Under the pieces are notes generated by a model. It ran no database searches, had not been told where the DNA came from, and saw nothing but the letters and a program-made list of their open reading frames with translations. Positions 1 to 64,000 of a stretch of 64,000 bases of DNA are shown here, piece after piece. The DNA is taken from assembly GCA_951406725.2 (NCBI GenBank), contig OX597832.1:55366001-55430000 (forward strand), in the 5' to 3' direction. A program made the position numbers and the translations under genes. Source of the DNA: Octopus vulgaris. Its lineage: Eukaryota. How positions within the stretch are numbered: the first letter of the stretch is position 1; each line of letters begins with the position of its first letter.

Positions 1-157
1 GCGGTGTAGTAGCTCTGTAAGTGCTACACTGCTACTTTTACTAGTTTTGTTGATTTAATTGGTTGATTATCCTGATTTGAACATTATTCTAGTATTATCT
101 GTAAATATTTTCTTCATTTCATGGCTAATGTGTTTCTTGTGTTGTGTTATTTTTCAG

Positions 158-303
158 ACCAATTCATGATGCAGTGGAAAACGACCATCTGGAAATGGTA
201 CGGTTACTGCTAGCGTTCGGTGCGGACCCTCTCTTGACCACTTACAGTGGAAAGTCCCCGATAAAGATCGCCAGGTCAGGGAAAATGATTAACTTACTGA
301 AAG
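158..303 (+). CDS. BCOR: BCOR/BCORL1-like gene, internal exon (last ankyrin repeat); upstream exons lie outside the window
   Basis: Acceptor ttttcag ends at 157 and donor gtaagc starts at 304. Encodes (R)[48 protein letters not shown], close to my recollection of the vertebrate BCOR ankyrin segment [32 protein letters not shown]. Confidence 0.9.
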
Positions 304-344
304 GTAAGCAGACAACTTTCTACATCCTCTTCCTCCTCCTCATC

Positions 345-690
345 ATCATCATCATACGACCTTTCTCCACGCTGGCATTGTTTGAACAATTGTCAGGAGC
401 TGGAAATCCGGAGGGTTGCACCAATTTCTATGGCATGGTGTCTACGGCTGGATGCCCTTCCTATCGCCAACAACTTTACGGAGCATACTGGATGCCCTTC
501 CTATCGCCAACAACTTTACGGAGCATACTGGATGCTTTTTACGTGAAGCCAGCACGGGTGCTCTTTAAGTCGCTCGGGCGCGGGTGTTTTTTTACATGGC
601 GCCGGCACAGGTGGTTTTTTACCTGGTGTGGGCACGGGTGCCTTTTACGTGGCGTCGGCACGTTGCTTTTTACCTGGTGCTTTTTACATA
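345..690 (+). mobile_element. Interspersed repeat family C (SINE or LINE-tail-like), with an internal ~40-bp tandem duplication
   Basis: Shares the ctggatgcccttcct..gccaac and tttttacgtgccaccggcac motifs with copies at ~3960-4135, 5975-6310, 15510-15790 (+) and 16105-16330 (-). Confidence 0.7.
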
Positions 691-1804
691 TCTTATTGAC
701 TTATTTATCGATTATTTAAAATCGTCCCCAGAACTTATTCTTTGTAAGCCTAGTGCGTTATTCTATCGGTCTCTTTTGCCGAACCGCTAAGTTACGGGGA
801 CGTAAACACACCCGCATCGGTTGTCAAGCGATGTTGGGGGAGTGGGGACAAACACAGACACACAAACATATACACACATACATATAAATATATACGACGG
901 GCTTCTTTCAGTTTCCGTCTACCAAATCCACCGACAAGGTTTTGGTCGGTCCGAGGCTATAGTAGACACTTGCCCAAGGTGTATTATTATTATTGTTATT
1001 GTTGTTATATAGTTCACCAACTGCTTTACACGTAAGGCACCCACCCGTATCTCCAAGTAGGAGTGGACTCTGAAATGAATACACCACACGCCGATGTATT
1101 CATGTCAGTAGTAAGGTGATACCCTATAAATGGACCGGTGGAGACATACTCTCCACAACTATTATTCATACAACGTAATCTTATCACTTTTAGCCATATA
1201 CATCAATATACATTCCTCTCCCACAATGTTACATTTTTTCATTTACTCGTGTTCGTTTTTTACTTGTTGGTTATTGTTGGTTGTCTTTCATCTCGGCCGT
1301 CATTCATGTCTCGTCTACCATTTCAGCAACCCTTCCCTATTTCCTATATCCCCCAATATCCTTCACTCTTGTCGTTTTCGTGACCTGCCTTCTATATAAA
1401 GAACACCCTGACCTCTTTATTTCGCTACCTTTTTCGCACCAGTACTCCAAACCTGTAAGCGTTTAATTTTGTGTTGTTGTATATCGGGTGGGTAATTACA
1501 CCAATAATAAGTACGTGCACTGGTTCTGTTTCACTTCTTTTGTTATTACTAGTCAGTAGGTTAACCCTTTAACTAATTAGCTAATCAGTTCTTTTTATTA
1601 ATCGTTCGGTTTGAAGTAGAGAGGGCATGGCATTGATGAGGTCGCGAAAGGGCTTTGACAAACATAGTCGATTGATTGACATAGCGATTAAATCAAATAA
1701 TCAGTTAGTTAATTGATTAATCAATTAGTTAATTGAAACGGGCCGCATGAGTCCTCATCAGGCGGGCCGTACTCTTTTACTTGTTTCAGTCATTTGACTG
1801 CGGC

Positions 1805-2356
1805 CCCAGTGTGTCACTGGTACGCAATTTACCAACCTCGAAAGGATGAAAAGCAAAGTCGACCTCGGCGGAATTTTGAACTCAGAACGTAAAGACGAAA
1901 GAAATGCCGTTAAGTATTTTGCTCGGCGTGCTTAACCATTCTTATTTCTTTACTACCCACAAGGGGCTAAACACAAGGAGACAAACAAGGACAGAAAAAC
2001 GGATTAAGTCGATTATATCGACCCCAGTGCGTAACTGGTACTTAATTTATCGACGCCGAAAGAATGAAAGGCAAAGTCGACCTCTGCAGAATTTGAACTC
2101 AGAACGTAACGGCAGACGAAATACCTATTTCTTTATTACCCACAAGGGGCTAAGCACAGAAGGGATAAACAAGGACAGAAAAACGGATTAAGTCGATTAT
2201 AACGACCTCAGTGCGTAACTGGTACTTAATTTATCGACTCCGAAAAGATGAAAGGCAAAGTCGACCTCTGCAGAATTCGAACTCAGAACGTAACGGCAGG
2301 CGAAATACGGCTACGCATTTCGCCCGGCGTGCTAACGCTTCTGCCAGCTCGCCGCC
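1805..2356 (-). mobile_element. SINE family B, multimeric array
   Basis: tRNA-like head ggcggcgagctggcagaa...gagttcaaattcc followed by gaggtcgactttgcctttcatcctttcggggtcgataaa, which resembles a Nin/Deu-type SINE central domain; ~184-bp body units repeated. Confidence 0.85.
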
Positions 2357-2552
2357 TTAAACATCATATTAATAGTCTAAAAACTTCAGCACAACATTTT
2401 AGTGTCTTTGCCGCTTCTTACCCCTATAGTACCCCTTTCTATCATAGTACCCTTTTCTATACCGTCATAGGCGAACGTCAGTTATTCTATTTAGATCTCT
2501 TATTAATTTCATATTGCTTGTAGCTTGTCTTTGGTTGTGTTATGATGTACGT

Positions 2553-2938
2553 GTGAAGGCGCAATGGCCCAGTGGTTAGGGCAGCGGACTCGCGGTCATA
2601 GGATCGCGGTTTCGATTCCCAGACCGGGCGTTGTGAGTGTTTATTGAGCGAAAACACCTAAAAGCTCCACGATGCTCCGGTAGGGGATGGTGGTGATCCC
2701 TGCTGTACTCTTTTACCACAACTTTCTCTCACTCTTTCTTCCTGTTTCTGTTGTACCTGTATTTCAAGGGGCCGGTCTTGTCACTCTCTGTGTCACGCTG
2801 AATATCCCTGAGAACTACGTTAAGGGTGCACGTGTCTGTGGAGTGCTCAGCCACTTACACGTTAATTTCACGAGCAGGCTGTTCCGTTGATTCGGATCAA
2901 CCGGAACCCTCATCGTCGCAACCGACGGAGTGCTTCCA
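2553..2938 (+). mobile_element. tRNA-derived SINE family D with a 12-bp TSD
   Basis: A-box-like tggcccagtgg and B-box-like gtttcgattcc; flanked by tatgatgtacgt at 2541-2552 and 2939-2950. Confidence 0.85.
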
Positions 2939-3541
2939 TATGATGTACGTACATACATACTTATGTGTGTTTGTGTGTGTTTCGTTTTATAGGTTTTATA
3001 ACTATATATTTCAAATTATGCTTTAAATTATATATGTATGTATGTATATGCACACACCTACTCACGTGCGTATTATATATACATGTATACACTCATGCGC
3101 ACACAGACGTACTTGAAATTTTGATATATATATACTTGAAATTTTTCTTGTACATTTTTTATTTGCACCGCACACGTGCGAATGCATGTGTTTAACAAAG
3201 TGTACAAGAAAAGATGTTGCATGCTTACATAAATATATAGACCTATCTGTGAGTATGTGTATACGCACATACACACACACACACACATATTATTTAATAT
3301 ATTTATATATATGTACGTTTAGTTCTTTGCCCAGCACCATCCATTGTATTTCCATACCATAACTAGTCGTATACAAATTATCTCTGCCACTATGTGTGTA
3401 TATATGTGTGTGTATTTATCTTTGCTTCGAAGTCTGTGTGTGTCTGTGTCTGTATGCGTGTGCAAGTGATTCAGTTCTCTCTCCTCACTTCATACAACAC
3501 CAATGAACCGTGACTAACGGCCAACGCTTTTCTATTTTCAG

Positions 3542-3619
3542 ATTATATTAATGATTTGAATGGAGACGACAACCACGCTGTTACACCGTGGGAATTTCAC
3601 GGATCATGGGATATTAAAG
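3542..3619 (+). CDS. BCOR: BCOR-like exon (post-ankyrin linker)
   Basis: Branch point tgactaac at 3511-3518, acceptor tttcag ends at 3541, donor gtaagc at 3620; 78 bp, phase 1/1. Encodes DYINDLNGDDNHAVTPWEFHGSWDIK, resembling BCOR DYLNDLQG...WDFYGSS. Confidence 0.88.
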
Positions 3620-4704
3620 GTAAGCTTTATGTCTGGCTGCATATGTAGTTCGACTTGGAAACTAGAGCCGCATACCTCTGGAGGCTACCTAATTTCTACG
3701 ATTTGGCTTAATTTTTAGGCGTTTAGTCAGCGATCAAAAGCAAGCAAAAATAAATTAATTGGGAAACGGAAGTTCTTTAGTGGCTGTGTGGTTAGGAAGC
3801 TTGCTTCGCTACCACATAGTTTCGAGTTCAGTCCCAGTGCGTGGCACCTTGGGCAAATGTTTTCCATTGTAGCATAGGACCAATCAAAACCTTGTGAGTG
3901 GATTCGGTCGGTAGAAACTGAAAGAAGTCCATCGTGTCTGTGTGTGTGTGTGTATCATCATAGTTTAACGTCCGTTTTCCATGCTACCATGGGTTGGACG
4001 GTTCGACCGGGGTCTGGGGAAGCCAGGAGGCTGCTCCAGTCTGATCTGGCAGTGTTTCTACAGCTGGACGCCCTTCCTAACGCCAACCACTCCGTGAGTG
4101 TAGTGGGTGCTATTAACATGCCACCGACACGAGGGCGCGTGCATGTGTGTATGTATTGTGTTTGTACCCCCCCATAACCACTCAACAATCGATGTTGCGT
4201 TGTTTACGTCTCCGTAACTTAGCGCTTCGGTCAAAGAGAACGATAGAGTAAGTGCTAGGCTTTAAAGAAGATATTAGCACTGGGGACGATTTGTACGACT
4301 AAAAACCATTCCTTTAAATCGATCCGAGTACTTGATCTTTTTTCCTTTCTTCATCCCTAGTCCTCATGGGGCCGGTGATCCAGTTTCCGTTATATTTAAG
4401 TGATCGCAGTCACACTACCTTCCTCCTCGACGGGGGACACCCCCCTGTTGCAGGGTTCAGGGGTAGCTATTTTGAAGGGAAGTTGACAAATCGAATACAT
4501 CAACTCCAGTACTTGATTCGCCCGGATTTTGTCTGATGGGCAAACGATTCTGCTCGCCCACCGCCTTAACATTTGGTTGCTATTTATTTATTTATATCGA
4601 CCGCCCCACCACCGTTACCGGAACAATTAAAAGCAATGTCGTCTTTGATGGGTATTGAACTCAATACTATTTTATATAATTCTCCGTATTTTAAGTGAAG
4701 GCTT

Positions 4705-5515
4705 ATTATTTCTTTACTGCCCGCAAGGGGCTAAACACAGAGAGGACAGACAAAGGGATTAAGTCGATTATATCGACCCCAGTGCGTAACTGGTACTTAT
4801 TTAATCGACCCCGAAACGATGAAAGGCAAAGTCGACCTCGGCGGTATTTGAACTCGGAACGTAGCGGTAGACGAAATATCTATTTCTTTACTACCCACAA
4901 GGGGATAAACACAGAGAGGGGGACAAACAAGGACAGACAAAGGGATTAAGTCAATTATATCGACCCCACTGCGTAACTAGTACTTAATGGCAATCTTTCG
5001 TCTCTAGTAGACCTTTCCGTCGATTTCCGTAAAAAAAATTTTTTTTTTACATATGGGCTTGCGGGAACTTTTGAAGTAATGAGAGCGAAAGAGACTAAGA
5101 GAAAGCGATTGTATGACGAGGGAAGTTCTTTTGAAGTTACCGTGCATGTGAAGCATTGATGTATGTGTGTGTTTGATGGGGTGTGGGAGACAGACAGTAT
5201 GTTGTGTAAGTGAAGTGCTTCTGTTAGTGTGTGTGAAAGAGAGAGATAACTGAAATTTTTTACTCGGTGTATGTGTATATGTATGTATATTACTTCAAAA
5301 GTTCCCGCAAGCCTATATGTAAAAAAAAAAAATTTTTTTTACGGAAGTCGACGGAAAGGTCTACTAGAGACGAAAGATCGCCGTACTTAATTTATCGACC
5401 CTGAAAGGCAAGGCAAAGTCGACTTCGGCGGAATTTGAACTCAGAACGTAACGGCAGACGAAATTACGGCTACGCATTTCGCCCGGCGTGCTAACGATTC
5501 TGCCAGCTCGCCGCC
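4705..5515 (-). mobile_element. SINE family B array interrupted by a MITE
   Basis: Same units as 1805-2356; the sequence resumes in register after 5382. Confidence 0.85.
4989..5382. mobile_element. Mutator/MULE-like MITE
   Basis: ~92-bp TIRs (ggcaatctttcgtctctagtagacc... / ...ggtctactagagacgaaagatcgcc) and a perfect 9-bp TSD gtacttaat (4980-4988, 5383-5391). Confidence 0.85.
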
Positions 5516-5974
5516 TTATTTTTAAGTGACGGTTTCTCTTTAATTATTACAAGTGATGTTTCAACTGAATTTCTGTTTGAATGATTCTGTTAACAACAAC
5601 AACTTCCTGTTTTCTTTACTAATAATCCATTTCTGCTACAAAGCGCAAAAGCTTGAAATTTTCGGGTGGAGGGGCTAAATCAAATAAATCGACTCCAGTA
5701 ATCAACTGGTACTTATTTCATCGACCCCCAAAATGATAAAACGCAATGTCGACCTTGGCGGAATTTGAACTCAGAAACACTGAGGCGATCGATATGCCGC
5801 TAAGCACTTTGCCTGTTGTGTTACTGATTTTGCCAGCACGCCGCCATTTTCTTTACGAACAGTTATTTTTGCTATATTCACAAGGCCTGAAATTTTCAAG
5901 GGGTTGGGTAGTTGAATTCATTGACCCCACTGCTCAATTGGTACGGAATTTGAACACAGAAGCACAAATCATCT

Positions 5975-6310
5975 TCATCGTCGTTTAGCATGGGTTGGAC
6001 GATTTGACTGAGGACTGGAGAACCAGATGGCTGAACCAGGCTCCAATCTTGATCTGGCAGAGTTTCTACAGCTAGATGCTCTTCCTAATGCCAACCACTC
6101 CGAAAGTGTAGTAGGTTCTTTTACGTGCCACCGGCACGAGGGCCAGTCAAGCGGTACTCGCAACGGCCGCGCTCAAGTCGTGTTTTTTTTTTACGTGCCA
6201 CCTGCACAGGAGCCAGTCCAGTGACACTGGCAACGACCTCGCTCGAATTTTTTTCACGTGCCACCGGCACAAGTGCCATTAAGGCGACGCTGGTAACGGT
6301 CACGTTTGAA
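5975..6310 (+). mobile_element. Interspersed repeat family C copy
   Basis: Contains gcatgggttggacg...ctacagctagatgctcttcctaatgccaaccactccg and repeated tttacgtgccaccggcac modules. Confidence 0.75.
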
Positions 6311-7449
6311 TGGTGCTAATCATTTTGTCCGTCGTGCCAATGATTCTCCCCAGTTCGCCGCCATTTTCTTTAGTATGATAAACTGGCAAATGAACTGGAA
6401 ATTACTCAGACTCTGTCACAACACTTTGGTATATACCAAATGGCTTCGGGTTCAGTTCCTCTACGTGGTACCTAGCCTCGGGACGGCCAATGCCTTGTGA
6501 GTGACTCTTGTAAACGGAAACTGCAAGAAGCGCCTACCGTTGAGTGAATCCAGTAAAATCTTACCTTTTATGTGACTGTCTCTGAGAATGACACCAAAAT
6601 CCCAACGTCCCCCCCCCCTCTTCTTTCGATCAATAATATAGTATATTTCTCATAACAAAATCTACGAATGCAGAGAAAGAGAAAGTCTTGATGAGAGTAC
6701 AAGCTGCCCTTTTGCCCTATTGATAAAGCTGGAACCTCATTCGTCACCTAATAAAGCAAACCATGTCAGCATGAATGTTCTTAATGGCTAGACCCTTTTT
6801 CTACATGTACCTGATAGCACCACAATATCAAATCTTGTCCATTTTCAAGGAGATGTCGCTACTAGTTACTTTCCAAGTCTTCTTTGAACCGTCAGATGTC
6901 AGTTTACCTGGAAAGAAACAATGCAGATATTAATAAGAGATGTTGAAATTGATGCCTGCAAAATTTCACAGCTCTAGCACCACTCCTTCATAGTGAAGCC
7001 TATGAACTTTTTTCAGCCCACCTTCGTATGTATATGTCTGGCAGCGTTTTTCTACTCTCACTTTGACGTAACTCGCTTTATTTTAAACCATTTAAATCGT
7101 ATGAAACGGAACAAAAAGTAACAATTTTCTGTTTCTTCTCCCCGCCACCACAAGAAAAAAATATTTATAGCAAAGAAAAAGATATATATATATATATATA
7201 TGTATCTTGTTAAAAAAGAGATTAACCAATTAGAAGCGGGGTTTTTCTTTTTTCTTCTTCCTGAATTTGTAAATCTGTGTATCTTACACGGTCGGGGAAA
7301 CGTATGTTTCCGTCTGTAACAAGGTTAGAGCTCTTCTTACAAGTTCACGACTTGATCTCTTTTTAGCCCTTGAAACATCTACAGAACATTATCTCTTCCA
7401 AACCTGCTTTATCGGTGGGGTAGGGTAGGGTGGCGGGAGGGGGTCTGTT

Positions 7450-7900
7450 TATTTGGTTTTTTTTTTCTTCTTTATATTTTTCTTTCACATCAAAGACTTA
7501 AAAGCAACAACTTCTATATACATTTTTAAAATCTTCTTTTTCTTCTTCTTCTTCTTCTTTTTCTTCTTTTTTCTTCTTTTTCTTCTTTTTCCTTTTTCTT
7601 TTTCTTCTTCTTCTTATGATGATGATGATTCTTTGCCTTCTCGTACTTGTTTTTATCCTTCTTTATCTTCATCATCTCTCTTTTCTTTCCTCTTCTTCGT
7701 CTTTCCTTCTTTATCTTCACCATCTTTTTCTACTTCTTTTCTTTCTTCTTTTTCATCATCCTCATCTTTTCCTACTTTTTTTTTCTTTATCATCATCATC
7801 ATCATCATCTTCTCTCTTCTATTTTAATCATCTTTTTCTACTTTTTTCCTTCTTCTTCTTCGCCGTCTCCTCCTCCTCCTCCTCCTCCCCCCCCCTCCTC
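7450..7900. repeat. Polypyrimidine (TTC/TCA/CCT) low-complexity tract
   Basis: Seen directly; source of several spurious ORFs. Confidence 0.9.
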
Positions 7901-9174
7901 CTCGCGGCACGAAAAAAACCAAGTTAACCCAGTCGATGATTCAATAGAAACGTGCTTAGTGGGTGTGGTTGCCACGGGCGATGAGTGCGGCAGCTGTTTC
8001 CTGCGACGGGGTTTGTCTAAACAGCTCGGCTTGTAAACTTGCAAGCCGGGCTGAAATTGTTTTGGTTAACTTTGCAATGTCATCAACGCTGTTAGCTTCA
8101 CTGGTCATATTACATGCAACAACAGCAACAACAACAACAGTTCTTTGACCAGATTAGAGCATTTATTTATTTAATTATACCCCCTCCTCCTTTTTTTTTT
8201 TGTAATATTTATGGATATTTAGATGATCGTAGGTTGTTTATTTCTTGTTTTTTTTTTTTTGTGCTTGGCTGACATAAGCTATAAGATATAGTAGCTACAG
8301 CTATAAGCATTCTGATAAACCGTCTCTGTAAATAAACACCGTTTCCTACCAGAGATTCTTTTCTAACGAGACCAACTTATAAATAATAAACTGCTTAATG
8401 ACTTTATCATGGTTTTCTTCACCCTTACTACATTCCTACTTCGTTTCACGTCGATAGAAAGCCAATTAAATTAGGTGGCCCACTCACTGCAGGTTTGAAC
8501 CTGCTAATCAAATATTTGAAACCCACGGTAAGAGAAGAAGTGTTTTCGCGGGTCACCAGAAGACATATGTATGATATACGTTCAATTAGCGAGGGCGGAG
8601 GGGGGGGCTGGAAAAATAATAGGTAGGTGATTGGGGGGAGTGTGGACTCTGTGTGAACCAGTCAGATGACGCTAGTATCGACCTGGTGTGCTTGGGGAAG
8701 GGGGAATTAGTGAGAGGGAAAGAATTATTGTGAGGATAGATGTGAAACTAGTGTTGTAGTTATAGAATTTAAAGCAATCATTTGTTCTATGTCTGTCTCT
8801 CTGAAATATTCTCGGTTATGAATGAACCGGTTTTTTTTTTTTTTCGTTTAACACATTTCTAACTACCATTTCCGTCGCTAAGGGGGGGTCACTGGACGGC
8901 ACTGCTCCCTCTCAATTCAATGGTGTACCCTCAGATTCACAGCGATTCACTTACTTCAAAACTTCTTTTTAGCATTATTACTAAGTAGTGCCCACCAAAT
9001 AATATTCTGAAGCACCCCCAGGCACCAAAATCTGGCGAAGGGCCTGCTAAATACTCCATTGTATCCGATATGAATTTGTAACCATCTTGTAAGTTTATCT
9101 CTCTAGATTTTATTGAGATTCAGGGCCAGCATTGTAAACCACGACGTTTCATTTACGAATACGTTCATGTAAAC

Positions 9175-9361
9175 CAGTGCTCCGCAATCTTTTTCACTTG
9201 CGGCACACTTATATTCCTTTCATAATTCCGTGGCACACTTGAACTAAAAATGTAACGAAAAGTATAGAGGGTAAAAAATTATATTCAAGTTACACTGCGG
9301 CACACCTAGCATCGCCTCGTGGCACACCAGTGTGCTGCGGCATACCGGTTGCGGAGCACTG
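9175..9361. mobile_element. hAT-like MITE
   Basis: TIRs cagtgctccgcaa / ttgcggagcactg; 8-bp TSD atgtaaac / atgtaaaa (7 of 8 match); internal gcggcacac subterminal repeats. Confidence 0.8.
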
Positions 9362-9405
9362 ATGTAAAAACAATGCGATCGGAGATAGAAAAAAATAGGT
9401 AATAA

Positions 9406-9453
9406 GTGTATGTACATATTTCAAGAGTTATTGTTCTCTCATCAGTACCACAT
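9406..9453 (-). ncRNA. Degenerate hammerhead-ribozyme-like motif
   Basis: Minus strand reads ggta-CTGATGA-gaga(acaataac)tctt-GAAA-tatgtacatac. Core boxes and helix II are present; helix I/III and the cleavage triplet are imperfect. Confidence 0.35.
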
Positions 9454-9880
9454 CCAACCCATTAACTATCCACAAGTACATTGCTTAAATACTCACTGAG
9501 TTTAGCGATGTAACACAACAGTTTTACACCATCTGCCACGCGAGCTAGAGATGTTTGTACAATGGTAGACAGATACACAAACTGAATGAAAGCAAACTAG
9601 TATTTCTGCTAAGTTATAATAAAATTCCTGTCTACCATTTTTAGTCCTTTACTTTTGTTTAGTTTTCGTTTTATTTCTTACTGCCTGTTTTTCCGTTTTA
9701 TATTCTAACTGTTTATTTCTGCCGATCCTCTTTAAAATATGTGTGTCTAAAAAATTTTTTTGCTTGAAGTTGAATTGTTTCTGGATTCCAGCGTTATACT
9801 AATACAAATACGTGTGCGTGACTGTCTGTGTATTTATAAGTATATGTCTGTGTATGTATGTGTGTGAGTATGTATGTATG

Positions 9881-9917
<37 letters not shown>

Positions 9918-10934
9918 ACGTCTTTGTATGCATATGTGTGTTTACAGATATGTGTATGTGCGGTGGGGGGGGTATAGTGAAAACAAAACAAAAAAAACTA
10001 AAGAAGGTCTTTGGCAATTGATTCGAGTTCATGAGAAAAAGAAAATCACTAGGAATACAACACTAAACCCATTGTCTAAAAAATTGCATTTACTTCCGTA
10101 AAATCTTCCTTTCTCTCACCATATCTAAACTATCAGGCGTTTAAATTAGCGCTACACACCAACCGAACAAACCGGATGCTCGTACTATCCTGACGTCATT
10201 ATTACCCAGAAGAATTTCCGGGACATCTTTAGTCGTTTCAAAAGCTTTTTTGTTGCAATTGTCGCTGCGTTTGGTTAAAAGTATCGATGGTATCTCAGAA
10301 GTCCTCATTGTAGTCAGCTAAGTTAAGTACAAACAAGGACACATATCATTGGCTGTCTATCGTTGTTGGCTTCACCGCATTTTTGTTTTAAGCGGATACT
10401 TCGAAGTGCCCTGACACAGTTTCTGTGTTGGTGTGTCTTAGCGTGGTTATATTTAGAATAGAAGTGTAACTGGAGAAAACAAATTCAACGAAATCTCATT
10501 GAAAATTTGAGTCCTTGATAAAAAGCATTGTTCTGGTTAAAATGTTAAGTGTCTAAAAACGGATTAAGCACGTTACTAAGTATCGTCTGCTCACAGGTTT
10601 TTCGTCTGGTTCAACGCTATGCGATCTCTGCTTGTATATGTGGTGGGTGAATATAAGGGAGATTAACTGTCTGGGGAGACAAAGTAGACACAGCCTACCA
10701 TGGCTTAAACTATATATATTGATTTCAAATTTTCGTTCGAGGCCAACAATTTGGGGGACGGGAGTGAATCGATTACATCGATCTCTAACTGTTCAACTCG
10801 TATTTATTTTATCGATCCCTGGAAGGATGACATGCAACGTCGAACCTGGCGGAATTTAATCTCAAGATGTACACACGGACAAAAAGTTCCGCTAGATAAC
10901 TATTCTGCCAGCTCGCTGTCTGAAAACCATAAAT

Positions 10935-11333
10935 ATTCTTTTCTGCTCTAGGGAGAAGGCCCGAAAATTTTGTGGGAGGGTCTAGTCGATTAGATCAACT
11001 CCAGTACGCAACTGATACGCAATTTATCGATGCCGAAAGGATGAACGGCAAAGTCGACCTCGGCGGAATTTGAACTCAGAACGTAGCGGCAGATGAAATA
11101 CCTATTTCTTTACTACCCACAAGGGGCTAAACACAGAGAGGACAAACAAGGACAGACAAACGGATTAAGTCGATTATATCGACGCCAGTGCGTAACTGGT
11201 ACTTATTTAATCGACCCCGAAAGGATGAAAGGCAAAGTCGACCCCGGCGGAATTTGAACTTAGAACGTAACGGCAGACGAAATACGGCTACGCATTTCGC
11301 CCGGCGTGCTAACGATTCTGCCAGCTCGCCACC
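10935..11333 (-). mobile_element. SINE family B dimer
   Basis: Two body units and one full head. Confidence 0.85.
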
Positions 11334-11404
11334 GTTTCTGCCAAACTGCTAGCTTACTGGAGCATACACACACACACACACACAAGTATAACGGCCTATA
11401 GCTA

Positions 11405-11765
11405 CCTTTTACCCTTTTCTTTCAGTCATTAGACTGCGGCCATGCTGGAGCACCGCCTCGAGGAATATTAGTCGAATGAATCGACTCCATTACTTATTTT
11501 CTTTTAAAAGCCTGATACCTACTTTGCCGAACCGCTAAACTACGGGGCCGTAAACGTACCAACAGCGGTCCTCAAACGGTAATGGGGAACACACACATTG
11601 ATATGTATATACGATGGACTTCTTTCAGTTTCCGTGTACCAAATCCACTCATAAGCCTTTGGTCGGCCCTAAGCATGAGTAGAAGACAGTTGCCCATGGT
11701 GTCACGCAGTGGGGTTGAACCTGGAATCATGTGAATGGGAAGTAAACGTCTTACCGCCTGCGCCT
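11405..11765 (-). mobile_element. tRNA-derived SINE family A (diverged)
   Basis: Matches the 39623-40025 copy in reverse. Confidence 0.8.
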
Positions 11766-12494
11766 AAAAGGATTTTTTTTTAATTATATAATTTTATGAC
11801 GAGTTTTCGTCATTATTGTGACATCGTTTAATATCCCATATATTTTAGGTAATTTAAAACGAAAATTCCCTTCACCAATTAAAAGAGAATCTTATACCCC
11901 TTTTATATCATCGTTATTATTTTCGCCGGAAAAAAAATAATAATAAATAAAAAATAAGACCTCTCCACCCTGGGGTATTTTTAATCAAAGTTTCTCTTCA
12001 CTGATTTCTCTTTTCCGGTAGAGTCAAGACGAAATGGGATTTCTCGGAATAGAAACATATTAATCTGCAAACATGCAATTAGGTTATCACAGCCTTAGGG
12101 AATGGCTAGCTTTTAAATCGTTTTGCCTGAGAAAGCTGTCTCTTTTTTTCCACGACCGACCGTCGTAATATTAGCATGAAATGGGTAAAGTTTATTTGAT
12201 AAGAGGTTTGTGGACAATTGCGTTTATCGCTCGTCCAATGTTGGGGAAGTTTCCATGCATATTATTCTGTCTGGCGGACTGCGTTTTCAGATAGGCTTGC
12301 TTTATTTCAATTAACTCTCCGCAATAAACGGTTGGTCTATATAACCTTTCCTTGTCGGGTTCGTTTTCTCCCTGTGAATACATACATAAATACATACACA
12401 TCTATTGAGGTATTCCAGCCACCCACCTCTCTCTCTGTATACACACGAATATACATACATACATATATTCGTTTTGCAAGATTTCATCCCGAAA

Positions 12495-12780
12495 TACATA
12501 TATGTATATATATGTATGTATATATATATGTATGTATATATGTATATATATATGTGTGTGTATATATATATTTATTTATATATGTATATATATATATATA
12601 CATATATATGTGTATACATACATATATACATATATATATGTGTATACATACATATATACATATATATGTGTGTATATATACATATATACATATATATGTG
12701 TGTGTGTGTGTATACATACATATATATATGTGTGTGTGTATACATACATATATGTGTATACACACACACACACACACATG
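12495..12780. repeat. Compound (TA)/(TG)/(CA) microsatellite
   Basis: Seen directly. Confidence 0.95.
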
Positions 12781-13457
12781 GAGTAGAGACAGGAAGAAAG
12801 AAAGGAAGAAGCGATTTCTTGTCATTACTTGAACATGTAAGTATTAAGAAAATATCAGAAACAATAACACGGAAGCAGCAGACTACGAAAGGTTCAATTC
12901 TTATCTTCGTGGAACCGGTTTCAGTGTTTAATTCGCTGGAATTTAATAAATAGTCGTTTCTAATAGAAGGAGGAACTGGAAGTAGGCGATGGCGGGATGT
13001 ATAGCGATGACGCCGGGGGAGAAGCTATTCAGCAGGAGTTCAACGTATTTATCTCAGAATCCAACGTTTCTTTTTTTTTAGGGCATTATTACATGTGAAC
13101 TTGGAATTATTCAATGGAAAACAAATTAGATCCGGAAATTAAAGAATCTCTCCTATATTTCATTGGATAGCAAACTGCTATAATCACCGATATTCTTTTA
13201 ATTCTCTGCGTGTGTGGAGAGTGGAGTGGGAAAGCGCGTGTGCTCGTGCGCGTTTTATTTATTTGTTTTGTCTTTGTGTTTATAGTCTTTATTGGTATTA
13301 CTTTATACTTGTTTAAATAAATTTCCTCCCTGTTTAAAAATTTTTTTAAAAAACTGCTATGTAAAGACAGTTGCGATCGTGGTGGCGCAGTTGGTAGAGA
13401 GCTATACCGTGTGACTTACATTATTCAAAGTTCGATCGCTCTTCGAGCTGGCAGAAA

Positions 13458-13686
13458 GGCGGCGAGCTGGCAGAAACGTTAACACGCCGGGCGAAATGTT
13501 TAGCGGTATTTCGTCTGCCGTTACGTTGTGAGTTCAAATTCCGCTGAGGTCGACTTTACCTTTCATCCTTTCGGGGTCGATAAATTAAGTACCAGTTACG
13601 CACTGGGGTCGATGTAATCGACTTAATACCTATGTCTGTCCTTGTTTGTCCCCTCTATGTTTAGCCCCTCGTGGGTAATAAAGACA
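13458..13686 (+). mobile_element. SINE family B monomer
   Basis: Full head, central domain and tail gtgggtaataaaga. Confidence 0.85.
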
Positions 13687-14996
13687 ATTCTTACTGTAAC
13701 TTTGTTTTTTTTTTCCGAGATCTATGCAGAAATCACCAATATTAAATCGAGTTCATCGATTTATTATACCTATTTGTAAAATTGGCTAATACAAAGAAAT
13801 TTTATTACAGTTATCGTTGTTAGGGCGGTTGGTTAACAAAACTTTGAGAGCGTCGGAGAAAACGAGATCGACTTTGCATTTTATCCCTTCTGGCCCTATA
13901 AAATACAATACTAGTCAGGTTCCTGGGGTTGACATAATCAAGAAAATGCATCTCCTTAAAACTTATTGGTCTTGTGCCTTTAATCGTATTTATTGGTCGA
14001 AAGACACATGTTATTTTCTTGTTATTTGTATTTGTAATTATGTAACATTTTCTCCGTGTTTTTTTTTTGTCTTTGTTGTCGTACACATTCGCTTGCTTTC
14101 TCCCCCAAAATTTAATGCTCTTAGCTTAGATTTTTTGGGCCAGCCAGATTTGAACAGCCTCAAGTGTAACCGGCCGAAACTGTAAGGATGATCTGGAAAC
14201 TTGACTGACGAGAGAAGGCTGCAAATGACCCGTCCTTTTTTTCCTGTTCGTCTTTGTATCGTCTATCGGATGTTTTATTGTCAATTGTCATCTTGTTCCC
14301 TTTTTTTTTTTTTGTATTATTAGAACAATGGATTGACAATCATTACAGAGCATTGAACAAAATGCTTTGCAAAATTTCTTCTTGTTGGTGAGCTGGCAGA
14401 ATCGTTAGCATGCCAGGCAAAATGCTTAGTAGTATTTTGTCTGTCTTTACGTTCTGAGTTCAAATTCCTCTGACATCATCTTTGTTTTTTATCCTTCCAG
14501 GGGTCAATAAAATAAGTACCAATTGAACACTGGGGTTTGATGTAATCGACTCCCCACCACTAGAAATTGCTGGCCTTTTGCCAAAATTTGAAACCAATGT
14601 TTTCTGGCTCCTTAAGTTCTGAGTTCAAATCATACTCTGATCAATTTTCTATTTCATCCTTGTGGGGGCAAATAAAATACTGGATTGATTAAATCAACTA
14701 ACCCCTAACACCCCAAATTGGAGACCTTATGGCTACATTACAGACCATTAAAATGTGCCAGATAGGTAGAATAAATAAAGCACCAAAGTATCTTGTGGTA
14801 TTTAGTTACGATTCATTATATACTGGTTTCATATCCCTCTATAGTCAAGTGTTTATTTTATGGATTCCTGAGGAATCCTGGGGTCTTTGTAATCAGCTGA
14901 ATTCCTTTCTCTAAAATTTCAGGTTTTGTTCTATTGTTAGAAATGGTAATTTTATTTATTATTATATTTCATTTCATTTTATTTTTATTTATTCAG

Positions 14997-15144
14997 CTTT
15001 TGACAGGGAAGTGAATAGTGGAAATCCTATCTTTGCCGATATTCCATCTGACCCAGATCCAAAAGACGTAACTGATGAAGAAATCTTCAAGTTTGATGAC
15101 TTTCCTCTGAACGCTGTAACACTGCGATCTAAACAAGAGGAGAA
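14997..15144 (+). CDS. BCOR: BCOR-like exon (acidic linker and start of PUFD-like region)
   Basis: Long T-rich tract plus ttcag acceptor ends at 14996, donor gtaagt at 15145; phase 1/2 keeps the frame. Encodes AFDREVNSGNPIFADIPSDPDPKDVTDEEIFKFDDFPLNAVTLRSKQEE, similar in position and composition to BCOR GYDVLANPPGPED...FEFSETPL. Confidence 0.8.
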
Positions 15145-15189
15145 GTAAGTACAACTCTTACAGTTATATATACAATTATACATACATAC

Positions 15190-15489
15190 ATCACCGTGAC
15201 CGACCAGGCTATCAGATGTTGCTACTCATCGCTGGTCACAATGCACTTCGCACTGTTTTAGCCTTCAAATGACGCCACCCCGCTGGCTAAGCGAGCAGGC
15301 CAACAGAAGAAAGAGTGAGAGAAAGTTGTGGCGAAAGAGTACAGCAGGGGTTGCCACCACCCCCTGCCGGACCTCGTGGAGCTTTAGGTGTTTTCGCTCA
15401 ATAAACTCACAACTCCCGGTCTGGGAATCGAAGCTGTGATCCTACGGCCGCAAGTCTGCTGCCCTAACCATTGGGCCATTGCGCCTCCA
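15190..15489 (-). mobile_element. SINE family D variant (same tRNA-like head, different tail)
   Basis: Reverse complement matches the 5' part of the 2553-2938 copy (head plus aaaacacctaaagctccacg) and diverges towards the 3' end. Confidence 0.75.
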
Positions 15490-16755
15490 GATATATATAT
15501 ATATATATGTTCGCTTTCCATGCTGGCATGGGTTGGGCGGTTTGACTGAGCACTGATGAGCCAGAAGCTGCACCAGATTCAATCTGATCTGGCAAAGTTT
15601 CTACAGCTGGATGCCCTTCCTAATGCCAACCACTCCGAGAGTGTAGTGGGTGCTTTTACGTGACACCAGTAAGGCGGTTCTGGCAATGACCACGCTCAAG
15701 AGGTGTTTTTTACGTGCTACCTGCACAGGAACCAGTCCGGCAGCACTGGCAACGACCACACTTAAATGTTGTTTTTCACGTGCCGGTTGGACAGCTCAGA
15801 CACAGAAGGTCACCAAATCCTCAACAGTCATTAGCCAGAGGGCTAAAACACTATTTTGCACCTTCAACGATAATATTGCTCCCCTCTGGAGGCGCCAGCA
15901 GCAAGAAACCACCAGGAAATGGTGAGCCAACAAACAAGGAGTCAAACATATACTAATGAAGCTTATTACATAATTCATAATTTCTTGTTCCTTTGTCAGT
16001 TGTATTACTGCTCATGCTCTGTACGTAAGAAACACTTTTTCCCTTTCCCTTTAAGTATTTGAATATTAAGTGCTAACACCAGATTATTAGTATCCGCTGT
16101 CATCCATACATACAGGCTTGTCCTTTGCAGGTGCCAGTACCACATAAAATGCACCCATGCCAGTGGCACATAAAAAGCACCCAGCACACTCTGTAAAGTG
16201 GTGGGCATTTGGAACGGCATCCAGCCATGGAAACCATTCCACAACAGACAGCTCCCCAGCTGGTCAGTTCCTCTCAAACCATCCAACCCATGACAGCATG
16301 GAAAATGGACATTGAATAATGATGCTGATGCCTAAGCAAAATATATACATACATGTGTCTGTGTGTGTACAATAATTTATGTTTGTAAAGAGAAAATATT
16401 TTGTAGCAAAGATTGTTTGCCAACATAACATGGCAGTCCTGGTTTAGGACTAATGTTGCTGTAATTTAGCCCCCGGAGACATCGTCTCCAGCTGGCTATA
16501 CGACACAATCTGTGTCCTTACATTTTCAAACAAGGGGATCTAGCACCCCCACTCAGCTCAAAACAATATCTGTGTATCGCGATTTCTGGGTTATTTAATA
16601 TTTTGTTTAACCCATTCTGCTTCACAGAACGTCATTATTTTTAGTAGCAAACTCGTTATTTTAATTAAGATGTAATAATTGACTTGTCTCCTCCTATCAG
16701 AATTGTTGTCCTTGAATCAAATTTTGGAAGAATATAACAAATATATGTACTTTAA

Positions 16756-16973
16756 CCCTTTTGTTACCAACCCGGCTGAAACCGGTTTTGAGTACAAATG
16801 TCTTGTTTTCATAAGTTTTGAATTAAAATCTTCCACTAAACCTTAGTTACAATTTATGTTCCTAACACTAGATGAATGATAACTAAGTTATTTTACTAAA
16901 TTCTTTGTTATATTTAAAATTGATTGAAAGGAACACAGAATATCTCCTCAACAGAAATATGGTAACAAAAGGG
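16756..16973. mobile_element. piggyBac-like MITE
   Basis: TIRs cccttttgttacca / tggtaacaaaaggg with TTAA on both sides (16752-16755, 16974-16977). Confidence 0.85.
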
Positions 16974-17004
16974 TTAAAATATATAATAGAGAAACAATTC
17001 TTAA

Positions 17005-17225
17005 CCCTTTCGATACCAACCTGGCTGAAATCACCGCTGGCTTTGTAGTACAAATGTCTTGTTTTCAAAAGTTCTGAATTAAAATCTTCCACTAAACCTT
17101 AGTCACAATTTATGTTCCTAACAATAGATGAATGATAACTAGATTATTCTACCAAATTTTTTGTTGTATCTAAAGTAATTGAATGAAAAATAGAGCATCT
17201 CAGAATAAATACGGTAATGAAAATG
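17005..17225. mobile_element. piggyBac-like MITE, second adjacent copy
   Basis: Diverged direct copy of 16756-16973, TTAA-flanked (17001-17004, 17226-17229). Confidence 0.8.
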
Positions 17226-17288
17226 TTAACAAGAATATATAACTATCTTCATTTTTTAAAAAAAATTTCCTTTCTGTTTTTGTTGCAG

Positions 17289-18228
17289 GTGCATCACTGT
17301 ACAAGACTTAGCGACCTGCACTGGATTGACCTGTGAGGAACTAAAGGAAGCCTGTCCTTCCTCAATATTTACAATGAAACCCGAAGAATTCCTGAAAGAA
17401 ACGGTCGACTCGGTTTGTCTTGGAGTCACCTTATCAAAAATAGAAACGGAAAACAGTGATATAGATTTAATACATTTGCGGGAATATCCAGCTGTTTTAA
17501 GTGCTGTTCAAAAATCAAAGAAAAACGTTTTGAACCTCTTTCATACGCAGTCCCATTCTGATGATACCAAGAACAGCTCTAGCGGCAGTAGTAGTTGTAG
17601 TAGTAATATAAACGACATTGATAATGAAAACGACCTACGAGCAGTATCGAACATGACGAAAGTGACGGCAAAATATCACGCTGGATCGAATGACAGTTTT
17701 GACAGTAATATGCCTCCTAGTCCAGTGTCTCTCTCCGATGATGATGTTTTAATTCTGAATGAGAAAAGTAGTAGTTGTAGTAGTAGTAGTAATAGTAGTC
17801 CGTATCAGGAGATGTCAAAGCAGACTAACATCGCAGCTCAGTCTGTGATTCCCATATGTGATAACAGTGAAAAGACCAATTTTAAACCCACTTCAACAGA
17901 ATCTTCTTCCATTCGGACACTATCCTTTAACAAGAAATATACTGCTCGTACCTCAAACCATGTTGCATTTGACACAGTTTTCTCCAGTTCGAAGACCGAC
18001 ACGGCTTCGACTACATTACATCACAATCGACATTTCACCATTGAAGTCGGGGCGCCACCCGAAGACTGCTACAAAGCTTTGTGCATCGACCAGGGCGATG
18101 TCATCAAAGAGCGAAGCAAAAACACACGGACATCCATGAAAGATTCCTCACAGACTTTTACCGAATCTTTGAATTACGACGAGAAAAGTCAGGTTCAGTC
18201 GGAACCTTCAGTTGTGATCGATCGATGA
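17289..18228 (+). CDS. BCOR: BCOR-like terminal coding exon (PUFD-like region plus long low-complexity tail)
   Basis: Acceptor tttctgtttttgttgcag ends at 17288. The phase-2 join gives K-CITVQDLATCTGLTCEELK..., in frame with the 300-aa ORF 17326..18228; stop TGA at 18226-18228. The four exons splice to 436 uninterrupted sense codons. Confidence 0.82.
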
Positions 18229-19031
18229 CCAAAATGTACAAGAATTAGCTTAGAAATAAATGATGCATAGGCTTCATATGTGATGGGAGCTAAATAGAAG
18301 CGAGAAAAGAAGAAAGTGAGGTGGAGTCATGCAATGCTATAAAATGCTGGCTGGCTGGCTGGCTTGGTTAGCTGGTTGGTTAGAAGGTTTGTCTGTGTGG
18401 ACAGATGCTGTGTTCTGTATGTGTTTTCTAAAGCATTTATATACATCTCACTATTGACGTAGATGTATGCATGTATATATATATCGATGTAAGATCTGGG
18501 TTATTTAAGAGTGATTTCGGTAAATATGTACGTAGATACAACATAGATGCTATTTAAATGTTTCCTTTAATTAATTCCTTCTCGTGTCAATGACGAATCG
18601 GATTATTAAACTCTCGGCATAGTAGACCGTCAATCTTCTTGTCAATTTCCATTTTGTTTGTTGCTCCACAACTAACTTGCTCACCGTCTCTATTCTTACC
18701 TGCTATGCTGTCATGTAAGTGTGGAGAAGCAGTGATGTTCATGCCCAGCCAAGTAGTAGTGATTTTGGCGCCTGTGACACAGGATGCAAAGTGACGATTT
18801 CGCCAGAGGGGCAAACTCCTCATCTGCTCGGCTATCGCAACTCCTTATTATTCATAAAATTAAAATAGAAAGCAAAAAGAGACTATGAAATTTCTGTAGC
18901 TGCTCAGTTTAAAGTTATATGGCCATAGTGAGAGAAACCCCACCCGCATATACACCCACAACTACCATGGTACACCCCACTCAGTTTCACAGATGATGAC
19001 ATCATCACATACAAGCATACTCATACATATA

Positions 19032-19069
<38 letters not shown>

Positions 19070-19179
19070 TACACACACACACACATATAAACATGTATGT
19101 AAATATCAATGTGTGTATACACATACATACACATATAGACATGTAAATATGCATTTGTGTATGTGTGCATAAATGTGTA

Positions 19180-19223
<44 letters not shown>

Positions 19224-22200
19224 AACAAATACATACATACATCATCATCATCATTATCACTATTATTATTATTATTCTATCAGTATATATAAACATATAC
19301 TTACATGTATATATATGTCTGTGAATATGTGTGTGTGTTTACATGTGTATGATATATATATATATATGAATGTATGTGTCTGTGTAGCTTAGTGACTTCA
19401 AACTGTACACCTTACTGAACTGCCATCACCAGTAACGTTATTGGTTATTGAGCGACACAGGCATCATATAGTCTGCTTATGAAATTTTTGTATCACGAGT
19501 TCTGAAGAGCTCTCTCAATATATATATATATATATGTATATATTATTATTATTATTATTATTATTATTACAAATTAATATTCCCTAAGGTTTATATATAT
19601 ATATATATATACATACACACAAACATGTAGACTATATATATATATATGATTATATACCAATATGTTTGGTTGTAAATATATATATATATGTTTATATGCA
19701 AGTGTGTATGTATGTATGTATGTATGACTATATATATATGTCTGTGTGTATGTTTGTATTGCGTGTGTGTAGGCATATAGCTGTATGTATGTATATGTAG
19801 GTGTGCATATATGTTAGTATATGTGTGTGAGTATATATGCATGTGCATATGAATGAATATATATATATATACTTTATAAATAGGGTTCAGCAACGATTTG
19901 CTTCACCACATACCAAAGTTTTATATATATATATATACACACAAACATACAATGACATATATATATCTGCCTATAGTTGCATGTTTACACACACACTCAG
20001 TTATAAGCAGTTGCATACTCTGTCAAAATGTCTCCGGAACAAATGAGAAACTCCTTAAGATTCCTCTGCATTCAGGTGGAACTCTTGAGAAAACCTAACC
20101 TTAACATAGATGGTTCTCATACATTCTTCGAATCAAATCATCTGCATTGCTGTTATCATAGCGTCCCAAGGTAGTAAAGTGAAAGAAGCATCTTTACAGT
20201 TTGCAGAAAACCAAGTGTGTACCTTGCTTGATGATGAAGGCTATATACAATGCAATTTGATTTGAGAAAAAAAACCCATTAGTAGCAAGATCATAAAACT
20301 GAACTGTGTGTCAAACTTGCAACTATACCATAAGATACATATCATTTAGATTTGACTTAGGCATGTATTTCAATCAAATTATCTCTTAAAAACATTTGTA
20401 TTCGATGTACATTTGATACAGTTTAAAACTTAATGAGGTATACTGTATTTAATTTTAATTAACAATTAAATTGACGAACAGGCAGATATGATGTGTGTTC
20501 TGATTGGAGTGCAGTGTTTTTATTCCATGTGATGTTTTAAATATAGGATTTTAATATAGCTTAAAACAGAACAAAAAATTATGAATCATAATAATTTGTG
20601 AAATTGCTTGGAAAAGTTTTGCACTGCTCTCTGATGATCACAAAGTTGTTCACGTGCTTCAGTAAAACTTACCAGGAAATTTTATGAAAATGTATTCGGC
20701 TCTGTTTGAACTGACTGTGAACAAAGTTCTTCAGATACTTGCAGGACTTTCATCAATGTTCTTAGAATTAACATGAGGGCAACAATTCTAAATATGGCTA
20801 TTGATGATGACAATGATGATGATGATGATGATGATGATGCTAAAAATAATAATCTTGAGACTCTGAACTCAGAATGTGTTATAAAAGAAACAAATTTTTC
20901 AAGGTTCATTTATTTATTGGAGAAATACAATATATATATATGTGTGTGTATGTATGTATATATATATATATATGTATATATATTCACACACACATACACA
21001 TATGTATGCATGGACACACAAGCACATTCACTAAAGCACATACATACAAGAAACACACAAAACACCCTTTTCTCCCCAATATTTCCATTGGCCCTTAGTT
21101 TCATTATTCATGTAAAGAAATGGAGAAAATGTAGGGGAGGGGGGAGCAACGATGTTGGGGGAGGAGTCTAAGTTGTGATCTCGTTGGAGTGTTTTTTTTG
21201 TTTTTTTTATGGTCCCCCCACCACCATAATTTCAGGTCGTCATGACTTCTTGTTTGGTAATTTTATCAAATCATATATCTCTCTCCTCCTCCTCCTCCGC
21301 CTCCTCCTTAAAAATGTATAACCTGCTGTGATAATATGAAACAGCTGGCTAATCTGCTCTGGAGGAAGAAAAAAAAAAACTATTTTGTTTGAATAGAAGA
21401 AGAAGAAGCATTAATTATTTGGAAGCTACTAGAACTTTCATTCATTGTTCCATCTTGTTTGTTTTTTGTTTGTTTTTTTTCTTCATCGGTTATCTGTGAA
21501 TTCTTAAAAATTTTATTGATTACATTTTTTTTTTTTTAATTCTCATCAATATTCAAAACAAAAACAAACAAACAAACCAACCTACCAAAACATTTTCAAT
21601 TGTTATTTTCATCCAAGCAACAACAACAAGAACAAGACTATTAAAACTGTGTTGGTAACATGGATGTCTAATGTCCTTTATCATGGATGGTTATGTTTAG
21701 GCGTCCCAGAGCACCAGCTTTAGAAAAAGAAAGAAAAAAAAATAAAATAAAATAAAATAAAATTCTTCAGGAAACAGCTGAGGTTAAAAATATAGACTTT
21801 ATTTAAAAAAATAAATAAATAAATAAATAAATAAAAACATTTAAAGACTCAAAATTTAAAAAAAAAAAAAAACATTTCAGAAAAAAAAAAACAAAATGAA
21901 AAAATGAAAAGAAAATGACAATAATTAATGGAAGAATTTAGTATTTCATGATTGTGTTTCACAGCACAGTAACATTTATGAAAACTTTGAATAATTTATC
22001 TGATTACCTTCGCTTTGACCATTTTGTTATAATTATTATTATTATTATTATTTTTTTTTTTTTTCAATCATAAACTTTGAAGAACTATTACTGAATTTCA
22101 TTATCACTTTCATTATCATCATCTTCATCATTATCATCAGCATCAGGACCATCAGCATCATCCTAATCAATCTAACATTGTTTTTTTTTTTTTTTGGTCA

Positions 22201-25175
22201 TTAATTTTGTTATTCATTCATTCAACAACAACAACAATAATAATAATAATACTATGTTGGTTTGGAATATTGAGAAAAAAAATAACAGTAGCGCTTCTAC
22301 TTCTGTGAGACCCGGGTGCAGGCGTCCTAAATACACATTAAAGTAGAGTGTGCTCTTTCTATTAATTATTAATTATTATTATTATTATTTTTTTTTTTTT
22401 TTTTTCCCAAATGACATCTTCCAAAAATTATCTGGTATCTATCTGTGAATATAACTCGCCACTCAAAAGAGCTGTATTCTTTAACCTACACTATGAGGAA
22501 ATTGCATATTAAATATGCTAATAAAGTTTACTTACAATTTCAAAACTATAAGAGAATTCCACAATGAAAATTTTAGGTGTTTTATTTATAAATAAAATAA
22601 AATAAAATAATGGAAGAACAAAAAAAAAATCTTTAATCTTTAAAAATTCTGCTTTTAAGAGAAACTAACTTATATGTAGGATTAGTTGGTCATCATTTTA
22701 TATATTTTTATATCAGAAACATCTCATTCACTTCATTTCCTTTTTTTCCCTTACAAACACACGCACACACACACACACACATACACACACCACAATGTTA
22801 ACACATAAGCTCCTTTCTTATCTTTCCCTTGTCAATATATAAACAGCCTGTTGGATTTTTTTTTTAGATATCTATTTTCTTTTTTTTTTGTACATACAGA
22901 TATACACATTTCTTTAGCCCACACACACATACACACTCTCACACACACACACACACACACGCACACACACTGACAAGTACAGATACACAAGCTCACACGT
23001 ATGCAAACAAATACAGACTCACTTGTATGCTCACAAATGCAGACTCATTTGCATACTCTTACAGAATCACTTGCACTCACAAAAACAGGCTTACACACAG
23101 GGCTGTCTTAGTAGCATTATCGAGTCCCTAAACTCGTGAGCCCCATTGGGCAACTGCCCAGTGTGCTCATGCCTTAAGATGGCACATCCCACAGACCCAT
23201 TAACAAATACAAAACACATTCACAGATACTAATACAAACGCGCGCACACACAGTTTCTCTTTATGATTATTATTTTTGTTGCTCAAAAGTAAAGTAAATT
23301 AATTTTTCTTCTTCGTACATAAAAAGGAAAAAAAAAGATATGTGGAAAATATTTTGTCGTCTTCTGCTGTTTTGCTAAATAATGTTTTTTCAAGTAAACG
23401 AAGTGCTAGACAACTTTTTTTTACACATTCGTTGTTCTTCAAAAGTAAACTGATTCCAAGAAAGAAAAAAAAAAAAACTAAAAACAAAAGGAAAAAAAGA
23501 TAACAAAACTCAAAAGACACAACCTTCAGCTTCAAGAAACCTTTGAATACATTTTCGCTCCTCCTGCCATTTTAATCCAGAAAGTCTCCCTTCTTAGAGA
23601 TAATTATGAATAATATATATATACACACGTCTGTATGTATATATATGTACATATATATGTCTGTATGTATATATATATATATGTACATATGTATATATAC
23701 GTATATGTGTGTGTATATATATATATATACTTACATGTATATATATGTATGTATATATGCGTATAGATACGTATATGTACATATATATGTATATATATGT
23801 AGATACTTATATGTATATATACGTATGTATATATGCGTATATATACGTATACATATGTGTGTGTGTGTATATATATATATTTGTATATATATGTATATGT
23901 ATATATATATGTATGTATATATATATGTATGTATATGTATGTATGTATATATATATATATATATATGAAGTATATAACGCACTTTCATACCCGCACACAT
24001 ACAACTCTTCCACTTCTAACTAGTTAACCACTATCATTACTACTACTCCTACTGCTACTCGTAATCCTACTCCTACCCCTCTTTCCACGTATGTGTGTAT
24101 GTATGCAATTGTGATATTATACATACGCATTTGTATGTATGTATGTATGTATATATGTAATTTTACACACCCTAAAGTGTTCTGCCAGGTAATTTTAAGA
24201 TTCCGCCCGGAAAGATGGTTCACTCTTGTTTTATTACTACTCAACTTCTGTGTTTATTTGCCTTGTCTTTCTAAACCCCACCCCTTTTACAAACACACCA
24301 CCACCACCACCACTACTACTACCATCACCACCACTACCACCCACCCAATCCCCATCACTAACCATAACCACCACAATCACAACCACCACCACCACCACTA
24401 CCACCCGGTATCGTTTGGATTTCCTTACAGAATGAGAAATTATAATAAGAATAATAAACAAGGAAATCTGTATTTAAAAAAAATTCAGAGGTTACAATTG
24501 GATAGCCTTTTTTTTCTGTTTGTTTTTCTTTGTTTATATATTATAATTTTTTTTTTTTTTTTATCATCTCGGTGGAAGTATTCCTATAGGTTTTGTGACT
24601 GTTCTTGAAGCCTGCTATTGTGAAAAAGTCAGTTTTTAGTATGTGGACTAAAAAAAAAAAAAAAAAAGTCAATCACGTGATCTGTTAGAACCGAGGTTAA
24701 GCAACGAGAAACCGTTGTGACCTCTCTCCTCTGGCAGTTTTGGCTAATTGGCGAAATGACAATTTTTTTTTTTGGTAAACATGTTTAAGAATATTACAAA
24801 AAAAAAATAATAGATTATTATTATTATTAAAATTATTATTATTATTAATATTAAAACTATTAAAATTCTGTTAAAAGGAACAGATTAATCAATGTCTGTG
24901 GAATAGCTCTTGTCTTGTATTCGTGGTTTTTACGGCTGACAATATGGTGCCTACAGATTGTAATGAATGAATGGGGGTGGCCACTGTTGGCCTCTTCAAC
25001 TGTATACTTCTATTTATTAAAACCAGAAGTCATTGTTATACACCTCATTTTGTTGTATTGTCGTTTTTTTTTTTTTGTTTTGTTACACATTCGTAGCTCT
25101 TAACAACCAATCATGTCATCAGGGGGCGGGGGACAAAATGTTGCTTTCTCAATAAATTAACTGCATATTGGGTCA
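18229..25175 (+). other. Putative long 3' UTR of the BCOR-like gene
   Basis: AU-rich and microsatellite-rich but lacks the SINE families that saturate the rest of the window. AATAAA at ~25151 is followed by T-rich sequence. Several earlier AATAAA sites exist, so the end is uncertain. Confidence 0.45.
23610..23970. repeat. Degenerate (TA)/(TATG) microsatellite
   Basis: Seen directly. Confidence 0.95.
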
Positions 25176-25389
25176 CTATGTTAAGATTAAGTACATATTT
25201 TTGTTCTTTTATTTCTTTCGATTTCTGAATTCGATGTAAACTTGAAGATAAGCACCTTTTCTTTCGTTGGTACAAGCAATATTTCTGTACCACTTTTAGC
25301 GCGCGGTCTTCCTCCATTTTTACGCTACAGCATGCATTCTACATGCACATTTACACTTCAGCATGCAGTCTACCTCCACTACAAGATCT

Positions 25390-26183
25390 GGATCTTTTCG
25401 GTTTGAACGGCAGTTTTTGACATAATTTCTAGGTAACTAAAAAATTTTAAACTTCGTATACTGGTAGAATGTGTTTATAAAACATCATTTTCTCTTGGCT
25501 TTATTGAGAAAATTCTATAGTTTGAAAGATATTTTCTTCAATTTCGGCAATTTCAACCAATCAATTACGTCTATTGAGGTAAACAACATTCTGTGCCGTA
25601 TGAATATTCCCTCGTTTAAGAAACAGATTGGGTTTATTTACATTTGTGAAGAAAAAAAGATACCCTTCACCCCACCCCTAACCCTAACCATAACTAACCC
25701 TAAATCTAAAATAGATTGAAATGCAATAGATCGATTCTAGGGTCATAATTATAGGTGATAATTTCATATGACACCGCTAGAAAAAACTGCCATTTTCTCT
25801 AGCGGTGTTATAATGAAATTGTCGTCCATAATTATGACCCTAGTATCGATCTATTGCATTTCAATCTATTTTAGATTTAGGGTTAGGAGTGGGGGGAAGG
25901 GTATCTTTTTTTCTTCACAAATGTAAATAAACCCAATCTGTTTCTTAAACGAGGGACATATTCATACGGCACAGAATGTTGTTTACCTCAATGGACGTAA
26001 TTGATTGGTTGAAATTGCCGAAATGCAAGAAATTAAAGACGAAATATCTTACAAACTACAGAATTTTCTCAAGAAAGCCAAGAGAAAATGTTTTATAAAC
26101 ACATTCTACCAGTATACGAAGTTTAAAATTTTTTAGTTACCTCGAAATTATGTTAAAAACTGCAGTTCAAACCGAAAAGATCC
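25390..26183. mobile_element. ~800-bp palindrome: two inverted, fused copies of a CCCTAA-containing MITE
   Basis: Outer termini ggatcttttcggtttgaac / gttcaaaccgaaaagatcc; the arms are complementary along their length; flanks caagatct / taagatct look like a TSD. Confidence 0.8.
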
Positions 26184-26225
26184 TAAGATCTTTATAAAAT
26201 CAAGTTGAATAATGTTGAATAATAG

Positions 26226-26430
26226 GGATTTATTACATTATGTAACACGGTTTTAGTCCTTAGGTAGTAACTATTGCTTCCCATTTGCTTACCCCTAGAA
26301 AGTATGAAAAAAAGTTATTTCCTTCAAGATTTATTATACTATGTAACACGGTTTTTGTCCTTAGGTAGTAACTATTGTTTCATATTTGCTTACCCCTAGG
26401 AAGTATGAAAAACAGCCAATATTTCCTTCA
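26226..26430. repeat. Two-copy tandem duplication, ~100-bp unit
   Basis: gatttatta...atgtaacacggttt..gtccttaggtagtaactattg...gcttacccctag.aagtatgaaaaa occurs twice. Confidence 0.85.
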
Positions 26431-26788
26431 ACCTTTGCTTTTGTTACAATATTTATTCAACCCACAATGAATCCCTCTTAACCCATGGCTATGACGCTCC
26501 CGCACTATTCCTGCTCATCATCAGAGATGCATATATTGTCAACCACTAAGGGACATGCTCAAGTGGTTAAGATCAAGCCACCGATAAGCAAATCTGATAG
26601 AAGCAATTAGGAAATAACACTTAATGATCAAAGAGAGCGAGCAAATCTGGTATTGAGTAGAATATTTGCTATAACGATATATCTGCTTCAGCAACTCAGT
26701 GCCGAATCTGTCTGAAATGTAATGGAAAATAGGTCAGTTTCAAAACATCTACGTCCAGATGACAAAAGCAAAATTTGAAGGGGATAGG

Positions 26789-27147
26789 GACATCGTTCGT
26801 GCGTTTGTACTGGTTTTAGCTTTAAGGTTTGGGGGTTAGGGTGTTATGGTTAGGATTTTAGGGTTAGGGTTGTCATAAATAACAGTGATAAACGAAATAT
26901 ACACCGCCGGAAGTTCTTGTTGACAAACAATAGCAGTAATTTATTCAGCTGAATACACGTCATTGATTGGTTGAAATTAACGAAATACGACAACTTTAAC
27001 GTTAAATAATTTCCTAAATATAAGCTTTTCTCAAAAACGCTAAGAGTAAAAGATGTTTCATATGACACATTCTACAAGTATACGAAGTTTGAAAGTGTTT
27101 AGTTACAAAAAATATTTTTTAAATCTGTCGGTCAAAAGGTAAAGATC
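26789..27147 (-). mobile_element. CCCTAA-containing MITE subfamily (gatctttaccttttgac terminus)
   Basis: Reverse match to 45939-46330; related to the 25390 element. Confidence 0.75.
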
Positions 27148-29722
27148 TGGGGGTAGTAGTCATTTCCTTTGATTTCTTGATAGAAGCAAATAGAAAATAA
27201 CACTTACTGACCAAAAGACCAAAAACAAAAAATCTTGTTACTTAGTGTTATTAATGACACACATAAATGGTACTAACGATTTACGTTCGAATCCTTTAAC
27301 GAATAAAATAGTTTGTTTATCATTTAGGAATGCCGCAAACAAATCTCGCCTCAATACTTTACAGCAAATGTGATCAAGGTGTGACTGGAAACTCCTGCTC
27401 TATTCCGAAGTACAGGTAATAAATTCATGCCATGAAATCTGTCTTTTAGTTGTCTTAGTCATTCGACTGCGGCCATGCTGGGGCACCGCCTCAAATAATT
27501 TTTTAGTTGAATGAATCAACCAAAGTACTTATATTATTGTAATCTGGTACTTATTCTAGCGATCTATTTTGCCGAACCGCTAAGTTACGGGGACGTAAAC
27601 GCACCAACACCGGTTGTAAAGCAATGGTGGGACACATATATTTACAGACACACGATAGTCTCCTTTCAATTTCTTATTTCTTTATTGCCAACATCGAGCT
27701 AAACATAGAGGGGACAGATAAAGGGATTAAGTCGATTACATCGACCCAGTGCGTAACTGGTACTTATTTAATCGACCCCGAAAGGCTAAGTCGACCTCGG
27801 CGGAATTTGAACAAAGAAAGTAAAGACGGACGAAATACCACTAAGCATTTCGCCCGGCGTGCTAACGTTTCTGCCAGCCCACCACCTTTCAATTTCTGTT
27901 TACCAAATCCATTCACAAGGCTTTGCTCAGCCCAAGGGTTGCGGAGAAGACACTTGCCGAAGGTGCCGAGCAGTGGGACTGAACCTGTAACTATCTGCTT
28001 GAGAAGCAAGCTTTTTACCATTAAAACCAGTTGAGGTCTCAGCGAGACAGCGTAGTTAACGGATACTGCAGTACACCGAACATTAAAGTAACCCCAACGG
28101 TTCCACCATCGGAACAGCTTCAATCATTTCACCGACATACGGCAAGGCGGCAAAGCAAAACATCCGACGCTAAAGGCGTGAAAGAAAATGGCGTTCATTC
28201 AAGAAGCTATTTACTGCCGATAAAACGTATAACGAAGACTGCTGAAAGCTTAATTACTTTCAGAGGTGTGATGTTTTAAATGCTGGAATATGTTACGAGC
28301 CTAATCTCTTTAGAACAAACTGTGAAAACAAAAACAAAAAAAGATATATATATATAACTATTTTTGCTCTGTCTTCAAGTTATATACGGTACAAGATTTT
28401 CGTTTAGCACACAGACTATTAGAGCAGATAATTCTTTGTACTATACGCAGAAGGTCTGAACTAAAAGAGACAAAGTTTCTACTAAAAGCACGAAATTTTT
28501 GAAGGAATGGGGAGGAGGCTTGTTGCTTACATCGACTGCAGTGTTTGCCTTGGTACTTATTTTACTGACCCCGGAGAGCTAAAAAGCAAAGTCAGCATCG
28601 GCGGAATTCGATCTCAGAACGTAAAACTGGAAGAAAGAAATGCCGCTAAGCATTTTGCCCACTGTGCTAAGGATTTTAGCACAAGGCCAGCAAACTTGTG
28701 GCGGTGGGTGGGTGGGTGGGTGGGGTGGGGATGGGTTAAGTCGATTATCTCGACCCCAGTGTTTCAACTGGCACTTATTTTATCGACTTCCGAAAAGATG
28801 AAAGGCAAAGTCGACTTTGACGGAATTTGAACTCAGAACGTAAAGACGGACGATATGCTGCAATCTTTTTTAGCCCGGTGCGGTAACGATTCCGCCACCT
28901 CGAATAAAAAGAAAAAAAAAAGGGTGGGACTTCAAAGAACAAAATTGCAAGGGTATTATGTACCCGTTTAAGCAATAAATATAGGAATGAAACTTTTATT
29001 TCGGGTTTTCTGTATAGATTATAGACATTTAGACAAGAAGCAATCTACTATAATAACAGTCTTGTGTTTTTCTCCGTTACAACATGAATGAGAAAGGAAG
29101 GAGTGATGGCAAAGTTGGTAGTGGGATGATGGAAATTGTACGGTGAAAAAAATCAAACAGCGTTTCAACGCTGAATGAGTATATGTGTGTGTATGTGAGT
29201 GTGTGTGTGCGTGTGCGTGGGGGGCAATGGAGGTGGAATGGTGAATATTCAACGGTGAAAAGAAAATATCAAACAGCGTTTCAACTCTGTGCGAGTATAT
29301 GTGTGTATGTGTGTGCGTGTACAAGGGTAGTATGTGAACGTTTATATGTATGAGCCAGCATTCTTTCAGTAACAAACGATGATCGATGTCACATCTCAAA
29401 ATACAACCACTAGATAACACTGACAATTGTATTAATTTGAATTACCATCCATTTTCTATCTTTTGTCTTTATATATAAAATACTACAATTAGCCGTCATT
29501 TTTGACGGCACAGAGTCAGCTAGTAGGATAATAACCTTCAAGGTGCAGTTTGTAGTTTAAAGTAAGAACAGCTTTGATCTTTCTTCAGAAATATAAACAT
29601 AGGTGTACGATGTTTAAATACGTATGCAAACGATTCTTTTTTTTTTTTATCTATGTACGAATCCCTTTCATAATGGAAGGGAAAACTAAAATCCAGTTTC
29701 ATTTCTTTAGAAGTGTAATGTA

Positions 29723-30244
29723 CCGTAAATCCTCGAGTATAATCCGCATTTTTTCCCCAAAATTTAATGGTCAAAATCCCTTGTGCGTACTATATACGAG
29801 GTTAAAAATGAAAATTATTTTCTAAGCAATGTCCGAGTCTCTATTTGCTGTCCGACAATGTTTATTCAGACGCATTTTGTGATGTCGGGCGCGAAAATAC
29901 ATTAAGCTAAGCCTGAAAGCAATGAAGTCATAAAAGAATCATCCATAACTTGCAGTAAGCAACATTTATTGAGATAAAAGTATTCAGAACACAGAATAAC
30001 ATGTAACAAACACAATTTGCAAACATATTTACATTCCCATATAGCAGTTAAGAACATCACCATTATTGTATTACGCATGCGCGGAAGTGTTTGTTCAACT
30101 AGGTGCTGCTGGGTTAATTACGCACGACTCAAGTTAGAGAAAGGGTGCGTATTATACACAAGGTTTAGGTTTTTCAGAAGTACAGCCCGCTAAAAATCCC
30201 CTGCGTATTATACTCAAGGGCGGACTATACTCGAGGATTTATGG
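29723..30244. mobile_element. Tc1/mariner-superfamily (Tc2/pogo-like) non-autonomous element
   Basis: TIRs ccgtaaatcctcgagtataatccgc / gcggactatactcgaggatttatgg, with TA on both sides. Confidence 0.8.
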
Positions 30245-30409
30245 TAGGTATTTGAAAAAAAAAAAAAATTACAAACTAAAAAACTAATGTAACCAACCGG
30301 TCATTCGTATAAGTCACGTGAGAATATTGGAATAGTTTTGCCGCGTTGAGGAAGACATCAGCTGGTGATTGGACAGAATATTCTCCGGAATAATAATAAT
30401 TATTATTAT

Positions 30410-31184
30410 TTCTGCTTTAGGCACAAGGCCTTGAAAATTTTGGGGGAAGGCGACAGTCGATTATATCGACCTCAGTGCATAACTGGTACTTAATCCATCG
30501 ACCCCGAAAGGATGAAAGGCAAAGCCGACCTCGGTGGAATTTAAACTCAGAACGTAACAGCGGGTGTTAGTATTTTGCCCGGCGCGCTAACGATTCTCCC
30601 AGTTCACTACCTTTACAATAATAATAACCTGAAATTTGGGGGTGGGGGATAGTCAATTACATTGACTCTAGTGTTTCGCTGCTACTTAATTTATCGACCC
30701 CGAAAGGATGAAAGGCAAAGTCGACCTCGGCGGAATTTTAACTCAAGCGTAGCAACGGGAGAAATACCTATTTCTTTACTACCCACAAGGGGCTAAACAG
30801 AGAGGGGACTAACAAGGACATACAAAGGGATTAAGTCGATTATATCGACCCCAGTGCGTAACTGGTACTTATTTCATCGACCCCCGAAAGGATGAAAGGC
30901 AAAGTCGACCTCGGTGGAATTTGAACTCAGAACGTAACGGCAGACGAAATACCTATTTCTTTACTACCCACAAGGGGCTAAACACAGAGGGGACAAACAA
31001 GGACAGACAGACGGATGAAGTCGATTATATCGACCTCAGTGCGTAACTGGTACTTAATTTATCGATCTCCGAAAGGATGAAAGGCAAAGTCGACCTCGGT
31101 GGAATTTGAACTCAGAACGTAACGGCAGACGAAATACGGCTACGCATTTCGCCCGGCGTGCTAACGTTTCTGCCAGCTAGCGGC
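30410..31184 (-). mobile_element. SINE family B multimeric array
   Basis: Four central domains; unit spacing 185 bp (acctatttc at 30766 and 30951). Confidence 0.85.
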
Positions 31185-32219
31185 CTTTCCACAACAACAA
31201 CAATAATAATAATAATAACAAGAGCACTCAGTGAGCGCAAACCTCTGCCAAGGCAACACCAACGTCCTCTCGACGATTAACCAAAGATGATTTTTAAAAT
31301 GAGAATATCTGAAATAATCTCGACTGCGCACACAAACGAGAATACTGCTCTCAAAAATTAAGTAAAAAAAAAAAACGGAAAAATAATCCAGAATCCTTGT
31401 CCGGTACCTGATCAATCCCATTTACTGGACTAATTATAGACATTTCTAAGTTCAGAAATAACTTCTAGAAAATTCTAAATATGGAGGACTGTTTTGCTTA
31501 GCTTTATTATGGCTAAAATAGAACATCTGATATTCATCATTAATTCTGTTTACTATAGACCGATCTCCTGAGAATGACAGGCAAAGTCGACATCGACAGA
31601 ATTTGAAACCGAGATCTTAAAACCGGAACAAATGTTGCAAAATATTTATCTTACTTATACATCATTAATGGTTTGAAATTTTGATATAAGGCCAGTAGCT
31701 TTAGGACAGAGAGAGAGATGGAAGGAAGAGATTGATCAGGTGCTACGCAGTGGGACTGAACCCGGAACCATGTGGTTGGTAAGCAAGCTCCTTACCGAAC
31801 AGTATTTGATGAACTGTAGCTTAACAACTGGTTGGGCTACAGAAGGGCTTCTTTTTAAAAAAAGACAGAACGAATGTTACTTGGTGATTTAAAGCAAAAC
31901 GCGTGGGGTGGGGTCGGAATATGACGAGAATCAATAGATTGGAGATTATCGGTGCAGTGAGATTAGATATCGTTATCAACTTAGTTCGTTGGAGTAAATG
32001 CTATTTCATTTAATGATAAACGAGAATCCGGGAAGCGGCGAGCTGGCGGAACCGTTGGCACACGGTTACTGGCATTTGTTTCGGCTCTTCACGTTCTGAG
32101 TCTAAATCCTGCCACCGCCGCCGCCGCCGCCACCGTCGCCGCCTACTTCGCTTTTTATTATATTCGGATCGATAAAATTAGTACCAGTCAAGTACTTACT
32201 GCGATCGAAGTAATCAACT

Positions 32220-32812
32220 TACTTTCTCTTATTTCTCTCTCTCTCTCTCTCTCCCTCTTTCTCTCTCTCACTCTCTTATTTTCTGTCTCTCTTATTCTAT
32301 CTGTATGTCTCTCTCTTACTCTCTCTCTCTCCTTTATTCTCTCTCTTATTCTGTTTGCCTGTCTGTCTGTCTCTCTCTCTCCCTCCCTCTCTCTCCTTTC
32401 CCCTCACCCCTCTCCTATTCTATCTGTATGTCTGTCTGTCACTCTCTCTCTCTTACTCTCTCTCCCCCTTATTCTCTCTCTCTCATACTCTGTCTGCCTT
32501 CCTCTCCCTCCCTCTCTCCCCTTTCTCTCCCTCCGTCCCCCTCACCTCCTCTCTCCCTCTTCCTTTACGCTCTCTCTTATTCTATTTGTCTGCCTGTCTC
32601 TCCCTCTTCCTCCTCTCTCTCTCTTTCTTATTCTATCTGTATGTTATGTCTGTTTCTCTCTCCACCTCTCTTTCTCTTTCTGTCTCCTTCTCCCTCCTCC
32701 TCCCCCTCTCCTCCTCTCTCTCCCTCCCTCTACCTCTCTCTCTCCCTCCCTCTACCTCTCTCTCTCCCTCCCTCTACCTCTCTCTCTCCCTCCCTCTACC
32801 TCTCTCTCTCCT
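32220..32812. repeat. CT-rich low-complexity / minisatellite tract
   Basis: Seen directly; ctccctccctctacctctct units at the 3' end. Confidence 0.9.
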
Positions 32813-33453
32813 AAAACTGCTGTCCTTATATCAAAATTTCAAACCATTAATGATGTATGAGTGAGATAAATATTTTGCAACATTTGTTTCGGTTTTAAGA
32901 TCTCGGTTTCAAATTCTGTCGATTTCGACTTTGCCTATCATTCTTTGGGGATCGATTAAATAAAATCAGGCGAGCAGTAGAGTCGATGTGATCGACAATC
33001 CTATTCCTTGTGTCTATAGTAAACAGAATTAATGATGAATAAGAGATATTCTATTTTTGCCATAATAAAGCTAAGCAAAACAGTTCTCCATATTTAGAAT
33101 TTTCTAGAAGTTATTTCTGAACTTAGAAATGTCTATAATTAGTCCAGTAAATTAACACATGAAAGACTAATTGATAAATCAAAGCCTATCATTGAAGATT
33201 ACTTTACGAGAATGAGTGACTGATAATTGGTTTGGACAAAATGCTTTATTAAGAAAACATGATGTAAGGGGGGAACAAGATCTGAGAGGTGGGCGGAAAT
33301 TCTATGCGAAACAGAAATTTCTTTTATTAGAAAGTTTTCGTAATCACTTCAAGAGAAGAGGAATTCGTAAATAGAACATTCTCGGGAAGTTGTTTCTGCC
33401 AGTCGTGCGGGTGACCGAGTTTCGATTCTTTGCCGCGAAAGCTTGTATTTGTA

Positions 33454-34065
33454 GGCGGCGAGCTGGCAGAAACGTTAGCACGCCGGGCGAAATGCTAAGC
33501 GGTATTTCGCCTGCCGTTACGTTCTGAGTTCAAATTCCGCCGAGGTCGACTTTGCCTTTCATCCTTTCGGGGTCGATTAAATAAGTACCAGTTACGCACT
33601 GGGGTCGATATAATCGACTTAATCCGTTTGTCTGTCCTTGTTTGTCCTCTCTGTGTTTAGCCCCTTGTGGGTAGTAAAGAAATAGGTATTTCGTCTACCG
33701 TTACGTTCTGAGCTCAAATTCCGCCGAGGTCGACTTTGCTTTCATCCTTTCGGGGTCGATAAATTAAGTACCAGTTACGCACTGGGGTCGATGTAATCAA
33801 CTTAATCCCCTTGTCTGTCCTTGTTTCACCCCTCTATGTTTAGCCCCTTGTGAGCAGTAAAGAAATAAGAAACTTATGTACGCCGTGCGAAATATTTAAT
33901 GGTATTTCGTCTGTCTTTATGTTCTGAGTTCAAATTCTGCCGAGGTCGACTTTGGCTTTCATCCTTTCGGGGTCGATATATAAAGTAACAGTTGCTTACT
34001 GGAGTCGATCTAATCGACTAACCTCTCCCCAAAAAATTTCGGGCCTTGTGCCTAGAGTAGAAAAG
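33454..34065 (+). mobile_element. SINE family B array
   Basis: Full head plus two young units, followed by an older copy. Confidence 0.85.
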
Positions 34066-34283
34066 ATTCCAAAGGTTGCAGCGAATAAGTTTCTCTCTCG
34101 AAAAAAGAAACTGCTTTGGCATCAACTACTCGGGGGATAATCAAATGATGTCTTACTTAATTAGAAGTGACTTACTTAATTAGAGGATGATGAGAGCGCT
34201 ATTGCTATTTTTTTTCTTGACTTCCGGAAATAAAGCAATGAAGAATACCTTTGAAGGTTTTTGAAGGGTAATGAAAAATATAT

Positions 34284-34507
34284 AGGCGTAGGTGTGGCTC
34301 TGTGGTAAGAAGCTTGCTTCTCAAGCACTTATTCAGGGTTCAGTTCCATTGCGTGGCACCTTGGACAAGTGTCTTCTACTACAGCCTCGGGCTGACTAAA
34401 TTCTTGTGAATGTATTTGGTGGACGGAAACTGAAAAAGCCCGTCGTGTGTAGATACATATATGTGTGTATGTGTGTGTGTGTGTGTGTGTGTGAGTGTGT
34501 GTGTGTA

Positions 34508-34538
<31 letters not shown>

Positions 34539-34787
34539 GTGTGTGCATGCATGTGTGTGTGTGTGTGCTTGCGTCTGTGTTTGTCAACCACTAGCGCTTG
34601 AAACCGGTATTGGTGTTTTTACGCCCCGCCCCCCCCAGTAACTTAGCAATTCAGCAAAACGAAATCGATAGAATAAGTACCAAGCTTTTAAAAAAAATAA
34701 GCCCTGGGGTCGATTCATTGAACAAAAAATTCTTCAAGGCGGTGCCCCAGCATGGCCTCAGTCTAATGACTGAAACAAATTAAAGAT
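34284..34787 (+). mobile_element. SINE family A with internal (TG)n expansion
   Basis: Head ggcgtaggtgtggctctgtggtaag and tail ...atgactgaaacaa. Confidence 0.8.
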
Positions 34788-35135
34788 GTATTCTTTGCAA
34801 AGAATATATTCCGTCTGATGCGGAAACAGATCGATATACATACTTATCTGATTAATTATTGGACGTTAGCAAAGAATGAAGTTCAAAAGAAAATTATTTC
34901 GATCTGCAGGACATATTTTAGATCATAATTCCCTCCGTATCGTCTGGTTTTAATTTGCTTCGGGACAATAACAAGAATGGTAGACAGTATTCATTGATCA
35001 TTAAATGTTGTTATTGTATCTTTTTGTGTAAGGCAGATTATATCAAGGAAAGACAAACGAAGCCAAATCAAATATATATCACACGACAATCAGCTTTAGA
35101 GATTCCTCTTCATCAAACTCAATGTAATAAACAAC

Positions 35136-35299
35136 AGGCTCAGGCGTTGCTGTGTGGTAATAAGCTTGCTTCCCAACCACATCGTTGCGGGTTCAGTCCC
35201 ACTGCGTGGCACCTTGGGCAAGTGTCTTCTACTTATAACCTCGAGCCGACCAAAGCCTTGTGAGTGGATTTGGTAGACGGTAACTGTAGAAGCCAGCCG

Positions 35300-35330
<31 letters not shown>

Positions 35331-35527
35331 ATCTATGTATGTATGTATATGTGTGTCTGTGTTTTCCCTCCACCATCACTTGACAACCGATGTTAGCGGT
35401 TCGGTAAAAGAGAACGATAGAATAAGCACTGGGCTTACAAAGAATAAGTCCAAGGTTCGACTTGTTCGACTAAAGTTAGTACTTCAGCAAGGCCGCAGTC
35501 AAATGGCTGAAACAAATAAAAGAATAA
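35136..35527 (+). mobile_element. SINE family A
   Basis: Matches the 39623-40025 copy. Confidence 0.8.
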
Positions 35528-35849
35528 AAGAACGTAATAAAATGATACTAAAGCCGTTCCAATGGACCATACAAAGACGGTTTTCTGCCTTTCTTAGAAC
35601 ATTCGTTCCAATGGACCACAAAATATGGTCTTGTCCTTTCATTCCCCCAAAAAAATTGGCACCAATGACACGCACGAAAATCGTCAAGGGATTTAAACAC
35701 GCTAGAAGTTCCGGTGAACAATACAGAGATCGCCTTGTGCTTTAGTAACAATAGTCAAATTATCGATGTCAAATTTTGGCACAAAACCAGTCATTTCAGG
35801 GCAACAGGGTAAGTCGATAACACGACAAATTTTGGCATGTTCAACATAT

Positions 35850-36358
35850 TCAACTGGTACTTATTTCATCGACCCCGAAAGGATGAAAGGTAATGTCGAC
35901 CTCGGCAGAATTTGAACTCCGAACGTAAAGACGAGCGAAATACCTATTTCTTTACTACCCACAAGGGGCTAAACACTGAGAGGACAAACAAGGACAGACA
36001 AACGGATTAAGTCGATTATATCGACCCCAGTGCGTAACTGGCACATATTTAATCGACCCCGAAAGGATGAAAGGTAAAGTCGATCTCGGCGGAATTTGAA
36101 CTCAGAACGTAACGGCAGATAAAATACCTATTTCTTTATTACCCACAAGGGGCTAATAACAGAGGGGACAAACAAGGACAGATATAGGTATTAAGTCGAT
36201 TATATCGACCCCAGTGCGTAACTGGTACTTAATTTATCGACCCGAAAGGATGAAAGGCAAAGTCGACCTCGGCGGAATTTGAATTCACAACGTAAAGGCA
36301 GACAAAATACGGCTACGCATTTCGCCCGGCGTGCTAACGATTCTGCCAGCTCGCCGCC
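35850..36358 (-). mobile_element. SINE family B trimer
   Basis: Unit spacing 184 bp (35942, 36126). Confidence 0.85.
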
Positions 36359-36657
36359 TTAGCTCGTCATGTAATTGGGAATCGAATTGGATTTGTGCTT
36401 AATTGGAAGAAATTCTGCGGAATAGTTTCTGTAGATGACAAAGCGGAAAATGCAGGGAACGCATACCACCTATGATCCAGTGACGTCAGTCATAAAAATT
36501 ATTTTTTACCAAATGTGGTTTTACACAAATATAAATGGGGAATTTCCTTCCGTGACATTTCCTGCTGCGAAATTTATCTGGTCCGAACACACTCCAACGT
36601 GTTGAGTGGCCAACCTTTGACACGAATATATTTTATTCTGCGCTGCTTCGTACGATA

Positions 36658-36723
<66 letters not shown>

Positions 36724-36781
36724 GCACACACGCACACACACACAACACACACACACACACACCTCTATATACACACATATA

Positions 36782-36814
<33 letters not shown>

Positions 36815-36993
36815 CATTAGTGTGTTCACATCACTGGACGTATGTATATAGTTCTTTACTGGCCCAAAACTTCGAAGTTACTGTCTACAACATTCTTGTT
36901 TTGTTCTCTACAAAGGTTTAGAGTAACCAATCAGATTAAAGTAAAATTGTGTTTATTATAACTGAACATAAACACAAGCATTTATTATATACA

Positions 36994-37025
<32 letters not shown>

Positions 37026-37194
37026 CATATATATATAGTATGTTTGTCACTTAAATACGGCTAACCCTTAAGGGTGGGTGCTACTGTAGCCCCAGGAAGA
37101 TACCTCCTCCAGCTGGCTATTGACACACTTTCTGTGCCCTATCAGTATTTGCAAAAGGAAGCCATCCTTCCCATCTCCAACCTGACGTGATACA

Positions 37195-37235
37195 CATGGA
37201 CCCGAGTTTCTGGATATTGACCCGTCATCAGCGTA
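37195..37235 (-). ncRNA. Minimal type I hammerhead-ribozyme-like motif
   Basis: Minus strand reads tacg-CTGATGA-c-gggt(caat)atcc-a-GAA-ac(tcgg)gt-C-catg; GUC triplet, helix I weak. Confidence 0.5.
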
Positions 37236-37410
37236 GGACAATCACCGATTGTCGATGTGAAGTGGTTCCCAATGCAAGTATACACGTTTTCGAGATCAGT
37301 GACTTTTCGTCACTGGAAAAAGGATATATATATATATATATTTACATTGGGAACAAATTCACACACACACACACACATGCACATACATACACACACACAC
37401 ACATACAGGT

Positions 37411-37925
<515 letters not shown>

Positions 37926-37929
37926 AGAC

Positions 37930-37971
<42 letters not shown>

Positions 37972-38029
37972 CATATATACATAAATGTATATATCGTGTT
38001 TATCTTCTCTTCCATCCCTTTCTCTCTCT

Positions 38030-38527
<498 letters not shown>

Positions 38528-39622
38528 TTCTCCCCACGCCTTTCTTCAGTTCACCACCAGGGTGTGTAATCGATGCAAACTGTGTCAAGGTAGAACATTT
38601 CCAGCCGCTCATGTCGTCTTTCTCATTTCTCTCCCACTCCTCACTCCACCATACACCACACCACACCACACCACACCACACCACACCACAACCACACCAC
38701 ATTCTCTACCAGACGGCGTCGATTTCACACGTTCTCTTTTTTCCTTTTTTTTTTTTATCTCTCAACTAGTTTTCTATCCTCCATAAACTCGAGCAATGAA
38801 CAAACATACAAACAAACAAAACAAAACAAAACAAAAATTGAGCGTTGATTCGCAATAACAAGATGCACTCACACGCTTGCTTTATTCGTGTGATGAGATA
38901 AAACTGGTTTAGATAAAGACCGATTCGCGGCAATGAGCCAACAAGGAGTCTTAAATAACTTGTTCGACACGTCAAAATAGCAGCGAAATCTCATTCTAGA
39001 TCAGAGATTCTCAACGGTTTTCTTAAAAATTTTGGGCGCCATTTTGATACCCTGTTTTATTAGAGTTTGAACCCCATAGCAATTCGATTCTTTTATTTTT
39101 TTTTGATTTGTTTCAGTCAGTTGATAGTGGCCATGCTGGAGCGCTGCCTTAAAGGGTTTGAGATGAAGAAATCGACCCCACCCTCTGCTCTCGGACTTAT
39201 TCTGTTCTAAGCCTAGTACTTAATTCTATCGGCGCCTATTGCCGAACCGCTAAGTCACGAGGACGTAAACACATCAACATCGGTTGTCAAGCGGTGCGTG
39301 GGACACAAACACACAAGCACACATATATGACGGGCTTCTTTCAGTTTCAATCTACCAAATCCACTCTCAAGGATTTGGTCGACCCAGGGCTATAGAAGAA
39401 GACACTTGCCCAAAGTGCTACGCAGTGGGACTGAACCCGGAACCATGTGACTGAAGAAAAAGCTTCTTCCCACACAGTCATGCCTGTTAAAAGAATCTTA
39501 TCATATATTTAGTATAATATATTATGAGGAATTGTGAAGGCGGAGAGCTGACAGAACCGTTATCATGCCGGACGAAATATTTAGCAGCATTTCGTTCATC
39601 TTAATGTTTAGAAAATAAACTA

Positions 39623-40025
39623 GGCGCAGGAGTGGCTGTGTGGTAAGTAGCTTGCTTACCAACTACATGGTTCCGGGTTCAGTCCCACTGCGTGGCACCT
39701 CGGGCAAGTATCTTCTACTATAGCCTCGGGCCGACCAAAGCCTTGTGAGTGGATTTAGTAAACGGAAACTGAAAGAAGCCCGTCGTATATATTTATATAT
39801 ATGTGTGTGTGTGTGTGTTTGTGTGTCTGTGTTTGTCCCCCCCAACATCGCTTGACAACCAATGCTGGTGTGTTTATGTCCCCGTAACTTAGCGGTTCGG
39901 CAAAATAGACCGATAGAATAAGTACTCGGCTTACAAAGAATAAGCCCTGGGTTCGATTTATTCGACTAAAGGGGGTGCTCCAGCATGGCCGCAGTCAAAT
40001 TACTCAAACAAGTAAAAGAGAGTAA
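39623..40025 (+). mobile_element. Full-length tRNA-derived SINE family A (reference copy)
   Basis: A box tggctgtgtgg, B box ggttcagtcc, internal TA/TG tract and tail aagtaaaagagagtaa; more than 15 related copies or fragments in the window. Confidence 0.88.
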
Positions 40026-40640
40026 TGAACCAAGTGAGAGTGATTAGGAGGAAGGGTTACTTAACTAGAGTAGAAATATCTCAGATTCGATAGAGTTTGA
40101 GAGACCCTGCGGATAGACTACAAAGGATAGTCGGAGTTGAAGACAGAGAGGTAGGAGTTGAAAGCAGAGAGAAGAATATACAGGAGGTAATGGGGCTGTT
40201 AAGGACGAGGAACTGGAAGGTTATACAATGAACCCTATGGTGGGTGGACATGCAGGGGAAATGAACCAACATCTTAATGTTCCACCAAAGTGTACTTTGC
40301 CTCTCATCATTTTTGAGGTCGATAAAATAAATACCAGTTGAGTACTGGGGTCGGTATAATCGATCCGTTCCCTCTCTCGGTGTTGCCGGCCTTGTGCAGA
40401 AATTTGAAATCGATATACAAGGCAGTGAGCTGTCGGAATCTCCAGCACGCCGGACAAAACGCTTAGCGGCATTTCATCCGTCTTTACGTTCTGAGTTCAA
40501 ATTCCATCGAGATCGATTTTGTTTTTCATCTTTTTCGGGGGTCGATAAAATAAGTACAAGTTAGGCACTGGTTTCGATATAACCGACTTAATCCCTCCTC
40601 TCCCAAACTGCTGGCCTTGTGCCAAAACCTGAAGTTATTA

Positions 40641-41058
40641 TTACTCTTTTACTCTTTCTCTTTTACTTGTTTCAGTCATTTGACTGCGGCCATGCTGGAG
40701 CACCGCCTTTAATCGAGCAACTCGACCCCGGGACTTATTCTTTTGTAAGCCCAGTACTTATTCTATCGGTCTCTTTTGCCGAACCGCTAAGTAACGGGGA
40801 CATAAACACACCAGCATCGGTTGTCAAGCAATGCTAGGGGACAAACACAGACACAAACACACACACGCATACATATATATATATATACATATATACGACG
40901 GGCTTCTTTCAGTTTCCGTCTACCAAATCCACTTACAAGGCTTTGGTCGGCCTGAGGCTATAGTAGAAGACACTTACCCAAGGTGCCACGCAGTGGGACT
41001 GAACCCGGAACCATGCGGTTGGTAAACAAGCTACTTACCACACAGCCACTCCTGCGCC
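40641..41058 (-). mobile_element. Full-length SINE family A
   Basis: Reverse match to 39623-40025. Confidence 0.88.
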
Positions 41059-41244
41059 TATTAAGAATTTTATCCTTGACATGTTTCTGTTGTTATACTG
41101 CAGCCGTTCTGGGCGAATTTCTAGTGCAATGAATCGACTCCAGGAGATAGATTGAATGTGAAAGTGCTTGGGAGGTTTCACAGGGCGACCCGAGCAGAAA
41201 TGGACCGACTGTGGATTCCACGATGTGCAGTTGCCGCTCCGCAG

Positions 41245-41474
41245 ACCTATTTCTTTATTACCCACAAGGGGCTAAACACAGAGGGGACAAACAAGGACAG
41301 ACATAGGTATTAAGTCGATTACATCGACCCCAGTGCATAACTGGTACTTAATTTATCGACCCCGAAAGGATGAAAGGCAAAGTCGACCTCGGCGGAATTT
41401 GAACTCAGAACGTAGTGGCAGACGAAATACCGCTAAGCATTTCGCCCGGCGTGCTAACGCTTCTGCCAGCTCGC
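41245..41474 (-). mobile_element. SINE family B monomer with TSD
   Basis: Flanked by cgcagacc at 41240-41247 and 41472-41479, overlapping the element ends. Confidence 0.85.
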
Positions 41475-42025
41475 AGACCAGTTTGCTACCGGGAACGACG
41501 TCGTCGCTCGTACTTTCCATGCTCGCTCGCGGGGTTCGTTTCCCACCCCCGCACACCACCTACCTGACCACCTGACTGGCTTTACTTGGGACCAAACAGC
41601 ATCGATAATTGCAGACAGACAACAGATATTTGGTTCACCACCAACAAAGAAACACCGGCCCAGCTGTTGCTCATTGTTGAAAACTGTACTAGTATTTCAG
41701 CATGCAAGACAAATTCAATAACAACAATAACAACACACACACACACACACAAACACGTACACACAAAGACACATACACATAGATGCACACAGAGGCAGAC
41801 AGATAGACAGACAGACAGGCACATATAGAGAGATCTGAACCGCTACCACCCGTCGCCACGCCGCCGCCGCAGTCGCTGCCTCCGCCGTATGCGTCGGCGC
41901 CACCGTACGCGTCGCGGTGCGGCTGACTTTCTTCTGGAATTAGAATAAGAAAAAAAAAAAAAAACGGGTGAATGTATCGAATTACTTGTCTGGGTCTTAT
42001 GCATGGGCGTGTGTGTGCGTGTGTG

Positions 42026-42071
<46 letters not shown>

Positions 42072-42357
42072 TGCGTGCGCGCGAAGTGTTTGAGGCAATT
42101 AGCAGTGGTTGAAAGGAGTTACCTGTCAAAGAATGCTGGATTTTTTTCTACCTATATATCTATATCTATATATCTGTGTGTGTGCATGTGTGTGTGTGTG
42201 CGTGTATATGTGTGCGTGCGTGTCTGTGTATGCGTATGTGTGTATATGTATGTGTGTGTGTATGCATTTGTATGTGTATACATATGAATGCGTTTGTATC
42301 GTGTTTCAAGGTCAGGTATCTTAATTCTGTGTCGTTCACCTGAACATCTGCTGTCAT

Positions 42358-42692
<335 letters not shown>

Positions 42693-43002
42693 AAACGCAC
42701 GCATACACGTAGACATACGTACACATACGCCATATTGCATTGTAATGTAAAGTGCAAAAAAATCGTTTTACTCCTACGGAAAAAAAAAGTATTTTGCTTG
42801 ATGTAAACTTTTTTTTTTATCATTGAATCGTTGGAGAAAACGTGAGACATACACATATGCGATGCGGGCGCATCGTTATAACAGGCACAGGTGTGGCTGT
42901 GTGTTAAGAAGCTTGCTGTTCAACGTCGTAGTTCCTAGTTCAATCCCACTGCGTGGCAATTTCGGCAAGTGTTTTCAGACAGAAACTGAAAAAAAGCCTA
43001 TC

Positions 43003-43029
<27 letters not shown>

Positions 43030-43048
<19 letters not shown>

Positions 43049-43407
43049 GGCAGTTTGTCTGTGTGTGTTTCTGTGTGTCTGTCAGGTTGTACCCTCACCC
43101 TGACCACGGCTTTCAACCGATTCTGATGAAACTTGACACACACATAGCCCAATGTCATAATTCAAAACTAACGCAGCGAAAATTTTGAAAAGTTCCCCCA
43201 GTTCTGAAAAAAATCGATAAATTCGACATGGGGTCGAGAATGAGAAACCCAAACCACAGACCGTCTAGGGGACGCAACTCCACCTGTTTTAACTCTCAAA
43301 AAAAATTTACCATCATTTTTTTTTTTCTATTTTTTGGCTATAACTCTCTAAAAATGCTTTATAGTTATTTCCCTTACAAACCTGAGCAACGCCGGGCGAT
43401 ACTGCTA

Positions 43408-43408
<1 letters not shown>
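43030..43408 (+). mobile_element. Non-autonomous Helitron-like element
   Basis: 3' hairpin cctgagcaacgccggg followed by CTAG|T; 5' end lies in a TA run; the 3' ~65 bp are shared with the 44904 and 50792 copies. Confidence 0.72.
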
Positions 43409-43462
<54 letters not shown>

Positions 43463-43927
43463 CCACACGTACCCATCGATGTTCGTGTGCAGCAAATGTA
43501 CCAAGGACTGCCACTCTAGAATTGGACTGTTCAGTCACAGCAGACGCTGCACATCATCAAAGTAGGCCCCACCCTTGGCGCAACCCATTGTCTATCAAGA
43601 CAGACGGGGAAAGAAGAAGAAATACATAAATATATATACATATATATGTATACATATATATATATATATAAATATATATATATATATCTGTGTGTGTGTG
43701 TGTATTTTTGCGTGTGTGTTTGTCCCTCACCACTGCTTGACAAACGGTGTTAGTGTGTTAACGTCCCCCGTTACCAAGCTGTCCAGCAAAACAGACCGAT
43801 AGAAGTATGAGGCGTTAAAAAATGTCCTGGGGTCGATTTCTTCAACTGAAGATCCAGCATGGCCGCAATCAAATGACAGAAACAGGTAAAAGATAATCTA
43901 TCTTCTCTCTCTCTCTCTCTCTCTCTC

Positions 43928-43975
<48 letters not shown>

Positions 43976-44760
43976 GACGCGCTTCTCTCAGTTTCAGTCT
44001 ACCAAATCCACTCACAAGGCTTTGGTCGGCCCGAGGCTACAGTAGAAGATAGCTGCACAAGGTGCTACGCAGTGGGACTGAACCCACAACCATGTGGCTG
44101 GTAAGCAAGTTACTTCCCGCTCAACCACTGCTGCGCCTATGTATAAAATCTAAAATAGTATCTTATATGATGTCATATAAGATACACGTTCTTCTTTTTC
44201 CAAAAAGCTTTAAAAAAAACACGTTATGTTCTCTATGCGAAGCTGCTTTAAATATTACATGCTTTAATACACAAAATACTTTTGTTGCTCATCATGCGCT
44301 GCTGAAATTAGAATGCGTCGTATATGCGCATGCGCCTTGTATGCCGTCAAACACAGTACAAATGTAGAACGACGCTATCTGTAATATTTTGTACCAGAGA
44401 AACTTCTCATAAGTGACTTATGCATATTAAAAACACAGAGTTCGTTCAGAATGACGTCAGCGGATCGTCAGACGCCAGTGTTTCAATTTGATTTAACCTC
44501 CTCAACAACGAAAATGTCGTCCTGTCATTCAGAGCTGAGATTTCCTGTATAGAAATCTACAAACAACTTTTGAAGATTTGTACAGAAACTGGCCAGGCTT
44601 GACTCATATTAATATACACACTTGAAACAATATCATATTAAAATAACGATTAATATGATATGTAAAATGACGTATGAGTGTGTGTCTGCCTATCTGAATA
44701 TGTATACACACATATATAGATACATACATATACATATGTGTGCGTTTGAGTGTGTGTGCG

Positions 44761-44816
<56 letters not shown>

Positions 44817-44823
44817 AATATAA

Positions 44824-44876
<53 letters not shown>

Positions 44877-44903
44877 TATGTGTGTATACATAAATATTAT
44901 ATA

Positions 44904-45393
44904 CTAGCTGTACCGCCCGGCGTTGCTCGGGTTTGTAAGGGAAATAACTATATAAGCATTTTTAGAGAGTTACTTCCCTTATAGATGCCAATTCGGGCTT
45001 TCTTAGCCATTTCTGTTTTGGTGTCTTCAAGAACGCTGGTCTCCTTGACAACGCTTTACGACGTTGATTTCCTCACACTCCCTTCCCCACAGCTTCACGA
45101 GGGAGGGAAGAAGGGGGAGAAGCAAACAGGTGCAGGTGTGACCATGGACGCCAACTCCGCCACCATCGACACACGAAAAATTATGCATTAAAATGGAATA
45201 AAAAATAATGTTAAATTATATTTAAAATCGTAGACTCATCGTAGACGCGCGCTAATACCCAGACGGGCTCGATATGAATCACGACTATAAGATACCCGAA
45301 TTTGGTTAAACTGCACCGCAAAATGTGGGAGTAGCTAGGAATCTAAATCGTTGGAGACAGACACTCACACAACTACAGTTTTATATATATAGA
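44904..45393 (-). mobile_element. Non-autonomous Helitron
   Basis: Minus strand A|TC...cccgagcaacgccggg...CTAG|T with no TSD; near-identical to 50792-51304. Confidence 0.82.
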
Positions 45394-45938
45394 TATGTAT
45401 GTATATGCATGTTTGTATATACACACACACGCACATATTTACGCACAGATTCACACATACATGGGTTTATTTAAAGGAAGGCCGAAAGAATGTTTGTGTG
45501 TGTGTTGTGTCTGTTGCATGTATGTGTGTGTGTGTGTGTGCGTGTGTGGATCTCTATAGACGAGTGTATATGATAGACGTAGGTAGAGTGCGTGAGAAAG
45601 AGGAGTGGTAAATGAACAAAGTGTTAAAACCAAATGTCGCTAACCATTGTGTCCCATGTAATAAACGATACTTCTTGGTCACCACCTATTTATATCACTT
45701 TTCTTCTTTAACCCTATGACTCGTAAGGCCAGTTACCCGGTTTCCACGGCGTATAAGGTGACCGAGATCGTAGCATTCCCCGCTGAACGGAACGCCGGCC
45801 CATTGTTGGGTTCCCAGGCCAGAAGTTTTCAAAGGACAAATCGATTGCGCCGACCTCAGTGCTCGACTGGTACTTGAATTTTATCAACCTCGGAGTTATG
45901 AAAGACAATGTTGACTTCTGTGGGATTTGAATTCAGGA

Positions 45939-46366
45939 ATCTTTACCTTTTGACCGACATATTAAAAAAATAATCTTTTGTAACTAAACACTTCCAAACT
46001 TCGAACACTGGTAGAATGTGTCATATAAAACATCTTTTACTCTTAGCATTTTTGATAAAAAAACTTATATTTACGAAGTTATTTCACGTTAAAGTAGTCC
46101 TATTTCGGTAATTTCAACCAATCAATGACGTGTATTCAGCTGAATAAAATTACTGCCATTGTTTGTCAACAAGAACTTCCGGCGGTGTATATTTCGTTTG
46201 TCACTGTTATTTATAACAACCCTATCCGTAAAACCTTAACGCTAACCCTAAAACCTTAACCCTAACCCCCAATCCTAACCCTAACCCTAAAACCTTAGAG
46301 CTAAAACCAGTACAAACGCACGAACGATGTCATCAATAACAGTGACAAACGAAAAATACACCGCCG
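45939..46366 (+). mobile_element. CCCTAA-containing MITE subfamily (truncated)
   Basis: atctttaccttttgac terminus; internal degenerate (CCCTAA)n at ~46240-46290. Confidence 0.75.
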
Positions 46367-46530
46367 TACGCAACTGGTACTTATTTTATCGACCCGGTAA
46401 GGACGAAAGGTAAAGTCGACCTCGGTGGAATTTGAACTCAGAACGTATAGACAGACGAAATACCGCTGAGGATTCTACCCCCGGTGTAGTAACAATTCCG
46501 CCTGCTCGCCCTTCTATACACACACACGTA

Positions 46531-46569
<39 letters not shown>

Positions 46570-46751
46570 ACACAAACACACACACACACACGCAAGGTCA
46601 GTCACATTAACACAAACTCTCATTCAACCACATACACACACACACACACACACACGCACACACATATACGCATACACGCACATAAGCACGCACATACACA
46701 CACACACACACACGCAGTCAGTCACATTAACACATAAACTCCCAAACTCTC

Positions 46752-46825
<74 letters not shown>

Positions 46826-47687
46826 ACACACAGAGTCGCAGACAGGTTTGTCAATGGTATTGTTATCAAAGAGATTAACTGCGAGACGCAACGACTGTTT
46901 GATGACACAGTTGGTTGGCGAGTGTTGCACTGTCGCCTTATGAAAGCCGACTCTAACATATATTTTATTATCTTATCTTTTAATCAGTTATAAATTACTT
47001 ACCTACGTGCTGTTTAACGATACCACGATATTAACGATACCACGATATTAACGATACCACGATAAAATGAAAGAGCAGATTTATACATTAACAATTGGAT
47101 GGAGCGCATTGTCAAGCCTTTCTGGTTAAGAATTGAAGTTTGCGAGCTGGCAGAAACGTTAGCACGCCGGGCGAAATGCTTGGCGGTATTTCGTCTGCCG
47201 TTACGTCCTGAGTTCAAATTCCGCCGAGGTCGGCTTTGCCTTTCATCCTTTCGGAGTAGACAAATTAAGTACCAGTTACGTACTGGGGTCGATCTAATCA
47301 ACTGCCCCCCCTCCCACTCAAAATTTCGGGCCTTGGGCCTAGTATAGAAAATATTAGCAATGTAGGAAAGAACTGTTAAAAGATTTCGTGTATTGCAGAA
47401 GTAGATCCGATTTATTGCGGGTCCTTTTTAGCAACTCAATCTTATATGGACACCAAAGGATCATGTGCCCCCCCCCCCGCCACCACCACATCCCGATTGA
47501 GAATCGTTGGTCTTGTCAAACGAATCGATCCCAAGTACTCAATATTTAAAGTCTTGTGCTTATTCTGTCGGACTTTGTGCCGAATCGCTTTGTTATAGGA
47601 ATGTATAGGAGTCAATAGCGATTGTCAAGCGGTGGGGTCAAGCACACACACACACACACACAAACATTATATATGCAAATCGCACAG

Positions 47688-47772
<85 letters not shown>

Positions 47773-47857
47773 GCCAAGCAGTGAGACTGAACCCGGAACA
47801 TTGTAGTTGACAAGCAAGCTTCTTACCACACAACCACGCCTGCGCCTCACTCACACA

Positions 47858-47957
<100 letters not shown>

Positions 47958-47961
47958 GATT

Positions 47962-48024
<63 letters not shown>

Positions 48025-48025
<1 letters not shown>

Positions 48026-48125
48026 TACAATAAGGGGCTTCCAAATAGGAAAGCGTTGTGCTAGAATTTATCCCTTTTTTGTGCTCTAGCACAACGCTTT
48101 CCTATTTGGAAGTCTCTTATTGTAT
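48025..48125. repeat. Inverted repeat (hairpin) with 41-bp arms and a 19-nt loop
   Basis: Arms are complementary at 39 of 41 positions; both differences are G-U wobbles on +. Confidence 0.9.
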
Positions 48126-48595
48126 TTCTATATGAATAATATACAGTCGAATGACTAATTCGTTTTTTGTGCTAGGCCACCCCCTATTTTATTATGTTAT
48201 TATATATATATATATATAAATATATACTCACAAGAGAGAGAGAGAGAGAGAGAGGGAGGTAGGGAGAGAGAGAGAGGGAGGTAGGGAGAAAGAGAAAGAG
48301 AGGCAATTAAGATCGTTTGAGGAGATGAAGATGAGAAGAGCACCGGAGAGGAGTGCAGAGCCAGAAACCAGAATTTAGATGAAATTAAGTTTTGCAGTTT
48401 AACCAAACGGCGCAGATAAGTGTTTGTGTCTATGTGTGTGTGTGTGAGTGTGTGCGTGTGTGCGTACGTGCGTGTGGTCTGTAAGTAATATATACATGTC
48501 AAGTACGCATGTGTGTGGCTTGTAAGAGATATTACGTGTATGTATGTGTGTCTTGTGTGCGTGGTTTGTAGCTAGTATACGCATGTAGTCTGTGA

Positions 48596-48665
<70 letters not shown>

Positions 48666-49409
48666 GGTTCGCCAGAAATATGTGTACTTGAATGGCTTAT
48701 AAGCAGTGCGCTTGCACGCAAAAGTATATATACATATATATATATATATACATGGCCTATATGTGTGTGTGTGTATATACTCGCTGTGAGTATTTTATAA
48801 CGCTTTGTGCAAATGACCTCAATATGTGATAAATCCGACTCCGTCTCTCTTATCAACAGATTAGTGAGTTTAATTGGTTTTGTTGCCGTTTATATTCGTG
48901 TCCTCGTCACAAACCTACTTCAGATTTAGCCTTTCCAAACAACGCTCAACTACCGGCTACACCCATATGCCAGTACATGCCATTCAGGCTGTAGATTGCG
49001 CCCACATTGGGGCACCAACGTTAGGGGTTTTACCCTAACATATTCACTTGCCCTAACATATTCACTTGCCCTAACATATTCACTTCGCAATCACCACGCG
49101 GTCCCACGTTCGATTTTGTGGGGAAAAAGTTTTCTTTTTTCTTTCTTTTCTAATGCTCGGGTCACCCTTAGACTTTACGAAGTGAAACCGTGTTGACGGA
49201 GACTGTAATAGGCGTATGCATCCACGGCCGTGTGGTTGAGAAGCGCCATTTGCAACCATATGGTTTCGGATTTAGTCCCACTGCACGGCACTTTAGGCAA
49301 ATGCCTACTAATGTAGCTCCGCCGGACAGACTGATGACTCAGTGAATGAATTTGGTGTTGAACCCGTTGTAAATATGTCTGCCACTCTTTTCACTTGTTC
49401 TTTTGTTTC

Positions 49410-49555
49410 TATTTTTTCTCTTCTTATCTTTCCTTTCCGTAGAAGAGCATAGGCTCGAAACGATAAAGATTTCTTCCAATTTTCCTCAGCGTCGACCTAA
49501 TATATACTGTTGGTTGTTTTTCTTCTTTCACCACGTCTCGTTTTTTAAACTTCTG
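49410..49555 (+). mobile_element. Penelope-LTR-like short repeat with variant hammerhead motif (diverged copy)
   Basis: cttt-ccgtaga-a-gagc(atag)gctc-gaaacgat-aaag at 49433-49469; aligns with 52755-52935. Confidence 0.55.
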
Positions 49556-49561
49556 TATCAC

Positions 49562-49628
<67 letters not shown>

Positions 49629-50181
49629 CACCTTTTTTCTGTTTGACGCATACTTTACTTATAGATTAACAAGGCAACCAATGGTTCCATGCGAAGAGAT
49701 TTTCACAATTGTCCAAGTATACCAAATGAAATGTTGGTGTCCGTCTCTGTGTGTTTGTGCGTAAATATGCATGCATGTGTATGCGCTTGTTTCCCACTCA
49801 CCATCGCTTGACAACCGGTGTTGCTTTGGTTACATCACCGTACCTTGGCGGTTTGGCAGAATAGAACCTGAGTAAGTAGATATTTATGAAAAAGAAGAAC
49901 GAAAATGCTACTTTTTAAAAATTAGGTACATTTAAATTACTTTATATAAATACATTTAAAAAAAAATTTTATTTTACATGTTTCGGTTGTTTATAAACCT
50001 TGTCAAAAATATGTACTTAAATGAAATACGTAGAGAAAAAAATATTAATAAAATTATTAATAAAACAAACGTTCATAGTGTACTTTTCTTTTTCCTGCAA
50101 GACGTGGTAATTTCCGTTAATTTCCGTGGCATTGCTAGTAGCAACTTCAGCTGCTATCTGTGATGGTAAATTAAGTAGTAA

Positions 50182-50590
50182 GGCGGCGAGCTGGCAGAAA
50201 CGTTAGAAACGCCGGGTGAAATGCTTCGCGGTATTTCGTCTGCCGTTACGTTCTGAGTTCAAATTTCGCCAAGGTCGACTTTGTCTTTCATCCTTTCGGT
50301 GTCGATTAAATAAGTACCAGTTATGTACTGGGGTCGATGTAATCGACTTAATCCGTTTGTCTGTCCTTGTTTTTCCTCTCTGTGTTTAGCCCCATGTGGG
50401 CAGTAAAGAAATAGGTATTTTGTCTGCCGCTACGTTCTGAGTTCAAATTCCGCCGAGGTCGACTTTGCCTTTCATCCTTTCGGGGTCGATTAAATAAGTA
50501 CCAGTTACGCACTGGGGTCGATATAATCGACTTAATCCGTTTGTTTGTCCTCTCTGTGTTTAGCCCCTTGTAGGTAGGAAAGAAATAGGT
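50182..50590 (+). mobile_element. SINE family B dimer
   Basis: Head plus two body units joined at aaataggt|atttt. Confidence 0.85.
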
Positions 50591-50654
50591 AACTTAAGTA
50601 GTGTGGTCAAAACCTTTCAAAAGGATTGGCCGCAGCAGTCAAATAAGCAGCAGC

Positions 50655-50693
<39 letters not shown>

Positions 50694-50791
50694 AGCAGCA
50701 GCAGCAATAATTGTCGTCGTAAAGTTATCTCCCCTGAGGTCTTCACAAAAATGAATTTATTGAACCCCTCATCTTTATTTCTTATGAATAA

Positions 50792-51304
50792 CTAGCAGTA
50801 TCGGCCGGCGTTGCTCGGGTTTGTAAGGGAAATAACTATATAAGCATTTTTAGAGAGTTACTTCCCTTATAGATGCCAATTCGGGCTTTCTTAGCCATTT
50901 CTGTTTTGGTGTCTTCAAGTCATGAAGTCGTTGTTCTAAAAGAACGCTGGTCTCCTTGACAACGCTTTACGACGTTGATTTCCTTACACTCCCTTCCCCA
51001 CAGCTTCACGAGGGAGGGAAGAAGGGGGAGAAGCAAACAGGTGCAGGTGTGACCGTGGACGCCAAATCCGCCGCCATCGACACACGAAAAATTATGCATT
51101 AAAATGGAATAAAAAATGATGTTAAATTATTTTTGAAATCGTAGACTCATCGTTGACGCGCACTAATAGCCAGATGGGCTCGATATGAATCACGACTATA
51201 AGATACCCGAATTTGGTTAAACTGCACCGCAAAATGTGGGAGTAGTTAGGAATCTAAATCGAAGGGGACAGACACTCACACAACTATAGTTTTATATATA
51301 TAGA
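50792..51304 (-). mobile_element. Non-autonomous Helitron
   Basis: A|TC ... hairpin ... CTAG|T on the minus strand; pairs with 44904-45393. Confidence 0.82.
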
Positions 51305-51317
51305 TATACATATAGCT

Positions 51318-51668
51318 TCAGTGTTCCGAGCTTAAAGAATTTAGATTCGGTCGATACTTTCTTACGAAATGCATTTCCTTGGTAATGCGTTCATTTTGGC
51401 TAGCATTGTCTTTGAATTTGTATAATGGAAAAATTGTGATTTGGGGATATTTATTGGATGGACATATGTCTATGTGTTCGCTGATAGATATTTTTCTGAA
51501 TTCCGGAATTCTAATTTGGGATTTGTGCACCGCCATCCTCTGACGTAGGGTGTTTCTTGCGTGTCCAATATATTGTCGTTTGCATCTTGAGCATGTAATT
51601 AAGTAAATGAAATTCTCCGATGCACATGTAAAATTAGTTTTTATGGGAAAATTTTTGGCTTGTTCTAA
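51318..51668 (-). mobile_element. Penelope-like retroelement 3' fragment: GIY-YIG endonuclease domain
   Basis: Open frame EQAKNFPIKTNFTCASENFIYLITCSRCKRQYIGHARNTLRQRMAVHKSQI...SEHID...KEMHFVRKYRPNLN contains IY, CxxC, YIG, R..H, H, E and P.LN, typical of PLE endonucleases. Confidence 0.85.
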
Positions 51669-51725
51669 TCAGTATTCTGAACATTTATTTGATTAATAAT
51701 TATTTTCTCCACATATTTCATCTCT

Positions 51726-51969
51726 TTACTCTTTTGAGCTTTTGCTCTTTTACTTGTTTCAGTCATGTGACTGTGGCCATGCTGGAGCACCGCCTTTAGT
51801 CGAGCAAATCGACCCCAGGACTTATTCTTTGTAAACCTAGTACTTATTCTATAGGTATCTTTTGCCGAACCGCTAAGTTTCGGGGACGTAAACACACCAG
51901 CATCGGTTGTTAAGCGATGTTGGGGGGGGGGGACAAACACAGACACACAAACATATACACACACACATG

Positions 51970-52039
<70 letters not shown>

Positions 52040-52204
52040 TACGACAGACTTCTTTCAGTTTCTGTCCACCAAATCCACCCACAAGGCTTTGGTCGGCCCG
52101 AGGCTATAGTAGAAGTCACTTGCCCAAGGTACCATGCAGTAGGACTGAACCTGGAACCATGTAGTTCGTAAGCAAGCTACTTACCTCACAGCCACTCCTA
52201 CGCC
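51726..52204 (-). mobile_element. Full-length SINE family A
   Basis: Reverse match to the family A reference copy. Confidence 0.88.
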
Positions 52205-52338
52205 TATATCTAAGTACATATTTTTGATAAGCCTTATAAACAACCGAAACATGTAAAACAAAACCATTTTTTAAATGTATCTATATAAAGAAATTTAAAT
52301 GTACCTAATTTTTAAAAAGTAGCATTTTCGTTTTCCTT

Positions 52339-52384
<46 letters not shown>

Positions 52385-52687
52385 CAGTGTACATTTAAAC
52401 ACACGAGGAATCCACTTGTGGGATTCAATACGCTGGAAAGAACAGCTAGGTTCCATAACCACAAAATTAGAGATAAAATTCGACAAGAACGAAATGAAAA
52501 ATAAAAACATTTTACCATCTAGTTTCCTGGACCAATTGGTTTCTGATTTTAGTTTAGCAAGTAAATAACATATACCCGCCTAGATGAAATCGTCCTCATA
52601 AACACTAGGCGATCAAGCTATGTGCCTCTTGTTTATACATCCTAATTTTTTCAAAATCTACTGCATATTTCCCTTTGATATGATTAA

Positions 52688-52754
<67 letters not shown>

Positions 52755-52758
<4 letters not shown>

Positions 52759-52935
52759 ATCGTTAGCCACTACACACATCTTTTTCTCTCCTTGTTTTTT
52801 TCTGTGTCCCTTTCAGTAGAAGAGCGTAGGCCCGAAACGTAAAATACTTTTTTCTATTCCTGAGCGTTATACTAATACATCTGTTTGTTTTGTACACCAC
52901 CTGTCTTCGTCTTTTGTTTTTTTCGTAAACTCTCC
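52755..52935 (+). mobile_element. Penelope-LTR-like short repeat with variant hammerhead motif, embedded in (TA)n
   Basis: Reverse complement of 63114-63300; motif ttt-cagtaga-a-gagc(gtag)gccc-gaaacgta-aaa at 52811-52844. Confidence 0.6.
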
Positions 52936-53725
52936 CTATATATATATATAGGTTATGAGAGGTAATGGTGTCAGTGAGACCCAAAGGTGTCAGGTAATGC
53001 TAAATAAGTGCTATGGATAGACCATAGTTAAGTTCCAGGTTCGGTGATAATGCGAATAAAGGTTTCAACGTTGGTCATATATCAGCGTGTGTACACAAAA
53101 CATTCTTTCCATAATGAGATAAAAAACCAAGGCCGTGTAGATTTTAAAACATTTATAAATAGAAGGTATATATATATAAATATATAAATAGAAGATATAC
53201 ATATATATATATACATTTATATAGGTGTAGTTGTGTGGTACGGAGCTTGCTTCCCAACCACATGGTCCCGGGTTCAGTCCTGAGCAAGTTTCTTTGACTC
53301 AGGCCGGCCAAAGCTATAGTAGAAGACAATTGCTCAAGGTTCCACGCAGTGGGCCTGAACCCGTAATCATGTGGTTGCTAAGCAAGCTACTTACCACACA
53401 ACCACTCCGGCGCCTATTCTTTTATTCTTTTACTTGTTTTAGTCATTTGATGGTGGCCATGCTGCAGCACCACCTTGAAAAGTTTTAGTCGAACAAATCG
53501 ACACGCAAGACCAATTTTTTTAAAAAACCAAATACTTAATCTATCAGGCTATTTGCCGAACCGCTAAGTTACGAGGACGTAAACACACCAGCACAGACAC
53601 AAATACACACACGCACACATACACACACGACGGGTTTTTCAATCTCCGTCCACCAAATCCACTCATAAAGGCTTCGGTGACACTCGAGGTTATAGAAGAT
53701 ACTTGCCCAAGGTAATCACGCAGTG

Positions 53726-53784
<59 letters not shown>

Positions 53785-54017
53785 GTGTGTGAGCATCCTT
53801 ATATCTGTTTTTGTTACACCCACCTCGCCACCGCTGAACAGTGTGGTTACATCCCCGTAATTTAAGCAGTTCGGCAAAAGAGATCGATGAAATAAGTTAC
53901 CAGGACCTGAAAAAAAAAAAGTACTGTGCTCTATACATACGACTGAAAGTTCCTTCAAGGCGGTGCCCCAGCATGACCGCAATCTAATGACGGAAATATG
54001 CCACACACACACACACG

Positions 54018-54051
<34 letters not shown>

Positions 54052-54665
54052 CACACACATATACATATATATATTTACACACATATATGTATATACATAC
54101 ATACATGTATATATATGCATGCATGTATGTATGTATGTATGTATGTATGTATGTATGTATGTATGTATGTATGTATGTATGTATGTATGTATGTATAAAT
54201 ATAACTGAGCGTATATGTGTGTGTGTGTGTATGACCTATTTCCGTTGGCAAACCTCACAGAAAGCTTTGTAGTACTCCACCACCATATCAATTTAAACAC
54301 ACACACACACACACTTATATATATATATGTATATATATGTATATACACATACGTACATAATGAAGGAAAGAGTGAAAGACAGAGAAAGAAAGATGAGAGC
54401 TATGCACACACACACACACACACACACACACGTTCAGCAGTTTGTATTTGATATTTATTTATACATGTTTGTTGTATAAGAAGAGAGAAAGAGAGAGAGG
54501 AAGGAGAGAGAGAAAACATTGAGAAAGGAAGAGTGAGAAAATTAGAGAGCGAATAAGGGAGAGACAGAGAGAGAAAATCGAAAGAGAGAGAGAAAGACAG
54601 AAGGAGAAGGCGTGAGAAAAATAGAGGGAAGGTGAATAACGTGTTCCGTTTTCGTTAGTAAATGC

Positions 54666-54714
<49 letters not shown>

Positions 54715-55099
54715 TGTGTGAGTGTGTGAGTGTGTGAGCCTATGTAAATAATATCCAATTTAGGTTGCCTATGTGTGTGTGCCCGTACGCGTGTGAGCGG
54801 TGTGTCCTATATATTTATATTTATATATACATGTACACACACACACATACACACACACATATATATATGTATATAATATATGTGTGTATTTATATTCATA
54901 GCATACATATTATAACGTTCATATATTTTATTAATTGCGCATGCATGTGTGTGTGTGTGTGAGAGTGTATGTGTGTATATGTCTATATGCCTATATGCCT
55001 ATATGCCTATATATATATATGTGTGTGTGTATGTGTATGGGAGTTTTTGCTTGTATATATATATATATGTATGTGCGTGAGAGTGTATGTATGTATATG

Positions 55100-55136
<37 letters not shown>

Positions 55137-55817
55137 GTGTGTATGTGTATGGGAGTTTTTGCCTGTATATAATATATATATACATATATATATATATATA
55201 CATGTGTGTGTGCGTGTGTACCTGTGTGTGTGTGTGTGTCTGTGTGTGTTGTGTGTGAAGTAACGTACGTACGTAGAAGAACAGAAAATAATAACAACAA
55301 CAACAACAACACCGATCACAGCAAACAGCAACATAAAAGAGAACGAAACGAAACGAACGAAATCAAGAAGAAGACGACGACGAAGCGAAGAGAAGAAAGA
55401 AGAAGAAGAAAGAATATACACACACAATATATACACCTACATATATATATGTATATATACATATGTATGTATGTATATTTAATATGTGTGTATTTTTTTT
55501 TTATATTCGGTAGCGATTGTTGTTAGTTACATGGGGCTTTGTTAATCATAATCACTGGTGTCGCTGTTGTGCCCAACTCTCTTCGACACAACAGCGGCAT
55601 CAGATAGGCATGTCCAACGGCGAACTTTTACATCGACGGCTTTTTATACGCCACCACCACCACACACACCACACACCACCACACACACACACACACACAC
55701 ACCACGCACGACACATACACTCACACACTCACACACACACACACCACATATGCATACATACACATACACACAACATTCCTTCTACGTGTAAATATATATA
55801 TTAACGTATATATGTAC

Positions 55818-55851
<34 letters not shown>

Positions 55852-56809
55852 GTGTGTGTGTATGTATTTGTAGGTGTGTATGTGTGTGTTTTGTATGCAT
55901 TATAAATAGTTTTGTGTGTACGCCTAATCATATGTCCTTGTGCGTGTTTGCGGTGAGCGTGTGTGTGTGTGTGTGTGTATGTGTATGGCTGTGTGTGTAT
56001 GTGTGTGAATGGACTTGTGTGTGCGTGTGCGTATGTGTGCGTTCGTACAAAGCAACCTTCTCATTCTTTCCTCCTATTTTCCTGTCGGTGTGGCTACACC
56101 AAAACACACACATCCATACACACACGCACACACATCTATACACACACGCACACAAATACACATGCAAACACACACACACGCACACGTACACACACAGAGT
56201 GATACATACATAGATACATATATACATACATACACGCCGAAGAAAATACGTGACAGTTTTGAATTTACATAATTGCATATAGTAATTACATATAAGTACA
56301 GTGTGTATGTGTGCGTGTTAAAGTTTATAAGTGTGTGCGTGTGTGAGTATGTGCGAGTATGTGTAAGTGTGTAACTGTGTACGCGCGTGTGTGTGTGGGG
56401 GGTATGTATAAGTTCGTGTCTATGTGTGTGAGCGTGTGTGTCTGTGCCTGTGTGAGTGTCTGTATGTGCCTGTGTGTGTGTAAAAGTCTTTCCGTTTTAA
56501 AGCCTTCCGCTCGCCCCTTCATGAGCTAAAAACATGGATCCGTCGTCGCCCACCCATTTTTATACACGCGTGATAAATATGCAAGCAGCGCGCGCTCGCA
56601 CACACGCACACACACACACACACACACGTACACACTCACACACACATAAACACATACATACGCACACGCATACGCATATTATTTATACAACATATGCTGA
56701 GTCACACACATAATATTTCTCTCTAAAATTAAATATATAATATATATAGATATAGACATACATATATATACATATATATAGACACACACATCTATATATA
56801 TACACATAC

Positions 56810-56863
56810 ATGTATATATATATAGAAAGAGAACTGTATACATATATATATATATACACACAC

Positions 56864-56898
<35 letters not shown>

Positions 56899-56925
56899 AC
56901 TGTATAAATGTATATATATATACAC

Positions 56926-56973
<48 letters not shown>

Positions 56974-57009
56974 ACTGTATAAATGTATATATATGTATAC
57001 ACACACATG

Positions 57010-57043
<34 letters not shown>

Positions 57044-57079
57044 ACTGTATAAATGTATATATATGTATACACACACATG

Positions 57080-57116
<37 letters not shown>

Positions 57117-57151
57117 CTGTATAAATTTATATATATGTATACACACACATG

Positions 57152-57185
<34 letters not shown>

Positions 57186-57194
57186 ACTGTATAA

Positions 57195-57240
<46 letters not shown>

Positions 57241-57290
57241 GTATATATATAAGGAGAGAGAACTGTATAAATGTATATATATATATATAC
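56810..57290. repeat. Higher-order minisatellite of ~55-60 bp built from GA, TA and CA runs
   Basis: The anchor gagaactgtata recurs about 7 times. Confidence 0.9.
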
Positions 57291-58107
57291 AGCTCTCTAC
57301 ATACATACATACATACATACATACATACATACATACATACATACATACATACATACATACATACATACATACATACATACACACATATATATATATACAT
57401 TTGGCACTGATATATGCATACGATACATCCATGCGAGAAATTTACAAATGCGCATTATGCGTATATTATGACCGCGAAAGCTTTCAGTGGATGTGTGTGT
57501 GTGCGTGTGTGCATGTGTGTGTATGTACCTCTGTGTGTTTATGTGTCTCTGTGTGTCTGCGTGTGTGTACGAATGTGAGTGCGTGCGTGCTTGTTTCATT
57601 TACGAGTCCACACCCAGACCTACTTCTCAATCCGATAACACGAGGCACGCACACACACACACACAAGCACACACACAAGCACACACAGATACACAGACAA
57701 ACACAGACACAGACACAGACACAGACACACACACACACACATACACACACACATATGCATACGCACACCTGACATATAAAACCTTTACCTAAAACTTGAA
57801 GTATTTTTCGTTTTCTGTTCGTTTCTTTTTCATTCATCTCAATTCGGAAAAGCCCAAAGTCGAACGACGCAGACAGGGCGACGGTGGAGGCGGTGACGGT
57901 GGCGGTGGTGGGCACGATGGCTGTGGCGGTGGTGGTGGTGGTGGTGGGGTTAGCAACGACTGTAGTCTTGGTAGTGGTGGTGGTGGTGGTGGTGACGTTG
58001 ATCTTGGTTGGGATCAATGACCACCACCACTACCACCTCGACCACCACGTTGTGTAAGTAAAAGTGTTGGCAGAGAGAGAGCGTGGTGGTGGTGTCTGTT
58101 GTGGCTG

Positions 58108-58295
58108 AAGTAGTAGTAGTAGTATTTGTAGTAGTAGTAGTAGTATTTGTAGTAGTAATAGTAGTATTTGTAGTAGTAGTAGTAGTAGTAGTAGTATTTG
58201 TTGTAGTAGTAGTAGTAGTAGTATTTGTAGTAGTAGTAGTAGTAGTATTTGTTGTAGTAGTAGTAGTAGTATTTGTAGTAGTAATAGTAGTATTT

Positions 58296-58326
<31 letters not shown>

Positions 58327-58508
58327 AAGTAGTATTTGTAGTAGTAGTAGTAGTAGTAGTAGTATTTGTAGTAGTATTTGTTGTAGTAGTAGTAGTAGTA
58401 GTATTTGTAGTAGTAGTAGTAGTAGTAGTATTTGTAGTAGTAGTAGTATTTGCAGTAGTGGTATTTGTAGTAGTAGTAGTAGTAGTAGTGGTAGTAGTAG
58501 TGGTGGTA
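58108..58508. repeat. (GTA)n interrupted periodically by TTT
   Basis: Seen directly. Confidence 0.95.
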
Positions 58509-58959
58509 GGGTAGTGACTGTGCCGTAATAGTAGAAGCAGCGGTATTGATGTTACTAGGGGGCAGTTGTAACAGCTGTTGTGAATTACTGCATATAATAG
58601 TGCTAACACGGGCTTTTTTGGTGGTGGTGGTGGTGGTGGTGGTGGTGGTGGTAGTGGTGGTGGTGGTGGTGGTTGTGGTGGTGGCAATGAAGTTTAATGT
58701 AAGTGGCGATTTTGCTGAGCTGTCGTGGTGACGGTTGGTGTAGGGGCGGCGGTGGTGGTGGGCACGGTGGGCACGGCAAATTGTGTCGCATAAAGTGGAT
58801 TTTCATTGATTAGTTGAATCGTAAAGATTCGGCCCAAAGCTTAAAAAGAAAACAACAACAACAGCAATAATATGAATCACCTATAAAGAAAATAACGGCG
58901 AACGAGAAGTGACATTCGTTGGTGATGGTCATGTATCAATGGTAAGTCGAAGCCTCCTC

Positions 58960-59285
58960 TGTACAGGTGTTGATCACAGAAGCCCTATTGAGGACAGGGC
59001 GATGGAAGCATCCGTCACCTCTGATTCGTCTTTCAGAGATAACTTTCCCTCAGTGTAGTTTGAAATAAAACAGTCTCCACTTCCCGTTTCTAATGTCATT
59101 CCTGTTCCGACCCACACGGAAGTTTGGCCCGACCCAGACACCAACTGCCTTAAATGGAACGAAGGTCTAGTTCCCACGATGCCGGCACACGTGGGTTTGC
59201 CAGTCCATGTGCTAAATAAACGACAAGCTCACTCACGGGTTCTGAATAATGATACGAACCCTGTTTTTTTTTTATCACCTGCCTG
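58960..59285 (-). pseudogene. Highly decayed non-LTR (LINE) reverse transcriptase fragment
   Basis: Minus frame PVSELVVYLAHGLANPRVPASWE...PQ*GF resembles LINE RT L..LFN..L..G.VP.SWK ... Q.GF; contains multiple stops. Confidence 0.4.
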
Positions 59286-59870
59286 GGATCTTTACCTTTT
59301 GACATACAGATTAAAAAAAAAAATTTTTTTGTAACTAAATACTTTCAAATTTCGGACACTGATAGAATGTGTCATATAAAACGTCTTTTACTCTTAGCAT
59401 TTTTGAGAAAAACTTATATTTACGAAGTAATTTCACGTTAAATTAGGCCTATTTCGGTAATTTCAACCAATCAATGACGTGTATTCAGCTGAATAAAATT
59501 ACTGCCGCTGTTTGTCAGCAATAACTATCGGCGGTGTATTTTTCGTTTGTCACTGTTATGACATTCGTAGCAGACGTTCTCTTGATATCGTTCACACGTG
59601 CCTTACTCGGCACAATGCTAAGAGTAAAACATGTTTTATATGACACATTCTACCAGTGTCCGAAGTTTGAAAGTGTTTAGTTACAAAAAATTATTTTTTA
59701 AATCTGTAGGTCAAAAGGTAAAGATAGTTATTGCTGACAAACAGCGGCAGTAATTTTATTCAGCTGAATACACGTCATTGATTAGTTGAAATTACTAAAA
59801 TAGGCTAAATTTAACGTGAAATTACTTCGTAAATATAAGTTTAAATCTGTACGTCAAAAGGTAAAGATAC
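59286..59870. mobile_element. Rearranged multi-fragment MITE (CCCTAA family) with templated filler
   Basis: + fragment 59286-59560, filler 59562-59618, - fragments ~59614-59725, ~59727-59842 and ~59841-59870; three gatctttaccttttgac-type termini. Confidence 0.75.
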
Positions 59871-60527
59871 CAGATAGGTGATAAAAAAATAAAAAAATAG
59901 GGTTCGTATCATTATCCAGAACCCGTCTGTTTTTGTTTTGTCGTTTGTTTTTAGCGTGTAACTGACTATTTGAATTCTATGGTGACCACCGAAGTGCCAT
60001 TCGTGGAAGCTGTTGTGGTTTTGGATCTTAGAATTAGTGAGAGGTCGCTGAGCATCTTGAGCTTTCCAAAGAATGTCTTCATAAATCAAAACTTACGGGA
60101 ACAACGACAAAAGGAAGATATTCTAGATGGGTTGAGTATGTCTCCGCCAGGCGATCACGGAGGAAATACTGTAGTACAACTGAAGAACCGTACGGTTGCG
60201 AAACCAGCGGCACCGGGGAAGATAGTTAAGAGCCGAGGATCAACTTTAGAGAAGGCTTTCGATTGATCTGAGCGGACAAGATTCCTACTGAAACTAAAGC
60301 TTTATCATACATTTGTGCCGTATTTGTGAAGGTTGTGGACAGAAAATGTTGTGGTGGGGGTAAGTGCGAAGGGATGTGTGTTTCTCACCAGAAATTTCAA
60401 TCTCAACGCACACCTTGACCAAAATCGTAAGCTTTGCGTTCAGAAGAATTATGAGCCGGGCATTGTGCCGAGTAAGGCACGGGTGAACGATATCAAGAGA
60501 ACGTCTGCTACGAATGATAATTTTTGA
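59871..60527 (+). pseudogene. Highly decayed LINE (CR1/L2/jockey-like) reverse transcriptase fragment
   Basis: Motifs in RT order: EVP / SWK (shifted frame) / AVVV, ERSLSILSFPKNVF (cf. YRPISLLS..KVF), NTVVQL, LEKAFD*...LLKLKLY, and V......G.......VNDI (cf. VPQGSVLGPLLF..YVNDL); contains in-frame stops. Confidence 0.55.
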
Positions 60528-60734
60528 CACAAGGTACCTCTAAGACGATCGTCAGACGTTAAACGAAAATAAATGAACTGCGACTAGCCTCAATAAAAGG
60601 GGTCCGAGTTATTGGCTGCAATTGCATACTTGAAGTCAGTGTTTTCAGAAATTAAATCAACTTGTAAATACATGTTCACTTTACTAAATTTATACTCAGG
60701 CTAAGCCCGAACAGCCCGAGTGCTGAAGTCGCCA

Positions 60735-60772
<38 letters not shown>

Positions 60773-61172
60773 GCTTCTTTCGGTTTCCCTTATCAAATCC
60801 ACTCACAAAGCTTTGTTCGGTCCGTGGTTAAAGTAGAAGATACTTGCCGAAGGTGCCACGCACTGGGACTGAACTCAGAACCATGTGGTTGGAGAGCAAG
60901 CGTCTTACTAAACAGCCACGCATGCATCCTATGAACCAGTGACGTAATTCATCTTGCGTGATTATTTCTGCAGTGAAAGGTCTTCTCTCGTCCGAATGTA
61001 CACGAACATGTTAAATATAATTGAATACTCTTATATATTATTCAACGCCGCTTCGTGCACCTCCAATTAATTAATTAATTCTAACTTAACTAAGCTTTAC
61101 GCATATCAGATAATGTACTATTTGCAGTTAGAACGATCGTTCTGACACGACTGTCAACAGCTGTTTCGATAT

Positions 61173-61219
61173 TCGTAGCTGATGAAATGTAACGACGCAG
61201 AAACGTAGGCGTCCTACGA
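61173..61219 (+). ncRNA. Type I hammerhead ribozyme motif
   Basis: tcgtag-CTGATGA-aatgtaacgacgca-GAA-acg(tagg)cgt-C-ctacga: 6-bp helix I, 3-bp helix III and a GUC triplet (cut after 61213); helix II is weak. Confidence 0.68.
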
Positions 61220-61364
61220 TTCGATGACGTAAATCATACTCGAATGATATGTTCTCACTCGTATGAGAGAAATTTTCTCTGAAGACAAAATCCGCAGCGA
61301 AAGGACTTTCCACGTCTGAATGCACACGAACATATCTAATATGGATTGTACACACATATACTCT

Positions 61365-61582
61365 TTTACTCTATACTTTTTTACTTGTTTCAGTCATTTG
61401 ACTGTGGCCATACTGGAGTACCGCGTTTAGTCGAGCAAATCGACCCCAGGACTTATTCTTTGTAAGCCTAGTACTTATTCTATCGGTATCTTTTGCCGAA
61501 CCGCTAAGTTACGGGGACGTAACACACCAGCATTGGTTGTCAAGCGATGTCGGGGGGATAAACACAGACGCACAAACGTATA

Positions 61583-61622
<40 letters not shown>

Positions 61623-61773
61623 ACACACACACATATTCATATATACGACGGGCTTCTTTCAGTTTCCGTCTACCAAATCCACTCTCAAGGCTTTGGTTGG
61701 CCCGAAGCTATAGTAGAAGACACTTGCCCAAGGTGCCACACAGTGGGACTGAACCCGGAACCATGTGGTTGGT
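61365..61773 (-). mobile_element. SINE family A (5' truncated)
   Basis: Reverse match to family A. Confidence 0.85.
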
Positions 61774-62617
61774 AATAGTATACAATTTTTCGCTTAGGTT
61801 ATTCTTACTTCTGTATATTGGTTTCAAATTTCGGCACAAGGCCAGCAATTTCAGGGGAGGGTGTAAGTCGATTACATCGACCCTAGTGCTCAACTGGTAC
61901 ATTTTTTATCGAGCCCACTCTCGGCGTGATTAAACTCAAAATTCTTACATGACTAAGCTACACTAAGCTGATGAGTTCCTATTTAGACGGAAACATGACC
62001 ATCGCTGCCATTTGGCCTTCAAAGATCATAATTCCCCTCAAGTAAGTAAATAAAATTTATGAGCTTAATTCTTAATTTCAGGAAATTATCTCCCCCCTTT
62101 TTAAGCGTCACTAGGAATTAGAGTTAGTTTTTGTTTTTGTTTTTGTATCTGCCCCAATTAAAAGTGAAATTCCAATTGAAAATTTCTTGCATAAATCATT
62201 CAAGACTTACCCCCACCCACTAACAATATATATTTCCCTACTTAATGTCACGCTGAGTGCTGATTAAAAAGGGTGTGTCTTATTTAAGAGGACGGAATTT
62301 ATAAAGCAGTCTTTATGTCACATCATTAATCATTGCTTTATAATAGTCATGTGATCTGGCACGTGACATACTTAAAGGACATTTTATTCCACGTAATCAG
62401 TATTACGTATGTGTGTGTAAGGCGGTGAGCTGGCCGAATCGTTAGCACGCCGGGCAAAAATGTTTAGCGGCATTTCATTTGCCTTTACGTTCTGAGTTCA
62501 AATTCCCTCCTTTCAGGGGTCGATAAAATAAGTACCAGTTGAGCACCGAGGCTGATATAATCGAATTAGATCCTCCCCCAAAATTGCTGGCCTTGTGCCA
62601 AAGTTTGAAGGCAATAT

Positions 62618-62648
<31 letters not shown>

Positions 62649-62667
62649 GTGTGCGTGCGTGTATATA

Positions 62668-62858
62668 TACTCTTTTACTCTTTACTCTTTTACTTGTTTC
62701 AGTCATTTGACTGCGGCCATGCTGGAGCACCGCCTTTAGTCGAGCAAATCGACCCCGGGACTTATTCTTTGTAAGCCAAGTACTTATTCTATACGGGAAC
62801 TTATTCTATACGGGAACGTAAACACACCAGCATCGGTTGTCAAGCAATGCTAGGGGGA

Positions 62859-62924
<66 letters not shown>

Positions 62925-63095
62925 CATATATACGACAGGCTTCTTTCGGTTTCCGTCTACCAAATCCACTCACAAGGCATTGGTTGGCCCGGGGCTATAG
63001 CAAAAGACACTTGCCCAAGATGCCACGCAGAGGGACTGAACCCGGAACCATGTGGTTGGTTAGCAAACTACTTACCACACAGCCACTCCTGCGCC
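62668..63095 (-). mobile_element. SINE family A
   Basis: Reverse match to family A, with an internal deletion and a short local duplication. Confidence 0.85.
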
Positions 63096-63113
63096 TATAT
63101 ATATATATATAAC

Positions 63114-63300
63114 GGGAAAGTTTACGAAAATAAACAAAAGACGAAGGCAGGTGGAGTACAAACAAACAAATGTATTAGTATAGCGCTCAGGAATAGAAAT
63201 AGAAAAAGTCTTTTACGTTTCGAGCCTACGCTCTTCGACAGAAAGATACACAGAAAAAAACAAGGAGAGAAAAAAATGCGTGTAGGAGCTAACGATCTAT
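63114..63300 (-). mobile_element. Penelope-LTR-like short repeat with variant hammerhead motif, embedded in (TA)n
   Basis: Minus strand 63246-63209 reads tcttt-CTGTCGA-a-gagc(gtag)gctc-GAA-acgt-A-aaaga. Confidence 0.62.
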
Positions 63301-63305
63301 CATAG

Positions 63306-63373
<68 letters not shown>

Positions 63374-63384
63374 TATATAGAAGG

Positions 63385-63435
63385 AGCTTCTACAGGACTA
63401 GTACTGTTTCATTCAAGAGAAATCTTCAGGAAGCT
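63385..63435 (-). ncRNA. Type I hammerhead ribozyme motif
   Basis: Minus strand reads agcttc-CTGAAGA-t-ttc(tctt)gaa-t-GAA-acag(tactagtc)ctgt-A-gaagct: 6-bp helix I, 4-bp helix III and a GUA triplet. Confidence 0.7.
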
Positions 63436-63823
63436 ATTTAACAAGAATTGTATTAGCATTTATACATTTAGGCAGGTTTAAAGGAGTGGTGGTGGGGGAC
63501 TTTTTGGGGGTAGGCATAGCGCAAAATATCATACTTGGGGGAGTGGTCAAGGAGTCAGTGGTAAGTTAGATGAAAGAATAGATAAATAAAAAAATAAAAA
63601 AATAAAAAATAAAAAATAAAAGAATAAAATAAAATAAAAAAATAAAAAAATAAAAAATATAAAAAATATATATAAAAAAATATATATATAAAATATATAT
63701 ATAAAAAAATATATATATAAAAAAAGGGGGGATAGAGTTATAGGTAAATAAGGAGATTCTCACTTATACCTATACACACATGTATACATATCTACACACA
63801 CATACATACATACACATATATAT

Positions 63824-63880
<57 letters not shown>

Positions 63881-64000
63881 CACACATACATACATATCTA
63901 CATACACACATACATACACCCGCCCACATATACAAATTTATACACATGCACATGCCTATACCTGTCTACACGTACACACACGTATATATGCATACATTCA

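What the first reader, a model, noticed from the sequence alone, without database searches (positions are those of the whole stretch)
63114..63300. Short element family with a non-canonical minimal hammerhead core (CUGUNGA), found in (TA)n tracts
Seen: three related 145-190 bp copies (49410-49555 +, 52755-52935 +, 63114-63300 -). They share helix I (uc)uuu/aaa(ga), a C-n-G-U-n-G-A box with U at core position 6 in all three, an extra A, helix II GAGC(RUAG)GCUC, GAA, and a loop-less palindromic ACGU helix III before the A at the cleavage position (best preserved in the 63 kb copy). Two copies are flanked on both sides by (TA)n. Established: Penelope-like elements carry minimal hammerheads with palindromic helix III that cleave as dimers, and core variants exist. 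Inference: a PLE-derived family with an A6U variant core and possibly microsatellite-targeted insertion.
Basis: partly seen in the sequence, partly recalled or inferred. Interest (0 to 1): 0.72.

Follow-up and report, generated by a model that had tools for sequence, protein, structure and literature searches.

The report
Penelope hammerhead with altered core base
These short repeats are the broken-off ends of a very abundant Penelope-type jumping gene that lands in TA repeats, and nearly all copies carry a hammerhead-shaped RNA motif with one normally fixed core letter changed (A to U), which likely slows its self-cutting and would give a natural test of what these motifs do for the element.

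Summary
The three copies are real but are not a stand-alone short element. They are 5'-truncated 3' pseudo-LTR ends of a Neptune-clade Penelope-like retrotransposon (RT, Zn-linker, C-terminal GIY-YIG; 4.4-kb unit with two motifs), with roughly 45,000-100,000 core-bearing copies. U6 is family-wide: 16,336 exact U6 matches against 622 non-U6. It holds in the oldest subfamily sampled and in four organisms. Related elements in metagenome contigs carry A6, so U6 is likely derived. While subfamilies diverged, positions 7 and 17 changed and the rest of the motif did not (p=0.005), the pattern expected of selection on a hammerhead fold. TA targeting is confirmed (71% versus 3.7% background) and is known for Neptune; the element's own junction carries a fixed TATATAT that could prime on the target. 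Only the 63-kb window copy has an intact core. Published position-6 changes lower activity, and copies do not start at the cut site, so the motif is likely a slowed ribozyme not needed for insertion. Cleavage is untested. I found A6U in no paper searched; the key 2017 paper was unavailable. This scan noted the same A6U in shark-like genomes before (unchecked notes).

The parts
63112..63307 (-). 5'-truncated 3' pLTR copy of a Neptune-clade Penelope-like element (young subfamily)
   Evidence: (39 other genome copies at 97-100%)
63209..63246 (-). minimal type I hammerhead motif: helix I 63246-63242 with 63213-63209, core C3-A9 63241-63235, extra A 63234, helix II 63233-63222, G12-A14 63221-63219, palindromic ACGU 63218-63215, predicted cut after A17 (63214)
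   Evidence: sequence; matches the min-HHR consensus of PMC4209133 Fig. S3 except position 6
63238..63238 (-). U6, the family-wide core change (A6U)
63308..63369 (.). (TA)n tract at the 5' side of the copy (target)
63096..63111 (.). (TA)n tract at the fixed 3' end of the copy (target; its first bases equal the element's own TATATAT junction)
52751..52936 (+). second copy, older A7 subfamily, decayed core CAGUAGA (C3 = 52814), (TA)n on both sides
49405..49555 (+). third, strongly diverged copy, core CCGUAGA (C3 = 49437), ACGA in place of ACGU, followed by (CA)n; boundaries approximate

Best explanation
The copies are truncated 3' pseudo-LTR ends of a high-copy Neptune-clade Penelope-like retrotransposon that sit at TA sites, and the hammerhead motif they carry has U at core position 6 throughout the family while the rest of the motif was kept, so it is likely a slowed ribozyme that would cut only as a dimer or with the element's protein and is likely not needed for insertion. 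Shown: the 4.4-kb unit (pLTR, RT + Zn-linker + GIY-YIG, pLTR), the fixed 3' end and variable 5' end, the TA flank, 11-13 bp target duplications where the target is not a microsatellite, U6 in all subfamilies sampled, A6 in related elements, and constraint on core and stems with free positions 7 and 17. Inferred: the protein nicks at TA; reverse transcription starts inside the RNA at the pLTR 3' end, where the element's own UAUAUAU could pair with the nicked (TA)n primer; copying stops early, often 55-70 nt before the core (perhaps an RNA 5' end), which gives the ~190-bp solo copies; most templates were uncut RNA. Predicted: U6 loses contacts of A6 and lets U4-G5-U6 pair with the ACG of the palindrome in a lone motif, which would keep the monomer off.
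For: Identity: GIY-YIG upstream of the motif; 22 of 30 endonuclease loci have a pLTR match downstream on the same strand within the fetched 1.5 kb; two motifs 4,384 nt apart around the ORF in L095; RVT_1 and GIY-YIG by Pfam, both below the curated cut-off; about 50 of 94 residues identical to Neptune1_Ap by eye; inverted 5'-truncated copy in L044. U6: 16,336 vs 622; 97 of the first 100 with the core box left free (by eye); 23 of 25 core-bearing copies in a 1-Mb systematic sample; 24 of 30 in the oldest subfamily; no variant at or above 5% at position 6 in 4 of 4 runs from four organisms, where position 7 shows all three other bases. Polarity: in 80 related metagenome loci, 21 motif hits, 20 with A6 in their core, none CUGU. 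Constraint: changes on internal vs tip branches 3/83 for core plus stems, 49/305 for flanks, Fisher p = 0.005; position 7 changed 5 times, position 17 twice (A to U only). TA: 99 of 139 ends vs 3.7% background; 8 of 8 junctions have TATATAT. Weak cleavage: A6C lowers the rate strongly in Mg2+ (PMC7151607; PMC3088659); CUGA mutants other than the C3-G8 swap have low activity (PMC9901934); a Poseidon hammerhead needs its protein and is not needed for insertion in vitro (PMC11167929); none of 30 sampled copies starts at the cut site.
Against: No cleavage data of any kind, and I saw no rate for A6U itself. Constraint on the 11 core columns alone is not significant (0/22 vs 49/305, p = 0.09), and the absence of change at the single column 6 is expected by chance more than half the time, so selection for U6 is not shown. 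The test uses a tree built from the same columns and a set weighted to young copies (92 of 122 in one cluster). There is no compensatory change inside the family; covariation appears only across families, in motifs picked by a descriptor that demands pairing. Folded in its whole 201-nt context, the motif's helices have probabilities of 0.03 or less. The loop and the extra A are also unchanged, which fits a protein-binding site as well. A related family with U4C in about three quarters of copies suggests the core may simply be under relaxed constraint in this genome.
Confidence: 0.6

Rival explanations
1. The U6 motif no longer cuts; it is kept as a folded signal (a hairpin bound by the element's protein, or part of the pLTR promoter).
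For: Position-6 changes lower activity; no copies pile up at the cut site; U6 allows a rod-like monomer fold, mean P(G5-C15.2) 0.56 over 35 natural U6 variants vs 0.20 for 8 A6 and 0.04 for 19 C6 variants; loop and extra A are unchanged too; cleavage is dispensable in vitro for another PLE.
Against: The two positions that did change between subfamilies are 7 and 17, the ones a hammerhead leaves free, and 17 is never G in 122 aligned copies, as the NUH cleavage rule (recalled) requires; a mere binding site gives no reason for that.
Confidence: 0.25
2. U6 is a fully tolerated variant: in the intermolecular dimer or with the protein it cuts as well as A6.
For: The family kept multiplying through several subfamilies with U6 and shows no reverted subfamily; natural core variants can be active.
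Against: Mutagenesis of the CUGA turn and the A6C data; no compensating change is visible beside U6; even canonical min-HHRs cut slowly.
Confidence: 0.1
3. The motif has been functionless since A6U, and its conservation is an accident of short evolutionary time.
For: Core-only test not significant (p = 0.09); a second family carries U4C.
Against: Core plus stems are constrained against flanks (p = 0.005); summed contig depth peaks about fivefold over the motif, as expected if diverged subfamilies share this block.
Confidence: 0.05
4. The (TA)n is a tail made by the element and not a target.
For: The element's own junction has TATATAT; in L013 a duplicated stretch lies beyond the 3' TA run.
Against: Copies interrupt (TACA)n, (TATC)n and (TATG)n runs and unique DNA with 11-13 bp duplications and no tail; TA runs also lie at the truncated 5' side.
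Confidence: 0.07

Closest known systems
Minimal type I hammerheads (min-HHR) of metazoan PLE pLTRs (Cervera and de la Pena 2014, PMC4209133; parts 1-2 of 4 of the text and part 2 of 3 of supplement 2 read)
   Same: U-rich 5' flank, short helix I, extra base after A9, G10.1-C11.1, no loop 3 with palindromic 15.1-16.1, NUH site, place in the pLTR, mostly solo copies.
   Different: Position 6 is U; every row of Fig. S3 that I saw has A6 (the descriptor demanded it), the only core change there being U3-A8.
Neptune clade of endonuclease-bearing Penelope-like elements (Craig et al. 2021, PMC8557442; passages and supplement hits read), nearest shown row Neptune1_Ap
   Same: RT with DKG motif, CX2-5CxxC linker, C-terminal GIY-YIG, pLTR partial tandem, inverted truncated copies, microsatellite insertion bias.
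   Different: Non-canonical hammerhead core; long C/T-rich 3' region; fixed TATATAT at the unit junction, a possible template-based route to TA bias where the paper names the Zn-linker as the hypothesised cause. Clade placed by motifs and by-eye identity, no tree with reference elements.
Natural A6C hammerhead of phage Bcep176 (Perreault 2011, PMC3088659, section 8 and passages; Naghdi 2020, PMC7151607, passages and table)
   Same: Pyrimidine at position 6 in a natural core; low activity expected in Mg2+.
   Different: C not U, a single phage example against tens of thousands of genomic copies; Mn2+ rescue is shown for C6 only.
PAc Poseidon element of the green anole (Frangieh 2024, PMC11167929; parts 1-2 of 4 read)
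   Same: AT-rich target, internal start of reverse transcription, no trace of cut RNA among insertions.
   Different: Other clade, canonical core, and its start site is reported as not homologous to the target, whereas here TA microhomology is present.
Animal non-LTR retrozymes (Cervera 2020, PMC7229834, passages; Li 2026 bioRxiv 10.64898/2026.07.22.740005, part 1 of 5)
   Same: Short, non-coding, hammerhead-bearing, PLE-related.
   Different: Retrozymes are tandem repeats; these copies are dispersed 5'-truncated ends of an autonomous element.

Membership tests
EN+ Penelope-like element, Neptune clade | Single ORF with PLE-type RT (DKG motif) and C-terminal GIY-YIG | tested here: met
   (Pfam hits below curated cut-offs; all copies seen are broken); 599 relatives at E <= 1e-30, including coral and shark proteins
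EN+ Penelope-like element, Neptune clade | CX2-5CxxC linker before GIY-YIG and CCHH motif | tested here: met
   C-X4-C-X2-C before the GIY-YIG, two cysteines inside it and downstream histidines in L064, L069, L076; compare
EN+ Penelope-like element, Neptune clade | pLTR partial tandem and inverted truncated copies | tested here: met
   L095 two motifs 4,384 nt apart; L044 inverted copy
EN+ Penelope-like element, Neptune clade | Placement in an RT tree with reference Neptune and Nematis elements | not tested
   only by-eye comparison with rows printed (much nearer Neptune1_Ap than the Nematis rows)
Minimal type I hammerhead (min-HHR) | Core CUGANGA | tested here: not met
   CUGUNGA in 16,336 of 16,958 exact matches
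Minimal type I hammerhead (min-HHR) | GAAA, G10.1-C11.1, extra base after A9, palindromic 15.1-16.1, NUH site | tested here: met
Minimal type I hammerhead (min-HHR) | Helices I and II supported by covariation | tested here: inconclusive
   compensatory pairs across 19 motifs of related families, chosen by a pairing descriptor; none inside the family; low helix probability in full context
Minimal type I hammerhead (min-HHR) | Self-cleavage as a dimer | not testable with these tools
   no raw RNA reads listed; genomic 5' ends give no trace of cutting
Non-LTR retrozyme | Tandem units each with a hammerhead | tested here: not met
   copies are dispersed with a fixed 3' and variable 5' end

The most novel reading that the evidence does not exclude
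A6U is a selected brake, not decay: a natural U6 class of hammerhead that stays folded off as a monomer and cuts only in the element's RNP or dimer, reached independently by very successful Neptune families in cephalopods and (by unchecked notes of this scan) sharks, and missed by all CUGANGA descriptors; the same element aims at (TA)n by pairing its own UAUAUAU with the nicked target.
Probability: 0.25. Interest if true: 0.75.

Novelty: new variant of a known kind. Interest (0 to 1): 0.5.

Why it matters
What hammerheads do for Penelope-like elements is an open question (stated so in PMC8557442). Here one genome holds a huge family with A6U, a related family with U4C and near relatives with a canonical core on the same scaffold, which gives matched natural constructs for asking whether fast, slow or no cleavage is what selection keeps. 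It also means that descriptor-based counts miss tens of thousands of motifs per genome. The fixed TATATAT at the junction makes a second long-standing point, how Neptune elements find microsatellites, testable by a simple swap. The element class, the motif type and the TA bias are known.

Tried and rejected
Rfam scans: whole window gave only microsatellite-driven miRNA noise among the 150 of 243 rows shown; the 63-kb stretch gave no hammerhead. RNA evidence: no RNA holder listed and no raw reads, so expression and cut ends could not be read; one search used contigs only. Lunse, Weinberg and Breaker (RNA Biol 14:1499) is not held; I saw only its title in a reference list, and it may list core variants. 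The eLife mutagenesis supplement was listed but not read; one supplement file of PMC4209133 was not searchable. Idea that an old A6 subfamily survives: the three A6 copies of the oldest type were picked for being non-U6, and an unbiased pattern gave U6 in 24 of 30; rejected. C6 at 4 of 30 there (13 of the first 100 by eye) may be a minor lineage, not resolved. Idea that copies begin at the cut site: 4 of 28 distinct loci on one contig start within about two bases of it, with TA microhomology favouring that spot (by eye), 0 of 30 in the systematic sample; not supported. Idea that U4C favours the same off-fold as U6: it does not. ORF link for the U4C family: not found in 30 loci of 3 kb. Independent SINE or retrozyme reading: rejected. 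Look-up of earlier findings by sequence and by a long word list gave nothing.

Full report
Observation. The three copies are present. With the 63-kb copy as query, BLAST finds 52751-52936 at 88% and 49433-49491 at 79%, and nhmmer finds the same three and nothing else. The 63-kb copy reads as a complete minimal type I hammerhead on the minus strand with U at position 6 (C3 63241, U6 63238, A17 63214). The other two also have U6 but carry further core damage (CAGUAGA with a helix II mismatch; CCGUAGA with ACGA for ACGU). Two copies have (TA)n on both sides, the third is followed by (CA)n. Rfam does not recognise the motif.

Host and abundance. The window lies in a 2.8-Gb animal genome of 227 contigs; that it is an octopus-like cephalopod is my reading from recalled SINE content and the 30 large contigs, not a call result. 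A DNA search scored 40 of 1,545 candidates, all at 97-100%. In 100 stretches of 10 kb taken at fixed coordinates, 31 copies with a 3' end were found, 25 of them with the core; scaled up, 59,000-123,000 ends and 45,000-103,000 cores (the sample is systematic and density is uneven).

What the element is. Copies share a 3' end and differ at the 5' end. Walking upstream through longer copies leads through a C/T-rich region to a GIY-YIG endonuclease. Of 30 loci fetched by that endonuclease, 22 have a pLTR match downstream within the fetched stretch, and several hold RT motifs. L095 has two motifs 4,384 nt apart around a broken ORF; L044 has an inverted truncated copy. Pfam gives RVT_1 (E 1e-6) and GIY-YIG (E 0.009), both under the curated cut-offs. 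The CX2-5CxxC linker with a C-terminal endonuclease marks Neptune or Nematis (PMC8557442, passages), and the RT is about 50 of 94 identical by eye to the Neptune1_Ap row in that paper's supplement and unlike the Nematis rows. Protein relatives include coral and shark sequences at 53-56%. So the short repeats are truncated 3' pLTR ends of a Neptune element.

U6 is the family state. Exact patterns give 16,336 matches with U6 and 622 with another base; among the first 100 of the latter about 73 are C, 19 A and 8 G (by eye), the spectrum of later mutation. With the whole core box free, 97 of the first 100 have U6 and 88 have CUGUNGA, position 7 taking all four bases (by eye). In the systematic sample 23 of 25 have U6. 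In the oldest subfamily sampled 24 of 30 have U6, 4 C6 and 2 A6. Contigs of four runs from four organisms show variants at positions 7 and 17, in the loop and at the CpG of ACGU, but none at 5% or more at position 6. Among 80 related loci from metagenome contigs, a descriptor with position 6 free gave 21 hits in 16 loci: 16 CUGA, 4 CCGA, 1 doubtful U3-A8 hit, no CUGU; 15 of those loci match the family's RT at 41-60%. Other families on the same scaffold in this genome have A6. U6 is thus likely derived. A related family with 11,365 exact matches has A6 but C4 in about 76 of the first 100 (by eye); its ORF was not found.

Is the motif under selection? From 150 dereplicated copies I dropped the 28 picked for being non-U6 and aligned 122. 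On a tree of these, changes on internal branches (inherited from source elements) against tip changes were 3/83 for 29 core and paired columns, 49/305 for 95 flank columns (Fisher p = 0.005) and 7/26 for 7 free columns; position 7 changed five times and position 17 twice, A to U. Core alone is 0/22 (p = 0.09). This is the pattern of a hammerhead kept by selection after A6U, but it does not show that U6 itself is favoured, the set is weighted to young copies and there is no compensatory change inside the family. Across families the first three pairs of helix I and pairs 2-3 of helix II covary, in motifs chosen by a pairing descriptor. Against the fold: in the full 201-nt context ViennaRNA gives the helices 0.03 or less.

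Does it cut? Not tested. Canonical min-HHRs cut slowly and only as dimers (PMC4209133). A natural A6C core has kobs under 0.1 per minute (PMC3088659) and A6C is far slower in Mg2+ but rescued by Mn2+ (PMC7151607). In a full mutagenesis, changes in the CUGA turn had low activity except the C3-G8 swap (PMC9901934). I saw no rate for A6U. In a lone motif U6 allows U4-G5-U6 to pair with ACG (mean probability 0.56 in 35 natural U6 variants, 0.20 in 8 with A6), a predicted off state. Genomic 5' ends give no trace of cut templates: 0 of 30 start at the cut site and 13-14 start 55-67 nt before C3 (2 rows cut by a stretch edge left out); TA-flanked starts near the cut are few and spread. A Poseidon element inserts from uncut RNA and its hammerhead needs the protein (PMC11167929). 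Hence the reading: slowed, conditional, not required for insertion.

Targeting. 99 of 139 defined 3' ends (20 of 159 could not be defined) have (TA)3 within 3 nt, 18 of 27 in the systematic sample, against 3.7% of random positions; 130 of 139 have TA in the first four bases. Copies also interrupt (TACA)n, (TATC)n and (TATG)n, and three in unique DNA have 11-13 bp duplications, so TA is the target. Microsatellite bias is described for Neptune and ascribed by hypothesis to the Zn-linker. Here 8 of 8 junctions between a pLTR and the next unit carry the same TATATAT, and older subfamilies have a similar run. The RNA thus has UA repeats just past the point where copies end, which could pair with the nicked target; it could also be a captured relic. 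This step is inferred.

Novelty. Searches for an A6U or CUGUNGA hammerhead, and for hammerheads in cephalopod or Neptune elements, gave no paper that reports it; Lunse et al. could not be read and subscription journals are not covered. Unchecked notes of this scan report the same A6U in Penelope families of shark-like genomes; I did not test them, and whether this is convergence is open. Verdict: a new variant of a known kind, interest 0.5.

Noticed in passing
window 61161-61238 (+), C3 at 61179: A different, canonical-core type I hammerhead (CUGAUGA, 6-bp helix I, looped helix III), weak Rfam HH9 match (21.4 bits, E 0.002); 22 other diverged genome matches at 74-86%. Helix II is decayed in this copy.
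   Followed up: partly
L227-L256 (for example L130:3628-3664, -): Related pLTR family with 11,365 exact matches whose core is CCGACGA (U4C) in about three quarters and CUGACGA in the rest; also ends at (TA)n in 14 of 22 defined ends. Parent ORF not found.
   Followed up: partly
L095:1568 on the reverse strand; 8 genome places: Fixed TATATAT between the pLTR 3' end and the next unit, a candidate template for priming on (TA)n.
   Followed up: partly
systematic sample; window 63307 and 52751: 5' ends of solo copies cluster 55-67 nt before C3, at a small predicted hairpin; may mark a transcription start or a stall site.
   Followed up: partly
L263-L292: C6 in 4 of 30 (13 of the first 100) copies of the oldest subfamily, more than its neighbours vary; may be a minor CUGCUGA lineage like the phage A6C variant.
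   Followed up: no
L179:5412-5448, L221:7050-7087 and 7505-7550, L226 near 3909: Further min-hammerhead families with canonical A6 cores in the same genome.
   Followed up: no
window 1943-2308, 30679-31137, 33501-33867, 35852-36310: Four short tandem arrays (2-2.5 copies) of one 183-185 bp unit, a dispersed repeat that forms dimers.
   Followed up: no
L293, L337, L349: CCGA (U4C) cores also occur in related Neptune loci from metagenome contigs.
   Followed up: no
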